Shown here piece by piece: positions 1 through 64,000 of a stretch of DNA of 64,000 bases. This DNA comes from an uncultured delta proteobacterium (lineage in GTDB: Bacteria; Desulfobacterota; Desulfomonilia; Desulfomonilales; Desulfomonilaceae): NCBI GenBank assembly GCA_963789265.1, contig CAWBKB010000004.1, positions 256,001 through 320,000 of the forward strand, written 5' to 3'. The notes below the pieces were generated by a model. The model had not been told where the DNA came from, did not search any database, and saw nothing but the letters and a program-made list of their open reading frames with translations. Both the position numbers and the translations under genes were made by a program. The stretch's first letter is position 1. Each line of letters starts with the position of its first letter.

Positions 1-285
1 CTCCTCGCAATGACATTCTCGCCACCTCTCATTGCGAGTCCCGAGCCTCGTGGGCAAGCAATCCTTTCTTCAGTACCGTGTTCCTGACCTCACCGTGTTT
101 GCGAAATGATGCACCAATTACTGCGTTACGGAACTACGGTCGCATATTTGGGTGCCACTGCTGGCTTGCCCAGCAGTGTTCTTCCGGCAGTCACTTCTGG
201 GCAAGCCAGCAGTGGCACCCGACCCGAAACAAGACACCGTATTTAGGAAATGGAATACTAAGAAATAGTTACCCCTGAAAGGCAA

Positions 286-1458
286 TTAAGTTTGCGGCTT
301 TGACATCATGGTTATCTCTAAGGGCTGCCCCGTCTTCAGGACTTCTTTCCCTTCCACGACAACAATGTCACCGGCATTCAGTCCCTTCAATACCTCGGCA
401 TATCTGCGATCAATGTTGCCGATTTTCACGCGGGCTATTTGCGCTTTATTATTCTCGTCCACTCGGACCACGGTGTTCGCTTCATTGGCGCGAATTTGAT
501 CCAGCAAGGCATCAATTGGTATCCTGACCACCGCGGGAACGCGTTTCACTAAAATCCGAGCCCGGCCATACATACCCTCAAGAAGCTGCATGTCGCGATT
601 GTCTATATAAATGCGAACTTCGAAAAGTCTATTCTGGTTCGCGACAGGTTGTATGTATCCGACCGTTCCCTTGAATGTTTTGCCCGGCAGAGAATCAACG
701 GCAATTTCGGATTCTACTCCGCGTCCTTCCCGAACCACTTTGTCAATGTTTAACTTGCTTACATCCTTGTCGCTGAGAAAGGCGTCCAAGTACACTGTAG
801 TGTAATCGCTGATCTGGAACAGCTTCCCACCTGTGGAAACCCAGTCGCCTTTTTCCACGTACCGGTTCGACAGCACTCCATTTATGGGAGCCTTTACCAG
901 CGTGTGTTTAAGGTCCTCCAGCGCCTTGTCAAGTGCTCCTTTGTCAGCTTCCACCGCGCCCTGAGCGTTCTGATATGCCGACAGCTTCTGGTCGTACGTT
1001 GACTGGCTTATTGATCCGGTTTTAAGCAATGGCGCGTTATTCTCAAAATCGGTCTTATTGAAAGCCAGCGTTGCTTTGTCCTTCTCCAAGTTTCCACGAG
1101 CCTGGTCTGCTGCCGCTCGAATTTGCGAATCATCGAACGTCAGAAGCGTTTGGTCTTTGTTGACGAGCTGTCCGTCACGTACGTCGATGGATTTCACCTG
1201 GGCTGAGACTTCCGAAGATACTGTGGTGTTTGCAACGAAATGTAGGTTGCCCGACACATCCACGGTCTGCCTGATGTCTCCTTTTTCAACCTCGACGGCC
1301 CTCACTTTTATTGACGGTGACGTAAGAGCCTTTTCCTGTCGTTGCCCGCAACCGGCCAGCAAGATAACGAGCATCAGGATTGTTAAGAACCGAGAAAGCA
1401 TTCCAGTCCTCGACGGCAGTCGTTCTGTAACTCGGGCCGCTTCCGCCAGCGACCTCAC
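286..1458 (-). CDS. RND efflux periplasmic adaptor (membrane fusion) lipoprotein
   Basis: Lipobox LLAGC, biotinyl-like halves (VSSEVSAQVKSIDVRDGQ; VKAPINGVLSNRYVEKGDWV), coiled hairpin, C-terminal VLKGLNAGDIVVVEG. The start may be the later Met (MLSRF). Confidence 0.9.
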   Translation of the reverse strand: MRSLAEAARVTERLPSRTGMLSRFLTILMLVILLAGCGQRQEKALTSPSIKVRAVEVEKGDIRQTVDVSGNLHFVANTTVSSEVSAQVKSIDVRDGQLVNKDQTLLTFDDSQIRAAADQARGNLEKDKATLAFNKTDFENNAPLLKTGSISQSTYDQKLSAYQNAQGAVEADKGALDKALEDLKHTLVKAPINGVLSNRYVEKGDWVSTGGKLFQISDYTTVYLDAFLSDKDVSKLNIDKVVREGRGVESEIAVDSLPGKTFKGTVGYIQPVANQNRLFEVRIYIDNRDMQLLEGMYGRARILVKRVPAVVRIPIDALLDQIRANEANTVVRVDENNKAQIARVKIGNIDRRYAEVLKGLNAGDIVVVEGKEVLKTGQPLEITMMSKPQT

Positions 1459-1835
1459 GAATCGTCCGTTCGTCTAATTTTTAGACGGTATTTTCGGGAG
1501 AACGTTTTATCATCGTTGCCAAAGATAATACGTGAGTCTTATGGTAACAGCTCACCGCGGAGACTTCTGTTTTCTCTGCACGTCTATTAAGACCGAGCAA
1601 GGGAAATTTCGGTTTGTGACAGCGAATGAAACGCCGGCACGACAGTGCGCGGCGGTGACTAACGCGGAAATGAGTTGGCAATTTCTTTCTCTACGCTCTT
1701 CCCGCATCCCGCATCTCACGGGAAGGTCAATCCCGATTGCCCGTTGAACGGTTACGTCTCGCGACACAAGGGATCCCATAAAGACCCTTGTCTCATCATC
1801 ACCCAGGAACCATAATGACAATAATGGAGGTTACC

Positions 1836-2040
1836 ATGGCGGAGAGCAAGGACAAGTCAACGATTTATGTGAAGGTTGTGGATGGTAAGGGCAAAGAGGT
1901 ACGTCTGTCCGTTGAGTGCCCTGAAGGACCCCCAAAATGCCACGGAAGAAGAATTGAAAAACTGCTTTAATTCAGTGGAAGACGCGTTCAGCGATGCGGA
2001 AGTCATTGCTATCATCAAGAGCGAATTGAAGAAGGACTAA
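1836..2040 (+). CDS. Small hypothetical protein (~67 aa) with an apparent extra base near 1899
   Basis: GGAGG SD then ATG 1836. MAESKDKSTIYVKVVDGKGKE continues as YVCPLSALKDPQNATEEELKNCFNS...ELKKD* (TAA 2038-2040) if one G at about 1899 is removed. Confidence 0.65.
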
Positions 2041-2045
2041 GGGAA

Positions 2046-2648
2046 ATGGATTTACATGCAAGAATTTTTTCGGACTTTATCTGACCCTTCTGCTACATCG
2101 GCAAGGGCATTGTCGAAGCATTGAAGAAAGAGTTTTCTTTCACAGACGAGTGGTTGGCCTACGAGCTGCGCCCCGAGATGCCGGCGGAGGGGATACCAAC
2201 CTCCAAGCTTTTCCCCGGGGTTGACCTGAAGAAACGTTACGAAAGCCTGAGCCGTGCCGGGGCTCCCTACGGGATTGCCTTCAACGAGATCTCGCTGGTT
2301 TCCAAGTCCCGCCTTGCATTGGAAGCAACGGAATACGCGCGAGACAAGGGACACTTTGATTCGTTTCATGGCCGGGTTTTCCATGCCTATTTTGTGGAAA
2401 CCCGTGATATCGGTAATCTAGATGTAATTCTGGAATTGGCGGATCAGGACGGGTTGAACCCTAATGACTTAAACCTGGCATTGCAAGAGAAGCGTTACGC
2501 TGAGCGTCTCGAAAAAGCAAAGCAGGAAGGACGCTTATACGGCGTCACTGCGGTCCCCACATTTATCTTTAACGGAGAACACAAAATCGTCGGCGCGCAA
2601 CCAATTGATGTTTTCAGAGAGAAATTACGAATGATCCAGGCGGAATGA
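2046..2648 (+). CDS. DsbA/FrnE-like thioredoxin-fold oxidoreductase, predicted selenoprotein (U13, UPFC), 200 aa
   Basis: ATG 2046 gives MDLHARIFSDFI-TGA(2082-2084)-PFCYIG, in frame with the 2121 ORF. The TGA occupies the first Cys of the DxxCPFCYIG motif. C-terminal GVTAVPTF and GAQP motifs. SECIS-like hairpin at 2091-2120. Confidence 0.9.
2091..2120 (+). promoter_or_regulatory. Bacterial SECIS-like hairpin of the DsbA-like gene
   Basis: TCGGCAA (2098-2104) / loop GGGCA / TTGTCGA (2110-2116) with one G-U pair; lower stem TGCT/AGCA. The loop begins 20 nt after the UGA and starts with G. Confidence 0.75.
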
Positions 2649-2657
2649 CAAACCGCT

Positions 2658-2966
2658 CTACCCGGAATGTACCTCTTCATCTGACTCGATGACGCAGCAG
2701 CAAGCGGAACTCTTGCGCCCTAACGCTGCGTTGATCACTGCGGAGGCGCACCCGACGCCGGACCGTACCGACAACGCTTCGGCAGGGCAGTTTCGGGCGC
2801 ATGCGCCGCATTCCATGCATGCGTCCGGTTCATCAATGCCGACGCATCCGTTGTGCATGGAAAGCACAGCTTGAGGGCACACCTGGAGACACATACCGCA
2901 ACCTGTGCATTTAGCTTCATCAAGCTTCAAGGTTGCCACATTCTTTAAGTAAATCAGCCGACCCAT
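2658..2966 (-). CDS. hgcB: Mercury methylation 2[4Fe-4S] ferredoxin HgcB
   Basis: CTGCGMCLQVCP and CMECGACARNCP cluster motifs, GVGCA, C-terminal CCC; lies directly downstream of hgcA. Confidence 0.95.
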   Translation of the reverse strand: MGRLIYLKNVATLKLDEAKCTGCGMCLQVCPQAVLSMHNGCVGIDEPDACMECGACARNCPAEALSVRSGVGCASAVINAALGRKSSACCCVIESDEEVHSG

Positions 2967-2979
2967 GGTTGGACTCCCT

Positions 2980-4164
2980 TCAAGCGGCCACGCGGGATCC
3001 GATCCAGAGGATGACCCCTATGCATGCCGCGGCGATTTCAAGCGGCACAGCCCATCCCATCTCTTTCTTAACCCCGGAAAGCGAAGTGTAAGTTGACGCG
3101 CCGGTAAAGTTCATTGCCAGATACGCGCTAATTGAGGGGACCAGAAAGAGCCAGGCGAGGACCTCGAGCCTGCCCGACCAATCTGCAAAAGCCGCGCTTC
3201 CTAGGAGAGCCGGGACTAACGCCGCTGCCAAGCCCAGAACGAACCCCTTGAGCGCAAAAGCTCTGCCGGGCAGCCACGGCAAGAGAATAGGAGTCAAAAT
3301 TGTCCCTGCCACCAGAGCCGCGAGAAGAGCCCACGCCGCGAATAAACCATGATCGAGGGCGCCTCGCCAGAACCCTTCTGAAGCTCTCAGACCTCCGGCC
3401 AAGAAAAACACGATAACGAGTATAAGGGCCCACTTTGCCGCGGTCACCAGTTCAACTGGAACTACAACGATTCTTTCCCATAGAGTAAATGTCTTTCGGC
3501 GCATTTCCGGAGTGGCCCTCAGTCCCGAGTCAATGAAAGCCGCCAAATCGGACGACCGCACCGGCCCGTATATGACTCTGAAACCGGATCGCCTCTTCAC
3601 TTCGTGGGCCGCGACGCCCGGCGCAGCCAATTGAGGAAGAATAACACGCCTGTGCGACACGATCTTAGCGAGGCCGGACGATTCGAGTCGCCCAACTAGT
3701 TCGTCCGTACCAAATGTCCCCTTGCCCGCCGCGCACCACACATTGACCCCATCAGTGTCCAGTACCAGAATCCATGCGTTCCGACCCGGTAAAGCCTGTC
3801 TCAAAGCATCAAAGCTCATCTTGTAGTTTGCCGTCACCAGTACCGGCGCGGTGCCGTCCGGCTGGCCGAGAGCATAGAGCCCAGGATCGACCATGTAATT
3901 CATCCGGCCGATATTCCACCTTGCCTTTATGCTTCCCCACCGATCCGTCGGCGTCAGATCCGCGGACACCCTCGGCAAAGTTCCGACTGTCGTAAGAATG
4001 GAGCCGGTGAGAAACGGCTGCTCGAGTCGAGGAAGGCTCGCCTGAGCCTTTTCTCTGGGCGGTCAGCACGAGAGGGTTGGAGTGGACGTCGAATCCGACA
4101 CAGTGCATGAATCGGAGGCCGCAGCGCGCCCTCGGTTGTCACAGTCGCATGCGCTTTGTTCCAT
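2980..4164 (-). CDS. hgcA: Mercury methylation corrinoid protein HgcA with Cys-rich N-terminal extension and predicted selenocysteine (C33-U34), 394 aa
   Basis: Cap-helix NVWCAAGKG, VTANYKMSFD, C-terminal TM helices, AMNFTGASTYTSLSGVKKEM. The frame extends upstream of the track's TTG 3978 through one TGA (4063-4065) to ATG 4164, which is preceded by AGAGGAG. Confidence 0.93.
4033..4050 (-). promoter_or_regulatory. Bacterial SECIS-like hairpin of hgcA
   Basis: Minus strand: UGA + 12 nt + AAGGCUC / AGGC / GAGCCUU, a perfect 7-bp stem with G at loop position 2. It can be extended by GAG/CUC across an internal loop. Confidence 0.8.
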
Positions 4165-4303
4165 GGAAGAAACTCCTCTATTTTGTGTTCACAATCCTGA
4201 TCCGCACGGAAAGGTCCCATCTGCAAATTTCATGACGAAGGCACATTGGGCACGCTTCACATTTCCTTGAATTTGTTCCGCGACCTCTCCTTGAGAATAC
4301 TGC

Positions 4304-4780
4304 TTACTGGGGCTCTTGCCAATCAAAGCCGTTTTCAGCCAGAAGAGACCTCACCTTTTGATAGGTGCCTGCCACTATCCTGGGACACCTCGTCGGCGGA
4401 ATGCTGGGATCATCGAGTGTAATGTCACGGCACCTGATTCCGCCATAAATTTCACCATACTTCCCGGCAAACCAATCAACGAGCTCCTGGATCATGCACT
4501 TCATCTTGGGATTATCCTGCTCGTCAGATGAGCCTCTTCCTGCATACAAACCCAGCAGGCAGGCCCCTCCGGTAAGAGCCCCACAAGTCTCACCCGAGAA
4601 TCCGATTCCACCGGCCAGCGCGGACACGGCCTTGATAAGATCCGGATCGATTTTGCCCTGCGCCTCCAAGCCGGTGAACAGGAGGATCTCGCTGCAATGG
4701 AATCCTTGCTGCGCAAGCTCAATCATCCTCAGTTGCTCGGTAGTAAGTGAATTGACTGATGTAGCGAGGTTCGTTGGCAT
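4304..4780 (-). CDS. C-GCAxxG-C-C family putative redox-active protein (DVU_1555-like)
   Basis: GFHCSEI...GETCGALTGGAC...IRCRDI...RCP; AAGGAGG SD. Confidence 0.85.
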   Translation of the reverse strand: MPTNLATSVNSLTTEQLRMIELAQQGFHCSEILLFTGLEAQGKIDPDLIKAVSALAGGIGFSGETCGALTGGACLLGLYAGRGSSDEQDNPKMKCMIQELVDWFAGKYGEIYGGIRCRDITLDDPSIPPTRCPRIVAGTYQKVRSLLAENGFDWQEPQ

Positions 4781-4853
4781 GATTATCCCTCCTTAATTTC
4801 TGCTCAAGCAAGAAGTCTTGTCCTAGCCCTTCTCTTTTCAGGTGCCGATGGAA

Positions 4854-5249
4854 TTACTCCCGAACACCTCGTCCATCGGTGAGACCTGACCCTGAAAGTC
4901 CAATTTCTCTGAGCGAGCGAAGGACAGGTGCGCGGCCTGTCAACAGTTCGATCAAGGCGCTCAGAGCTACCGCGTCAACCCAGCATTCAATGTTTTTCCC
5001 TCGCCTTTCCATTTTAATGAGTCCTGCTTGCCGGAGCTCCTTTATGTGATGAGAGACAGTGGAAAGCGTTATAGTCAGTTCTTGCCCCAGTTCCCCGACG
5101 TAACGTCGAGCCATAGCTTCGGAGGTGCACTTTGTGCCCGGTGGGCAACAGGAAATCAGGCGCAAAAAGATGTCGAGGCGATTGGGATTGGACAGCGCCT
5201 TGAACATTTCAGCGAAACGGCGGACTTCTTCGATACGATGATTTGACAT
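4854..5249 (-). CDS. ArsR/SmtB family transcriptional repressor (hgcA-linked)
   Basis: FKALSNPNRLDI...VGELGQEL...STVSHHIKELRQAGLI...RRGK; extra Cys cluster SCCPPGTKC. Confidence 0.92.
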   Translation of the reverse strand: MSNHRIEEVRRFAEMFKALSNPNRLDIFLRLISCCPPGTKCTSEAMARRYVGELGQELTITLSTVSHHIKELRQAGLIKMERRGKNIECWVDAVALSALIELLTGRAPVLRSLREIGLSGSGLTDGRGVRE

Positions 5250-5256
5250 ATTGACA

Positions 5257-5285
5257 CTTTTACCACTCTAAATATGTTCTGTCAA
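5257..5285 (-). promoter_or_regulatory. Putative sigma70 promoter of the arsR-hgc unit
   Basis: TTGACA (5280-5285), 17 nt, TAAAAG (5257-5262) preceded by TGG; ends 7 nt before the arsR ATG. Confidence 0.55.
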
Positions 5286-5363
5286 GAAAGATTCGTGCAC
5301 CAGCGCAAAAAAAACTGTTATGCCCATATTTATAGCTAGATACTTATTGCCGGCTTTAGATTA

Positions 5364-5419
5364 GTGGATGGGCATCCTGCCCGCCATCAAGAATCGACGG
5401 GCGGGACGCCCATCCTACT
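5364..5419. repeat. REP-like palindrome family B (GACGGGCATCTTGCCCGTC / GACAGGCTGGAAGCCTGTC), one diverged copy
   Basis: Related copies at about 8509-8532, 37526-37585, 37838-37897, 41738-41762, 46995-47050 and 47248-47304. Confidence 0.8.
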
Positions 5420-5508
5420 AGAGCAGGTGAGGATGCAAGTCCCTCTCAAATCGTTTCCCATATCGGGGGGCTTGCTTTTGAGACCCTCTGGAAAGCCTTC
5501 ATTTCATG

Positions 5509-6405
5509 TCAATCTGGATCAATGACGTTCCAGCCGCATGTCGCCCCCGGCGAGAAGCCTTTCTGCTGGGCGAGAACATCCAGATAAACCAGCCCGAGCG
5601 AGGCAGCCTCCCGGACAATGTCGTCGCATCGATCCCGGAGATCGATACTTACCAAGTATTTCATGCACTCATAGCACAGTTCGGCCCGCTCGAATTCGCG
5701 GTCTTCCGAGAACAGCAGTTCCAGTTTGTCCTGGTCTTCAGACTCGCAGAAAGGACACTTGATGCGCATGTAGCTCCATTCATGGCCGCAGAACGAACAC
5801 CTCAGCCATCTGCGCCCTTCTTTGCCTTCAAGAAAGCTTATTTCCGGCCAAGAACCGCAGATCGGACAGTATCCCTTGTGCCACTGAAGACCCTTGGGCA
5901 ACGGCAAGAGAGATTCCACCCGCTTATGCGCAAATGGCTTCGAGAATTGTCCCAGGACAAAATACAGAATGCCCGGGTCCACACCGAGGTCTGATGCGGT
6001 CCTTTCAATCTCTGTGCTCGAACAGCCCACAGCAGAGACCCAGAGCATTGAATCTAGATTTCCGCTTTCAATCGCACTTCTGATTGCGATCAATTGTGAC
6101 TTGATACGAGGGAATCCACGCTCCATGGCCGGCAGTAAATGTTTCGAGGCTTTTCGCAGGTCGGCAGTGGAAAGGCGAAAGGCGTCCCTGGTGAGGATGG
6201 GGACCCCTCGCGAATATTGAACAGAATCTACGGTCAAGTCATGCTCGGAGCTTATTGGAAGTTTGGCCTTCAGAGCTGCCTGCGCGGCCAAGAGCGCCTT
6301 AAACGCGTCAAATACCGTGGCAAGTTGCGGCAAACTCTCCCGCATGCCTTCTATGGCCCTTTGTACTCGCTCAGAAGCGTCTCTGCCGGACCGATCCTCG
6401 GTCAT
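5509..6405 (-). CDS. fdhE: Formate dehydrogenase accessory protein FdhE-like
   Basis: GYCPICGS...RWLRCSFCGHEW...CPFCE...CYECMKY; ATG 6405 follows an AGGAG SD. Confidence 0.85.
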   Translation of the reverse strand: MTEDRSGRDASERVQRAIEGMRESLPQLATVFDAFKALLAAQAALKAKLPISSEHDLTVDSVQYSRGVPILTRDAFRLSTADLRKASKHLLPAMERGFPRIKSQLIAIRSAIESGNLDSMLWVSAVGCSSTEIERTASDLGVDPGILYFVLGQFSKPFAHKRVESLLPLPKGLQWHKGYCPICGSWPEISFLEGKEGRRWLRCSFCGHEWSYMRIKCPFCESEDQDKLELLFSEDREFERAELCYECMKYLVSIDLRDRCDDIVREAASLGLVYLDVLAQQKGFSPGATCGWNVIDPD

Positions 6406-6595
6406 GTTTTTCTCCTGAAAATGTCTGCGGCTCCATGTCATAAAAAAGCACGAAAAGCGATGAACGCGCAAGGTTCGGGAAAAATCTTCCCAACAGCCTT
6501 AAGGTTTATCAAACGCGCAGGCAACGATGGGCCTCTCCCTTCCCGTTCCCAATCAAGGTTCGCCCTCTTGCTCAGGAGAAGTTCTCTATTAGGAC

Positions 6596-6943
6596 TTACT
6601 CCGAGCCCTTGATCACCACGAGCAACATTTTGAATCGCTTTGCGGCTTGTAGAGAGTGGGAGACGTTTGCCGGCATGGCCACCACCTGGCCGGCTTTGAC
6701 GACCATCTCTTTGTCCGCGACGGTTATTGAGGCTTCGCCGTCCAGGATCTGGACAAAGGCGTCTCCAGCCGCAGTATGAGTGCTCAAACCCTCGCCTGCA
6801 TCAAAAGCAAACAGGGTAAGGCTCACGACACTATTCTGTGCGAAGGTGCGGCTCACCACACGCCCCCCTTCATAATCAACCAGTTCGACCAGGACTTGCG
6901 GCTCGGCAAACGGTATATTCTTCAAAAATTTACCCTGTTCCAT
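6596..6943 (-). CDS. Cupin domain protein
   Basis: LFAFDAGEGLSTHTA...MPANVSHSL...FKMLL. Confidence 0.88.
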   Translation of the reverse strand: MEQGKFLKNIPFAEPQVLVELVDYEGGRVVSRTFAQNSVVSLTLFAFDAGEGLSTHTAAGDAFVQILDGEASITVADKEMVVKAGQVVAMPANVSHSLQAAKRFKMLLVVIKGSE

Positions 6944-7168
6944 TCTCGTTTCTCCTTTCTTCCCAATGGATCATTGAGGTCTAGGTCACGATGACGCTAA
7001 CGAGTGAGAAGCAAGACCCCATCGGAGTTGTTAAAAGACGATGATCATTTTCTTCGTCATTGCAACTTCTTCACCGCTCGTGACTGAATGCTTGACGAAG
7101 TATGGTATCTTACTTCTGATTTAGATTCTCCAACTGACAGTTGAGATAGAAAAATTTGCGAGATTGTC

Positions 7169-8375
7169 ATGAAACTTGAGCAGACTGAACTAAAAGCGAA
7201 TTCGAAAGTAGGAAGCGGCCGCGTGCAGAAGTTTGTCTTTCCCGGCGGGAAGCTCCGCGTCACGCAGATTACTACCTTTTGTCCCGATTACATTGGGCCG
7301 GGGCCCACGCACCTCTACCTGATCGAAAGCGATGCACTCATTTTGGTGGACGCGGGCATCCCGACAAACCTGGCGAAGTGGTTCTTTTACCACTGGCGTA
7401 ATCAACCCGTACCACCGGAGATTGAAGCGCTCCCACCAGATCACAGCGAACAGGAGCTATTGGGAGGGATCAAACTAGCGGGCTACTCTGTTCGGGACAT
7501 CGATCTTCTTGTGATTTCCCACGGCCACCCCGATCACTTTTCAATGGGCCACTCCATTCTCGACCGGAGCACTGCGGCTGTTTCGGCTCACATTCTCGAC
7601 ACACCACAGATTTGCAACCCCTGGGGGTTGCTCAGTTTCTGGTATTCCAGGCGGGGTCAGACGGTGGCTATTGGAATGCCCCCGCCTGCGTCCGCAGAGG
7701 AACCGGCCGAGGGGCGGGGGGTTGAGGGTTTGGACCTGAACTCGATGGGAATGGCGCTAAAAGTGAATTCACCGATCTTCGGTAACGGCCCTGTAAATCT
7801 GGCTGGATCGCCCATCCGGGGTTTGGGGGCAAAACACCTCCCAGGCCATTCGCCTGGGAGCATCGGCCTACTCGTGGGACAAAACGGGGAAGACAAGCTG
7901 CTTCTTTGCGGAGATGTGTTGCTGAGCCCGATAACTCCCCATCCAGATGACCTCCTGGAGTACTCTGCAAACTCTCGAGGAACTGTCAAAGGTGCAAAAC
8001 GTTGGTCTTACGCTGCCCGCTCATGGGGAGCCTATTCAATCGCTCAGGGAACGTGCGAATTTCTTGCAACATCACCATAAACAACGACTGAAAGTCACTT
8101 ATGAGGCTTGCGGTGAGCCCCGTTCCATCTGGGATATTGCGACTATGCCTGGTTACTTCGAAACTTATGTCGATCCGAACAAGTTTAATTTCCTCGCCGG
8201 AACAGAGGCTCTGGTGCACGTAGAACTTCTCAATATGGTCGGCGGTCTGAATCGTTGCTATATTCAAGACCAGGTGCATTATTTTCAAAAATCCGGGGAA
8301 CCCTTCGAGGATGTGTATTCCAGGATAGCGGCGCTTGTTGCCGATAAAAGGACGAATACGATTATGCGATATTAG
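7169..8375 (+). CDS. Metallo-beta-lactamase-fold hydrolase with an apparent extra base near 7964
   Basis: SHGHPDH, PGHSPG and GD in ORF 7169-8080; LPAHG in the overlapping ORF 7947-8375. They join at GAG TAC t CTG CAA. Confidence 0.8.
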
Positions 8376-8601
8376 TATTACGTCTCGGAAACAGCCGGAC
8401 GAACAGAAATTGTGTCTGAATGGCCGCGTTATGATCTGGTAGGCGAAACGCATCGGCTGTGGGACAGACGTGAATGATATTTTTTCACGCGACTCATACA
8501 GCCTCTGTCGGCGGGCAGGATGCCCACCCCACGGATGCAATATCCTGCGCGACTCGTGGAGCCGCCACATCGGCGATTCTGAATTACTGTGAGACAAGAC
8601 T

Positions 8602-9222
8602 ATGGCAAAGCGTTCCAGGGAGTCGAAGCTGATGGAAGAGCCTTCGGAAGTATTGTGTGAGGTTTGCACAAAGAAACGGGGAATTAATCTTAAGACACTG
8701 GAAGAAGTCATCATACTGGCTGTAGAAATAGCGCGGGAGGGTCGGGAAGGTAGAAGAATCGGAACCATGTTCGTGGTCTCCGATTCGGATGAAGTCCTGA
8801 AACGTTCCCAAAACTTGATCTTGGACCCACTCTACGGCCATCCCAACAACAAGAAGCGGCTGATCGATCCGGACGTGCGAGAAACTATCAAAGAGCTGGC
8901 TCAACTGGACGGGGCTTTTGTTGTCTCGGATGGGGGCGTCGTGTTGTCGGCTTCCCGGTTTCTGGACGCGCCCTCGGAGGGGATAAAGATCCCATTAGGC
9001 TTCGGAGCCCGTCACATGGCTGCAGCAGCTATAACCAAAGCCACGAAAGCAGTAGGTGTTGTGGTTTCGGAAAGTTCCGTGGTGAGAGTGTTCGACGATG
9101 GTGAGCTTGTTTCTGAAATAATTCCCGAGCTTTGGCTATTCAGCAGGTTCGGTCGTCATCTGATAGAGCCCTTTTCCAGGCGAACCGCTGAAAATTTAAC
9201 GGTGATCAGCAAGGCGGAGTGA
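8602..9222 (+). CDS. Stand-alone diadenylate cyclase (DAC/DisA_N domain) protein
   Basis: KELAQLDGAFVV (DGA), GARHMAAAAIT (RHR-like), VVSES; no TM segment seen. Confidence 0.82.
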   Translation: MAKRSRESKLMEEPSEVLCEVCTKKRGINLKTLEEVIILAVEIAREGREGRRIGTMFVVSDSDEVLKRSQNLILDPLYGHPNNKKRLIDPDVRETIKELAQLDGAFVVSDGGVVLSASRFLDAPSEGIKIPLGFGARHMAAAAITKATKAVGVVVSESSVVRVFDDGELVSEIIPELWLFSRFGRHLIEPFSRRTAENLTVISKAE

Positions 9223-9488
9223 TTCAGGCCTATGGGACGCCAAAGAATCGCTGCTTCCAGAGAGTGGCTCCTAGTCGCTCTGGACACGTCTCATCTCCGT
9301 CGAGCATTTCCGCCTTTCTACGGCCCGCCAAACTTGGTCCAAGGACAGGAGCGGGTTTAGAGCGATGATTCTCTTGACCTCGGTCCCTGCTCAGTGTACA
9401 GAGTATAAGTTTTAGAATGACGGATCGCTGAGATCAGCGGCTGTTCTATCTCAGCAGATCATTAATACCGCGCGTCGGAGGACAAATT

Positions 9489-10601
9489 ATGATTCCTGTA
9501 TGCGAACCGGTGCTTGACGGCCGAGAGATGAAATACGTAACGGAATGCATGGAGACCAACTGGATTTCCTCAGCCGGAAAATATATCTCCTTGTTCGAAG
9601 AAAAGTTCAGCCAATATTGCGGAGTTCCCTATGGAGTGGCGTGCAGCAACTGCACCACTGCTCTTCACATGTCTCTCGTAGCCTTGGACATCGGCCCCGG
9701 CGATGAGGTCATAATTCCTGACTTTACCCTGATTGTATCTGCCAACACTGTTATCTTGGCGGGAGCGCGCTCCGTGCTGGTGGACGTAGATTCGAAAACA
9801 TGGTGTATCGACGCGGCAATGATCGAGGCCAAGATAACCCCTCGGACCAAGGCCATAATGGTAGTCCACATGTACGGTCATCCTTGTGATATGGAAGCCA
9901 TCATGGAGATTGCGAGACGCCACAATCTTCTGGTGATCGAGGACTGTGCACAAGCGCATGGCGCGGAAGTAAACGGAAAGAAGGCCGGCAGTTTCGGGGA
10001 TGCCTCCTGCTTCAGCTTCTACGGCAACAAAATACTCACCACCGGTGAGGGTGGAATGGTGTTGTGCCGAGACGAGAAGCTTGCTGAAAGGCTACGCCTC
10101 TTGCGCAATCAAGGTTTTCAGGAGCCGCGTTTCGTGCATGATGTGGTGGCATTCAATTATCGCTTGACCAACATACAGGCCGCCATAGGAGTGGCTCAGA
10201 CGGAATTGGTTGATGAAAAGGTCGCACGCAAAAGATGGATCGGCCAAGTATACAATGAACTTCTCGCGGGGAACCCGGATCTCACTCTGCCTCACGAGGA
10301 GCCGTGGGCCAAGAATGTATACTGGATGTACGGTGTGTTGTTGGAAGATAGTTTTGGAGTAACTAAAGACGATCTGATGAGGAAATTAAAGGAAAAGGGA
10401 GTGGATACTCGGTCATTTTTCTGCCCCATGAGCATGCAACCTATATTTCAGGGCTCAGATTCTCGGTTCCCCGACGTGACCGGAGCTTATCCGGTTTCTG
10501 TAGATCTATGGAATCGAGGGCTTTACCTGCCTTCAGGTCTAGGTTTAACCCGGCCGCAAATGGAAGAGGTTGTCGAGAAGTTGTTTGCGTGCCGGGCGTG
10601 A
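9489..10601 (+). CDS. DegT/DnrJ/EryC1/StrS aminotransferase (perosamine synthetase-like)
   Basis: VHMYGHPCDM, IEDCAQAHG, FSFYGNKILTTGEGG. Confidence 0.93.
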   Translation: MIPVCEPVLDGREMKYVTECMETNWISSAGKYISLFEEKFSQYCGVPYGVACSNCTTALHMSLVALDIGPGDEVIIPDFTLIVSANTVILAGARSVLVDVDSKTWCIDAAMIEAKITPRTKAIMVVHMYGHPCDMEAIMEIARRHNLLVIEDCAQAHGAEVNGKKAGSFGDASCFSFYGNKILTTGEGGMVLCRDEKLAERLRLLRNQGFQEPRFVHDVVAFNYRLTNIQAAIGVAQTELVDEKVARKRWIGQVYNELLAGNPDLTLPHEEPWAKNVYWMYGVLLEDSFGVTKDDLMRKLKEKGVDTRSFFCPMSMQPIFQGSDSRFPDVTGAYPVSVDLWNRGLYLPSGLGLTRPQMEEVVEKLFACRA

Positions 10602-10813
10602 GAGGGCCGTGCTCGAATTTATGAAATGGAGCGCTCTGTTTCATAAATTTGACCGCGTATTTTCACGGTTGGGATTGCTTCGTCGTTTCACTCCTCGCAA
10701 TGACATTCCCACTACCTGTCATTGCGAGCGCAGCGAAGCAATCTTCTTCCCGGGTTGTTAATGTCACCGTATTTGCGAAATGGAGTACTTAGCATTCATT
10801 CGGAGGTGTTTGA

Positions 10814-11527
10814 GTGGAACGAGATGCCCGGATCTCTATTGTGCTAGCCACTTACAATGAACGCGAAAATATTGTTGACACGATTCAAAGTATTTTCGAT
10901 CACGTGAAAGATCCTGTGGAAGTCATTGTTGTCGATGACGATTCCGCGGACGAGACATGGCAACTAGTGGAAAATCTTCAAGATCCCCGCATTGTGGTCA
11001 TCCGCCGGGTAGACACGCGCGGTTTGGCATCGGCGTTCAATCGGGGCATCATAGAATCGCGCGGTGAAATTGTCGGCTGGCTGGATGCCGACATGTGCAT
11101 GCCCCCGTCGATGTTGCCGGGGATGATCGACAAATTGAATGAGTACGACATCGTAATCGGGTCGCGTTATGCCCTGGGCGGAAAGGACGACAGGGCTGCA
11201 CTTCGTGTCATATCGAGCCGCTTGATCAACGGCCTGGCCGGATTGGTATTGGGATACGGAATCAAAGATTACGACAGCGGCTTCGTCGTTTTGCGAAGAA
11301 CCGTGTTTAACAAGGTTTCGATTATCCCTACAGGATATGGCGCTTATTTTATGGAATTTCTGTACACCTGTCGCAAGAAGGGCTTGACGGTTTGCGAGAT
11401 ACCGTACGTGTTTCGTGATCGAGCGAAAGGAATATCCAAATCAGCCCCCAGCATATACAGATTCTTCAAGACGGGCATGCAATACGTCATCCGCATATTT
11501 ATAGCCCGCCTGCGCAGGATTGACTGA
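10814..11527 (+). CDS. GT2 glycosyltransferase (polyprenol-phosphate sugar synthase-like)
   Basis: ATYNERENI, VVDDDSAD, DAD, IGSRY, FRDRAKGISK. Confidence 0.9.
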   Translation: MERDARISIVLATYNERENIVDTIQSIFDHVKDPVEVIVVDDDSADETWQLVENLQDPRIVVIRRVDTRGLASAFNRGIIESRGEIVGWLDADMCMPPSMLPGMIDKLNEYDIVIGSRYALGGKDDRAALRVISSRLINGLAGLVLGYGIKDYDSGFVVLRRTVFNKVSIIPTGYGAYFMEFLYTCRKKGLTVCEIPYVFRDRAKGISKSAPSIYRFFKTGMQYVIRIFIARLRRID

Positions 11528-11901
11528 TGGAGCATGAGATACTGAATCCTTCTTTCGAACGAATCGACGATCGAGGAACATTTCGGGAGGTACTAAACGG
11601 CGGTCATTGGGAGGCTTTGATCTGCGGCCGCATGAAGCCCGACGCTGTGATGGGCAATCATTATCACAAAAGAACAGTGATTTTTTTCTGTGTTACCAGT
11701 GGCTCGGCGAAGATCGCTACAATCCATGTGGAAACCGGGGAAAGGGATGCTTTCTTATTGAAATCCGGTGAAGGCGTGATCTTGAACACTAACGAATCAC
11801 ACGCAATTCGATTCATTGACGAGTCGGATTTTGTCATGCTCAAGTCGCTAAGGTACGACCCTGCCGATCCCGACACCTATAAGTACCCTGTAAAGGAATG
11901 A
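11527..11901 (+). CDS. Cupin-fold sugar isomerase/epimerase (FdtA/WxcM-like)
   Basis: DDRGTF, GNHYHK, ESHAI, DPDTY; sugar-cluster context. Confidence 0.7.
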   Translation: MEHEILNPSFERIDDRGTFREVLNGGHWEALICGRMKPDAVMGNHYHKRTVIFFCVTSGSAKIATIHVETGERDAFLLKSGEGVILNTNESHAIRFIDESDFVMLKSLRYDPADPDTYKYPVKE

Positions 11902-11908
11902 CTTTTCA

Positions 11909-12665
11909 TTGGAATCCCACGAGTATCAAACCTTATTCGATCTGGAGCCCTCTTACTGGTGGTTCAGGGGGCTTCATCTGATGATCTTGGACACATTATC
12001 CGCGTTGGGACTTGAGGGCCAAGATCCGGTTTCTGGACGCGGGGTGCGGCACGGGACAGAACCTCATCAACATTGGCCGGCAAGTCTCTTCCCGAGCTTA
12101 TGGGTTCGACGTATCGCCCGAGGCCGCTCTCTTTTGCAAGAAGAGAGAGCTTACAAATATATGCCGCGCCTCGATCAACGATATGCCGTTTGCCTCGGAG
12201 ACTTTCTCGGCTGTTGTTTCCATAGACGTGTTTGAATGCGATTCAGTGCTCGAGGACAAGGCATACGGTGAAATCTGGAGAGTGCTGAAACCCGGGGGTT
12301 ACCTGGTTCTGGTCGTCCCTGCGTATGAGTGGCTCATGAGCTCGGAACATCACAAGGCGGTTCACGCCTCTAGACGATATTCAAAAAGCGGGCTGGCGGC
12401 CTTGATCTCAAAACGCCCGGTGCAAGTGATTCGCATGACACACCTTTTCGCGTCGCTCTTTCCCCTTATAGCCTCTTATCGCCTGGTGCTCCGCTTAGTG
12501 GCCGGGAATTCTGATGGACCACCTCGATCTGAACTCAAGCCGATGCACCCTGCGTTCAACAGTTTGCTTTTCGGTATTGTTAAGGCCGAACGTCAGTTCC
12601 TCCGGCTGACAGATCTTCCATTCGGTAGTTCCATAATGGCTGTTGTTCGGAAAGTTGGTCGCTGA
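11909..12665 (+). CDS. Class I SAM-dependent methyltransferase with an apparent extra base near 12020
   Basis: N-terminal EPSYWWFRG in one frame; FLDAGCGTG and RVLKPGG in the next. Confidence 0.8.
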
Positions 12666-13273
12666 TGGGCGACAAGTCGTGGCAACTTGGGGCCCCCGGC
12701 TCCCTAACCTACCGATTGTACGACGCGTTGCGGAATCAACTGAACGGCAAACTGGTAAGTTATCTCCGGGGCCGCGGAATAAACCATGGCAAGTGCAAAG
12801 TGCTGGAAGCGGGCTCGGGACCTGCCTTTGCATCCTCGATTCTTGCGCAGGACAAACGGGTGGAACTCTGTGTGGCAGTTGACCTTGACATTGAGGCACT
12901 GCATGAAGCGCGCCGCCGCGATCCAGGTTTATGTCTGGTTGTCGCAGACGTGCGCAATCTGCCCTTCAAGACCGAAACGTTCGATCTTTCCTGGAACAGC
13001 AGCACCGTCGAACATCTGCCAATCCCTTGTACTGCCGTATCCGAGATGGCACGTGTCACGCGGAAAGGCGGAAAGGTCTTCGTGGGTGTCCCGAATGTTT
13101 ACGGCCCGTTGGGATTCGAACGTTGGATTCGGGAGACTTCGGTGGGCATCTGGATTGGACAGACTTTTACCGGCTCCGAGCTAAAAGAAGTGCTAATGCA
13201 GTCAGGACTCAAGCCGCAACACTCGCTCTTCTATTTCTTCCGCTTTTTTGTCGGTATGCTTGCAGAAAAATAA
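12665..13273 (+). CDS. Class I SAM-dependent methyltransferase
   Basis: VLEAGSGPA, ADVRNLPF, STVEHL, EMARVTRKGG. Confidence 0.85.
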   Translation: MGDKSWQLGAPGSLTYRLYDALRNQLNGKLVSYLRGRGINHGKCKVLEAGSGPAFASSILAQDKRVELCVAVDLDIEALHEARRRDPGLCLVVADVRNLPFKTETFDLSWNSSTVEHLPIPCTAVSEMARVTRKGGKVFVGVPNVYGPLGFERWIRETSVGIWIGQTFTGSELKEVLMQSGLKPQHSLFYFFRFFVGMLAEK

Positions 13274-13532
13274 CATGGCGTTCCCGTCGTAGCGAATGAC
13301 GCGATTTCCCCGCGATTTGCGGGGATAACCGCATCCTTATATGTTATTCCACCCTGAATCGGGGTGCCGTAGGCGCTGACTCAAGGCCAGTCTGTTGTTT
13401 TTGAAAGGGGCCAAGGGCCTTCAAAGTCCACCTTTTCTAAAGTGGGATTTTGGGGTATAGGCGTTAAAACAAAGCATCCCTTGCAACCTTATGAGCCCCA
13501 GGGGGGCGCCGAGATAGTAGCCCGGCGCTTCA

Positions 13533-15208
13533 GAAACTGTCTCAAAAGTCGATTTTGGGCTCGCGATTCTCAACCGATTCTACTAATGAGATGTGAAAAG
13601 AGAATCGGAGAGGGAAAGGATTATGCCGCAAATCAGAGCCGACTACAAGCAGGTGTTTCTGCTTCCGCCCGCTATAGATGACTGGATAGGGCCTGATCAT
13701 CCAGCGCGCTTCATAGGAGACTTTGTGGATTCCTTGGATTTGGAGGTGCTGGGTTTTCGAGTTCCGAATGGCGAAACGGGCCGTCCTCCCTATAGTACCG
13801 ATCTTTTGTTGAAGGCATGGCTCTACGGCTATTTCAGCAGAATCAGGTCATCGCGCAAGCTTGAGAAGGCATGCATGGAGAACATGGGATTGATTTGGCT
13901 GACGGGTATGAATGCAGCGGATCATAATACCCTGTGGCGATTCTGGAGGGACAACAAGAAGGTTTTCAAGGGAATATTCAAACAATCGGTTCAAGTGGCA
14001 GTCAAAGCCGAGTTGATAGGTATGGCGGTTCATGCATTGGATGGAACCAAGATCCCTGTCGGATCATCTCGGGAGAAGTTCAAGAACCAAGATCAGTTGG
14101 AGCGGATGCTTGAGAATTTGGACAAGTGCGTTGCCGACGTCATGACGGAGACAGAGAGGTGCGAGCAAGAGGAGGGTGGCGAATGGCGTCTTCCCGAAGC
14201 CCTGCAGGACGAGTTGAAACGCAAGGAGCGGATACAGAAGGCCTTGCAGGAATTGGATAAGACTGACAAGAAGGTCGTCCATCCCTGCGAGCCGGATGCC
14301 CGGTACATGAAGAACCGGCGGTCTACTGAGCCCTCTTACAATGCTCAAGCGGTGGCAGACCAACAAAGCGGCATGATTGTGGCTGAGGAAGTGGTCGACG
14401 AAGGCAATGACAATGGGCAGCTTGTTCCCATGCTGGATCGAGTTCAGGAAAATTTGGGCGCAACCGCAGAGGAAACCGTGGCGGACGCAGGATACTTCGC
14501 ATCGGCTCAAATCGCGTTGGCCGAAGAGAAGGAGTACGAGGTCTTGGTCGCCAAGTCGTCGGGAGAGTCCGCTGCGGAAAAAGGCGCTCAATGGGACCCT
14601 TATCACGCTTCCCAGTTCGTCTACGACCAAGAGCGAGACGTCTGTATTTGTCCGCAAGGCGCATCGCTGAACTTTCTTCAGAAGAAAGTCACAGGAAAAA
14701 ACGGAAACGAGATCCGGCGGTATCGATGCCGGGACTACTTGACGTGTCCTGAACGGTGGAAGTGCAGCAAGAGCAAGAATGGCCGTCTCATAGACATTAA
14801 CATCTATCGTGACGCAGTTGAGCGCCACCGCAAGAAACGGGAGGTCCCGGAAAGCAAGACGCTACTCCGAGCCCGCAAGGTGATCATTGAGCCGGTCTTT
14901 GCATGGATAAAGAGCCACTTGGACTTTAGACGGTGGACCGTGTCCGGATTATCCAATGCGAGGGCTCAATGGTCTTTGATGTGCGCCACCTTGAATCTCA
15001 AGAAGCTCTACAGCCATTGGCTGACGGGGCGTCTGGTGCTAACCGCGGCCTAAGACATCAGGACGGAGAGTGACTCATGGCTGCCTGAGGCATACTCATA
15101 GCCGGCCCCGGCTCGTCGGAGACAAGGGAGGCCAAGGTGCGAGATTAACCGCACCCTACCACCCCGAGAGTCGTCATCGTGCCACTACAACCGTTTTGAG
15201 ACACTCTC
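13533..15208 (+). mobile_element. IS1182-family insertion sequence, 1676 bp
   Basis: TIRs GAAACTGTCTCAAAA (13533-13547) and TTTTGAGACACTCTC (15194-15208), 13/15 match; flanking direct repeat TTCA at 13529-13532 and 15209-15212. Confidence 0.92.
13623..15053 (+). CDS. IS1182-family DDE transposase
   Basis: GRPPY, SSRKLEKAC, DHNTL, DGTKI, YNAQ, ADAGY, Zn-ribbon CPQG, IEPVFAWIK; frame intact. Confidence 0.93.
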   Translation: MPQIRADYKQVFLLPPAIDDWIGPDHPARFIGDFVDSLDLEVLGFRVPNGETGRPPYSTDLLLKAWLYGYFSRIRSSRKLEKACMENMGLIWLTGMNAADHNTLWRFWRDNKKVFKGIFKQSVQVAVKAELIGMAVHALDGTKIPVGSSREKFKNQDQLERMLENLDKCVADVMTETERCEQEEGGEWRLPEALQDELKRKERIQKALQELDKTDKKVVHPCEPDARYMKNRRSTEPSYNAQAVADQQSGMIVAEEVVDEGNDNGQLVPMLDRVQENLGATAEETVADAGYFASAQIALAEEKEYEVLVAKSSGESAAEKGAQWDPYHASQFVYDQERDVCICPQGASLNFLQKKVTGKNGNEIRRYRCRDYLTCPERWKCSKSKNGRLIDINIYRDAVERHRKKREVPESKTLLRARKVIIEPVFAWIKSHLDFRRWTVSGLSNARAQWSLMCATLNLKKLYSHWLTGRLVLTAA

Positions 15209-15212
15209 TTCA

Positions 15213-15380
15213 TTGCCGGGTAAGGGACCAATTATGTACTGGTTCTGCGTCCCATAGGGACGCTTGAAAGATTGATTTCTAGGATGACATTCGGGCGTCC
15301 CTATGGGACGCAGAGGTTCTCCATTGACTCTTTTCCCGGCGCTGAAGCACCGGTCTACTATCAAAACGTCCCTACGGGAC
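15213..15380. repeat. Right part of a REP/REPIN-like nested palindrome interrupted by the IS (left arm 13513-13532)
   Basis: Perfect 20-bp IR at 15244-15263 / 15295-15314. Outer arm CCCGGCGCTGAAGCACCGGTCTACTATC (15335-15362) is complementary to GATAGTAGCCCGGCGCTTCA|TTGCCGGG. Confidence 0.75.
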
Positions 15381-15486
15381 AACCGCGTAGTGGCCAACGG
15401 ATGAACGCATTTAAGCGCCTATGGGTTAAAGAGGATTTTCTCAAAATTTGGAACGCGAATAGGTAGAGACTTTCTTGCAAAGAAGT

Positions 15487-16779
15487 CTACGCCACACTTG
15501 CCGCCTTGAATGCAACGTCTCCTGATTCCTCCTGGACCAAGGCTTCCGCAACCAGGTTCGAAAGAAATTCCACCTTGACCCCCAATTCGTAATGCTCGTT
15601 GAGATCGGAAAGCTGACTGTAACAGTTCTCGCACGCGGTGCAAAGGATCCGGGCCCCGGTGGCCTTGACCTGGTCGGCCTTGACCTTGGCAGACTTCATC
15701 CGGAAATCTTTCTCACCGATAACCACAAGCCCGCCGCCGCCACCACAACACCAGTTCGCCTGACGATTTGGCTGCATTTCCACAAAGTCGGCGCTGAGGC
15801 TCCTCAAGATTTCCCGAGGTTGCTCGTAAATCCCTCCGTTTCGTGCGATCTGGCACGGATCGTGGTACGTGATTCTCCCGTTTGTCTTGGACTTGTCCAA
15901 CTTGATGCGCCCTTCTCTCAAATAGCGAGCGATCAGCTCTACAAAAGTGATGACTTTGAACGGATGCTCACCTGTCATGTGCCTCATAACGCGATAGGCA
16001 GTGCCGCATTCGCAGATGGCCACTTCGGGAACCTCTAGGCGAACGGCTTCGTCAACGATCCGTTGGGCAATCTCTTTTGTCTTCTTGGGGTGTCCGACGA
16101 ATGCGCCGAAGTTGACTGCCTCGAAGTAGCTGAGCGACCATTTTTCGCCCGCTGCGTTCATGATAGCGGCCGCGGGAATAATCGAGTGCTTTCCGGCAAG
16201 TGCCACGTAAAGCACGTTTGCTCCCTTGACGTCCAGCGGGATGGCATCCGCGCCGGCTTCACCGCGCCACTTTTCAATCACCTCGGCTTCAAGCTTGTGC
16301 ACTGCCTCGCCAAAATTCGCTTTGGTGGCCTCAATATTTTCACCCTTGGCAATCGACACGTCTGCAAGCATGCTCAGCACTTTCGGTTCCATATCCGCAC
16401 CAATGAGCATTAACTTTGCAATGGACTGGATGAGCTGCGTGTCAATGCCGAATGGGCAAAATGTCATACAACGACGACAGCCCGTGCAAGTGTATGCGGT
16501 CTCGTTGACCTTCTCCATCCAATAGTCGTCCAGTTCCACCGCTTCGTTGAGCCAGGGCGCTATCTTTCCCGAAAACTTGAAGTACTTTTCGTAGAGTCGG
16601 CGTATGTTCTGTGCTCGGCCCACTGCCGTGTAACGCGTCTCCGGAGACGAGGCGTAAACATGGCATGCCTCAACGCACATGCCACAGCGCGAACAATTCT
16701 CCAGATACATGCGCGCCGCTCGGTTAAGTTTACCCGAGAAGAGTTCAAGCAGTTGTCGGCGTTTTTCATGGTCCATCAT
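15487..16779 (-). CDS. HdrD/DsrK/GlpC-like Fe-S oxidoreductase (CCG domain)
   Basis: CSRCGMCVEAC, CTGCRRCMTFCP, YHDPCQIAR, CCGGGGG, TACENC. The ATG at 16779 overlaps the upstream TAA. Confidence 0.88.
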   Translation of the reverse strand: MMDHEKRRQLLELFSGKLNRAARMYLENCSRCGMCVEACHVYASSPETRYTAVGRAQNIRRLYEKYFKFSGKIAPWLNEAVELDDYWMEKVNETAYTCTGCRRCMTFCPFGIDTQLIQSIAKLMLIGADMEPKVLSMLADVSIAKGENIEATKANFGEAVHKLEAEVIEKWRGEAGADAIPLDVKGANVLYVALAGKHSIIPAAAIMNAAGEKWSLSYFEAVNFGAFVGHPKKTKEIAQRIVDEAVRLEVPEVAICECGTAYRVMRHMTGEHPFKVITFVELIARYLREGRIKLDKSKTNGRITYHDPCQIARNGGIYEQPREILRSLSADFVEMQPNRQANWCCGGGGGLVVIGEKDFRMKSAKVKADQVKATGARILCTACENCYSQLSDLNEHYELGVKVEFLSNLVAEALVQEESGDVAFKAASVA

Positions 16780-17492
16780 TAAGCCCTCCGCAGCAGGTTC
16801 AGCGGCACTGCAAAGAAACTGTGCATTATCTTGCTGAACGGTAGAATCATGAGGAACAAGTTGGCCAGTAACACGTGCGTTCCGACGATCACATAGTGAG
16901 AACCCGAGAGCATGGTGCGGGGGTCTGCAAATGTGAACGTGACGAGGTTGCTCAGATAGGAGCCCAGGTCCTGTTTGGTGATGACAAAACCATCCGGGCT
17001 CCAGGAATTTCCCCAACTGACAACGTCACCGGTAAGGAAGATGCAAAACAGCAGGCACAAAATCAGATAGTCGGCAGGGACAGACAAGTCCCGTACTGGC
17101 GTGCGGAAGCGGCGCAATAGGAAATAGATCACGGATATGGTGAGCACTACCCCCACAGCTCCGTGGCCGATCATGTCCGGAGAATCCGGACTCGTAAGCC
17201 GCAATTGAGGTATCAGATCGAGGTGCGAGATTATGAGTAACGCGATGGCTCCATGGAAGGCCAACAGGAAAACCCAAAATACCGGCTTGTGCTTTCTGAC
17301 GGAAGGCATGGTAAATGCGTCCTTTACAGCGGCCAGAAAGGGGGTCTTGCTCTCAGGGAATATTTTCAGCGTATTCGGCATCTCGGGGGCCCGTACAATG
17401 CCGATGACTTTTGCCGTGATGCCCACAATGCACCAGACAAATGCCAGATATACCATGGGCACCATGATGAGATAAAAGATTTTGTCTATCAT
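16779..17492 (-). CDS. NarI/DsrM/HdrE-like membrane cytochrome b subunit
   Basis: About five TM segments; His pairs FH...SH and THVLL...PFSKIMH. Confidence 0.85.
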   Translation of the reverse strand: MIDKIFYLIMVPMVYLAFVWCIVGITAKVIGIVRAPEMPNTLKIFPESKTPFLAAVKDAFTMPSVRKHKPVFWVFLLAFHGAIALLIISHLDLIPQLRLTSPDSPDMIGHGAVGVVLTISVIYFLLRRFRTPVRDLSVPADYLILCLLFCIFLTGDVVSWGNSWSPDGFVITKQDLGSYLSNLVTFTFADPRTMLSGSHYVIVGTHVLLANLFLMILPFSKIMHSFFAVPLNLLRRA

Positions 17493-17510
17493 GACTCATT
17501 CTCGTACCGG

Positions 17511-17750
17511 CTATTTGAGCCGCTTGACGAATATTTTGATGACGCCGTTACCTTGCTCGGATTCCAGCACTTCATGACCCGTAGTCTTGGCCCAGGCGGG
17601 AAAGTCCGAAAGTGAGCCGGGATCGGTCGTATGCACTTCAATGACCTCACCGACTCCTACAGAGTTTATTTCCTGGCTGATCTTGACAACAGGCATGGGA
17701 CATGGAAGTCCTTTGACGTCCAGCACTTTCGAAACAGTGTGTTCTGACAT
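17511..17750 (-). CDS. tusA: TusA family sulfur carrier protein
   Basis: LDVKGLPCPMPVV, TTDPGSLSDFPAWAKTTGH. Confidence 0.92.
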   Translation of the reverse strand: MSEHTVSKVLDVKGLPCPMPVVKISQEINSVGVGEVIEVHTTDPGSLSDFPAWAKTTGHEVLESEQGNGVIKIFVKRLK

Positions 17751-17761
17751 TTTGCTACTCC

Positions 17762-18307
17762 CTAGATAAATAGCTGATTGCTCGATTCTTTGGCATGAGC
17801 AAGAAATGTGGCCACCCCCACGTACTCGAGGTTCGGGTAGTCGATGATCTCCTCGTGTTTGAAGCCCATCAGGTCCATGGACATCTCGCAGACCTTGATT
17901 TCCACCCCGAGTTGGGCTGCAAGTTCAAAAAGCTGATCCAGGCTGGGGGCGTTTTTCTTCTTCATGAGCCCCTTCATCATGGCCGTTCCCATTCCACCCA
18001 TGTTCATTTGTGAAAGCTTCACCCTGTTGCGGCCTTTGGGCAGCATCCAGCCGAACATTTTGGACATGAAGTCCTTGCCGTTAACGTTGGCATCCGGCTT
18101 GCGAAGCGCCGCGGTGCCCCAGAACGTGAAGAATTGGACAACTTTCATCCCCATCGCGGCAGCGCCGGTGGCGATGATCATTGCTGCCAGCAATTTGTCG
18201 AGATCTCCGGAGAACACGACCATTGCGAGTTTGTTCTGCTTGCCGGCGCCGAGCTCCTCGACTTTTTTCTCCAACTCCGCTAGTTGAACCAGTGCATCTG
18301 CGCTCAT
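17762..18307 (-). CDS. DsrE/DsrF/DrsH-like (DsrE2-type) sulfurtransferase
   Basis: VVFSGDLDK, FFTFWG, MNMGGMG, VCEMSMDLMG, GVATFL. Confidence 0.9.
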   Translation of the reverse strand: MSADALVQLAELEKKVEELGAGKQNKLAMVVFSGDLDKLLAAMIIATGAAAMGMKVVQFFTFWGTAALRKPDANVNGKDFMSKMFGWMLPKGRNRVKLSQMNMGGMGTAMMKGLMKKKNAPSLDQLFELAAQLGVEIKVCEMSMDLMGFKHEEIIDYPNLEYVGVATFLAHAKESSNQLFI

Positions 18308-18397
18308 TTACTGTTCCTCCATTTGTGTTACGGCAGCAGGTGCCGTTATTGATTTACCTGCCGAGGGCTGAGTCAAAGCGCCCAGCGGCGGCCACAA

Positions 18398-18455
18398 ACA
18401 TACAGGTATGTCCATATATGAATAGAATAATACCGAGACGGTTTTGGATTGTCAA
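18398..18455 (-). promoter_or_regulatory. sigma70 promoter and candidate operator of the dsrE2-tusA operon
   Basis: TTGACA (18450-18455), 17 nt, TATTAT (18427-18432); downstream palindromes CATATATG (18413-18420) and ACATAC-AG-GTATGT (18398-18411). Confidence 0.65.
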
Positions 18456-18762
18456 TCATTTTTGTCGAGAAAGGTCATGTTCACAGACTCTCTCATTGAC
18501 TAAATCGGTAAGGAACCGCTAGGTAGACTGGAATCATGGTGAGCGGAGAAGAAGTCGAAAAAGCAGACAAAAAAAGTAGCCGAACTCAGGACCCAGGCGA
18601 AGGGGGAGGAAAAGGGAGAGGATGAAGATTCTGTAAGAGGTGGCGATGCCCGTGGTTCTGGGGAACCACTCCGTTCCAACCAGGGCGGCGACTTAGGTTT
18701 TGGCCGTTGTAGAGCGGCCCGTGGCCGCTCCCGCGAACGCGGGGCGTCGGGCACGGCCCGAC

Positions 18763-18996
18763 CTACCAGTTTGTCTTATCCCGTTTGTTTCGATCCCATA
18801 TCTCCTTCTTTGGGTGGTCTCTCTTGCACTGTTCCACACACTGAGAGTAGAGGCTAGGCTTGCGGATCCGATCAAAATTGAGTTGACAGTAAGTCAGGCA
18901 CGATTGCAAACCCGAATCATCGGCCTCCGGCACCTGCGGCAGTCCACAGGCAAGCGCACCGAGCAGAAGAGAAAACAACAAAGTCTTTATTAACAT
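18763..18996 (-). CDS. Small secreted protein or lipoprotein with twin CX3C motifs
   Basis: AAGGAG SD, hydrophobic leader ending ALAC, CLTYC and CVEQC. Confidence 0.6.
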   Translation of the reverse strand: MLIKTLLFSLLLGALACGLPQVPEADDSGLQSCLTYCQLNFDRIRKPSLYSQCVEQCKRDHPKKEIWDRNKRDKTNW

Positions 18997-19290
18997 AGCC
19001 GGTCTCCTTGAAGGGCAAAATCGGGGTCCCCAGGATCTCTCCGGAGAGATCGGCCCCGGGCCCGGGATTCAATATTTCCGAGAAGACAGCATGTCCGCAT
19101 GATATGGTACCATGAGCGAATAATACTCTGATACCCATTCGCTTTCAAACAAGTGAGAATGGGCCGATAACAAACGGCACTGACCTGGGGCCATGCTGGT
19201 GCCTCTCGCGGAACGCGGGAGGCTTTGTCAGATCCGTGCTGCATTTCCTTGATTGTTCACCGTTTGATCGCGCACAGGTATGGGCCGCTC

Positions 19291-20826
19291 TCACTTGGCG
19301 AATCCTCCCGGGGTTTTCATGTATAAGATGCCATACCTTTTCTGGATTTCATTATCCAATACTTGAGCGTTCCCAAAGTCAATAGGCAACTGAAGATTTT
19401 CGGATACCTCGAGGAGAACCTTCTTTTTACCTTGCTTAATAGAAGATTGGATTGTGTTGTACATTTGCTCGATGTTCAGGATTTTTTCCCCGTTTATTTT
19501 CTTGACCCTCTTCAAATAGGGAGTTGCGTTCACCAATCCGTATTCCGGGAATACTTCCGAAATGATGACTATTTTTTCGTACGGACGTTTCGGAAACCTG
19601 TCCAGGTACTTGGCCCGAAACGTGTCGCCCGACTTCCCCAAGTTGTCAATGCAATTCAGGGAAAGTTCTACAAATCCTATGCCGTCGTAGATGAAATAAT
19701 TCGCCCGCCTAAAGAGCTTGGAAACGAGCCTCGGCAGGTCTTTTCCGACCTTTCCGGCGATCTCCAGCGGTTTTCCGTCACGAATCACCTTTACGACGAG
19801 GGGGTCTCCGACTTTCTTGCGGTTGAGGATTTCTCTAAAAGGGACTTTCTGTCCAAGAGGCTGAAAGTAGATCTCGCCAAAATTGTCAACCGCATGTCCG
19901 TCGATCTCCACTAAAATATCATGCGCCCGGAGTCCGAATTCATAAGGACCGCCGCCCGGTACTAGATAGGTTAAGAGGATTCCGCCCTGGTTCGGGCTGA
20001 GATTGTAGTAATTCTTCAACCCGGGAAACATCTGTTGGACCTGATACCGCCAAATGGGAATCTGATCCTGCTCGTGCAGAAGGGGCATCAGCGTCTTCAC
20101 AAGGTTGACGGGAATGAAGTAATTGATCCGGTCTCCAATTTGTATGCCCTGAAAGCTGATGCCAACCACCACATCATTCATCAGGACGGGCCCTCCGGAG
20201 TTGCCGCGATTTTGCTGAAGCGAAGCTTGGACCATCAGCCATTTATCCTTGGAATACGCGTACGTGTTCACCTCTATTCTACTGATTTCTCCCTGCTCCG
20301 ATTTGCTGATCCGTTCCCCGCCTAACGGGTAACCCCACCCAAGAACCTTGTCCCCCACGCGAAGCTTGTCGCTGTCGCCCAGCGCTAGAGGGACAATTTT
20401 ACCGTTACGCTGTTCATAGTCGGCCAGTTCATGAGATTCCATCTTTAGGACTGCAAAATCCGCGCTGTCACACATCCCAACGATTTTTACTTCATAGCGC
20501 CTTTTTTCGCGCCCGTTGGATACCTTAATACTTTGCGCCATGCTGACCGCGTGCGCGTTCGTGAGGATGAGCCCTTTCTCACCCGGAAAGTTCTTTTCAT
20601 CCTTGAAAAAAAACCCGCTTGCCTTGACTTGATTGAAGTCGGGGCTTTTCCACGGCTTGTGATAGTAAGATGACTTTTTCGTAGAGAACACTCGCAGCAC
20701 CTGCGTTTCGATTGACGCGATAGGTTGGGCTGCGCATAAAGCAGCAGAGGCTAAGAAGATTGGGACAAGCCAAAAAACCATCAAACGATGCTTCATACTG
20801 ACAAACTCCTCCGGCAATAGTGCCAT
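19291..20826 (-). CDS. HtrA/Deg-type serine protease with PDZ domains
   Basis: TNAHAV (His), ADFAVL (Asp), GNSGGP (Ser); signal peptide from Met 20796. Confidence 0.9.
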   Translation of the reverse strand: MALLPEEFVSMKHRLMVFWLVPIFLASAALCAAQPIASIETQVLRVFSTKKSSYYHKPWKSPDFNQVKASGFFFKDEKNFPGEKGLILTNAHAVSMAQSIKVSNGREKRRYEVKIVGMCDSADFAVLKMESHELADYEQRNGKIVPLALGDSDKLRVGDKVLGWGYPLGGERISKSEQGEISRIEVNTYAYSKDKWLMVQASLQQNRGNSGGPVLMNDVVVGISFQGIQIGDRINYFIPVNLVKTLMPLLHEQDQIPIWRYQVQQMFPGLKNYYNLSPNQGGILLTYLVPGGGPYEFGLRAHDILVEIDGHAVDNFGEIYFQPLGQKVPFREILNRKKVGDPLVVKVIRDGKPLEIAGKVGKDLPRLVSKLFRRANYFIYDGIGFVELSLNCIDNLGKSGDTFRAKYLDRFPKRPYEKIVIISEVFPEYGLVNATPYLKRVKKINGEKILNIEQMYNTIQSSIKQGKKKVLLEVSENLQLPIDFGNAQVLDNEIQKRYGILYMKTPGGFAK

Positions 20827-21106
20827 CCGGTCTTAAATTCGAGCAAATAGGAGCAAAAACACCATGTAACCCGTACCATTACCATGTGGTTTTGGCAATA
20901 CTACGTGTTTGTGCTCTGAGGGCCGGCTGAAACATTGTTCCGGATCAAGTCGCAACGGACTTTTCAGGATTGTATCTCAGTTGCACCTAACGGCCGTGCG
21001 ACATTTCTCGGTTAAGCGGTGCGGATGCTGTTAGCATCTACATTGACGCATGTCCGGTCAATGTTTACCTTATTGCCAGAGAGAAAATGTTGTGAGGTGA
21101 AAAACA

Positions 21107-21406
21107 ATGTTCATGATGTACGAAACGCTGGTTCTGGCCTTTATTGCGCTAATTACTCCTCTTTTCGGAAAACTGGCCGGCTATGAATTGCGGCGAAAGC
21201 CATTTGAACTCGTCGCGGTTTCGGGCCTGTTCTTCTTGCTCACCGTGGCCTTTGGGATTCTGCCGCTTCAGGGAACTTTCCTGACGTCGATCTGGACTTT
21301 CTTGGGCATAATTTCGTACTTCGTCGGTTGGTTTGCCTTGCTCGTCGGGGCAATATGGGAATTGATAGGCGTGCTGAGCATCCCGGAAGCAAGAGAACAT
21401 GCCTAA
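21107..21406 (+). CDS. Small membrane protein (3 TM)
   Basis: GAGGTG SD; TTGACG-17-TACCTT promoter at about 21043-21071; hydrophobic sequence. Confidence 0.7.
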   Translation: MFMMYETLVLAFIALITPLFGKLAGYELRRKPFELVAVSGLFFLLTVAFGILPLQGTFLTSIWTFLGIISYFVGWFALLVGAIWELIGVLSIPEAREHA

Positions 21407-21570
21407 CGATATCGAGTCCGCACTTGTGTGAGTTGGGCTTCCCACAAATCTTCTCGTAAATGTAAGCAACTACTCTCTTATCTGCATAAGGTGGAGAGTA
21501 GTTTTTTTCTCAGCATCCCACTACAGGAACCGTCCTTGGCGAGGTAACCGTTCACTTGGCGATGGGAAAT

Positions 21571-21657
21571 TGTCATTGCGAGGAGTGAAGCGACGAAGCA
21601 ATCTCGGTTCTAGACGCTCTCCAGAAATTAGATTGCTTCGCTTCGCTCGCAATGACA
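21571..21657. repeat. REP-like palindrome family A (GTCATTGCGAG...GCAATC / GATTGC...CTCGCAATGAC), representative copy
   Basis: Related copies at about 1-64, 10672-10744, 37508-37635, 38886-38972, 46950, 47202 and 60640-60696; all intergenic. Confidence 0.85.
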
Positions 21658-21773
21658 CCGGTTGGAACAGATCGGTGCCCCCGGATAACCGAAAGGATAC
21701 TTGGCGAGATGTCTATGTTTTGAGTTTTTCCGCGAGGCATGTTAACATCATATTACTTTATTGAAGGGGCCCT

Positions 21774-22634
21774 TTGACCCTCCGGAGAATTGATGTTAAC
21801 CGCGCAGGGCGGAACTGTGCATGCTTTTTCAGTAGTGCGAATTGGCTGATTTGGAGGCAATTGCTCATGGGTGTGGGGGTGCTTGGCAATCTATCGAATG
21901 ATAAAAAATGTCTCTGCGAGGATTTGGGGGTAATCGGCGTTTCCGAGGCTGAGCGGCTTATGTCCGCATGGCAAGCCCTCCATGTTTCCGGAAATGTTCC
22001 GGATATATTGCTGTTCCTTGCGCACCCGAAGACAGTAGCGGTGGGGCTACGAGACAGGCGCGTGCACTGGCCGAAGGACCTCCTGGTAAGCACGAAACGG
22101 CTCGAAGATGAGGGGATTGCCCTAGCCCGCTCTCTGCGTGGGGGGGGCATCACGTATCATTGGCCCGGCCAGAGAGTCTGCTATCCGGTGCTAGCTCTGC
22201 ATCCCGATGAGAGAGACGTGCCACTGTATATGCAAAAGCTCGAGCAGGTCTGCATCGAAGCATTGCGTTGTTTCGATGTGGAGGCCAAACGTCGTCGGGA
22301 AAGCCCTGCGCATGTGGGATTGTGGCTGGACGGAAGAAAACTTGTTTCTATGGGGGTTCGCGTAAGTAGCTGGGTGACGAGCTTCGGCTTTGCGTTGAAC
22401 CTCGAAGGCGATCACCGCCCAGCTAACTATATAAGACCCTGTGGCCTTGAGGGAGTGAGGCTGACTACCCTCGAAGAAGTGCATGGGAAGGCTCCACCTC
22501 GTTCATGGGTCATTGAAGCATTGACCAGAAGCTTCGTAAAGGTGTTCGGCCGGACCGTAGAACGAATTCCGGTCGGTTGTGTGAACGGGATCTGTTCCTC
22601 CGCGGAACGGACCCACGACTCCGTGACAGGATGA
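21774..22634 (+). CDS. lipB: Lipoyl(octanoyl) transferase
   Basis: RGGGITYHWPGQ, GFALN, PCGL; lies upstream of the dehydrogenase genes. The true start is probably downstream. Confidence 0.88.
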   Translation: MTLRRIDVNRAGRNCACFFSSANWLIWRQLLMGVGVLGNLSNDKKCLCEDLGVIGVSEAERLMSAWQALHVSGNVPDILLFLAHPKTVAVGLRDRRVHWPKDLLVSTKRLEDEGIALARSLRGGGITYHWPGQRVCYPVLALHPDERDVPLYMQKLEQVCIEALRCFDVEAKRRRESPAHVGLWLDGRKLVSMGVRVSSWVTSFGFALNLEGDHRPANYIRPCGLEGVRLTTLEEVHGKAPPRSWVIEALTRSFVKVFGRTVERIPVGCVNGICSSAERTHDSVTG

Positions 22635-22639
22635 GGCAC

Positions 22640-23701
22640 ATGGCAGAAAAAACCCTAATTCAGGTAATGGATCCTGCAGGTCGTGTGGATGAGTCCGCGA
22701 TCAAGGAGATTTCCGAGTCAGAAATCAACAACATGTATCGGCTCATGGTTTTCACGCGCCTGTGGAATTCTAAGGCACTGAGCCTTCAACGCCAGGGGCG
22801 GCTCGGAACACTTGCTTCTGTGCGAGGCCAAGAAGCATCTAATGTGGGCATGGGCTTGGCGCTGGGACCGAAAGACTGGTTTTGTCCTGCATTCCGTGAA
22901 TACGGCGCATTCTTTGCCAAAGGAGCGGATCCGGTGACGATGTTCCAGCACTGGGGCGGTGACGACCGGGGAGCCAAGCCGCCTGAGGACTCTAGGGTCT
23001 TGCCGGTCTGCATCACTGTGGGATCCCATCTTTGCCACGCTGCCGGGATAGCCTGGGGGGCCAAAATTCGCGGGGAACGAATTGCCGTGCTGTCCAGTTC
23101 GGGGGACGGCTCAACCTCTCAGGGAGATTTCCACGAAAGCCTGAACTTCGCGGGCGTGTTCAAGCTTCCGGTTGTATTCGCAATTCAAAACAATCATTGG
23201 GCTATATCCGTTCCCGTGGAACACCAGACCGCGACTGAAACCCTGTCTGAAAAGGCGTGCGCTTACAACATAGAGGGAGCACGGGTTGACGGTAACGACG
23301 TTTTCGCAGTGTACTTGACCTTGAAACGCATGCTGGACAAGGCGAGGTCGGATTTTCAACCATCACTGGTGGAGTTGGTCACATACAGGGTGGATGATCA
23401 TACCACTTCGGATGACGCCAGCAGATACCGCAAAGAAGAAATTCTGGCGCCGTGGCGTGAAAAAGACCCTATCGACAGGATGCGCAAATACTTGATGGCC
23501 GAGAGAGGGTGGGACGACAAAAAAGAAGAGCAATTGGTAACTGAATGCACAGACGAGATAGAGCAGGCTGTTCGCGATTTTGAAGCCTTAGAGCCGGCCC
23601 ATCCAACCCATATATTTGATTATGAGTACGCAGAAATGCCCTGGCATCTACGAGAGCAGAAAGAAGAAATGCTTGAACATCTGGGCGAGTCCAAGAGGTG
23701 A
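22640..23701 (+). CDS. pdhA: Pyruvate/2-oxoacid dehydrogenase E1 alpha
   Basis: LQRQGRLG, GQEA, TPP motif GDGSTSQGDFHESLN...NNHWAIS, HTTSDD. Confidence 0.9.
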   Translation: MAEKTLIQVMDPAGRVDESAIKEISESEINNMYRLMVFTRLWNSKALSLQRQGRLGTLASVRGQEASNVGMGLALGPKDWFCPAFREYGAFFAKGADPVTMFQHWGGDDRGAKPPEDSRVLPVCITVGSHLCHAAGIAWGAKIRGERIAVLSSSGDGSTSQGDFHESLNFAGVFKLPVVFAIQNNHWAISVPVEHQTATETLSEKACAYNIEGARVDGNDVFAVYLTLKRMLDKARSDFQPSLVELVTYRVDDHTTSDDASRYRKEEILAPWREKDPIDRMRKYLMAERGWDDKKEEQLVTECTDEIEQAVRDFEALEPAHPTHIFDYEYAEMPWHLREQKEEMLEHLGESKR

Positions 23702-23704
23702 ATC

Positions 23705-24686
23705 ATGGCGCGTTTATCAATGGTTGAAGCCATCAACCGCACGTTGCACGAGCTTATGCAAAAGGACGAGAGAATTGTCGTGATGGGCGAGGACGTGGCG
23801 GTGGATGGGGGCGTTTTCAGAGCCACAGTAGGGCTCCTTGACAAGTTCGGCTCTGCGCGGGTTATCGACACACCCCTGGCAGAGAGCAGCATAGTCGGCA
23901 CGGCAATAGGAATGGCAATTTATGGGATGCGCCCAGTTGCCGAGATCCAATTTGAGGGATTCATGTTCAAGGGCTACGACCAGGTTTACAGCCATGCCGC
24001 CAGAATGCGCAAACGCTCTCAAGGGCTTTACGAGGTCCCGCTGGTCATTCGAGCCCCTTATGGCGCGGGGGTCAGGGCACTTGAGCATCACTCCGACGCT
24101 CCGGAGGTTTCTTTTTGCGCATCTTCCCGGTATGAAAGTGGTCATACCATCCACGCCGTCGGACGCCAAAGGACTTCTGACTTCTGCCATTGAAGATCCG
24201 GACCCGGTCATCTTTCTTGAGCCCAAACGCCTTTACCGGCTCTTCAAAGAAGAAGTTCCCGACGGGGATCATCGTGTTCCGATCGGAGACGCTCGAATAG
24301 TTCGGGAAGGTAAAGACATATCTGTCATCACGTATGGCGGGATGGTGTCGGTCTGTGAAAGGGCAGCTCAACATGTAGAAAAGGAAGGAGTTGACGCGGA
24401 AGTGGTCGATCTGCGGACGGTCTGGCCGTTTGACATCGATGCGATTACGTCTTCAGTGAAGAAAACCGGCCGCCTGGTTATCGTCCATGAGGCTCCGCGC
24501 TCGTTTGGGGTTGGGGCGGAAATATCCGCGGAGGTGGGAGAGCGCTGTCTGCTTTCCCTGTTGGCGCCGATAAAACGTGTCACCGGATACGATGTAATAC
24601 CACCATTGTCCAAGCTTGAAGAGTATAACTATCCTGACTCCGAACGAGTTGTAAGGGCCATCCACGACACCATGGAATTTGAGTAA
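23705..24686 (+). CDS. pdhB: E1 beta subunit with an apparent extra base near 24110
   Basis: GEDV..GGVFRAT, DTPLAES and EIQF in one frame; DPVIFLEPK and KTGRLVIVHEA in the next. Confidence 0.85.
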
Positions 24687-24714
24687 TTATTACGGTTCAG
24701 GGAGGATCTTGCTC

Positions 24715-26023
24715 ATGAGAGAAGTATTCAGGCTTCCCGACGTAGGGGAGGGAATTGCTGAAGCGGAAATCGTCGAGTACCTGGTTAAGGTCGGCGACAA
24801 TGTCAAGGCAGATCAGCCTGTTGTTCGCATAGAAACGGATAAGGCAGTGGTGGAACTCCCCGCTCCTGTGACAGGGAAGGTGGTGGAAATCCCCAACGAG
24901 CCGGGGAGCACCATTCGGGTGGGAGATCCGTTGCTGATAATCGAGACCGAAGCTGAAGCCAAGAAAGGGAAAGCCGAAGCCGGGGAGCGCCCTAAGCCTG
25001 CCCCCAAGGAGGAAAAGGAGGAAGCTGAACGGAAGCCGGAGCCCAAGCGGGAAAAGGCCAAGGCTGAGGAGCGGGAGGAGGAGCCGCCGAAAGAGGCACC
25101 TGAAGCCCCAAGGGTCCTGGCGACCCCGCACACTCGGCGCCTTGCACGGGAACTTAAAGTCGATATAAGCACCGTGAAAGGTTCAGGCTCGCACCGACGC
25201 ATAACAGACGATGATGTGCGAAAGGCCGCTGAAAAGGCCCCATCTCCACGGCCCAAGGGACCCACCGCCGCGGCAATTCAGGCTCCTGCAACCGCGGGGT
25301 TTGATTTCGAAAAGTACGGTCCCACCAGACGTGTCCCGCTAAAAGGCGTGCGCAAGCGTATTGCTGAAGTCATGGTGCGGTCCGTATCGACTGTTCCGCA
25401 TGTTACGCATTTTGATGAAGCCGACGTGACCGAACTCCTCGAGGTGGTGGACCACGAGCGGACCCTGGCCGAACGCCGCGGCATCAAGCTTACGATCCTT
25501 TCCTTTTTGGCCAAGGCGTGCACCGCAGCGCTAAAGGAGCACCCGGCGGTCAATTGTTCGCTCGATGAGGAGACGGGTGAGTTAGTTTACAAGGACTACT
25601 ATCATATTGGTTTTGCCACGGATACCGAAGCGGGTCTGATGGTCCCGGTGGTGCGCGACGTGGACAAGAAGTCGATCCTGCAAATTGCTGAAGATTTACA
25701 AGAATTGAGCCGAAATGCACGAGACAGAACCATAGATTTGGAGAGTTTGCGGGGAGGTGACTTTCACTATCACCAATGTCGGCGCCATCGGCGGTAACTG
25801 GGCAACGCCAATCATACTGCACCCGCAGGTCGCGATATTGTGCTCACTGCGAGCCGCGCCCAAGCCTGTGGTACGTGACGGGCAAGTGGTGATCCGTACC
25901 ATGATGCCACTGACGCTTTCATTCGATCATCGCGTCCTGGATGGGGCTACTGCCGGTCGCTTTGTCAATTTTGTCATCGACCTGCTGGAAGATCCCCTGC
26001 GCATGCTGGTGGACGTAGCTTGA
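24715..26023 (+). CDS. pdhC: E2 dihydrolipoamide acyltransferase with an apparent extra base near 25759
   Basis: Lipoyl domain ETDKA, subunit-binding domain ATPHTRRLARE, catalytic DHRVLDG in ORF 25757-26023. Confidence 0.85.
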
Positions 26024-26086
26024 TGGTATCATGAGTGAAACTTGAGCTTTCAGACGGAATTGTTACATTTTTGAGGAGGAACTATC

Positions 26087-27505
26087 ATGGTCGTAGGTGA
26101 TTTCGCCCAGGGCACACAGGTTGCCGTGATCGGCAGCGGTGTGGGAGGATATGTTGCGGCTATTCGGGCCGCCCAGTTGGGCCTGGAGGTCACTCTGGTC
26201 GAAAAGGGAATCCTGGGTGGGGTTTGCCTCAATGTGGGCTGCATTCCTTCCAAAGCGTTGATATATGTGGCCGATCTGAAGGATCGCATCGAACATGCCG
26301 ATAAGATCGGCTTGATCACCACTACAGTCAAGGTGGACATTCCAAAGCTGGTGCAATGGAAGGATCAAGTCGTCAAGAAACTCCGCAAGGGGGTAGAGAC
26401 CCTTCTCTCCCACCATAAAGTCGAAGTAGTCGCAGGCACGGCGCATCTCACAGGAGATCGGTCTTTCACAGTGGAAGGGCCTGACGGTGTGCACCGCTTC
26501 GAGTTCCAACATGCCATTCTGGCCACAGGCTCATCGCCCGCGCAGCTTCCCGGCATCCCTTATGACGGCAAGATCGTCATTGATTCAACGGATGCCCTGA
26601 AGCCGCAGAATATACCTGGTCGGCTCATCGTGGTTGGGGCCGGCTCAGTAGGGCTGGAAATGGGAATGCTGTATGCGAAGTTGGGCAGTGAAGTAACGAT
26701 GCTGGATAGTGCCGACAAGCTGCTTCCCACACTGGATCCCCAAATTGCCAGGGTCATCGAGCGGGCGCTCAATAGGCTCAATGTGAAGCTGATATTGGGA
26801 GCGAAGGTGAAGGAGTTGAAGAAAGTAGATTCCGGCGCTGAATTGCACTACATCACCCCAAAAGGGGAAGAATCCTCGGAGGCGGATCAGATCCTCGTTG
26901 GAATCGGCCGACGCCCCAACACAAGCGACCTGGGAATAGAGAAAGCGGGAATTAAGCTTGATTCAAGAGGATTCGTCGTAGTAAACGAGCGCATGGAGAC
27001 GTCAGTCCCCGGTATATTCGCAATCGGGGACATGGTAGCCGGACAAATGTTGGCCCACAAAGCCATGTACCAGGGAAAGGTGGCGGCGGAGGTAATAGCC
27101 GGGCAGCCCGCGGCATTTGAAGGAGTGGAGGTACCTGGAGTAATCTTCAGCGACCCGGAGATTGCCACCGTAGGCTTGACGGAACAGGAAGCCGAGGCCA
27201 GGAATATCAAGGTAAAGACAGGAGTCTTCCCTTTTAGGGCATCCGGCAGAGCGATGACGATGGGGGAAGAAAGCTACGGGTTCAGCAAAGTAGTGTCCGA
27301 TGCGGAAACCGGCACAGTGCTGGGGGTACATATTGTAGGTCCGCATGCCTCGGATCTCATCTCGGAGGGGTGCCTGGCGGTCGCGTCCGTGTCCCACGTG
27401 GACGATCTAACACTGACTATTCATCCTCACCCTACGCTCCCCGAAAGCATAGAAGAAGCCGCAGAGCAAGTAGAACACCGGGCGATCCACATCTTTAACC
27501 CATAG
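26087..27505 (+). CDS. lpdA: Dihydrolipoamide dehydrogenase E3
   Basis: GSGVGG, GGVCLNVGCIPSK, HPHPTLPE. Confidence 0.95.
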   Translation: MVVGDFAQGTQVAVIGSGVGGYVAAIRAAQLGLEVTLVEKGILGGVCLNVGCIPSKALIYVADLKDRIEHADKIGLITTTVKVDIPKLVQWKDQVVKKLRKGVETLLSHHKVEVVAGTAHLTGDRSFTVEGPDGVHRFEFQHAILATGSSPAQLPGIPYDGKIVIDSTDALKPQNIPGRLIVVGAGSVGLEMGMLYAKLGSEVTMLDSADKLLPTLDPQIARVIERALNRLNVKLILGAKVKELKKVDSGAELHYITPKGEESSEADQILVGIGRRPNTSDLGIEKAGIKLDSRGFVVVNERMETSVPGIFAIGDMVAGQMLAHKAMYQGKVAAEVIAGQPAAFEGVEVPGVIFSDPEIATVGLTEQEAEARNIKVKTGVFPFRASGRAMTMGEESYGFSKVVSDAETGTVLGVHIVGPHASDLISEGCLAVASVSHVDDLTLTIHPHPTLPESIEEAAEQVEHRAIHIFNP

Positions 27506-27537
27506 GGGAAGGGGTGGCATGGCAGGAGGAAAGTTTC

Positions 27538-28197
27538 ATGAAAAAGTCAGTCTGTGTGCCCATCACACTAGTCCTTTTCTTGTGTTGCGCCGCCTCGGTT
27601 CGGGTTTATGGGGCCGCATTGGACGAAGAGCTCTTGGACGCGGTGAGGGCTGGGGATGCCAATAAAGTCGAGGAACTCCTGTCAAAGGGAGCCAATGTGA
27701 ACGTCAAGGACGAGGACGGCTTCACACCGTTAATGGAGGCTTCGGTTGAAGGGAACACGGAGGTCGTCAAACTGCTCCTCGCAAAAGGGGCGGATGTCAA
27801 TGCCAAGAATGAAGACGGCGACACGGCTCTTATTGCAGCCGCTTTCGCGGGACACACTCAGCTTATGAAGGTGTTGCTGGACAAAGGGGCGGATGTCAAT
27901 GCAACCAACAAAGACGGCGTGTCGGCCCTGTTCGGTGCAGCTTTCGAAGGGCGGCCCGAGGTTGTGAAACTTCTGTTGGACAAGGGAGCGGATGTCAATG
28001 CTCAGGAGAGTAGGAACGGCGCTACACCCTTGATCGTAGCGGCTTTCGAAGGACATAGAGAGGTGATCGAACAACTTCTTGCTAAAGGCGCGAATGTCAA
28101 CGCAAAGGACAATGATGGAAACACCTCTTTGAGTATGGCCACGACCAGAAGCAATACAGCCATTGCGGAATTGTTGAAAGCTCGTGGAGCCAAGTGA
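27538..28197 (+). CDS. Secreted ankyrin-repeat protein
   Basis: Signal peptide, then tandem GxT(P/A)L..A...G...VVKLLL.KGADVNA repeats. Confidence 0.9.
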   Translation: MKKSVCVPITLVLFLCCAASVRVYGAALDEELLDAVRAGDANKVEELLSKGANVNVKDEDGFTPLMEASVEGNTEVVKLLLAKGADVNAKNEDGDTALIAAAFAGHTQLMKVLLDKGADVNATNKDGVSALFGAAFEGRPEVVKLLLDKGADVNAQESRNGATPLIVAAFEGHREVIEQLLAKGANVNAKDNDGNTSLSMATTRSNTAIAELLKARGAK

Positions 28198-28410
28198 AGC
28201 CGACATAAACGATTATCGTGGAGAGCACAGGTACTCTAAATTCGGTCTAGTATTCTCGTACCATTGCCGTCATTCCCCAGTACGCGGTTCCTCGCAACGT
28301 GGGACGGTTCTGGTCCCCGGATCGGTGTCCGGGGTGACGGCGTCAGATAAGATTGCAAGCACGCGCAACATCGCCCGAAATAGGACACAGTATTTAGGAA
28401 ATCGGGTATA

Positions 28411-28566
28411 AGTACTTTGATTAATAAGTTCGGTCGCGCATTTTGATTGTGGGGATTGCTTTTTCGCGGGCCGCGGTACTTCCTACATGCCATGAGCAAC
28501 CTAACAGAGCAATATCCCATTCGGCGCCATGTTCCTAACAGCACCGAACTTGTTGATCAGAGTACT
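28411..28566. mobile_element. MITE-like element (156 bp)
   Basis: TIRs AGTACTTTGATTAATAAGTTCGGT and ACCGAACTTGTTGATCAGAGTACT, 21/24 match. Confidence 0.6.
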
Positions 28567-28691
28567 GGGTCTTTACATCACGTAAATAAATTTGACACTC
28601 CCCTAGTCTGAACAGGACACCGAGCGTATGCCCGCAAGGGCTTTTGACGCTTCCGGTCGAGTTGGTTCTTATAACCATGCATCCCACAAGT

Positions 28692-28707
28692 TGGCACGCG
28701 GTTTGCT
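28692..28707 (+). promoter_or_regulatory. sigma54 (-24/-12) promoter upstream of phoU
   Basis: TGGCACG-CGGT-TTGCT matches TGGCACG-N4-TTGCW exactly. Confidence 0.75.
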
Positions 28708-28785
28708 TGACTTGAGCAATGCCGCCTGATTCGAGATGACATGTCGGCCTCCGATACGTCCCGGAAGGGCCGGCGGGAGAACCAG

Positions 28786-29484
28786 ATGAGGAACAATGTG
28801 CGCCGGAGGCTCCTCAGAAAGATAGAAGAATTGAATAAACGCCTTCTTGCGCTGGGAGCACAAGTGGAAGAGAGCGTCTATCTTGCTGTGAAGGCGATCG
28901 ATCGCAGAGACGCGGAACTGGCCGCGAGGGTCATTGACGGTGACTTTGATATAGACCGCAAAGAAGTTGACCTGGAAGAGGAATGCCTCGAAATTCTTGC
29001 CCTACATCAGCCCGTAGCTATCGACTTGAGACACATTATGGCAGTGCTCAAAATAAACAAAGATCTTGAAAGAGCGGGGGACCTGGCGGTCAACATAGCG
29101 GAAACCGCGATTAATCTCAGCAGCAGGCCGACCATGTGTGTGCCCGAAGACTACTTTGTGATGGCGCAACAGACTCAGAGCATGCTGAAGAAAAGCCTCG
29201 ACGCATTCGTCAATCTATCCGCGGACACTGCATACGAAGTGCTGGCGCAGGATGACGAAGTGGATCGTAAGAAACATACTTTGCACAAGCAATTTGAAGA
29301 AAGATTGTTGGAAGAGCCGGATTTGATTCAGCCGTTAATTCATTTATTCCTGGTTTCCAGGCATCTGGAGCGCATAGCGGATTTGGCGACCAATATTGCG
29401 GAAGAGGTCATTTACATGGTGACCGGGGAAATCGTACGACATGGGGTAGACCAAGGTTATTGGGCTCATGGGAGTTTCCGGTGA
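28786..29484 (+). CDS. phoU: Phosphate signalling protein PhoU
   Basis: QPVAIDLR, DLERAGDLAVNIA, HLERIADLATNIAEEVIYMVTG. Confidence 0.93.
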   Translation: MRNNVRRRLLRKIEELNKRLLALGAQVEESVYLAVKAIDRRDAELAARVIDGDFDIDRKEVDLEEECLEILALHQPVAIDLRHIMAVLKINKDLERAGDLAVNIAETAINLSSRPTMCVPEDYFVMAQQTQSMLKKSLDAFVNLSADTAYEVLAQDDEVDRKKHTLHKQFEERLLEEPDLIQPLIHLFLVSRHLERIADLATNIAEEVIYMVTGEIVRHGVDQGYWAHGSFR

Positions 29485-29630
29485 ATCCGTGTACCTGCCC
29501 TTATATTTGGGCTGCCGGGACTCGGCTCTTGCCCTCCTCTATTCGAGAGGGCGGACCCAAAGGGGATCTCCATCTCAGGGGACTCCTGGCCCAAGCGTCT
29601 TCGTCACCTGTCAAAGGGTCGCGGGTTGAG

Positions 29631-30041
29631 TTAACTTGCCTTGCGCTTGCTTGTGACGAGTTTTCCGGAGGATCTGGTTTTGCGGTACGCAGGTTTTTTG
29701 GGCGCCCTGCACCTGTTTTTACCGACTGCATATTTCCTTGAGGTCTTTTTTTTGTGGCTTGAGAGCCTCTTTGATTTGGTGAGTTTGTGGCGGGTGGATT
29801 TTACTCTTGAAAACTTTTTCTTGGCGCTAGGCTTGTTTTCCGTTGAGGTTTTTTTATCGTGGGCTCTAAGAAGTTTGACTAGACTATCGGTCGGAGTGAA
29901 TTTGTGGCACCTGAGCCTGTGAGAAGGTTTAGTCTTCACTTGAGGTTGTCGGGCGAACGAGCCTTCGGCAATAAACGCGACAAATCCCAAAGCCAAAAAT
30001 GTCCCCAATAACAGTATCCTTGGCATTACACTATGCTCCAC
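29631..30041 (-). CDS. Secreted Lys/Arg-rich hypothetical protein
   Basis: Signal-like leader, strongly basic tail, TTGACA-17-TAATGT promoter upstream. Confidence 0.55.
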   Translation of the reverse strand: MEHSVMPRILLLGTFLALGFVAFIAEGSFARQPQVKTKPSHRLRCHKFTPTDSLVKLLRAHDKKTSTENKPSAKKKFSRVKSTRHKLTKSKRLSSHKKKTSRKYAVGKNRCRAPKKPAYRKTRSSGKLVTSKRKAS

Positions 30042-30110
30042 AGTTATACGATTTAGCCAACATTACCGAATTTAATATGATTTGTCAATATAAGGATAAT
30101 ATTAACATCA

Positions 30111-30581
30111 TCATCCGGTTATCTCGGAAAGTCGAGGCAATGACAAGGCTATGGCCAAGATAATGACCGCAATAACGGAAATGATTACGAGAATGTCCGG
30201 AAGAACCGAAAAAACGGCCTCTCCTCTGTTTATGTGTCTTCTTATCCTTAGAAACCGAACACCCGACATAAGCATAGCCAAACCGGCCAGGAAGAATGAG
30301 AAGAGACTGAGATAGATGGCGTGAGGAGATGCCTTCAGATGCGACGTTTGGCCGCCGAGTTGGCCGAGTTGTAGGAGGTGTTTCAGGAAAATGTCGAAGC
30401 GTTCAATGACAAAACCAAAAGCGAGAAGCGCAATGCTGGTGCGAGACCATGCCAGAAAAGTGCGTTCATTGGCCATGTGGCTCCGTTGCCACGCGAGAAA
30501 TATCCGATCATCGCTCATTACGTCTGGGGGTCTTGGCTGTCTGATACGGATTCCGCTGTCGTCGTCAGGCTCCTTGTTCAT
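30111..30581 (-). CDS. DUF202/YidH-like inner membrane protein
   Basis: MANERTFLAWSRT, FGFVIERF. Confidence 0.88.
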   Translation of the reverse strand: MNKEPDDDSGIRIRQPRPPDVMSDDRIFLAWQRSHMANERTFLAWSRTSIALLAFGFVIERFDIFLKHLLQLGQLGGQTSHLKASPHAIYLSLFSFFLAGLAMLMSGVRFLRIRRHINRGEAVFSVLPDILVIISVIAVIILAIALSLPRLSEITG

Positions 30582-30788
30582 TGTACCAATTCCTCCGGCA
30601 AGTGAGGTAGCATTTCATCCCGGGTATCTAAGGTCTTAATTGCAGCGTTTGTCTTTGATGTCAACCGGTATCGTGTCGTCCGGACGGAGAGCCGCTGGTT
30701 GTTTGCCGAATCGCCGTCATGTGATTTTCGGTCATGAAGCAGTGACAAACGCTCCCCTTCCATCACGACAAATCCTTCGAGGAATTGA

Positions 30789-32516
30789 ATGAGTCTGAAG
30801 AATTCCCTTAAAACAACCCTAACCGGTCTTCTAGAAATGCCGGAAGAGGGGACCTCTCCGGACCGGTACAGGATTCTCCGACGAAACATCGTAGCACTAA
30901 TGCTTCTCATAACTATCATTCCACTTCTTTTGATGGCGTTCATCAATTATCATCAGTATCAGTCGGCCTTAGAGACCGAAATTGTGACACCGTTCCGAGT
31001 GCTGGTCAACAAGACCAAACACTCCTTTGAGCTTTTTTGGGCGGGGCGTGTATCAACAGTGAGCTTTATCGCGTCCGCGTATTCCTATGACGATCTAGCT
31101 GATGAAAAAAGCCTGAATCGCATTTTCCGGGTATTGAAACAGGAGTTCAAAGGGTTTGTCGATCTGGGCCTCATTGACGTCAATGGCCTACAGGTAAGTT
31201 ACGTAGGTCCATACGAGCTCAAAGCCAAGAATTACGCGGAGCAGGACTGGTTCCATAAAGTGAAAGTGAAAAGGGTTTACGTAAGCGATGTATTCATGGG
31301 GTATCGGAGGTTCCCTCACATGGTTGTCGCAGTCCAGCACGTCACGGATAGCGGCAAGAGTTGGATTGTGCGCGCCACTATCGACACTGCAGAATTCGAC
31401 GATCTGATTACTTCCATAGGCCTGGATCCTCAAAGTGATGCGTTTGTGACCAACCGAAACGGGGTCTTTCAGACGACATCAAAGTTTTACGGCAAGGTAT
31501 TGGAGAATTGCCCTCTGCCAGTTCCTCCGCTCAGCTACGAACCCAACATAATCGAACAGAAAGACCCGATGGGGCGGAATGTTCTCCTGGCCTACGCATA
31601 TCTTAATTCGTGGGATTTTGTTCTTATGGTCGTAAAGCCTAGAGCTGAGGTGCTCAAAGTTTGGTACACCCTGAAGGGTGACCTTGTATTGGTCTTTGTA
31701 GGAAGCGTTCTGGTCATTTTCGTCGTTGTTTTCGGGCTTACCAGAGTGCTGGTCGATCGACTGAGAGAAAGTGATGAGAAGAGGGAACTTGCTTTCCGCA
31801 GCATCGAACACAGTCAAAAACTCTCTTCGATAGGAAGACTTGCTGCGGGAGTGGCTCATGAGGTCAACAATCCTCTGGCGGTCATCAACGAAAAAGCCGG
31901 TCTCATGAAAGACCTGGTTGAATACACCGGCAACTTTGCCGATAAAGAAAAGTTTCTCGCCTTGACCGGATCGATCATTCAGTCAGTCGAGCGGTGCCGA
32001 ACCATAACACATCGGCTCTTGGGATTCGCCCGCAGGATGGAAGTGGAAATCGAGATCCTGGACATCAACGACGTAGTCAGAGAGGTCACGGGCTTTCTCG
32101 AGAAGGAAGCTTTCCACAGGAATATTAAATTGGGACTGCATCTGGCATCCGATCTACCGCGCATAGCTTCGGACCGAGGGCAACTTCAGCAAGTGTTTCT
32201 GAACCTCGTCAATAACGCCTTTGCGGCGGTAGAAGATGGCGGTACAGTATCCGTGACCACCTGGGAAAAAGACATGGACACAGTGGCGGTCAGTTGTCAG
32301 GATAATGGCCATGGCATGTCGGAGGAGACGCTCAAACACATATTTGAGCCCTTCTTTACCACTAAGAAAGTACATGGGACAGGCTTGGGTCTATCCATTA
32401 CCTATGGAATCGTCAAGCGGCTCGGCGGTGACATCGAGGTCCGAAGCAAGGAAGGAGAAGGAACGAGCTTCGCGGTTTATCTGCCCCAAAAATCAAAATC
32501 AGAGTCGGGAAAATAG
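30789..32516 (+). CDS. Membrane sensor histidine kinase (Cache-type sensor)
   Basis: Two TM segments, AAGVAHEVNNPL, QVFLNLVNNA, DNGHG, FEPFFTTK, GTGLGL. Confidence 0.93.
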   Translation: MSLKNSLKTTLTGLLEMPEEGTSPDRYRILRRNIVALMLLITIIPLLLMAFINYHQYQSALETEIVTPFRVLVNKTKHSFELFWAGRVSTVSFIASAYSYDDLADEKSLNRIFRVLKQEFKGFVDLGLIDVNGLQVSYVGPYELKAKNYAEQDWFHKVKVKRVYVSDVFMGYRRFPHMVVAVQHVTDSGKSWIVRATIDTAEFDDLITSIGLDPQSDAFVTNRNGVFQTTSKFYGKVLENCPLPVPPLSYEPNIIEQKDPMGRNVLLAYAYLNSWDFVLMVVKPRAEVLKVWYTLKGDLVLVFVGSVLVIFVVVFGLTRVLVDRLRESDEKRELAFRSIEHSQKLSSIGRLAAGVAHEVNNPLAVINEKAGLMKDLVEYTGNFADKEKFLALTGSIIQSVERCRTITHRLLGFARRMEVEIEILDINDVVREVTGFLEKEAFHRNIKLGLHLASDLPRIASDRGQLQQVFLNLVNNAFAAVEDGGTVSVTTWEKDMDTVAVSCQDNGHGMSEETLKHIFEPFFTTKKVHGTGLGLSITYGIVKRLGGDIEVRSKEGEGTSFAVYLPQKSKSESGK

Positions 32517-32517
32517 C

Positions 32518-32644
32518 ATGCAGGAGTGCAAAGTTCTCATAGCGGATGACGAGAAGGGATTTTGTATCTACTCCTGCGGCAAGACTTCGATTGAGGGGTA
32601 TTCATGCAGACGACGCCAGCGGGGAGCGACTCCGGCTCAAATAG
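32518..32644 (+). pseudogene. Truncated response-regulator remnant
   Basis: MQECKVLIADDEKGF then, after one extra base, VSTPAARLRLRGIHA; parallels the start of the 32760 gene, then similarity is lost. Confidence 0.65.
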
Positions 32645-32759
32645 AACGGGTAGGAAAACACCGTCAAAATGGCATAGTCAAATGGGTCTCAGGGTGCTAA
32701 ATTGGCGCGGCCAGTGGCGAGACTTCCCCATTTCGGTAATCGGAAATCAGGAAAACAAT

Positions 32760-33143
32760 ATGGAAGAATTGAAAGTACTTCTGGTTGACGATGAGGTGGA
32801 ATTCGTCTCCACTCTTGCAGAGAGATTGAGTTTGCGCGGCATTCAGGCTCGGACGGCCAATGATGGAGATGAAGCATTTCGGCAAATTGTTTTCGACCCA
32901 CCGCACGTCGTAGTCTTGGATGTGGTGATGCCAGGCATGGGAGGGCTTGAGATGTTGCAGCGCATCAAGGCGCGTTACCCTGCGATGCCGGTGATTCTGG
33001 TGACTGGCATAGGAACAACTCGGGACGGGATAGCCGGAATGCGACTGGGCGCCTTTGATTATCTCATGAAACCGTTACAGATCGACGATTTAATTAAGAG
33101 AATCGGAGAGGCCGTGAAGAAAAGCTCAGGGGGTGTCGAGTGA
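32760..33143 (+). CDS. Single-domain response regulator
   Basis: VLLVDDE, VVLDVVMPG, FDYLMKP. Confidence 0.92.
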   Translation: MEELKVLLVDDEVEFVSTLAERLSLRGIQARTANDGDEAFRQIVFDPPHVVVLDVVMPGMGGLEMLQRIKARYPAMPVILVTGIGTTRDGIAGMRLGAFDYLMKPLQIDDLIKRIGEAVKKSSGGVE

Positions 33144-33808
33144 TGGCCTCAGATCTGGATCAAGCCGTTTTTATGGGAAGAATCACCGCCGGCTTTACTC
33201 ATGACCTTAAGAATGTCCTGGCGATCGTAAAAGAATCTGCCGGTCTTATGCAGGATCTCCTGGCGCTTTCGAGCAACGAGCCCTTTTCGCTCCGAGACAA
33301 GTTTTCTCAGGCGCTCGCCAGGATCGATCATCAGTCAAGTCGCGGGGCTGATTTGGTCGAGGGTCTCAATAAATTTGCCCATCTCCCGGACCAGACTATG
33401 GCTAGCCTCGACCTTAACGAAGTCGCAGGCCAGGCAGTGCTACTGTCACAGCGGTTTGCCCGCTTGCAAGGAATTTCTCTGAGTGTCCGATCTCAAGCCA
33501 GGCCGGTGATTATCATCACTGATCCGTTAAAAATCGAGATGCTGCTGTTTGAGTGCATCCACGCGCTCCTCAACGTTGTAGGGGCAGGGGCTACTATTTC
33601 GCTTCGCCCGTTTCAACGGGAAGAGGCTGAGGTGTCAGTAGAGCTGTCTTCCAGTGGGAACAACGGCACTTGGAAGGCTGGGGCGTTCGATTTGGCTTCT
33701 TTGCCGGAATGGACTGTGCTGCAAAAGAGTGCCCGTAATCTCAAAGGAAGGATAGAGCCCGGCCTGCCTCCTGTCTGGTTCAACCTCACGTTGGCTGGAG
33801 CAGCATGA
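33140..33808 (+). CDS. Histidine-kinase-like protein (H-box present, ATPase domain degenerate)
   Basis: GRITAGFTHDLKNVLA; no recognisable N, G1 or G2 boxes. Confidence 0.7.
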   Translation: MMASDLDQAVFMGRITAGFTHDLKNVLAIVKESAGLMQDLLALSSNEPFSLRDKFSQALARIDHQSSRGADLVEGLNKFAHLPDQTMASLDLNEVAGQAVLLSQRFARLQGISLSVRSQARPVIIITDPLKIEMLLFECIHALLNVVGAGATISLRPFQREEAEVSVELSSSGNNGTWKAGAFDLASLPEWTVLQKSARNLKGRIEPGLPPVWFNLTLAGAA

Positions 33809-33927
33809 CTGCGACCGTCGGCATCATGAGACGTGGCGTCTCCAAGGTGCTGGCCTCCCAAAAGGAATGTTTTCCAAACCGGATTTCCACGACAACCCAT
33901 AACGGTGCCCCATACATGGAGGGAAAG

Positions 33928-34386
33928 ATGCGGGAATTTAGGGTGCTCATGATTGATGACGAAGAAGACTTCGTCAAAACCCTCGCCGAGCGGATGCTAA
34001 TGCGTGACCTTGATTCTGAGGTGGCCCTCAGCGGAGAGGCAGCCCTCCAGGCCGTTGAACAGCAAGCGCCGGATGTGATGGTATTAGACCTTAAAATGCC
34101 GGGTATCGACGGCATGGAAGTGTTACGAAGGGTGAGAAGAGCGTATCCGCAGGTGCAGGTAGTTATCCTGACCGGGCACGGTTCCGGAAAAGATGAGAGG
34201 GAAGCCCGGCGTTTGGGAGCCTTTGCATACCTACAAAAACCGGTGGACATGGAAAAGCTAACGGTCACCCTGAAGAACGCCTACAAGGAAAAAATGGAGG
34301 ATGCGATGATGGCAGCCACTTTTGCAGAGACAGGAGAGCTGCAGAGGGCCCGGCAAATCGTGGATGAGGAGCAGAAAGTCAAGTAG
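33928..34386 (+). CDS. Response regulator receiver protein
   Basis: VLMIDDE, VLDLKMPG, YLQKP; C-terminal MMAATFAETGE tail. Confidence 0.9.
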   Translation: MREFRVLMIDDEEDFVKTLAERMLMRDLDSEVALSGEAALQAVEQQAPDVMVLDLKMPGIDGMEVLRRVRRAYPQVQVVILTGHGSGKDEREARRLGAFAYLQKPVDMEKLTVTLKNAYKEKMEDAMMAATFAETGELQRARQIVDEEQKVK

Positions 34387-34404
34387 ACCTCCGGAGCTGT
34401 GCGG

Positions 34405-34821
34405 ATGAGTGTAGAAGTGTTGCTGGTTGATGATGAACAACAGTTCGTAGAAGTCCTGGCTGAACGTTTGGAAGCTCGAGGATTCAGTGTACGGACGGCT
34501 GTGAGTGGGGATGAGGGGCTTGTCAAGCTTCGGGAGCAAGAAGCGGATGTAGTAATCCTTGATATGCAAATGCCGGGACGAGACGGCGTTGACAGCCTCC
34601 GTGAAATTAAGCGGATCAGCCCTCTGATCGAAGTGATCATGCTCACAGGCCACGCGACGATTGATAGTGGAATTCAGGGGTTAAAGCTGGGGGCGTATGA
34701 CTACCTTATGAAACCCGCGGAAACGGAAGATCTTGTCCCAAAGATCCTGAGAGCGTATGCGCGCAAATCGGAGCAGGAAGAGCGCATTCGCCGGGCAGAG
34801 ATAGACAAGACTATCGCCTAA
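34405..34821 (+). CDS. Response regulator receiver protein
   Basis: VLLVDDE, ILDMQMPG, LTGH, YDYLMKP. Confidence 0.92.
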   Translation: MSVEVLLVDDEQQFVEVLAERLEARGFSVRTAVSGDEGLVKLREQEADVVILDMQMPGRDGVDSLREIKRISPLIEVIMLTGHATIDSGIQGLKLGAYDYLMKPAETEDLVPKILRAYARKSEQEERIRRAEIDKTIA

Positions 34822-35175
34822 GGTGGGTGGTAGATCTCTTTGAATAGCGTGAAGATCCTGGAATCGGGTTCGAAAGATTAGGACGAATGACAATCTAACC
34901 CGATGGAGGGGAGAATGTTACGCTTCCCCGTAAACTTTAGTACCTGATTATCCTCCATAATTTGTATTCGAATCTGTGGGGCAACCGTTGTATGGCCTGG
35001 CGAGGGCTCAAGCATCTACCGAAAGCCAATGCATGGAAGGGGCATTCTTGTTGGCCTGACGCCTTTGTGGTGTGCGAGGCTTTGCCTCTGTTGATTGAAC
35101 GTGGGTCGGCCCGACGAGTTTTCACAGAATTGGCCGCCGGCCGCGATTTTTCAAAGCAACGAACAGGAGTTGGAA

Positions 35176-36135
35176 ATGTCGAAACTTGCTAAACTGAGTT
35201 TAGTTACTTTAGTCTGCTTAGTGCTGACACCGGTTACGGTGGTCTCTGTCATGGCTGCAACAGCTTCCGCTGCACCTGTAGAGGGTGGTGAGAGCTACCC
35301 GTGGTGGATCTGGCCGCTGCTTCTGCTGGTGGTGACATTCGTTATGGGGGTGGCGGCGGTTCTGGGCGGCGTTGGAGGCGGGGTCTTGTTCGTGCCCATT
35401 ATCAGCGGGTTCTTCCCCTTTCATCTCGATTTCGTCAGAGGGGCCGGTCTGCTCGTCGCTCTTTCGGGTGCCCTCGCAGCCGGACCCGGCTTGCTCAAAT
35501 TAAATCTAGCCAGTTTGCGGCTTGCTATGCCTGTAGCATTGATAGCTTCGGCCTTTTCAATAATAGGAGCAATGATCGGTTTGGCCTTGCCCACCAAAAT
35601 CGTCCAGATAGCTTTGGGCGCCACAATATTAGGAATCTGCATTCTGATGTTGACGGCAAGAAAATCTGATGTGCCGAACGTTCCTCAAGCGGACCGAATC
35701 TCTTCTGCCTTGCGAATTTACGGAGTTTATCAGGAGGCTAGCACCGGCCAGATCATAGACTGGAAAATACATCGCACCCCGCAGGGGCTAATACTATTCA
35801 TTGCTATCGGGATAATGGCGGGCATGTTCGGGTTGGGGGCCGGCTGGGCCAATGTTCCCGTGCTGAATCTGCTGATGGGAGCGCCTCTGAAAATCAGCGT
35901 GGGCACAAGTAAATTTCTATTGTCAATAACCGATACCTCTGCGGCCTGGATCTACCTGAACAATGGTTGCGTAATCCCAATGATCGTAGTTCCTTCGCTA
36001 ATCGGGATCATGTTGGGGTCTTTCGTAGGGGTCAGGCTCCTGAGAGTTGCAAAGCCGGGGGTCGTGCGGTGGATGGTTATCGGGATACTGGCCTTGGCAG
36101 GCATGAAAGCCCTGACCAAAGGGCTGGGGCTCTAA
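35176..36135 (+). CDS. TauE/SafE family sulfite exporter-like membrane protein
   Basis: GGVGGGVLFVP and GLGAGWANVP repeats; polytopic. Confidence 0.85.
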   Translation: MSKLAKLSLVTLVCLVLTPVTVVSVMAATASAAPVEGGESYPWWIWPLLLLVVTFVMGVAAVLGGVGGGVLFVPIISGFFPFHLDFVRGAGLLVALSGALAAGPGLLKLNLASLRLAMPVALIASAFSIIGAMIGLALPTKIVQIALGATILGICILMLTARKSDVPNVPQADRISSALRIYGVYQEASTGQIIDWKIHRTPQGLILFIAIGIMAGMFGLGAGWANVPVLNLLMGAPLKISVGTSKFLLSITDTSAAWIYLNNGCVIPMIVVPSLIGIMLGSFVGVRLLRVAKPGVVRWMVIGILALAGMKALTKGLGL

Positions 36136-36196
36136 AGTCAGTCATGACAGACAATACCGACGCGTCGGAATTGTGCGGAATAGGAGAGGTAAGATA

Positions 36197-36625
36197 ATGT
36201 CTAACAACTCTCAGAAATCGCTACAAGCGACACAAGAACAGATAATCTATGCGAATCTGCTCGAAAAAGGTATGTTTTTGGGACTGCTGATCTTGTTAAT
36301 CACGTATTTGCTCTATGTACTTGGGATACTGAAGCCCTATGTGCCTATCAATGAAATCCCCAAATGTTGGGGTGCCGGTGTCCACAATTATCTGCACCAT
36401 TGCCATATACAGACCGGCTGGACATGGCTCGGAATGGTCCGTTACGGGGATTTCATAAATTTCATAGGGATTGCCCTGCTCGCAGGAGTGACCATCGTTT
36501 GTTTTTTGGCAATTGTGCCGGTGTTATGGAAGAACGGCGACAAGTGGTACGCATGCTTCGCGTTGCTGGAAGTGCTTATCCTGGGCTTGGCTGCCAGCGG
36601 CATCCTTAGCGTAGGTGGACATTGA
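36197..36625 (+). CDS. DUF1634-like membrane protein
   Basis: EQIIYANLL, GDFINFIGIALLA; typical partner of this TauE subfamily. Confidence 0.75.
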   Translation: MSNNSQKSLQATQEQIIYANLLEKGMFLGLLILLITYLLYVLGILKPYVPINEIPKCWGAGVHNYLHHCHIQTGWTWLGMVRYGDFINFIGIALLAGVTIVCFLAIVPVLWKNGDKWYACFALLEVLILGLAASGILSVGGH

Positions 36626-36722
36626 CAAGTCCCGAATGACAACCGGCGGTCCGCGGGTCGCGGCACGGTGGCCGACACTGACGGTCAAGGCGGGGCCTGC
36701 TGATTAAAGAGACTACCTCCGA

Positions 36723-37424
36723 CTACAAACGTCTTGTTCCTTCGGCCAACTCCATCAGACCCTCGCGGTCCACGATTAAGATGTGCGGCCCATCGTACTC
36801 AATCAAGCCTTGTTTTACCATTCTGGTAAGGATGCGGGACAACGTTTCGGGTATTGTGCCCAACATGCCCGCCAGTTGTCCTTTGGGTACGTCCAATTCC
36901 AGACTGTTCGCCCCTGCTTTTCGTTCGCTTAAGTAAAGAAGGTGAGCTGCCAGGCGGCCGGGAACTTCTTTCAGGGAAAGATTGTCGACTAGTTCCGTAA
37001 AACGGCGCAAGCGGCGCGAAAGCACGGCGAGCATATTTAGTGACAGCGAAGGATTTTGGCTAATCAAGCCGACAAACGCAACTCTTGGAAAAAAGAGGCA
37101 TCGAGTTTGGTCCAGCGCCACGGCATGTGCCGGAAAGCGACGCCCTTCGAAAACCGGCACTTCTCCAAAAGGCTCCCCAGCGCCAAAAATGTGCAGGATC
37201 TGTTCTCTTCCGTCAGCGGAAAGTTTGTAGATTTTCACTCGGCCTGCCACAACCACGTAAAATCCTGTCCCCGGTTCTCCTTCCGAAAAGATTGTTCTAC
37301 CTCGCTTGAATGACTTCGCAAGGGCTATGGAGGCGAGGTCCTTGAGCTGATCCTCAGGCAAATCCTCAAACAACGGTATATTCGCGACCAACCTGACTGT
37401 TTCCATATTACTCCGATCCATCAT
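36723..37424 (-). CDS. hcpR: Crp/Fnr family regulator (HcpR-like)
   Basis: cNMP-like domain (GEPFGE), HTH GTIPETLSR; divergent from the hcp cluster. Confidence 0.85.
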   Translation of the reverse strand: MMDRSNMETVRLVANIPLFEDLPEDQLKDLASIALAKSFKRGRTIFSEGEPGTGFYVVVAGRVKIYKLSADGREQILHIFGAGEPFGEVPVFEGRRFPAHAVALDQTRCLFFPRVAFVGLISQNPSLSLNMLAVLSRRLRRFTELVDNLSLKEVPGRLAAHLLYLSERKAGANSLELDVPKGQLAGMLGTIPETLSRILTRMVKQGLIEYDGPHILIVDREGLMELAEGTRRL

Positions 37425-37683
37425 CGAAAATGCCGAGAAGGAACTCGATACTCAATGTGGACTCGAAAAAAGTAGCCGTTCACTTGCGCCTGGAACGTTC
37501 TGTCGCTTGTCATTGCGAGGAGTGACTGGTGGGGCTGGCTTCCAGCCTGTCTACCAGGGGTGACGGGCAAGATGCCCGTCCCACTGGCAATCTAAGCGGC
37601 TTTTAAAGGAAAAGATGGCTTCGGTCGCAATGACAATCTTTCACCGCTGCTAAGCGAATGTTTGCTGAAAAAAAATGATCTGA

Positions 37684-37697
37684 TTGACTTAAGTCAA
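37684..37697. promoter_or_regulatory. HcpR/Fnr-type box 1
   Basis: Perfect palindrome TTGACTTAAGTCAA preceded by an A-tract. Confidence 0.8.
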
Positions 37698-37794
37698 AGC
37701 ACGTTCTGCTCTGAGTAGTTAAATTCTTTTCGTGTAAAGGAAAACACGTTTTCGGATTGAGCCAGAATCAATCAAAACAGCGAAAACGTCAAGA

Positions 37795-37957
37795 TATAGC
37801 GGTTCTCAAAAGTAATCGCGGGAAAAGAAGATGGCTTGGTGGCGACGGGCATCTTGCCCGTCGTTCCCACTAGACAGGCTGGAAGCCTGTCCCACCAATC
37901 CAAATAAGTTACCGACACGCATTGCGTATGACGACAATATTTTTGAGAACTACCATA
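37795..37957. mobile_element. MITE-like element (163 bp) enclosing a REP-like doublet
   Basis: TATAGCGGTTCTCAAAA and TTTTGAGAACTACCATA, 14/17 match with TA at both ends; internal palindromes at 37838-37897. Confidence 0.6.
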
Positions 37958-38056
37958 GGTCCATACGAATTGCGACTCCGAGTAAGCAACAATGACGGAA
38001 TATTTTTTGGGGAACAAGATCAGTGGCACGGCCATTCCGATGGAGGAGTTCAATAA

Positions 38057-38857
38057 ATGAAATGGGCCAGAGAGGCTGAAGAAGCCATAGCCAGGGTCCC
38101 CTTTTTCGTGCGCCGACGCGTGCGGAAACGAGTGGAAGATGAAGCCGAACGGCGGCATTCATGTGAGGTGACTCTGGAGCATGTGCGTGCCTGCAAGCAA
38201 AAATTTCTCACGAATATGGAGGACGAGGTCAACGGCTACCAGATCGAGACCTGTTTCGGTCCCGGAGGTTGCCCGCACCGTGCAATAAAGGATCCGGACC
38301 TCGTGAAAAAGTTGGAAGCTATCTTGGCCTCGAAGGACCTTCGGGCATTCCTGAAGAATCGTGTGAGCGGTCCCCTCAAACTGCACCATGAATTTCGCGT
38401 GTCCGTATCTAACTGCCCCAATGCTTGTTCCCGGCCTCAAATAGCGGATTTGGGCCTCATTGGAGCTGCTCGGCCGCGAATCTATGCCGACGGATGCACC
38501 GGATGCGGTGCATGTACGACTATATGTGGAGAAGACGCGATCCAATTGTCCGAAACAGGCGTCCGGCCCATAATCGATGGCGAAAAATGCCTCTCCTGCG
38601 GCCGGTGCATCTCGGTCTGCCCCGGAGAGGTTCTTGGAGAAGAGACGAAAGGCTATCGCATATTGCTGGGCGGAAAGCTCGGGCGCAGACCGCAGCTTGC
38701 CAGGGAACTCGAAGGTATCTATTCCAGGGAGGAAGCACTTCGAGTTGTAGACAAATGTCTGGATCATTATCTGGAGCATTGTGTGGCCGGCGAACGTTTC
38801 GGAGAGATTTTGAATCGGACGGGTGCCGATCTGACCGCGTTCTCAGCGAAGCTTTGA
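38057..38857 (+). CDS. Nitrite/sulfite-reductase-like 4Fe-4S protein
   Basis: W..EAEEAIARVPFFVR N-terminal domain, CFGPGGCP, NCPNACSRPQIADLG, two CxxCxxCxxxC motifs, LGGKLGR. Confidence 0.8.
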   Translation: MKWAREAEEAIARVPFFVRRRVRKRVEDEAERRHSCEVTLEHVRACKQKFLTNMEDEVNGYQIETCFGPGGCPHRAIKDPDLVKKLEAILASKDLRAFLKNRVSGPLKLHHEFRVSVSNCPNACSRPQIADLGLIGAARPRIYADGCTGCGACTTICGEDAIQLSETGVRPIIDGEKCLSCGRCISVCPGEVLGEETKGYRILLGGKLGRRPQLARELEGIYSREEALRVVDKCLDHYLEHCVAGERFGEILNRTGADLTAFSAKL

Positions 38858-39043
38858 ACTGGAGTTTCTCCTTGTAAAGACGGGAACTGTCATTGCGAGG
38901 CCGCGAGCTCACAACAACCCGGCGACCAGCAAAAACACATTGCGTCGACGTCTGACTTCTCGCAATGACAGTGGTCTCAATACTGGATTCTGTGGCCAAG
39001 GCGCGGTTCCCGACCACAAAAAAATCACAAAAAAAGATGACAT

Positions 39044-39059
39044 CTTGACTTAAGTCAAG
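39044..39059. promoter_or_regulatory. HcpR/Fnr-type box 2 upstream of hcp
   Basis: Perfect palindrome CTTGACTTAAGTCAAG preceded by an A-tract. Confidence 0.85.
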
Positions 39060-39163
39060 GAACGATTTCATCAGGTGATTAACATATCAATTAATGGGGC
39101 AGGGGGACCGGCGCGAATTAACTCAACATCATTTTCTAGGAAGATCATCGCCAGGAGGAAAAG

Positions 39164-40804
39164 ATGGAAGATCAGATGTATTGTTATCAGTGTGAACAGA
39201 CAGCTTTCGGCACAGCATGCAACAAAGTCGGTGTCTGCGGCAAGTCACCGGAAGTGGCGGCACTTCAGGACCTTCTCACGTATGCCCTGAAAGGATTGGC
39301 CCTGTATGCAGTGGAAGGCCGCAAAGTAGGTGTAACGGACCGTGAGGTCAATGTCTTCACGGTGGAGGCGCTCTTTTCGACCCTGACCAATGTCGATTTC
39401 GATGCAGCACGGTTTGTGCCGCTGATCCAACGTGCGGTAGCCCTGCGAGAGAGCCTGAAAGAGAAGGTCAAGGCAGCGGGGGGCAAGGTGGATTTTTCCG
39501 AGGACGTGGCAAAATTTACCCCCGCTGATTCGATGAACGGGATGTTAAAGCAGGCAGAGGGAGTTGGTTTCAGGCCCACTACCCTACTTGATCCAGACAT
39601 ACGCTCCCTTCAGCATACACTGATTCTCGGCCTGAGAGGAGTCGCTGCTTATGCGGACCATGCGCAGATCCTCGGCCAGGAGGATGACGCCGTGTACGCG
39701 TTTATCCATGAGGGGCTTGCAGCCACACTCAACGGCAAGCTCACGCTCAACGATTGGATAGGGCTGGTTCTTAAATGCGGAGAAATCAACCTCAGAACCA
39801 TGGAACTGCTCGACGCGGCCAACACCGGAACTTATGGCCATCCCGTCCCCACAAAAGTCCCTCTGGGTGCCAAGAAAGGGAAAGCGATCCTCGTATCCGG
39901 ACACGACCTGAAGGACCTGGAAGAGTTACTCAAGCAGACTGAGGGCAAGGGAATCAACGTGTACACCCACGGTGAAATGTTGCCCACTCACGGCTATCCC
40001 GAGCTCAAAAAATATTCCCATTTCTACGGGCATTACGGGACAGCGTGGCAGAACCAGCGCAAGGAATTTGCCGAATTCCCGGGCGCGATCTTGATGACCA
40101 CCAACTGCATTCAAAGGCCCAAAGAAAGCTACATGGACAACATCTTTACCACCGGCCTCGTAGGGTGGCCGGGCGCGAAGCACATTCCGACCCAAAACTT
40201 CGCTCCGGTAATAGAGAAGGCCCTTGAAATGTCGGGTTTCACCGAGGACATCAACGGAAAGGCCGTTATGTGCGGGTTCGGCAGAAACGCGGTCATGTCG
40301 GTAGCCGGGCAGGTTATCGACGCGGTGAAGAACGGGGCCATCCGGCATTTCTTCCTGGTTGCAGGATGTGACGGAGCCAAGCCTGGCCGCAATTACTACA
40401 CCGAGTTCGTGGAGAAGGTGCCCGAAGACTGCGTCGTCTTGACGCTCGCCTGCGGAAAGTTCCGGTTCTTCGATAAGGATCTTGGGGACATAGGAGGTAT
40501 CCCGAGGCTCCTGGATGTAGGTCAGTGCAACGACGCATATTCCGCCATCCAGATAGCGATTGCGCTTTCCAAAGCCTTCAACGTAAGCGTGAACGAACTT
40601 CCACTTTCTCTCGTGCTCTCATGGTACGAGCAGAAAGCAGTGGCCATTCTGCTGACTCTCCTGCACCTCGGGATCAAGGGGATTCGTCTTGGCCCCAGCC
40701 TGCCGGCGTTTATCACTCCCAATGTACTGGACGTGCTGGTGAAGAACTTCGATATAAAGCCCATCACCACACCGGATGAGGACTTGAAGGCCATTCTGGG
40801 ATAA
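39164..40804 (+). CDS. hcp: Hybrid cluster protein (hydroxylamine/NO reductase)
   Basis: MYCYQCEQT...C...GVCGK, SGHDL, THGEMLP, GCDG, GQCNDAYS, SWYEQKA. Confidence 0.97.
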   Translation: MEDQMYCYQCEQTAFGTACNKVGVCGKSPEVAALQDLLTYALKGLALYAVEGRKVGVTDREVNVFTVEALFSTLTNVDFDAARFVPLIQRAVALRESLKEKVKAAGGKVDFSEDVAKFTPADSMNGMLKQAEGVGFRPTTLLDPDIRSLQHTLILGLRGVAAYADHAQILGQEDDAVYAFIHEGLAATLNGKLTLNDWIGLVLKCGEINLRTMELLDAANTGTYGHPVPTKVPLGAKKGKAILVSGHDLKDLEELLKQTEGKGINVYTHGEMLPTHGYPELKKYSHFYGHYGTAWQNQRKEFAEFPGAILMTTNCIQRPKESYMDNIFTTGLVGWPGAKHIPTQNFAPVIEKALEMSGFTEDINGKAVMCGFGRNAVMSVAGQVIDAVKNGAIRHFFLVAGCDGAKPGRNYYTEFVEKVPEDCVVLTLACGKFRFFDKDLGDIGGIPRLLDVGQCNDAYSAIQIAIALSKAFNVSVNELPLSLVLSWYEQKAVAILLTLLHLGIKGIRLGPSLPAFITPNVLDVLVKNFDIKPITTPDEDLKAILG

Positions 40805-40875
40805 ATTACATGGGGCGGGTCACACCGCCCCTTTCCAACCATTGCGATTCGGGCTGATGGAAAGAGAGATTAACA

Positions 40876-41637
40876 ATGAAATGCCCGGGACAAGACCCAC
40901 GCTACTGGAAATTTGATGCCATATTTGAAACCGAGTGTCCCAACTGCGGTGCCGCGGTTGAATTTTTCAAAGACGAAACGAGGCGCAAATGCAGGAAGTG
41001 CGGGCATAAGGTGCTTAATCCAAAGATGGACTTCGGTTGTGCAGCCCACTGCAAATTCGCGGAACATTGCTTTGGAGACCTCCCACCCGAGCTGTTGAAG
41101 CAGAAAGAGGACCTCTTCAAAGACCGGGTTGCGGTGGCGATGAAGCTTTATTTCAAGCAGGATTTCAAACGAATCGGCCATGCCGGCAGAGTCGCCCGTT
41201 ATGCGGAAAGGCTGGTCCAAGAGGAAAAGGGCGATCCAGCGATTGTTCTTGCCGCGGCCTATTTGCACGACATCGGCATCAAGAAGGCCGAGGAAAAACA
41301 TGGCAGTACAGAGTCACGTTATCAGGAGGAAGAAGGGCCGCAAGTCGCACGTGAGATCCTGACGAACCTGGACGCCACGGAAGCACTGATCGACGAAGTT
41401 TGCGACATCGTCGGCCACCACCACCATCCCCGGCCTCAAGAGACTGTCAACTTTAAGATAGTTTACGACGCTGATGTGCTGACGAATATTGAGGAAAAGC
41501 AAAAAAAGGTCCCAATGGCGGCTGAAAAGCTGGCAGAGCTTATCGATTCAAAATTCCTAACTGGATGTGGCCGCGAACTGGCACGCAGCGTTCTGCTCAA
41601 TGGGGCGAACGCAAAAAATGCGGTTTGGGGATACTGA
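40876..41637 (+). CDS. HD-domain protein with Cys-rich N-terminus
   Basis: MKCPGQD, CPNCG, CRKCG, GCAAHC, YLHDIG, HHH, DAD. Confidence 0.85.
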   Translation: MKCPGQDPRYWKFDAIFETECPNCGAAVEFFKDETRRKCRKCGHKVLNPKMDFGCAAHCKFAEHCFGDLPPELLKQKEDLFKDRVAVAMKLYFKQDFKRIGHAGRVARYAERLVQEEKGDPAIVLAAAYLHDIGIKKAEEKHGSTESRYQEEEGPQVAREILTNLDATEALIDEVCDIVGHHHHPRPQETVNFKIVYDADVLTNIEEKQKKVPMAAEKLAELIDSKFLTGCGRELARSVLLNGANAKNAVWGY

Positions 41638-41972
41638 TTTTGTGAAGATAGTGCTCGTGATAGGCATTAGCGAGGCTGATAAAGACTGACTTTTCGCTAA
41701 TCCCGGACAGTGAGAGAGGATCTACAACCCTCTCTGTTGGTAGGACCGGCATCTTGCCCGTTATTCGTCCCCCCAGACTGCGATTCGGGGATCGTAGGGG
41801 CGACCGGCGGTCGCCCACAGGGCGAATGCCATTCGCCCCTACAATTGCCCGCTTACGCGAGCACGATGACCGGCAATCCCGCCCGGGCGAGACTGTCGCA
41901 CCGCGACTCCAAATGCGACAACGTACTAACGAAACCAAGTACTAAGACAGACGGTTCCAGGAGATTACGGAG

Positions 41973-42728
41973 ATGAAAACGAAACGCAAGATTATCCAAA
42001 TAAACAAGGATCTTTGTGACGGCTGCGGCCAGTGCATCATTTCGTGCGCGGAAGGGGCTTTAGAACTGGTGGACGGAAAGGTGAGCCTCGTGTCGGAGAA
42101 GTACTGTGACGGCCTCGGCGCGTGTTTGGGCGAATGTCCCACAGGAGCACTTCAAGTCATTGAACGACAGGCTGAAGATTTTGACGAGGAAGCGGTGGAG
42201 GAGTACTTGAAGGCAGGGAAAGAAGTCGAAGAACCGGCCGCTCTGACGTTGGCGTGCGGTTGTCCGTCCGCGACAGTCCAAAACTTTGCGCAGGCTGCTT
42301 CCTGTCAACAGGCCAACGAACCTGTATCGCAGGTGAACGCTGCTTCAGCTTTATCACATTGGCCGGTGCAGATAAGGCTTGTACCGCCGTCTGCTCCGTT
42401 CCTAAAGAATGCAGATCTCCTTGTGGCAGCAGACTGTACACCTGTGGCTTATCCGAACTTTCACCGTGATTTCCTGAAGGGTAGGGCGGTGATGGTCGGC
42501 TGTCCCAAGTTCGACGATGTTCAGGGTTACATAGATAAGTTTGCGCAAATCTTCAGCAACACGTCCATAAAGAGCATAACTGTGGTTGTCATGGAGGTCC
42601 CTTGCTGCTCCGGCTTGCCCGTGATTGTTAAAAGGGCAATGCAGTTAGCTGGGAAGAGCGTTCCAATGGACCAGGTCGTCATCAGCTCCAGAGGGGAAAT
42701 CCTGAAAAGAGAAAAATTGGTTGCGTGA
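41973..42728 (+). CDS. 4Fe-4S ferredoxin-domain protein (hcp-associated)
   Basis: CDGCGQCIISC, CDGLGACLGECP, CGCP, HWPVQ, ADC, GCPKFD, MEVPCC. Confidence 0.88.
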   Translation: MKTKRKIIQINKDLCDGCGQCIISCAEGALELVDGKVSLVSEKYCDGLGACLGECPTGALQVIERQAEDFDEEAVEEYLKAGKEVEEPAALTLACGCPSATVQNFAQAASCQQANEPVSQVNAASALSHWPVQIRLVPPSAPFLKNADLLVAADCTPVAYPNFHRDFLKGRAVMVGCPKFDDVQGYIDKFAQIFSNTSIKSITVVVMEVPCCSGLPVIVKRAMQLAGKSVPMDQVVISSRGEILKREKLVA

Positions 42729-42817
42729 TGCAGCGGTTCTGGAGACATTCAGAGCAGGTGAATTTGTGAGCACAAATTGTTTGATTTTGAGACGTCGCTC
42801 TGGGAAGGAGCAAGCAA

Positions 42818-43372
42818 ATGAAAGCAACAGAGCAACTGAGGAATGAGCACGAAGGAATAAAGTTGATGATGCGCATACTGGAGAAGCTCTCCGAGAAGCT
42901 CGAAGCCGGCGAGGATGTTGAAGCGGACCATCTAGAAAAGATAGTAGAGTTCTTCAGAATTTTTGCAGACAGGTGCCATCACGGTAAAGAGGAAGACATC
43001 CTGTTTCCCGCGATGGAAGCGGCGGGCATCCCAAAGGAAGGCGGCCCTATCGGAGTAATGCTTCTGGAGCACGATCAGGGTCGAGGTTATGTAAAGGGCA
43101 TGGCCGATGCGACTGCCAAATACAAGGCCGGCGACCGAAAAGCCGCCCCGGTTATTGCATCCAATGCCCGAAACTATATTGCCTTATTGACCCAACATAT
43201 CGAAAAGGAAAACCAGGTCCTGTTCCCAATGGCCGATTCTCATCTACCTGCGGAACAACAGGACTCAATATTTGAAGCATTCGAGAAAATAGAAGTGGAG
43301 AAGATCGGAGTGGGCAAGCACGAGGAATTCCATCATCTGCTCGATAACTTGACGGCAGTCTATTTGAAGTAA
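42818..43372 (+). CDS. Hemerythrin/HHE domain protein
   Basis: EH, HHGKEEDILFP, MLLEHDQGR, HIEKENQVLFP. Confidence 0.9.
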   Translation: MKATEQLRNEHEGIKLMMRILEKLSEKLEAGEDVEADHLEKIVEFFRIFADRCHHGKEEDILFPAMEAAGIPKEGGPIGVMLLEHDQGRGYVKGMADATAKYKAGDRKAAPVIASNARNYIALLTQHIEKENQVLFPMADSHLPAEQQDSIFEAFEKIEVEKIGVGKHEEFHHLLDNLTAVYLK

Positions 43373-43567
43373 TCGCTACATTGGCTGGATTCGGCACGGA
43401 TCTGACCGAGCCCACGTGAGATGCGAGATGACATCCAGAACCCGATGTTGACCTTATGCTGAGTGCAACTGCCCTGAGACTAATCCCGGACACCAAGGTA
43501 CTTGTGAGGCTGGCTAGACTTCAGTACAATAGGTGTATGACAAAGGCTAGATCGATGGGAGCAATGT

Positions 43568-43774
43568 ATGGAAACTGTAACTGTTTCTCCAAAATTCCAA
43601 GTTGTGATCCCCAAGAAAGTACGGGACGTCCTCGGCCTCCAAGTGGGGCATAAAGTCCGGGTGATGGTCTTCGACAACCGCATCGAGTTAATTCCAATCA
43701 GACCTATGCAGGATGCTCGCGGCTTTCTGAAAGGCATTGACACGAGCATCAAACGGGAGCCGGATCGCTTATGA
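43568..43774 (+). CDS. vapB: AbrB/MazE-type antitoxin
   Basis: VSPKFQVVIPKKVR; its stop overlaps the start of the PIN gene (ATGA). Confidence 0.85.
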   Translation: METVTVSPKFQVVIPKKVRDVLGLQVGHKVRVMVFDNRIELIPIRPMQDARGFLKGIDTSIKREPDRL

Positions 43775-44157
43775 ACGTCGTTGATTCATCGGGCTGGCTG
43801 GAATACTTTGCGGACGGGTTGAATGCTGATTTCTTTGCTCCAGCTATCGAGAATGCCGCGGAATTGATTGTTCCTACCATAAGCATATATCAAGTGTTTA
43901 AGCGCGTCAGGCAGCAGCGAAGTGAAAACGAGGCGTTGCAGGCCGCTGTGACAATGCAGGCAGGAATTGTTGTCGATCTGGACGTTATGTTGGCGCTAGA
44001 GGCAGCGAAGCTATCTTGGCAATTGAAGCTGCCAATGGCGGATAGCATCATTTTGGCGACAGCCCAGATATATAAAGCTGATTTGTGGACGCAAGACATT
44101 GATTTCAAAGAAATCGCAGGCGTAAGATACATTGAAAGAATCAGTAGGCCTGGATAA
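43771..44157 (+). CDS. vapC: PIN-domain toxin
   Basis: VVDSSGWLEY, ADSIILATA, LWTQD.DF. Confidence 0.88.
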   Translation: MNVVDSSGWLEYFADGLNADFFAPAIENAAELIVPTISIYQVFKRVRQQRSENEALQAAVTMQAGIVVDLDVMLALEAAKLSWQLKLPMADSIILATAQIYKADLWTQDIDFKEIAGVRYIERISRPG

Positions 44158-44190
44158 TTGATGACCGTGCTCAGTTCATAAAACTGGCCA

Positions 44191-45294
44191 CTAATGCGCA
44201 CGCGAGTGGATGGGCATTGGTGGCGCATTCGCATCGTTTCGACCCTCATCAATTTCACGAGGCTGGAGTATGCTCGCCAGGTTGGTAACATTTTTAACGT
44301 CTGCTGCCTTGGCAAATGTGTCGTCCACCAACCCTTGAATATCATTGTGATCCAGGAGCTTGAACCTAACCATCTGGTCCGCCAGAAACTGCATCTCGTC
44401 TGCTTTGGGAACAAATTTATCGTATACTATTCTGTTTGGCGGAGTCTTCAGAGCATATTCCACAAGATCGACCGGCTGGTTCCAATATTTGGAAGCTATG
44501 TTTGCGGCCTCCTCGGGATGGCTTTTGGCCCAGTAGCCCGACCTCGCTGCACCTTGAACCAGCATTTCGACCCGCTCGGGATATTTTTTCGCGTAATGTT
44601 GTTTTACCAGGAGAACATTGCAGATGAACCCGGGCCAAACCTGTTCGACGTAATACAGCACCTTCGATTCTCCCGTACGTATTGTTTTGGCGGCAAAAGG
44701 CTCGCCCACAAAATACGCGTCCAACGAACCGGAAGCCAGTGCCGCGGGCATGTCCGGAGGATTCATTTCCACAATGTTGAGATCTTGTCCCGTAATGCTG
44801 TATTTTTTCGCCAACATTCGGGCACACACGTTGTGACCCGAGTAACGTTGAGGCACTGCAATTGATTTGCCGGCCAGATCTGCAAAGGAATTGATCTTTA
44901 GATCTTTCCTGTAGACCAGGGTGCTCTCGTGACGATTGCCGATGTATACTACCTTCACTGCGACACCCTGCTGGTGCAGCACAATAGAGAGTGGAGCAAT
45001 TATAAACGCGGCCTGTATATAATCGTTGCGAAGCGCTTCGCCCATGTCGGCAAAGGATGAAAATTTCAACGCCTCGAATCGAAGTCCCTTACTGTCCTTG
45101 CTCACATAGTCGAGAATCGGAGCCGCCAGATTGGTGATAACGGGCATGTACCCCATGCGGAGCACCTGCGCCGGATCGCTCTCATAGTTCAAAGTGTAGT
45201 GGAAATAGGAGATCAGTACGAGCCATCCAAAAGCGATCAAGCCGATCTTCCATCCGGTCGGCATGCAAACCGCGGGACCCAAGCTAAAGCGCAT
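44191..45294 (-). CDS. NitT/TauT family ABC substrate-binding protein
   Basis: GYMPV, MNPPDMPAALASGSLDAYFVGEPF. Confidence 0.85.
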   Translation of the reverse strand: MRFSLGPAVCMPTGWKIGLIAFGWLVLISYFHYTLNYESDPAQVLRMGYMPVITNLAAPILDYVSKDSKGLRFEALKFSSFADMGEALRNDYIQAAFIIAPLSIVLHQQGVAVKVVYIGNRHESTLVYRKDLKINSFADLAGKSIAVPQRYSGHNVCARMLAKKYSITGQDLNIVEMNPPDMPAALASGSLDAYFVGEPFAAKTIRTGESKVLYYVEQVWPGFICNVLLVKQHYAKKYPERVEMLVQGAARSGYWAKSHPEEAANIASKYWNQPVDLVEYALKTPPNRIVYDKFVPKADEMQFLADQMVRFKLLDHNDIQGLVDDTFAKAADVKNVTNLASILQPREIDEGRNDANAPPMPIHSRAH

Positions 45295-46084
45295 AGTGGA
45301 CTCCCAGCTCCTGGTAGACTTCTCGCCGAAGGTCCTCTAACTGAGAATCACATACAAAATCACGCGGATGAGGAGATTCCAACTTGGTGTCGAGCTTGAC
45401 CCTCGCCGGACGATCCGTGAAAAGGACCACGCGATCGGCCATTATAAGCGCTTCCTCTATATCGTGGGTTATGAAGATGATCGTCTTGCCGATCAGTTGG
45501 TGCATATTGATTACTTCCTCCCGCATCTTGAGGCGAGTAAGGAAGTCCAGCCCGGCAAACGGCTCGTCCATAAACAGGACTTCGGGATTGACGACGAGCG
45601 CCCGCGCAAGTTCCGCGCGACGCTGCATGCCTCCAGACAACTGATGCGGATAGTGATCTTCAAAGCCGGTGAGATTCACCGCATCTATATATTCCTGAAC
45701 CAACTCGGTCATCTTGCCGTTGTCTTTGACGTGGCGCAGGCCCAAGCCGACGTTCTCTCGTACAGTCATCCAGGGGAAAAGGCTATTGTGTTGGAATACG
45801 AAAATATTATCCGAGCTGGGCCCGACCACTTCCTTTCCGTCAATCAGGACGGACCCTGAAGTTAGTTTCTCAAAGCCGGCAATAATGTTCGCCAATGTGG
45901 ATTTACCGCAACCTGAAGGGCCCAGGACGCAGACTAGTTCGCCGTCCTGAAATTCCAAATTGATGTTGTCGAGCACCTGTAGCGGTTCGCATCCAAGCAT
46001 GTCCCGGTTCGATTTCCGCAAACGCCGCGCGTAGCGACTTTCTACAAAATGCTTACAAAGATCTTTGATACGCACATGTCCCAT
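45284..46084 (-). CDS. NitT/TauT ABC ATP-binding protein
   Basis: GPSGCGKST, LSGGMQRR, MDEPF, ITHD. Confidence 0.93.
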   Translation of the reverse strand: MGHVRIKDLCKHFVESRYARRLRKSNRDMLGCEPLQVLDNINLEFQDGELVCVLGPSGCGKSTLANIIAGFEKLTSGSVLIDGKEVVGPSSDNIFVFQHNSLFPWMTVRENVGLGLRHVKDNGKMTELVQEYIDAVNLTGFEDHYPHQLSGGMQRRAELARALVVNPEVLFMDEPFAGLDFLTRLKMREEVINMHQLIGKTIIFITHDIEEALIMADRVVLFTDRPARVKLDTKLESPHPRDFVCDSQLEDLRREVYQELGVHYAL

Positions 46085-46085
46085 T

Positions 46086-46880
46086 TCAAGTCGAGCCCCA
46101 CGAGACGGATTTGATCCTCTTGAGTTGGCTGATAAGCCTGTCAAGGCAAATGCCGATAATGCCTATGGCTATCATCGCATCCATGACGTAATCCATGCGA
46201 AGTGCATTTCGCGAATCGAGAATCAAGTAGCCCAAGCCCGATTTCACGGCAATCATCTCAGCAGCCACCACGACGAGCCAAGCAATGCCCAGGCTTATAC
46301 GAAGCGCAGGCAGGATGGAGGGAAGTATAGCGGGAAAGATTAGTTTTGTCCCCATTTCGAGCTTTGTGAAATTAAAGTTTGCCGCGACTTGAAAGTAGAT
46401 AGGGTTGATTCGGTTGACTGCTGTGATGGTAGAGATCAGCAGTGGAAAGAAGCTTGATAAGAAAATAAGAAATATTGCAGGCTTGTCACCTATCCCAAAC
46501 CACAGCATGGCCAGCGGGATCCACGCGAGGGGCGAAATCGGCCTCAGGAACTCAATCATCGAATTGAAAAGAACTTGCCCGCTTTCCCACCAACCCAGAA
46601 TTATGCCAAGGGGGATTGCAACAATTACCGCCAAATAGAATCCCACGGTCACTCGAAAGAGACTGGCCACCGAGTGCTTCAGAAGAGTCCCGTTCAGAAT
46701 AAGGTCCCACATGCCCCATGCCGCCCCGCGAGGCCCGGGAAAAACCGCGGGGCTCCAGCCGCTGTACAGCGCCAGCAGTTCCCAGACGGCCCCTACGGCG
46801 ACGAATACCAGGAGAGGGAGGAAGAATCGCCTTAGTCGGTCATAGTGCATGTCTTGTCCCGGTAGAGCCTGGGTAGGCAT
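46086..46880 (-). CDS. NitT/TauT ABC permease
   Basis: RPISPLAWIPL, VVAAEMI, GLGYLI; the start may be 46850. Confidence 0.92.
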   Translation of the reverse strand: MPTQALPGQDMHYDRLRRFFLPLLVFVAVGAVWELLALYSGWSPAVFPGPRGAAWGMWDLILNGTLLKHSVASLFRVTVGFYLAVIVAIPLGIILGWWESGQVLFNSMIEFLRPISPLAWIPLAMLWFGIGDKPAIFLIFLSSFFPLLISTITAVNRINPIYFQVAANFNFTKLEMGTKLIFPAILPSILPALRISLGIAWLVVVAAEMIAVKSGLGYLILDSRNALRMDYVMDAMIAIGIIGICLDRLISQLKRIKSVSWGST

Positions 46881-46920
46881 GATGGGTTTTTGGGACGGAT
46901 AAGAAACAGCAAGTTGTTCT

Positions 46921-47310
46921 TAAACGTTCACGCACGGTTGGCGAGGCACTGTCATTGCGTCCGGCTTCTAGCGGGATGAAGCAATCCCTTCTTCGGTTGG
47001 ACAGGCATCTTGCCCGTCATTTAGCGACAGGCAGGATGCCTGTCCAACCAAGATCCTAAGCTGGACTCCGGACTTGGGATCGTAAGTGACGGCTTCATCT
47101 TCGCAAATCAAACAAGAATTTCGACAATTATTGTAGCAGCTTTCCTGTGAACAGGAAACGGCGAGTTCTGTTTAAACGTTCAAGTGCGGATGGCGAGAGA
47201 TTGTCATTGCGACTCCGGCCTCCAGTGGGACGAAGAAATCTCTTCTTCGGTGGGACGGGCATCTTGCCCGTCATTAAGCGACAGGCAGGATGCCTGTTCC
47301 ACCAAGATCT
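46921..47310. repeat. Two diverged direct copies (~136-138 bp) of a composite REP-like unit
   Basis: 46921-47056 and 47173-47310 share TAAACGTTCA...GTCATTGCG...CTTCTTCGGT.GGAC.GGCATCTTGCCCGTCATT.AGCGACAGGCAGGATGCCTGT...ACCAAGATC. Confidence 0.8.
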
Positions 47311-47333
47311 CAAGCTCATAATGCACCCAGCAA

Positions 47334-49085
47334 TCACCCCTCGGAGAACCCAAGGGACTTCATATAGTGTTTCAGGGAGTATCGCGATATGCCCAAAAGG
47401 CGAGCAGCGCCGGTTCTGCTGCCGCCAGACTTGTGTAGGGCCTGGTTTACCAGAAACCGTTTTACTTCCTGGGTAATTTCATTCAGAGAGTCATCGCATG
47501 GAAAACAGACAGTGAAGGCCGACTTGCTGTTGCCATTGTTGGCCTCCTCCCGCGGACGTAGCCCTATGTCTGCAACATCGAGGTCTTTCCCTTGCGAGAG
47601 TATCAAATCTCTTTCCAGTACATTGCGCAACTCTCTCACATTACCGGGCCAACTGTACTTTTTGAGGGCGTTCATGGCTGCGGGGGTAACCGCGGGTGTC
47701 TGCTGAAGGTGCAGTTCATTCCGAAGTTGGAACAGAATTTCCTGAACCAGGACTGGGATGTCTTCTTGCCTGTCTCGAAGCGGCGGGAGCCTAATGGTCA
47801 TCACGTTGAGCCTGAAGTAAAGGTCCTTTCGAAACCGACTCTCCAGCACTTCTTTCTCCAGGTCCCTGTTGGTGGCTGCAATAAGTCTTGCATTGACTGT
47901 GATCTCCTTTTCGCCGCCCACCCTGGTAAATTTGCGGGTGTCAAGGAACGTCAGCAGCTTTGCCTGCAAAGCGAGGGAAAGTTCGCCAATCTCGTTTAAC
48001 AGCAGGGTGCCGCCTTCTGCCAATTCAAGGAGACCCCGTTTTCGGCTGTGCGCTCCCGTAAAAGCACCCTTCTCATGACCGAAGAGTTCCGATTCCGCAA
48101 GCTGGGGTGCTATTGCAGCACAGTTCACGGAAAGATAGGGGCCGTTGGAGCGATCCGAACGGTTATGAATGTACTGCGAGAGGTAGTCCTTTCCGCTGCC
48201 GCTCTCGCCGGCAATCAAAATGATACTTGCCCTCTTGGCAACCATAGCCGCCTTACTCAGAGTGGATCGCATTGCCTTGGAGGGATAGTTTCCCGCTATT
48301 TCGGGAGAAGGTTCACGCCTCTTCCGGTCAGTGATATCGCGAGATATGCCCAAGATACCCATGATCTCCCCGGACTCGTCTCTTAGCGGAACCCTGGTGT
48401 CGAGGAAGGTCATCGAGACGCCATTAATACTCCTGGTGTTTTCCTCCTCTATTGTCTCTCCGGTCAAGACACGCATCTCTATTTCTCCGATACGATCGGA
48501 ACCGTCGTGGCCGAACAAATTTTCGTACCGGAGCCCAATGATTTCAGATGCAGGACGTCCTACGAGCCGTTCATAGGCTGGGTTCACATCGATATATCTC
48601 AACGACCAATCCTTTAAGAAAATGTAGTCCTCAGCTTTTTCAAAGATCGTTCTGAATCGCCGTTCGCTTTGGCGCAAAGCTTCCTGGGCTCGCTTATGTT
48701 TAAACGACAGATCCCATTCCCGTAGGGCTCGCTCGGCGATGCGAGGCATGGCAGTGAAAGCAGACGGTGACTTCACCACATAGTCTAAGGCACCCGCTTT
48801 CATAGCCTCAACCGCGATCTTTTCGTTCCCGTGGCTGGTCATCAGAATAAAGGGGAAAAGTTCCCTGTCAGACGGCAGAAGATCAATGCCTTTGCCGTCC
48901 GGTAATAGCCAATCGGCTATGACAAGATGAGGGGTAGACTTCTCCAGAGACGCCACTGCCTCTTGGATGCTGGGGACCCACTCCAACTGGACAATGGTGC
49001 AGTTTTTCCGAAACGCACGACGCACTGCTTCTGCATGTGCCTCGTCATCTTCGACCAGCAATATGTTGACGGTTTCCCTCGCCAT
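47334..49085 (-). CDS. sigma54-dependent activator (REC-PAS-AAA+-Fis HTH)
   Basis: Receiver, PAS, GESGSGKD, GAFTGA, ATNRDL, WPGNVREL, HTH; Walker B reads LLLNE. Confidence 0.92.
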   Translation of the reverse strand: MARETVNILLVEDDEAHAEAVRRAFRKNCTIVQLEWVPSIQEAVASLEKSTPHLVIADWLLPDGKGIDLLPSDRELFPFILMTSHGNEKIAVEAMKAGALDYVVKSPSAFTAMPRIAERALREWDLSFKHKRAQEALRQSERRFRTIFEKAEDYIFLKDWSLRYIDVNPAYERLVGRPASEIIGLRYENLFGHDGSDRIGEIEMRVLTGETIEEENTRSINGVSMTFLDTRVPLRDESGEIMGILGISRDITDRKRREPSPEIAGNYPSKAMRSTLSKAAMVAKRASIILIAGESGSGKDYLSQYIHNRSDRSNGPYLSVNCAAIAPQLAESELFGHEKGAFTGAHSRKRGLLELAEGGTLLLNEIGELSLALQAKLLTFLDTRKFTRVGGEKEITVNARLIAATNRDLEKEVLESRFRKDLYFRLNVMTIRLPPLRDRQEDIPVLVQEILFQLRNELHLQQTPAVTPAAMNALKKYSWPGNVRELRNVLERDLILSQGKDLDVADIGLRPREEANNGNSKSAFTVCFPCDDSLNEITQEVKRFLVNQALHKSGGSRTGAARLLGISRYSLKHYMKSLGFSEG

Positions 49086-49099
49086 TTCGGAGCCCCTTT

Positions 49100-49564
49100 T
49101 CAGCCGGCTGTATCTTGAACAAAGGGATTGACGTTCCACCCCAGCCAGTAGAATCCCAGTTCTCGCATCAGTTCAGTGAACTTTTTGAAATCCAGCGGTT
49201 TGGACAGGTAACTGTTCGCATAATGATCGTACGCCATGGCCACGTCATTCTCTTCCTCGGAACTCGTCAAGACCACAACCGGAATTCGGCGTAGCTCTTC
49301 GCTTTCTTTTATCTCTTTGAGGACGTCCAAGCCGTCTATCTTCGGTAAACGGAGATCCAGAAGGATCAAGTGCGGTCGGGGACTTTTCTTGGAATCGGTG
49401 TATTTTCCTCGTCGGAAGAGGTAATCCAGGGCCGCTTCTCCATCAGTTACGTGTAGAACAGGGTTGGCCACATGGTTTGCTCTGAGACTCCGCTTAACCA
49501 TCTCTGCATGGTCCTCGTTGTCTTCCACCAACAAAATCATCAAGCTTTCACCTTTCATGGCCAT
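49100..49564 (-). CDS. Single-domain response regulator (Rcp1-like)
   Basis: LLVEDN, LLDLRLP, LTSS, ANSYLSKP. Confidence 0.92.
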   Translation of the reverse strand: MAMKGESLMILLVEDNEDHAEMVKRSLRANHVANPVLHVTDGEAALDYLFRRGKYTDSKKSPRPHLILLDLRLPKIDGLDVLKEIKESEELRRIPVVVLTSSEEENDVAMAYDHYANSYLSKPLDFKKFTELMRELGFYWLGWNVNPFVQDTAG

Positions 49565-49631
49565 GACTCCTTTCATTCGACCACAGGAATGCTGTTTGTT
49601 TCTCTCGCCCTTCAGTTGAGAGTCACGCTCC

Positions 49632-50090
49632 TCAGCCGGCCCCTTCTCCTGCTGAGGGATTGACGTTCCAGTCGAGCCAGTAAGATTCAAGCTCTCGCAT
49701 CAGTTCGGAGAGTTTCCTAAACTCTAACGGTTTCACCAGATAACTGTTTGCATGATAATCATAAGCCATGTTTACGTCGCTCCCTGCCTGGGAACTTGTC
49801 AAAACCACAACCGGAATTCGGCGTAACCCTTCGGTCTGTTTTATTTCCTTGAGGACCTCCAAGCCATCTACCTTGGGTAAGCGAAGGTCCAAGAGAACCA
49901 GATGGGGCCGCGGACTTTTGTGCGGATCGCTGTATTGGCCTCGTCGCAGGAGGTAATCCAGCGCAGTTTCTCCATCGGTCACATGATGAATCAAGTGGGA
50001 TGTCTTGGGAGGCTTGAAACTGCGCATTACTATCTCCGCATGATCTTCGTTATCCTCGACCAGCAAAATCATTAGAGCTTCACCATCCAT
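49632..50090 (-). CDS. Single-domain response regulator (Rcp1-like), paralogue of the adjacent gene
   Basis: LLVEDN, LLDLRLP, LTSS, ANSYLVKP. Confidence 0.92.
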   Translation of the reverse strand: MDGEALMILLVEDNEDHAEIVMRSFKPPKTSHLIHHVTDGETALDYLLRRGQYSDPHKSPRPHLVLLDLRLPKVDGLEVLKEIKQTEGLRRIPVVVLTSSQAGSDVNMAYDYHANSYLVKPLEFRKLSELMRELESYWLDWNVNPSAGEGAG

Positions 50091-50103
50091 GGTCTTGCCT
50101 CCC

Positions 50104-53100
50104 TTACTCACCACCAAACGATACAGGACGAGGCAAAGTAAAACAAAACGCGGAGCCCTTTCCCATGCCTTCGGATTCTACCCAAATGCGGCCTCCATGC
50201 ACTTCGACTATTCGCTTGACCAGGGCCAGTCCGATCCCGGTCCCTTCAGTGTTTTGATCCAACTTATTAAACAGCCCGAATACTTTCTCCTGGTATAGAG
50301 GGTTGATACCTATTCCGTTGTCTCTAACAAAAAGAACCGTCTCTCCGCCATCCTTTCGGCTGCCAACTTCGATCTTCGGAAGCGACTGATTGCCCATGAA
50401 TTTCACTGAATTTTCTATCAGGTTTTGAAATACTTCCAGAACACGCGGTCGGTCAACGTACAGGACGGGCAGGTCCCGAGCTATATTCACTTCCAGCCCG
50501 TGTTGCGGAATTCTTCCGGACAGTAGTTCCAGAGCTTCATTTGCCAGGTCCCTCATAGGTACTTCCGACGGCGGATTGAACATCCGGCCAACTCGCGAAA
50601 GTTCCAGAATCTCGCCCAGTAGCTGTCCCATCTTTTCGGCTGCCTTGTCGATACGATTTAAGTCGGATTTCACATCTTCCATATTCCCGTTGGCGATGTT
50701 CTCATCGACAAATCCCAAGAAAGTCCGGATGGTGATCAGGGGGCTCCTCAAGTCGTGAGAAACCGAATAGGTGAATCGTTCCAATTCGGCGTTCTTGGCT
50801 TCCAATTCCGTAATCAATCTTTCGCGCTCTATCTCGGCTAGTTTTGCCTCTGTGATGTCCCTGTCGAATCCGGCGACCCCGCCAACTATGCCGTTGGAGT
50901 CAAGAACAGGGTAGAAACTGGTGTAATAGAATCGGCCGTCTTTCTCGTCGTCGAATCGAACTGCAATGCCGCTTTGAATTACTTCATCAAATTTCGCCCT
51001 GCTCTTGGCCTCAACAGCCGGCGCCAATATATCAGAGAGAGGCTTCCCTAAAAGCTCGTGACTGCTCTTCCCCATTCTTGTCGCGGTCGCTTCGTTCAAG
51101 GCAACAAAAGACCAGTCCGCGGACAGGAGGAAAACGGAATCTGTGCTGGCATTAAGTATCGCCTCGATATCCCTGTTTCTTTTTGCCAGGGCTTCTTCTG
51201 CCTTCTTGCGAGCACTAATATCGCGAGCTGCTGCAAACAAGCCGATAACATTGCCCGCCTCGTCGGAATAGACAGACGCATTGTAGGTCACCTGGGTCAG
51301 TTCCCCGCTCTTGTGCCGGATCTCCAATTCATAATCCCGCACGGAGCCATCCCTGAAAGCCTGTTGATATCCTTCTCTTGCCCTTGAAGAATCAGTGAAA
51401 TAGTCGGCGAAATCGGTGCCGATGAGTTCGTCTCGCGAACAACCGGTGACTCGCTCGGTCCCGGTGTTGACGTCCGTGATCTTTCCGTCCGCGCTGATTG
51501 TGACTAGAGGATCCAGACTGGCCTCGATGAGGCTGCGGTTATATGCACTGGCTGCCTGCAAGGCTTCTTCGGCACGCTTACGGTCACTCATATCGCGAGC
51601 CGCTGCAAAGACACCTTTTATCTCGCCTGACTCGTCCTGGTATACCGACGCGTTGTACATAACCGGAGTTAATTGGCTGTTTTTGTGACGGATCTCCAAT
51701 TCATAGTCCTTCACCAAACCGTCTCTGAAGACCTGCTGGTATCCGGCCCTGGCCTTTTCCGGATCGGTGAAATAGTCGGCAAAATCCGTTCCGATGAGTT
51801 CAATTCTTGAACAACCGGTGACTCGTTCGGTGCCTGTGTTGACGTCGGTGACCTTTCCTTCGGCACTGATAGTGACCAGAGGGTCCAGACTGGCCTCGAT
51901 GAGGCTGCGGTTATACGCGCTGGCCGCCTGCAATGCCTTTTCGGCACGCTTACGGTCGCTCATGTCGCGAGCTGCCGCAAACACACCCGTAATTTCTCCG
52001 GACTCGTCACGATACACGGAGGCATTGTACATTACCGGCGTCAACTGCCCGTGCTTATGGCGGATCTCCAATTCGTAGTCCTTCACCAAACCGTCTCTGA
52101 AGACCTGCTGGTACCCGGCCCTGGCTTTTTCGGGATCGGTGAAATAGTCCGCGAAATCCGTATCGATGAGTTCAATTCTTGAATAACCTGTGACTCGCTC
52201 GGTCCCGGTATTGACGTCTGTGATCTTTCCTTCGGCACTGATAGTAACCAGAGGGTCTAAACTTGCCTCGATGAGACTGCGGTTATATGAGCTGGCTGCC
52301 TGTAAAGCCTTTTCAGCACGCTTCCTCTCGGTGATGTCCCGGGCTGCGGCAAAAAGGCCGGTAATTCTGCCCGATTCATCCCGGTACACCGACGCGTTGT
52401 ACATGACGGGAGTCAATTCTCCGTTCTTGTTACGGATCTCCAATTCATAGTCTCTCACCGAACCGTCCCTGAAAGCCTGCTGGTATCCCTCCCTAGCTCT
52501 CGATGGATCGGTGAAATAATTTGCGAAGTCAGTGTCGATCAGCTCTTCTCTGGAATAGCCTGTAACCCGCTCCGTTGCCGTATTGACGTCTGTGACCTTT
52601 CCTTCCCCGCTGATCGTCACCAGTGGATCCAAACTTGCTTCAATGAGGCTGCGATTGTATGCACTGGCCCCCTGCAAGGCCCTTTCAGCGGCCTTCCTCT
52701 CGGTAATGTCCCGGGCGGCGGCAAAAAGGCCCGTAATTGTGTCGGCCTCGTCCCGGTACACTGACGCGTTGTACATTACCGGAGTTAAATCTCCGTTTCT
52801 GTGACGGATCTCCAATTCATAATCCGTTACCGAACCATCTCTGAAAGCCTTTTGATAGCCAGTCCTGGCTTTCCGAGGATCGGTGAAGTAGTCCGCGAAG
52901 TCCGTCCCAATGAGTTCGTTTCGTGAACGACCTGTCACTCGCTCTGTAGCAGTGTTTACATCGGTGACTTTTCCTTCCGCGCTGATTGTAACTAGTGGGT
53001 CCAGGCTCGCTTCAATCAAACTGCGGCTGTATGCACTGGCCCTCTGCAGTGCCTCTTCGGCACGCTTCCGGTCGCTGATGTCGCGGGCGATGGTCGAAGC

Positions 53101-53889
53101 TCCGACGATTTCACCAGCCTGATTCTTGATCGGTGAGACGGTGACGGAAACATCGATTAGCGTGCGAGCTTTATCAATTCGCTTGGTTTCATAGTGTTCG
53201 ACGATGCCGCTTTCTTTGATCCTGGCGAGGATTGTAGGTATTTCGTCCCGGCGGTCGGACGGCACCACGACGGAAATGGACTTACCAATGGCTTCCTCAG
53301 CCGAATAACCGTACATTTTTTCGGCAGCAGCGTTCCAACTGAGGATGTTGCCTTCCAGCGTCTTTCCGATTATGGCGTCATCCGAGGATTCCACTATGGA
53401 TGCCAAGAATGCTCTATCCGCGCTCGCTTCGATCAGGCTTCGGCTATATTCGCTGGCCCTCTGCATTGCCTCTTCTGCACGCTTTTTGTCACTTATGTCG
53501 CGAGCGATGGTCGAAGCTCCTACAATTTCACCCTTGTAATCCTTAATTGGGGAGACGGTCACAGAAACATCAATTTGTCCCCCTTCCTTATTCATGCGTT
53601 TGGTCTCATAATGTTCGACTCGTTCACCCTGCTTAATTCTAGCAAGAATTTTGGGTATTTCTTCCGGGTGATCAGGCGGCACAACGATGAAAATAGATTT
53701 ACCTATAGCCTCTTCTGCGGAGTAGCCGTACATTTTCTCGGCTGCATGGTTCCAGGTGAGGATGATGCCGTCGAGCGTCTTTCCGATGATGGCGTCATCC
53801 GAGGATTCCACTATGGAAGCCAAGTAGGCCTTCTCCGCTAAGACATTGCCCTGTACCGGGGCCGTACCGAAATCACGTACATCCGCCAT
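50104..53889 (-). CDS. Cytoplasmic histidine kinase with eight PAS domains
   Basis: 2+5+1 PAS/PAC units; SVSHDLRSPL, NLIEN, DNGIG, GTGIGL. Confidence 0.93.
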   Translation of the reverse strand: MADVRDFGTAPVQGNVLAEKAYLASIVESSDDAIIGKTLDGIILTWNHAAEKMYGYSAEEAIGKSIFIVVPPDHPEEIPKILARIKQGERVEHYETKRMNKEGGQIDVSVTVSPIKDYKGEIVGASTIARDISDKKRAEEAMQRASEYSRSLIEASADRAFLASIVESSDDAIIGKTLEGNILSWNAAAEKMYGYSAEEAIGKSISVVVPSDRRDEIPTILARIKESGIVEHYETKRIDKARTLIDVSVTVSPIKNQAGEIVGASTIARDISDRKRAEEALQRASAYSRSLIEASLDPLVTISAEGKVTDVNTATERVTGRSRNELIGTDFADYFTDPRKARTGYQKAFRDGSVTDYELEIRHRNGDLTPVMYNASVYRDEADTITGLFAAARDITERKAAERALQGASAYNRSLIEASLDPLVTISGEGKVTDVNTATERVTGYSREELIDTDFANYFTDPSRAREGYQQAFRDGSVRDYELEIRNKNGELTPVMYNASVYRDESGRITGLFAAARDITERKRAEKALQAASSYNRSLIEASLDPLVTISAEGKITDVNTGTERVTGYSRIELIDTDFADYFTDPEKARAGYQQVFRDGLVKDYELEIRHKHGQLTPVMYNASVYRDESGEITGVFAAARDMSDRKRAEKALQAASAYNRSLIEASLDPLVTISAEGKVTDVNTGTERVTGCSRIELIGTDFADYFTDPEKARAGYQQVFRDGLVKDYELEIRHKNSQLTPVMYNASVYQDESGEIKGVFAAARDMSDRKRAEEALQAASAYNRSLIEASLDPLVTISADGKITDVNTGTERVTGCSRDELIGTDFADYFTDSSRAREGYQQAFRDGSVRDYELEIRHKSGELTQVTYNASVYSDEAGNVIGLFAAARDISARKKAEEALAKRNRDIEAILNASTDSVFLLSADWSFVALNEATATRMGKSSHELLGKPLSDILAPAVEAKSRAKFDEVIQSGIAVRFDDEKDGRFYYTSFYPVLDSNGIVGGVAGFDRDITEAKLAEIERERLITELEAKNAELERFTYSVSHDLRSPLITIRTFLGFVDENIANGNMEDVKSDLNRIDKAAEKMGQLLGEILELSRVGRMFNPPSEVPMRDLANEALELLSGRIPQHGLEVNIARDLPVLYVDRPRVLEVFQNLIENSVKFMGNQSLPKIEVGSRKDGGETVLFVRDNGIGINPLYQEKVFGLFNKLDQNTEGTGIGLALVKRIVEVHGGRIWVESEGMGKGSAFCFTLPRPVSFGGE

Positions 53890-54664
53890 TATGCGAACCT
53901 CCAGTGCTCAAAAGGAATCGTTGCATCATTGGTCTCCCTAAATGAAATTGAAGAAATCAGGTGGAGTATATCTTCGGCGTATTTTCGGGGCATGGCAATC
54001 ACCTCGGTGCTAAGACCATTTTGCCCAAGCAGGCGCAAGAGGAGAGCTAGAGCTACTTTCGCGCCGGGGCGAGATCCCGATTAAATGCCGGTCACATATT
54101 TTCAGCACTATATCATCAACGCGGGTAATTACACAGATGGGACTTGGTAACTGTCGGGAAGCTGTCGTTTGCCCCGTAACAGTACAAAAAATGGACTGGC
54201 TCCGGCACAAGTAAAATACGGAAAGTCACTGCATGTTAATGGAGCGAGTGAAGTTAGTCAACCTCAACTTGATTGGACTGGTAAAGTAATCCCTCGGCCG
54301 CGGGGGCGACAGAGCGGACGTCTGTCGAGTCAAGACGTCAGCGGGAGCCTCGATCATAGCCCGAGTCGCGGGAAGACAAGCAATCCCGCGTTATGCGGGG
54401 CCTTTCCACCGGCGAGTTTACTTTTCCGGGCGGTGGGATTTTCGCCCCAACAATATCATGTTAAGAATTATATACCTGTATAATTGCCATGTTATATTGA
54501 ATGTGAACTTTTAACTTGACGTAAACTTAAAGTGTTGCTACGGAAACTGAGACCATTATGCGGGGTTCATGAATTAATTTTCTGGACCTAAATGGTAATT
54601 CAATCGAATATGCCATAATTCTTCCGTCAAACGCTGTGCAACACTGGGGAAAAGGAGAGTTAAA

Positions 54665-55288
54665 GTGAAAAAGAGCATAATCGCGGCTATTGTTCTCGTG
54701 GCGGTATCGGCACTAATCGCAGAGGCTTCTGAAAACATTGTCGCACTGGCCGATCGGGTGGTCGTTGACCGATCCACGCATAGCAAAGTGCTTAACGACT
54801 ACACACTTCTCACGCGGGACACCATCCAACGTGTCTGGACCACTCCAACCACTCTGAACAAGCCGGGCAATCTCAAAGGCCGGGTCGGCGTCGACTACAC
54901 CATTACCAGGAGCGGCGCCCTCGAGTCGGTGCGCTTGGTTCGGAGTTCGGGCAACCCTGACATGGACCGCACGTTGTTGGATGCCATACGATCGGCTGCG
55001 CCTTTCCCGCCCTTTCCAAACAAGATCGCAGCGCGACGGCTGGTGATACGGGCCAATTTTATTGTAGCCGACGTGCCGACAATCCCGGTAACAATGGTCG
55101 AACATGAGGTTCAAAGCAGCAAACCATCCCTGGACGCAGCGTCCGGCAAAGACACCAAGAAATTTATATGGGGCGCCCCGGCCGGCACTGCCGCGGAAAA
55201 GACACCTTCAGTCGAAAAGGGATTCCCGCCGGCACCTCTCCAGAAGAAGTACCACTGGGGTGCGGACATTCAGCCGGGGAATGACTGA
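54665..55288 (+). CDS. Secreted TonB/TolA C-terminal-domain protein
   Basis: Signal peptide; YTITRSG...SSGNPDMD...AIRSAAPFPPFP. Confidence 0.75.
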   Translation: MKKSIIAAIVLVAVSALIAEASENIVALADRVVVDRSTHSKVLNDYTLLTRDTIQRVWTTPTTLNKPGNLKGRVGVDYTITRSGALESVRLVRSSGNPDMDRTLLDAIRSAAPFPPFPNKIAARRLVIRANFIVADVPTIPVTMVEHEVQSSKPSLDAASGKDTKKFIWGAPAGTAAEKTPSVEKGFPPAPLQKKYHWGADIQPGND

Positions 55289-55393
55289 AGGCTTCTAATA
55301 TCAGTGCTCCCTCAAACAAGTAATAATCATGGAATGTTATGGTTGGGCAGTACCCCGCGGAACGTGAAGTCACCTCGGACTTCGCCCATAGGC

Positions 55394-55547
55394 GCTAACT
55401 TAAAGCAATTTTCTTTCCTTTGAACAGGGTCCCGTGCCATCAAAGTCCCCCTTTTCTAAAGGGGGATTTAGGGGAATTTTCAAAGAGTTAGACCAAAATC
55501 CCCCCTAACCCTCCTTTACAAAAGGGGGGCAAAATCCTTAAGTTAGC
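55394..55547. repeat. MITE/REP-like element
   Basis: Perfect IR GCTAACTTAA/TTAAGTTAGC around CCCCCTTTTCTAAAGGGGG-type palindromes; a degenerate relative lies at about 13372-13460. Confidence 0.6.
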
Positions 55548-55763
55548 CCTTTTCCACGATCTCTCCCATACTAAGCAGATTCCTGCCTCGGCCCCATCAT
55601 TTAAGGTTGCGCTCACCGCCGAGCCGTTATATAGAATCGGGTATTCAGAGGTCCCTCAAGAATCACGTTGTTCGCTATAGAGGTAGCTTTTCGCTATTTG
55701 CGGGCTTCGTACCACTTGAGGACTGCAAGTCAAATGACTGTCGGCAACAGTACAGGGTGAAGC

Positions 55764-55961
55764 ATGGCTGTAAATCAAAAGTTGTTGGAAATATTGGTTT
55801 GTCCCAAGTGCAAAGGGGATCTCGTTCTTACAGAGGCCGAAGATGGGCTTATTTGTCATGCCTGCCGGCTGAAGTACGAGATCAAAGATGACATACCAAT
55901 AATGCTTATCGATGAAGCTATTCCACTCGACCGAGAGGAGGAAACACCGAAAACCGAATGA
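55764..55961 (+). CDS. Trm112/YcaR family protein
   Basis: LLEILVCPKCKG...C..C...Y.IKDDIPIMLIDEA. Confidence 0.92.
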   Translation: MAVNQKLLEILVCPKCKGDLVLTEAEDGLICHACRLKYEIKDDIPIMLIDEAIPLDREEETPKTE

Positions 55962-55989
55962 TGAGGATGCCTCAGCCCGGGAGTGTGGG

Positions 55990-56988
55990 ATGGCTGCAGA
56001 CACGCAGAAGAGCAACAGCCCACGTGTAAATATCTTCCTGGAATATCTTGTATACTTACTGTTTCGCCTGGCGGAAGAAGCCATCTGTCTGATGCCTGAC
56101 GACCGAACTACTTTGGCTGTGGGTCGTTTCTTTGGCCGCCTGATGTTCATGTTGGGGGGGAACCGCAGGGAGGCAGCCCTGGAAAACCTCACAGTTGCCT
56201 TTGGACAGGAGCGAAGCCCGCAGGAAATCCGGCAGATCGCTCTCAGGAATCTTGAACATCTCGGAATGTTGGGCGTGGAGTTTTTCAGGATCAGACGCTG
56301 GTCTCAGGATAAACTGGCCGAAAAGCTGATAATTGGGTGCAAACATAATTTTGATTTGGCTTGGTTCCCCAGCGGAAAAGGCATCTTTTACGGTACCGCT
56401 CACTTCGGCAGTTTCGAGGTTTTGGCAGCGATGAGCCGGTTCATGGGCTTAAAGGGTAAGCTCGTCGTCACTGCAGCCCCCAACAGATTCGTCAACCGAA
56501 ACATGTTCTTCCGTCGCGGGGGCGACGAGAGTGGTTTGAACATTTTGCCTCATCGCGGTATTGTTCATCCTGTACTTCGTTGTCTGCACGAAGGCGAAAT
56601 GGTGGTTGTGCTGGCAGATCAAAGGGGCGATGATGCTCGACCTGTTTGGGTCGATTTCTTCGGGAGAAAGGTATTGGCAAATGGGGTATTTGCACGCTTC
56701 GCTTCCGAAAGCGACGCGTACGTGTTTTCTATTGTTTGCATCTGCACGTAGGACGAGAAGTATCGCTGCATTTTCGGTGAAGAGATACCTATTCAAAGGA
56801 CGGATGACAAAGGCAACGACTTGGTGGTAAATTCCCAGCGTTTTCATGAGGTATTCGAGGCGTGGCTAAGGGCATATCCCGGACAGGGTTTTTGGATGCA
56901 TCGGAAATTCAAGAGGAAGAACGGGAAACGCAGAAGAATGGAAGCCCCTGCGGCGTTGCCCGCTCGCCGAATGCAATATGACGGATAA
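55990..56988 (+). CDS. Lipid A acyltransferase (LpxL/HtrB family) interrupted by an in-frame TAG at 56749-56751
   Basis: TAHFGSFE, LADQ, VDFFG; past the TAG the same frame gives WLRAYPGQGFWMHRKFK and ends at TAA 56986-56988. Confidence 0.8.
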
Positions 56989-58069
56989 AGTTAGACCTCC
57001 AGCGCTACCTTCACGCATTGTCGTCAGAGGAACAAACTGGGTTGGCGACACTGTAATGAGTGTGCCCGCGATCAAGGAGTTAAGGAGAATTTTTCCTTCG
57101 ACCCGGATCACTTTTTGGGTCAGGTCCGGACTGGCGCCTTTAGTGGCAGCGACAGGGGTTCCTGACGACTTGATTTCCTTCGACGGCAATTCCGGCGGCC
57201 CGATGCAAAGGCCGTTCCGTATGCGGGGCAAACTTGCCTCGGGCAAATTCGATATGTCGGTACATCTACAGAATGCCTTTGAGAGCGCATTCAGCTCTTG
57301 GCTGGCAAGAATACCTTTGAGGGCAGGCTATCCAACCGATCTTCGAGGTCCTCTTCTCAATATTAGAATCCCTCTGACCAGACGGATCAAGAGCAAACAT
57401 CAGGTATTTTACTATCTTGCCATAACGAGGTTCCTGGAAGTCTATTTCACGGACAGAGACAAATCTGCCGAAGAGGCTCCCGATTGCTCCATTCCCGTCA
57501 GGCGAGAGGATTGCTCCAGGGCCCAAGATCTTATTGCATCTCGCGGGGCGAGACTCGATCGCCCAGTCGTTTGTCTTTGTCCAGGATCGGTGAATTCTGA
57601 GGCAAAGAGATGGCCCGGCGAAAATTTTGCCCGCCTGGCGGATCTTCTCACCGACCGAATGGGGGCGCAGGTAGTATTTCTAGGGTCACCTCAGGAAGAA
57701 GCCCTTGTTGAAGGAATCATGTCAATGGTTCGGAATTCGAGCGCCGTCCATCTTGTGGGATCTGATATGATGACTTCCATGGCTGTCATGAAGCAGTCCG
57801 AGCTGGTGATTTCCAACGACACGGGTAGTGCTCATCTGGCCGTGGCATCATGCGCGCGGGTCCTGACTATCTTCGGACCAACCAACCCCGGCGCTACTGC
57901 ACCATACGGAGCTGATACTCACATCATACAGGGCAATGCCCCGTGCGCTCCTTGCCGCCATTTCCGCTGCCCTTTCAAGGATCATCCTTGCATGAGAAGC
58001 GTCGATCCCGAAGCAGTTCTCGGTAAGGCAGAGGAAATTGTGTCCGGATTCTCGCGTCCTCGGAAATGA
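56978..58069 (+). CDS. waaF: LPS heptosyltransferase II (GT9)
   Basis: RGTNWVGDTVMS, AKRWP, SNDTGSAHLA, FGPT, CAPC. Confidence 0.88.
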   Translation: MTDKVRPPALPSRIVVRGTNWVGDTVMSVPAIKELRRIFPSTRITFWVRSGLAPLVAATGVPDDLISFDGNSGGPMQRPFRMRGKLASGKFDMSVHLQNAFESAFSSWLARIPLRAGYPTDLRGPLLNIRIPLTRRIKSKHQVFYYLAITRFLEVYFTDRDKSAEEAPDCSIPVRREDCSRAQDLIASRGARLDRPVVCLCPGSVNSEAKRWPGENFARLADLLTDRMGAQVVFLGSPQEEALVEGIMSMVRNSSAVHLVGSDMMTSMAVMKQSELVISNDTGSAHLAVASCARVLTIFGPTNPGATAPYGADTHIIQGNAPCAPCRHFRCPFKDHPCMRSVDPEAVLGKAEEIVSGFSRPRK

Positions 58070-58085
58070 CGCGGCTACGCGAAAG

Positions 58086-58985
58086 ATGGAATCGGAAACT
58101 CACCCGTTGATAAGCGTAATAATTCCGACGTTCAATGGAGTCAATCTCCTGAAGGAAACAGTCGAGTCGGTAAGGAGTCAGACTTTCCGGGACTTCGAAA
58201 TTATAGTTGTAAATGATGGGTCCACGGACGGGACGCGGGAGTGGTTGCAGGCTCAGAGTGACGCGCGCTGGCTGGAACAAGAAAACAGTGGAATTGCAAC
58301 TTCGCGAAACAACGGCGCGGCGGCTGCACAAGGTGCGTGGTTCGCTTTCCTGGACCATGACGACCTGTGGGCGCCCGAAAAGCTCAAAATCCAAGCCGAT
58401 TTTGTCTTACAAAATCCTGATGTTGCATTAGTCGCAGCCCGGCACATCAGGCTCGGCAAAAAATTCCGTAGCCCGCGGAGGCGGACATGGATCAAGGGGG
58501 ACCTCCTAGTCAAGGAGTTCAGTGAAAGTTTCATTCACACCTCTTCTGTTATGATACGCAGGGACGTTTTCAAGGAGATTGGCGGGTTTCAACCCCACTA
58601 TCGCTTTGCTGACGAGTTCGATGTATGGTTAAAAATCGCAGCATCCTACCCGATAGCTTACGTGGACGAGCCGCTGGTATTTATCCGGGTTCATGAGGCG
58701 AACACAAGCCACAACCGGGTTGGCGTTCGTCACGACACCTATGATATCCTTCTAAGGCAGTATAATCCCGCTCGTATCCCTGTACGGATCTTTATGAGGA
58801 CTGTCTCGGATCATGACATTTCCTTTGGTAGGGCCCATCTTAACTCCGGAAACATGTCTGAGGCTGTTAGCTGGTTTCGCCGATCGGTTCGGAGGACTCC
58901 TCTCCGGCTGCGAAGCTGGCGATACTACCTGCGATACTCCATAGCTCATGCCTTGCAGCGGACATACGGCAAACAGGTCAAATAG
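58086..58985 (+). CDS. GT2 glycosyltransferase
   Basis: SVIIPTFN, VNDGSTD, FLDHDDLW. Confidence 0.9.
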   Translation: MESETHPLISVIIPTFNGVNLLKETVESVRSQTFRDFEIIVVNDGSTDGTREWLQAQSDARWLEQENSGIATSRNNGAAAAQGAWFAFLDHDDLWAPEKLKIQADFVLQNPDVALVAARHIRLGKKFRSPRRRTWIKGDLLVKEFSESFIHTSSVMIRRDVFKEIGGFQPHYRFADEFDVWLKIAASYPIAYVDEPLVFIRVHEANTSHNRVGVRHDTYDILLRQYNPARIPVRIFMRTVSDHDISFGRAHLNSGNMSEAVSWFRRSVRRTPLRLRSWRYYLRYSIAHALQRTYGKQVK

Positions 58986-59922
58986 TAGATTCCAGTCCAG
59001 CCTGACACGGGACAGAGTGTTGAATACTTCTTTCGAAATTCACCCTGAAGCGTCAACAATCCTCAATTGCGACGAAGAGGACCTACCCGAATTTGCGTTG
59101 AAGGCTATTGAGAAGCATGCGCGCCTCCTTCGAACGAACAGTGGAGCAATTCGGAAGGATGCCCCTGAGAGTGCGGTAACTTTGGTGGACTTACTCGAAT
59201 TTCCGCGAGTTTGTGTTAAGGAATTTCGGTGGAGAGGATGGCTTCATGCGTTGAAAGGGTTGTTCCGGCCTACACAGGGACTGAGGACGTACCGGAACGG
59301 GCGCCGATTGTCTCAGATGGGAATCAGTTGTGCACGACCGCTTGCTTTGATTCGGCAGCGTATTTTCGGAATTGTGCAGTCGGAATGGGTTATTATGGAG
59401 ATAGTCCCGGACGCCCTGGAGTTGGATCGATACATAACCCAACGGGTCGCCGACGGGTGGACACCGGATGAGAAAAGAGGGCTGGCCAGGCTGTTCGGGC
59501 GATTTGTCGGAACAATCCACGCCCGAGGGGTCTTTCATTCGGATTTGAAGACTTGCAATATTGTCGTGTCCACGCACGGTTCATCAGCTCAGACAGGCTC
59601 AGACCCGTTGGAGTCTAGTGCGCGGCCGTTTGCTACCTCGTGGAACGCCGTTGGCTTCTCGTTGTTGGACTATGATGACGTCAGCATTTCTAGTGAAGTC
59701 ACGGACAAAAAACGTGTCAAAAACCTGGCCCAAATATTCTTGTCCGTTCCTGTCTCCGTCAAAGCGTCCCAACGGCTGTTGTTTTTCAATGAATATGCTT
59801 TGCATGCGGGATTGGGGCGCAAGCGTAAGCGCGAAATCGCCCGGGGGGTTATCAAAGCGGCCTGGGGAAAAGAGATCCTTTACGTGGGATTCGATGGGGA
59901 CGTTCGAGAGAGATGGAACTGA
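58948..59922 (+). CDS. LPS kinase (InaA/WaaP/Kdo-kinase family)
   Basis: CVKEF, HSDLKTCNI, LLDYD, KNLAQI; the start is likely GTG 59017. Confidence 0.8.
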   Translation: MPCSGHTANRSNSRFQSSLTRDRVLNTSFEIHPEASTILNCDEEDLPEFALKAIEKHARLLRTNSGAIRKDAPESAVTLVDLLEFPRVCVKEFRWRGWLHALKGLFRPTQGLRTYRNGRRLSQMGISCARPLALIRQRIFGIVQSEWVIMEIVPDALELDRYITQRVADGWTPDEKRGLARLFGRFVGTIHARGVFHSDLKTCNIVVSTHGSSAQTGSDPLESSARPFATSWNAVGFSLLDYDDVSISSEVTDKKRVKNLAQIFLSVPVSVKASQRLLFFNEYALHAGLGRKRKREIARGVIKAAWGKEILYVGFDGDVRERWN

Positions 59923-59966
59923 GTTGATTCACTTTTCGTCGCAGGTGCCTCCGAATCTATGATATG

Positions 59967-60215
59967 CTAACCGACGATAATGAGGGGTTTCTGCTCCCCT
60001 TTGACGATTTTATCACCCACCGATGTGCCGCAATTGACACAAAGATATTCGTACTTTTCTCCTTCAGGAAGCACCAGCAGAAGGCGCTCCCGTACGGGCA
60101 TTGCCCTGCGACACTTCGGACAATACAACTCGGTAGCGCGAAATTTCTCAAATTGCTTTTGTTTTGGTGCCGCACGTCGGGGCATCTCTGATTTTCGTGT
60201 GACAAATCGCTGCAT
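59967..60215 (-). CDS. Small zinc-ribbon protein
   Basis: LYCPKC and YLCVNCG; AGGAG SD before ATG 60215. Confidence 0.75.
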   Translation of the reverse strand: MQRFVTRKSEMPRRAAPKQKQFEKFRATELYCPKCRRAMPVRERLLLVLPEGEKYEYLCVNCGTSVGDKIVKGEQKPLIIVG

Positions 60216-60752
60216 GGCATCTCCTGAATTCAGCCCGGAGTTTTTTATCAATGTCAAACCGAACTCTCAAAGTAAATAGAAATTAGCAACGAATGGTCAG
60301 AACGTCAATTCATGGCAAAGTAGAGGCTCGGTGGGTTCGTCCTTTTCATGTAACTGCTCATACCAATTCACTTTCAAGAAAGCGACTGTGGTTGGTTATC
60401 AAATGATGAATACGGCACGGATCTGACAAAGCTTCAAGCGGGACGCGGGATGGCACCCAGGACCTCATGAACGCATGTTGGGTGCCACTGAGCTGGGCAC
60501 CGTCATGGTGCCAGATCGAGCGCGGTTCGCTGTTCTCTCGTTCCCAGGCTCTGCCTCGACCATGATAGCGAAATAAAGGCAGTTTCCGGGCAGAGCCCAC
60601 GAGATATGGGTTACGAGGCAGAGCCTGGGAACCAGAAAAGCAATCTCCCTCTTCAAGGACTTGGATTGCTTCGTCGTTTTACTCCTCGCAATGACACGGA
60701 ACCACCAATTCCTCCTCGTAACTGACACATTACCTTTTTGTGAATGCTATCA

Positions 60753-60782
60753 TTGACAAAATCGTTATTTGTCTGCTATAAT
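60753..60782 (+). promoter_or_regulatory. Consensus sigma70 promoter
   Basis: TTGACA, 18 nt, TATAAT with an extended TG motif. Confidence 0.75.
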
Positions 60783-60852
60783 ACTAATAAAATTGACGCA
60801 GTTGTAATATGTTGGGTCGTGCGATTCCGGCCCGACTTCTAGGGAGACCGCT

Positions 60853-61158
60853 ATGAAACGAGTATTTTTGGCCCTGCTTCTCGTGACCGTGGCATCAATG
60901 CCGGCTTTTTCATTTTTGATCGTTCCTCCAGCGTTTACATTCGGTCTCGACCGTGACGCGGCATGCCTGAATCAGTGTGTCAATGCGCCGTGTTACTTCC
61001 CTCCGGTGCTCAATCCTTGCGCTGTCCCCTGCCGACCACCCGGAATCCAGATTCAAGCTGTTCCATGTGCCTTTGACACCGCCTGTCCGTCTGTTCGACT
61101 CCCTTGCTACGGCGTTTCCTACGGCGACAATCCGTACCCATTGTTCTTGTTCCGATAG
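60853..61158 (+). CDS. Small secreted Pro/Cys-rich protein
   Basis: GGGAG SD, signal peptide, 8 Cys of which five are in Pro-Cys pairs. Confidence 0.7.
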   Translation: MKRVFLALLLVTVASMPAFSFLIVPPAFTFGLDRDAACLNQCVNAPCYFPPVLNPCAVPCRPPGIQIQAVPCAFDTACPSVRLPCYGVSYGDNPYPLFLFR

Positions 61159-61496
61159 CCCAGCGGGAGCTTACGTCCTTCACGAAGAGGGAGGGATGAG
61201 CTGAAATAATTCGTGGCTCGCCCCCTGACTTTTTGGAGTAACCCTGCCATTCTTCACCCCGGACTCCGATCCGGAGGTAGGCCGGGCCATGCTCGATCTA
61301 CCGAAGCGCGGGACGGCGGCCACGGCCCGCCCTACCAAATATATGTCCTTTGTTTGAAAGTTGATCGGTATCAATTGCTTCCCGCCGTATTCTTTTGACT
61401 TGACGGCATGCCTGTTTGTACCTTAATAAAATGGCCGGGGAGTTTAGGGCCGAAGTTGCCTGAAAGTCGGCTGCTGATTCGTTTTACTGGGAGGTT

Positions 61497-62534
61497 ATGG
61501 AAATCATGGCAGTTTTCTGCCGGGGAAGGGTGCTATTCCTTGTGGGGAGTGTCCTTGCCTGCACTCTTTGGAGTTGGTCTTCACCCATCTCCGCCGAGGA
61601 GTCGGCGGTCAAAGGGCTACTTCTCACTCTAAATTATCCGCAGCGGGTCCAGCAACCTAAGCCTGCGGCGTACCCGGATATCGAGAAGCTACTTTCCGAA
61701 CCTTTGGACCGGGTGGAGGATCGCAGCCACGGCTCTTCTGACAACGCGTTGAAATTTCCGTTTACAGAAAACCATCTTCGCAAACAAAAAGAGACCGGAT
61801 GGAAGACTTCCGGAAATTTTCTCCCCGGCACGGCCTCGTTAGGGTCCGTTTCGGAGTACCGGACCCGTCTTGCTTCCCTTGATCCTATGATCCCAGCGGC
61901 CAGAAAATTCGGACGGACCATGTTGGATTCGGGGACAAGTCTTTCGTCCACGGGCCACCCCATGGGAGCTGCAGTGTCGGTCTATTCCGGCTTTGAGGTT
62001 CAGGTGGACAAGATGAGGTTCACCTTGAAACTCTACGGAATAAGAAATGACAACAACCGGTCTTTACTTTTCGAATGCAGGACAGGACTCGGATCGCCGG
62101 AATTCCCGACTCCTGGTGGAACTTATTACTTGGTGAGGATTTTTGACGATCATCCTCTATGGGTCCCGCCACCCGACCGAGATTGGGCTTATGGACAAAT
62201 TCCAAGCCACTCTGTCTATGGCGGACGCATGATGCCTCTTTTCAAGAAATCTCCCATCAGAGACGAAGCGAAAGTCCGCGATGCGGTCACTTTGTTGGAC
62301 AGCATAGCTCCCCGAATGAAGTTAGCCGATACCGGTACGTATCGCATACACGGGACCAGCTCCCCGTGGAGCATAGGTTACGGTCAATCTCACGGCTGCG
62401 TTCGCTTGCTCAACAAGTCCGCGAAACAGTTGTCGGACACGCTGGAAAAGTACGTCGGCACTACCACCAGAGGAGTGACCGACAACGGTCCATACATAAA
62501 CCTGGCCAGAATGGTAAAGGTGATCCTAAAATAA
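61497..62534 (+). CDS. L,D-transpeptidase (YkuD) family protein
   Basis: Signal peptide; FPTPGG, YRIHGT, SHGCVRL. Confidence 0.88.
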   Translation: MEIMAVFCRGRVLFLVGSVLACTLWSWSSPISAEESAVKGLLLTLNYPQRVQQPKPAAYPDIEKLLSEPLDRVEDRSHGSSDNALKFPFTENHLRKQKETGWKTSGNFLPGTASLGSVSEYRTRLASLDPMIPAARKFGRTMLDSGTSLSSTGHPMGAAVSVYSGFEVQVDKMRFTLKLYGIRNDNNRSLLFECRTGLGSPEFPTPGGTYYLVRIFDDHPLWVPPPDRDWAYGQIPSHSVYGGRMMPLFKKSPIRDEAKVRDAVTLLDSIAPRMKLADTGTYRIHGTSSPWSIGYGQSHGCVRLLNKSAKQLSDTLEKYVGTTTRGVTDNGPYINLARMVKVILK

Positions 62535-63155
62535 AATCAAAGGTTGGTCGCTAGAACGAGCTTTAAGAGATTGGCGGAAATCAGGATTCACCGTCCGCCA
62601 GGCGGGGGGATGCGCCGCAAGCCCTAACCCGACACGGTGGGAGAGATGGGCTCAGGCTTTCGTTTGTGACCAAAAGCTTGTTCGCTGCCGCCCCTGTCTC
62701 TTCGGGCACTTTGGCACTCATCCAGAGCTGTAGCGGCCTCCTGCCGGCAGCAAGGGGTGTTGCTTTGTACTGAATGTGCATTTGTTCGAACGTGCCCGAT
62801 GCTTTTGCTAATGTCATGAGTGCGATAGAACTATTGGAACTTGAAAAAGCCTGATGTTGTCAGTTGAATGGAGGAGCGGCTCACTGGACCTTTGACTTGA
62901 GAAACGATTTGAGAGAGGGATTTTGACAATCACAAACCAGCTCGGCGGTAATTGTTCGACATCCTGCGGTCGGACGCATTCGGATATGCGTCAAGTGCGC
63001 TATTGCCATAGTCGCGGAACCGGCAACGAATCTTACGCCTTTTCCGGCGCAACGGACGAAGCCATGAGGAGGCTGGGAAGGTATTCTTCCGGGGTTAGTT
63101 TTAAGTGCTCGGAGCTTTTTTTTCTGCGAATTGAAAGGGGGGGCCGGCACAGTAG

Positions 63156-64000
63156 ATGAACTCTTCGCGCGAATCGTCACCTTCCCGAAGCCCCGCTCCT
63201 TCAGCACTTCCCGCGTCGCTTGATTCCTCATGTCCTCTTGAAAAGAGCCGAGTCACGTACTTGGTACTTACCATTGATGTATGCTGGACCTGCGGAGATG
63301 ATTTTCAAGGGAGGTGGAAAGGTAAGAACTACGGCGTCCCTCTGATAGTGGAAAAACTCGAACAGTACGGTCTGAAGGGAACATTCTTTGTCAGCACGTT
63401 TTGTCCGCCTCGTTTTGCGGACAAGATGTTTTCCAATCTTGGTTTTCTGGTGTCGCGAGGCCATGATCTCCAAATCCATCCCCATCCCGATGCAATGGAC
63501 CCCAACCGTCTTCTCTTGCCCATGTATTCCATGCAGGACAGAAAGAAAATTCTTCATACATCCATTGAGAATATCAAAAGAGCAGGTGCTGCTGCGCCGA
63601 TTGCGCACAGAGCAGGGGCATACGCAATAGACCGGGAGACGCTCAATCTATTGTCCGAGTTCGGTATTTGTATGGATTCCTCGATATTCCCGGTGGATAG
63701 CCGTAGTCAAGTCCCTTTGCCTGAAGACCTGTCAAATAGGTTTGTGCAGATAGGAGGCATATATCAGCTTCCAATGACCCTGATCAAGAGGTTCCCATTC
63801 ATAGGATACGCGGGTATGACGGCTTTTGATCTGGACAGAACCATTTGGGAGGAGCAAAGAAAGGCATTGGAGCTAATCGCCGACCACGGCCTTCCATTGG
63901 TGACCTTCTCAATGCATTTTCATTCTCTGTGCCATTGTGAAGATTCGCCCGTTCCGTACGAACCCCTCGAAGTCACCGGACCCAACGAGGAGAACATAAA
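63156..64000 (+). CDS. Polysaccharide deacetylase (NodB-like) protein, 3' partial
   Basis: Not in the ORF track. My translation gives LVLTIDV...GLKGTFFV...GHDLQIHPH...HRAGAY...DSS, open to the window end; the start is uncertain. Confidence 0.8.
   Translation, partial: MNSSRESSPSRSPAPSALPASLDSSCPLEKSRVTYLVLTIDVCWTCGDDFQGRWKGKNYGVPLIVEKLEQYGLKGTFFVSTFCPPRFADKMFSNLGFLVSRGHDLQIHPHPDAMDPNRLLLPMYSMQDRKKILHTSIENIKRAGAAAPIAHRAGAYAIDRETLNLLSEFGICMDSSIFPVDSRSQVPLPEDLSNRFVQIGGIYQLPMTLIKRFPFIGYAGMTAFDLDRTIWEEQRKALELIADHGLPLVTFSMHFHSLCHCEDSPVPYEPLEVTGPNEENI

Follow-up and report, generated by a model that had tools for sequence, protein, structure and literature searches.

The HgcAB enzyme makes methylmercury, the form of mercury accumulating in food webs. 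Regarding HgcA, the closest described system is provided by the genomic survey of Haft and Gwadz (bioRxiv 10.1101/2022.07.06.499078), according to which most HgcA are selenoproteins carrying a cysteine-selenocysteine (CU) dipeptide, as in 20 of the 20 genes examined, including the founding genes of strain ND132 and of Geobacter sulfurreducens PCA; the same preprint reports that reference data for the correct calling of HgcA were added to NCBI PGAP. In a 2026 review, HgcA (NF040863) figures among the CU selenoproteins, with Haft and Gwadz and a metagenome study of 2008 as the references, and a biochemical paper of 2024 goes no further than mentioning hgcA and hgcB homologues, some of which "may be selenoproteins." The statement, in a preliminary description of the present locus, that CU-containing extensions of HgcA had been predicted bioinformatically is correct. 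The selenocysteine (Sec) extension of HgcA has been published since 2022/2023 and the gene considered here is a well-supported ordinary member of that group. No experimental test of the HgcA selenocysteine was found in full-text searches of a literature collection covering few subscription journals.

The present gene shares with the CU forms of Haft and Gwadz the membership of NF040863, a single UGA located upstream of the formerly annotated start, the Cys-Sec dipeptide, a length of 394 residues falling within their range of 363-400, the occurrence of the Sec machinery in the genome, and the existence of non-Sec homologues packed with Cys. It differs in the immediate surroundings of the dipeptide, namely SCUPP here against PCUGP, given as perfectly conserved in their 20 sequences and encountered in only one of the 53 Sec-type loci sampled below. 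While this narrows the published motif claim, i.e., PCUGP is too narrow for the Syntrophales-like lineage, it leaves the membership of the selenoprotein subgroup unaffected; the variety at this motif may already be shown in the supplementary HgcA alignment of the preprint (Figure S7). The additions made here are minor, namely (i) the SCUPP motif, (ii) a described selenocysteine insertion sequence (SECIS), absent from the passages of Haft and Gwadz drawn upon here, and (iii) a Cys-packed form in one relative of the same family lacking a selA match.

Other described systems resemble parts of the protein. The second subunit, HgcB, the binding of which to HgcA was established by co-purification, ends with a tail bearing a terminal Cys pair (Cys94/Cys95 in ND132). 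Cooper et al., with MerA as the analogy, proposed that this pair captures Hg(II) and passes on either Hg(II) or CH3Hg+. Like the N-terminal arm of HgcA, this tail presents a vicinal pair of soft ligands on a disordered and flexible segment of the same enzyme complex; unlike it, it belongs to the other subunit, lies at the other terminus and bears Cys instead of Sec. Moreover, the role of the HgcB tail is backed by mutants, the double mutant reportedly losing 95% of the activity, whereas a role of the HgcA arm is a proposal. Paired chalcogen ligands on mobile segments are further considered to pass Hg between sites in the case of the C-terminal Cys pair of MerA and of the CU of the MerB-like SaoL and MerT-family selenoproteins, Haft and Gwadz noting the CU dipeptide in organomercury-related proteins. 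These proteins have other folds, show no homology with the arm of HgcA and act in detoxification or cleavage of the Hg-C bond rather than in its formation; the likeness would be functional only. Homology is found with the corrinoid iron-sulfur proteins (CFeSP), the only matches of a PDB sequence search with HgcA (2h9a_A, E = 8.1e-14, residues 89-212). They share the homologous corrinoid-binding domain (PF03599, also matched by the hgcA product) but are without the membrane domain, the cap-helix Cys ligand and the Sec arm of HgcA. The same search returned no structure of HgcA itself.

The hgcA gene and its neighbourhood

In the window, i.e., the whole stretch of 64,000 nucleotides that was analysed, hgcA occupies positions 2980..4164 of the minus strand and comprises 394 residues and a stop codon (TGA, 2982-2980), with one in-frame UGA translated as Sec; the relatives match residues 1-394 through one TGA. 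The ATG start, as read from the sequence, stands at 4164-4162 on the minus strand, with the Shine-Dalgarno-like AGAGGAG (4173..4179, minus strand) 8 nt upstream. Purine runs of the GGAG type also precede the equivalent ATG in five other members of the genus (L022-L026). From this ATG to the stop at 2980, the frame is open apart from the single TGA at 4065-4063, i.e., codon 34, which directly follows the TGC codon of Cys33 (4066..4068, minus strand), the conserved partner of Sec34. Translation with TGA as U results in a 62-residue extension bearing C6, C8, C20, C33 and U34, exactly as quoted in the preliminary description, the coordinates of which for the ATG, the AGAGGAG, the TGC/TGA pair, the hairpin and the TTG all hold on the minus strand.

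Using genetic code table 11, an ORF finder retrieves only the 332-aa ORF 2980..3978 starting at a TTG codon (3976..3978, minus strand), here regarded as the internal codon of Leu63. As the HgcA profile begins at residue 64, a homology-guided gene caller would accept the TTG at 3978 likewise. The preliminary description had called the selenoprotein hidden; it is less so than this word suggests, the extension being already published and the reference data being reportedly in PGAP. In the gene caller's model, the UGA would be the true stop of a 33-codon upstream ORF and HgcA would start at TTG 3978. In its favour, table 11 yields exactly this ORF and the NCBIfam profile of HgcA starts at residue 64; the arguments on the other side come from the comparison of genomes and are given below.

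The identity of the gene is based on the NF040863 (HgcA) profile, which scores 467.6 bits for a cut-off of 275 and aligns residues 64-392 with positions 2-324 out of 325. The motif NVWCAAGKG is present at residues 141-149, with N141, V142, W143, C144, A146, G147 and K148 invariant among the 29 sequences of the protein alignment A2, and G[IV]NVWCAA was picked automatically as a conserved pattern. The corresponding wording, N(V/I)WCA(A/G)GK with a Cys ligand, is what we take to be the mark of HgcA. Encoded by TGC at 3733..3735 (minus strand) and invariant in A2, Cys144 is the equivalent of the cap-helix Cys93 of ND132, the role of which comes from the HgcA literature. In the C-terminal part, the AlphaFold model exhibits helices at residues 228-256, 265-297, 303-321, 329-356 and 362-393, in agreement with the published definition of the HgcA membrane domain as five helices.

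The hgcB gene (2658..2966, minus strand) starts 14 nt after the stop of hgcA and encodes a ferredoxin of the Cys form, with GVGC at residue 73 and CCC at residues 89-91, ending with TAG (NF040864, 116.9 bits for a cut-off of 99). No Sec variant of HgcB (GVGU) was found: GxGC was present in all 98 loci with a readable GxGC/GxGU site, the remaining 8 of the 106 usable loci of the comparative sample presented below being without hgcB or without the site read. Upstream of hgcA lie a gene for a DVU_1555-family protein of the C-GCAxxG-C-C type (4304..4780, minus strand; NF045669, 161.2 bits for a cut-off of 103; PF09719) and, at the head of the same-strand cluster, a gene for an ArsR/SmtB-family metalloregulator (4854..5249, minus strand; NF033788, 57.9 bits for a cut-off of 55). 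On this sequence evidence, the gene is identified as hgcA, the gene for the corrinoid protein in the mercury-methylating HgcAB pair, and methylation of Hg(II) is predicted.

Evidence bearing on selenocysteine at the UGA

In a six-frame search of 61 genomes, namely the window's own and 60 relatives, many HgcA matches extend upstream through exactly one TGA. For comparison across loci, 30 loci from the relatives were combined with the best 80 of at least 599 matches (one genome per species), giving 110 in total, out of which L047, L093, L094 and L127 were left out owing to masked N or contig ends, leaving 106 usable loci. An aligned UGA occurs in 53 of these 106 usable loci, a sample restricted to the relatives and the best 80 of at least 599 matches, biased towards Thermodesulfobacteriota, mostly Syntrophales-like, and in which kin are not independent. 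As for the non-Sec loci, 31 display N-terminal runs of at least two Cys (the CC class, assigned by pattern on the upstream open frame and thus possibly including untranslated residues), 14 other arrangements of Cys, and 8 no Cys. In L035, L043 and L046, the residue aligned with Sec in A2 is Cys. The expectation that the UGA would align with UGA or Cys in other hgcA genes is borne out. An in-frame start codon is present upstream of the UGA in 52 of the 53 sampled Sec-type loci. Two further loci, L115 and L126, were rejected as Sec loci and reclassified, the UGA being there the stop of an upstream gene and followed by a Met start.

This distribution bears on the possibility of an assembly or sequencing error, or of a decaying gene. 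While the assembly is of draft quality (95.57% complete, 6.07% contamination, 9 contigs), the same TGA recurs in the 53 sampled loci, it is unchanged in a contig assembled from the sequencing run X1, covering positions 3736-4265 (X1 being possibly the source sample and hence not independent), and apart from this codon the gene shows no damage and scores well beyond the cut-off of its family. In two other runs, X2 and X3, the UGA site is outside the coverage, and the runs listed for this stretch include none of RNA. The probability left to an error or to decay is negligible, and this explanation is for practical purposes refuted.

Regarding the segment that separates the UGA from the TTG, the differences at the three codon positions among six members of the genus are 34/35/120 for residues 35-62, compared with 512/230/1255 for the core, i.e., a coding-type bias towards the third position that is at odds with the gene caller's model. 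For the fast-evolving residues 1-33, the figures are 136/109/183; conservation around the UGA is strong downstream and weak, though frame-preserving, upstream. The translation of residues 1-33 would accordingly be argued from the conserved start, frame and length rather than from sequence conservation. Within residues 35-62, a QPF motif includes Q49 and F51, both at least 90% conserved, and the present gene has no ATG, GTG or TTG from the UGA up to QPF, so that ribosomes translating QPF must come from upstream here. This does not serve as a general argument, the interval being free of start codons in only 14 of the 53 sampled Sec loci, with an in-frame GTG in many others. Of note, in several loci the GTG of the interval arises where the hairpin loop meets the 3' arm, the first base of which completes the codon (AGGT + G). 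In the AlphaFold2 model built on A2 (mean pLDDT 76.3, pTM 0.69), two strands at residues 52-58 and 61-66, with a pLDDT of about 90, straddle the TTG codon (residue 63), and initiation there would split this confidently predicted pair. Together with Cys opposite the UGA in other genomes and the covariation of the hairpin described hereafter, these elements stand against a start at TTG 3978.

The putative SECIS hairpin, AAGGCUC-AGGC-GAGCCUU (4033..4050, minus strand), is made of AAGGCTC at 4050-4044, a loop AGGC at 4043-4040 and GAGCCTT at 4039-4033, i.e., a perfect 7-bp stem closed by a 4-nt loop, the stem starting 12 nt and the loop 19 nt after the UGA, and it encodes K-A-Q-A-S-L. Taken in isolation, the hairpin is not statistically special, a point on the side of the gene caller's model: the single-sequence fold of the 71-nt stretch 4000-4070 is unexceptional (z = -0.51), with 62 of 200 shuffles folding as well. 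Statistics from a single sequence prove nothing in this respect; the comparison across genomes does. RNAalifold applied to 23 relatives predicts the same 7-bp helix, which is 92.1% paired, with compensatory changes in 4 of the 7 pairs and a covariation score reached by none of 500 shuffles, whereas slid partner columns used as a control pair at only 30-46%. Since the compensatory changes alter the peptide encoded by the hairpin, from KAQASL to QVQAGL or KTRTSL, yet keep the helix, selection bears on the RNA. A lower stem GAG/CUC around the hairpin, part of the minimum-energy fold, was rejected as part of the element, being 36.7% paired among the relatives.

Over the sampled Sec-type loci, a hairpin of at least 5 bp starting 8-18 nt after the UGA is found in 50 of the 53; in 42 of these 50, the distance from the UGA to the loop is 19 nt. 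The loops are AGGU (18 loci), AGUU (11), AGGC (9) and other variants, with G always second in the 47 four-base loops. The 48 nt following the site fold better in the Sec group, which included two false Sec calls, than in the CC group, with mean folding energies of -14.5 and -10.1 kcal/mol, respectively (Mann-Whitney p = 1.4e-6). In the same genome, the Sec sites of selD and of the gene for a DsbA-like protein are followed 13 nt downstream of the UGA by 7-bp stems, the loops of which start with G. No match was returned by an Rfam scan of 3900-4200 with E up to 10. The geometry of the hgcA hairpin presumably fits the published bacterial SECIS model. The claim of a SECIS made from the single sequence is thereby upheld by the conservation and covariation of the hairpin across loci; being compact and fixed in position, the element could serve to call such genes.

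The genome encodes the machinery that Sec insertion calls for, as the preliminary description had proposed to check: selA (594.5 bits), selB (386.3 bits), selD (359.6 bits) and a tRNA-Sec (71.3 bits, anticodon tca) were all found, and selD itself contains a single in-frame TGA, which corresponds to the U of the classical SGUAAK site. Among the relatives, selA is present in the 5 Sec-type genomes tested (5/5), and the sole same-family genome found with a Cys-type HgcA (G018; SCCQVSCC) gives no selA match at 99% completeness. In four genomes of a sister family, selA is present and HgcA is non-Sec. From these four genomes and the pattern in G018, it follows that the Sec form requires the machinery, whereas a genome having the machinery may still carry a non-Sec HgcA.

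Altogether, the sel genes, the alignment of the UGA with UGA or Cys, and the covarying hairpin support the interpretation as a selenoprotein with a Cys-Sec N-terminal extension. The real product is very probably a 394-residue selenoprotein starting at ATG 4164, with the UGA at 4065-4063 decoded as Sec by means of the 7-bp SECIS, and a true start at TTG 3978 appears highly improbable. In the proposed mechanism, SelB and tRNA-Sec, recruited by the hairpin with its G-containing tetraloop 19 nt after the UGA, would decode this codon as Sec. For the annotation of the window, the start of hgcA should be set at 4164 and Sec at residue 34.

The Cys-Sec arm and its possible role

In the AlphaFold model, residues 1-41, including C33 and U34, have a pLDDT below 50. 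The product carries an arm of some 41 residues predicted to be disordered, in which the vicinal Cys33-Sec34 pair sits about 18 residues ahead of the first element with a fold. The preliminary description had envisaged a flexible arm in which C6, C8, C20, C33 and U34 all take part; among these extra cysteines only C33 is conserved, C6, C8 and C20 differing already between members of the genus. As C6, C8 and C20 are not conserved, only C33-U34 is claimable as a functional pair. Over the 53 sampled Sec-type loci, Cys stands directly before U in 45 and after it (UC) in 2, while 6 have a lone Sec without adjacent Cys, e.g., SSUG, GSUT or LTUA; the residue following U is P in 31, G in 8 and A in 8. 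Non-Sec forms often bear runs of at least three Cys or CGCG motifs.

One way to account for the UGA without giving much weight to the residue itself is a selenium-dependent translational gate, where the synthesis of full-length HgcA would depend on the supply of Sec-tRNA, the chemistry of the residue being secondary. The decoding of UGA by SelB is generally inefficient, which is in line with a gate, as are the poor conservation of the segment preceding the UGA and the low abundance reported for HgcAB, about 0.0004% of total protein. When lost, however, Sec is replaced by Cys, often by several, which points to selection on the side chain and not on a stop signal, and the adjacent Cys is kept in 45 of the 53 sampled Sec-type loci. 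A gate of this kind is rather improbable.

Considering the side chain as the object of selection, the Cys-Sec pair might bind Hg(II) or CH3Hg+ as a soft-ligand site, working with the Cys-rich tail of HgcB; this reading is put forward tentatively, with a likelihood somewhat below even. The Cys beside U, the packed Cys found when Sec is lost, and the flexible tether next to the corrinoid domain suggest a soft-metal ligand over a catalytic nucleophile. In such a scheme, the arm and the tail of HgcB would bring Hg(II) to the methyl-corrinoid or remove the product, in a manner resembling the C-terminal Cys pair of MerA. That the arm captures Hg(II) or hands off methylmercury, as envisaged at the outset, is plausible.

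The same pair lends itself to another interpretation, in which a selenenylsulfide on a mobile arm would be a redox centre and not a metal ligand, reducing or protecting the corrinoid, the cap-helix Cys or the cysteines of HgcB. A vicinal Cys-Sec on a disordered arm is what such a centre would look like; mammalian thioredoxin reductase, with its Gly-Cys-Sec-Gly tail, offers a parallel for a redox arm, and the operon is flanked by thiol-redox genes, encoding the C-GCAxxG-C-C protein and a DsbA-like UxxC selenoprotein. No vicinal selenenylsulfide is possible, however, in the 6 of 53 sampled Sec forms with a lone Sec, and the runs of at least three Cys or CGCG motifs of non-Sec forms look more like metal-binding packing. 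Haft and Gwadz, for their part, interpret CU as a motif for metal contact, found also in MerB-like and MerT-like proteins. A redox centre appears unlikely, though less so than the gate.

Returning to the soft-ligand site, a more specific version is a two-armed chalcogen relay formed by the Cys-Sec arm of HgcA and the tail of HgcB, where the selenolate would grip trace Hg(II) or pull CH3Hg+ off the corrinoid; in this detailed form, the proposal is conceivable but doubtful. Whatever its exact part, the arm is probably not indispensable and would instead improve efficiency or affinity, given the natural occurrence of Cys-packed and Cys-free forms: 8 of the 106 loci are without N-terminal Cys, 14 have scattered Cys only, and the four Sec-capable genomes of the sister family have a non-Sec HgcA. 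A His-tagged HgcA of ND132 expressed in Escherichia coli is reported to methylate Hg in lysates; this construct presumably starts at the old start codon and lacks the Sec extension. The natural series of Sec, UC, lone Sec, CC, CCC, CGCG and none would constitute a ready-made allelic series for examining such a relay.

If the arm takes part in the binding or release of mercury, selenium availability and the Sec or Cys type of hgcA would affect methylation, and constructs cloned from the old start would correspond to a truncated enzyme. Should the relay hold true, the efficiency of mercury methylation at the level of communities would be set by selenium supply and by whether hgcA is of the Sec, Cys or no-Cys type, and surveys of hgcA counting from the old start would miss a functional variable.

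Further selenoprotein genes in the window and in its genome

Besides hgcA, the window contains a second selenoprotein gene that had been missed, namely a gene at 2046-2648 on the plus strand encoding a DsbA-like protein of the thioredoxin fold (PF01323, 99.8 bits), which is convergent with hgcB (2658-2966, minus strand), the gene of the ferredoxin partner of HgcA. Its TGA lies at 2082-2084, within a redox motif reading DFIUPFCY, i.e., the first Cys of the CxxC is replaced by Sec, and is followed 13 nt further 3' by a 7-bp hairpin. Under translation table 11, where UGA is read as a stop, the start assigned to this gene is the TTG at 2121, downstream of the TGA. This TGA is kept in all eight fetched loci having the gene (L021-L026, L032, and L033), and DsbA-like selenoproteins appear as a known class in the table of a review. 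Elsewhere in the same genome, selD (locus L010, contig C7:193442-194362, minus strand) encodes a selenoprotein itself, with one in-frame TGA in the context SGUAAK and a 7-bp hairpin whose stem starts 13 nt after the UGA.

Genes flanking hgcA

Directly upstream of hgcA (2980-4164, minus strand) and on the same strand, the region 4304-5249 comprises a gene for an ArsR/SmtB regulator and a gene of the DVU_1555 family of C-GCAxxG-C-C proteins; since they adjoin hgcA on the same strand, the three genes may form a single operon. The C-GCAxxG-C-C gene of the window is full length and UGA-free; the NCBIfam name of TIGR01909, the model of a related C-GCAxxG-C-C subfamily, includes "(seleno)protein." On the downstream side, HgcB of both the window and its closest relative (L022) ends in ...SSACCCVIESDEEVHSG, with TAG as the stop codon, and is devoid of a second, terminal CC pair while retaining the internal CCC cluster; this terminal pair (...GSGCC) is present in HgcB of the four other members of the genus.

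Copies and integrity of hgcA within the genus

A single hgcA copy was seen in the window's own genome, and two copies each in three genomes of the same genus (G002, G003, and G006), the first exhibiting 72-75% identity to the gene of the window and the second about 65-67%, with a match beginning at residue 29-35. In G004, the second type alone was seen (65%). In G006, the hgcA at L026 (G006:C9:274289-275471) is broken near its 3' end, with matches at residues 1-340 and 334-394 and a protein tail diverging in the alignment of 29 HgcA sequences (A2); this split is due to gene decay, a frameshift or a fault in the assembly. The genome also has another hgcA, which is without TGA.

Variation at the selenocysteine site of HgcA

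Among same-family genomes, the sole Cys-type HgcA found is that of G018 (locus L035), which reads SCCQVSCC at the Sec site. No match to selA was obtained in this genome (99% completeness), and its lineage may have lost the use of selenocysteine, Sec being replaced by packed Cys. Within the Sec-type arms, the order is U-C instead of C-U at two loci (L029 and L088), and a lone U is found, devoid of any adjacent Cys, at six others (L041, L050, L057, L066, L099, and L109). These UC and lone-U arms are relevant to the question of whether the vicinal pair is needed.
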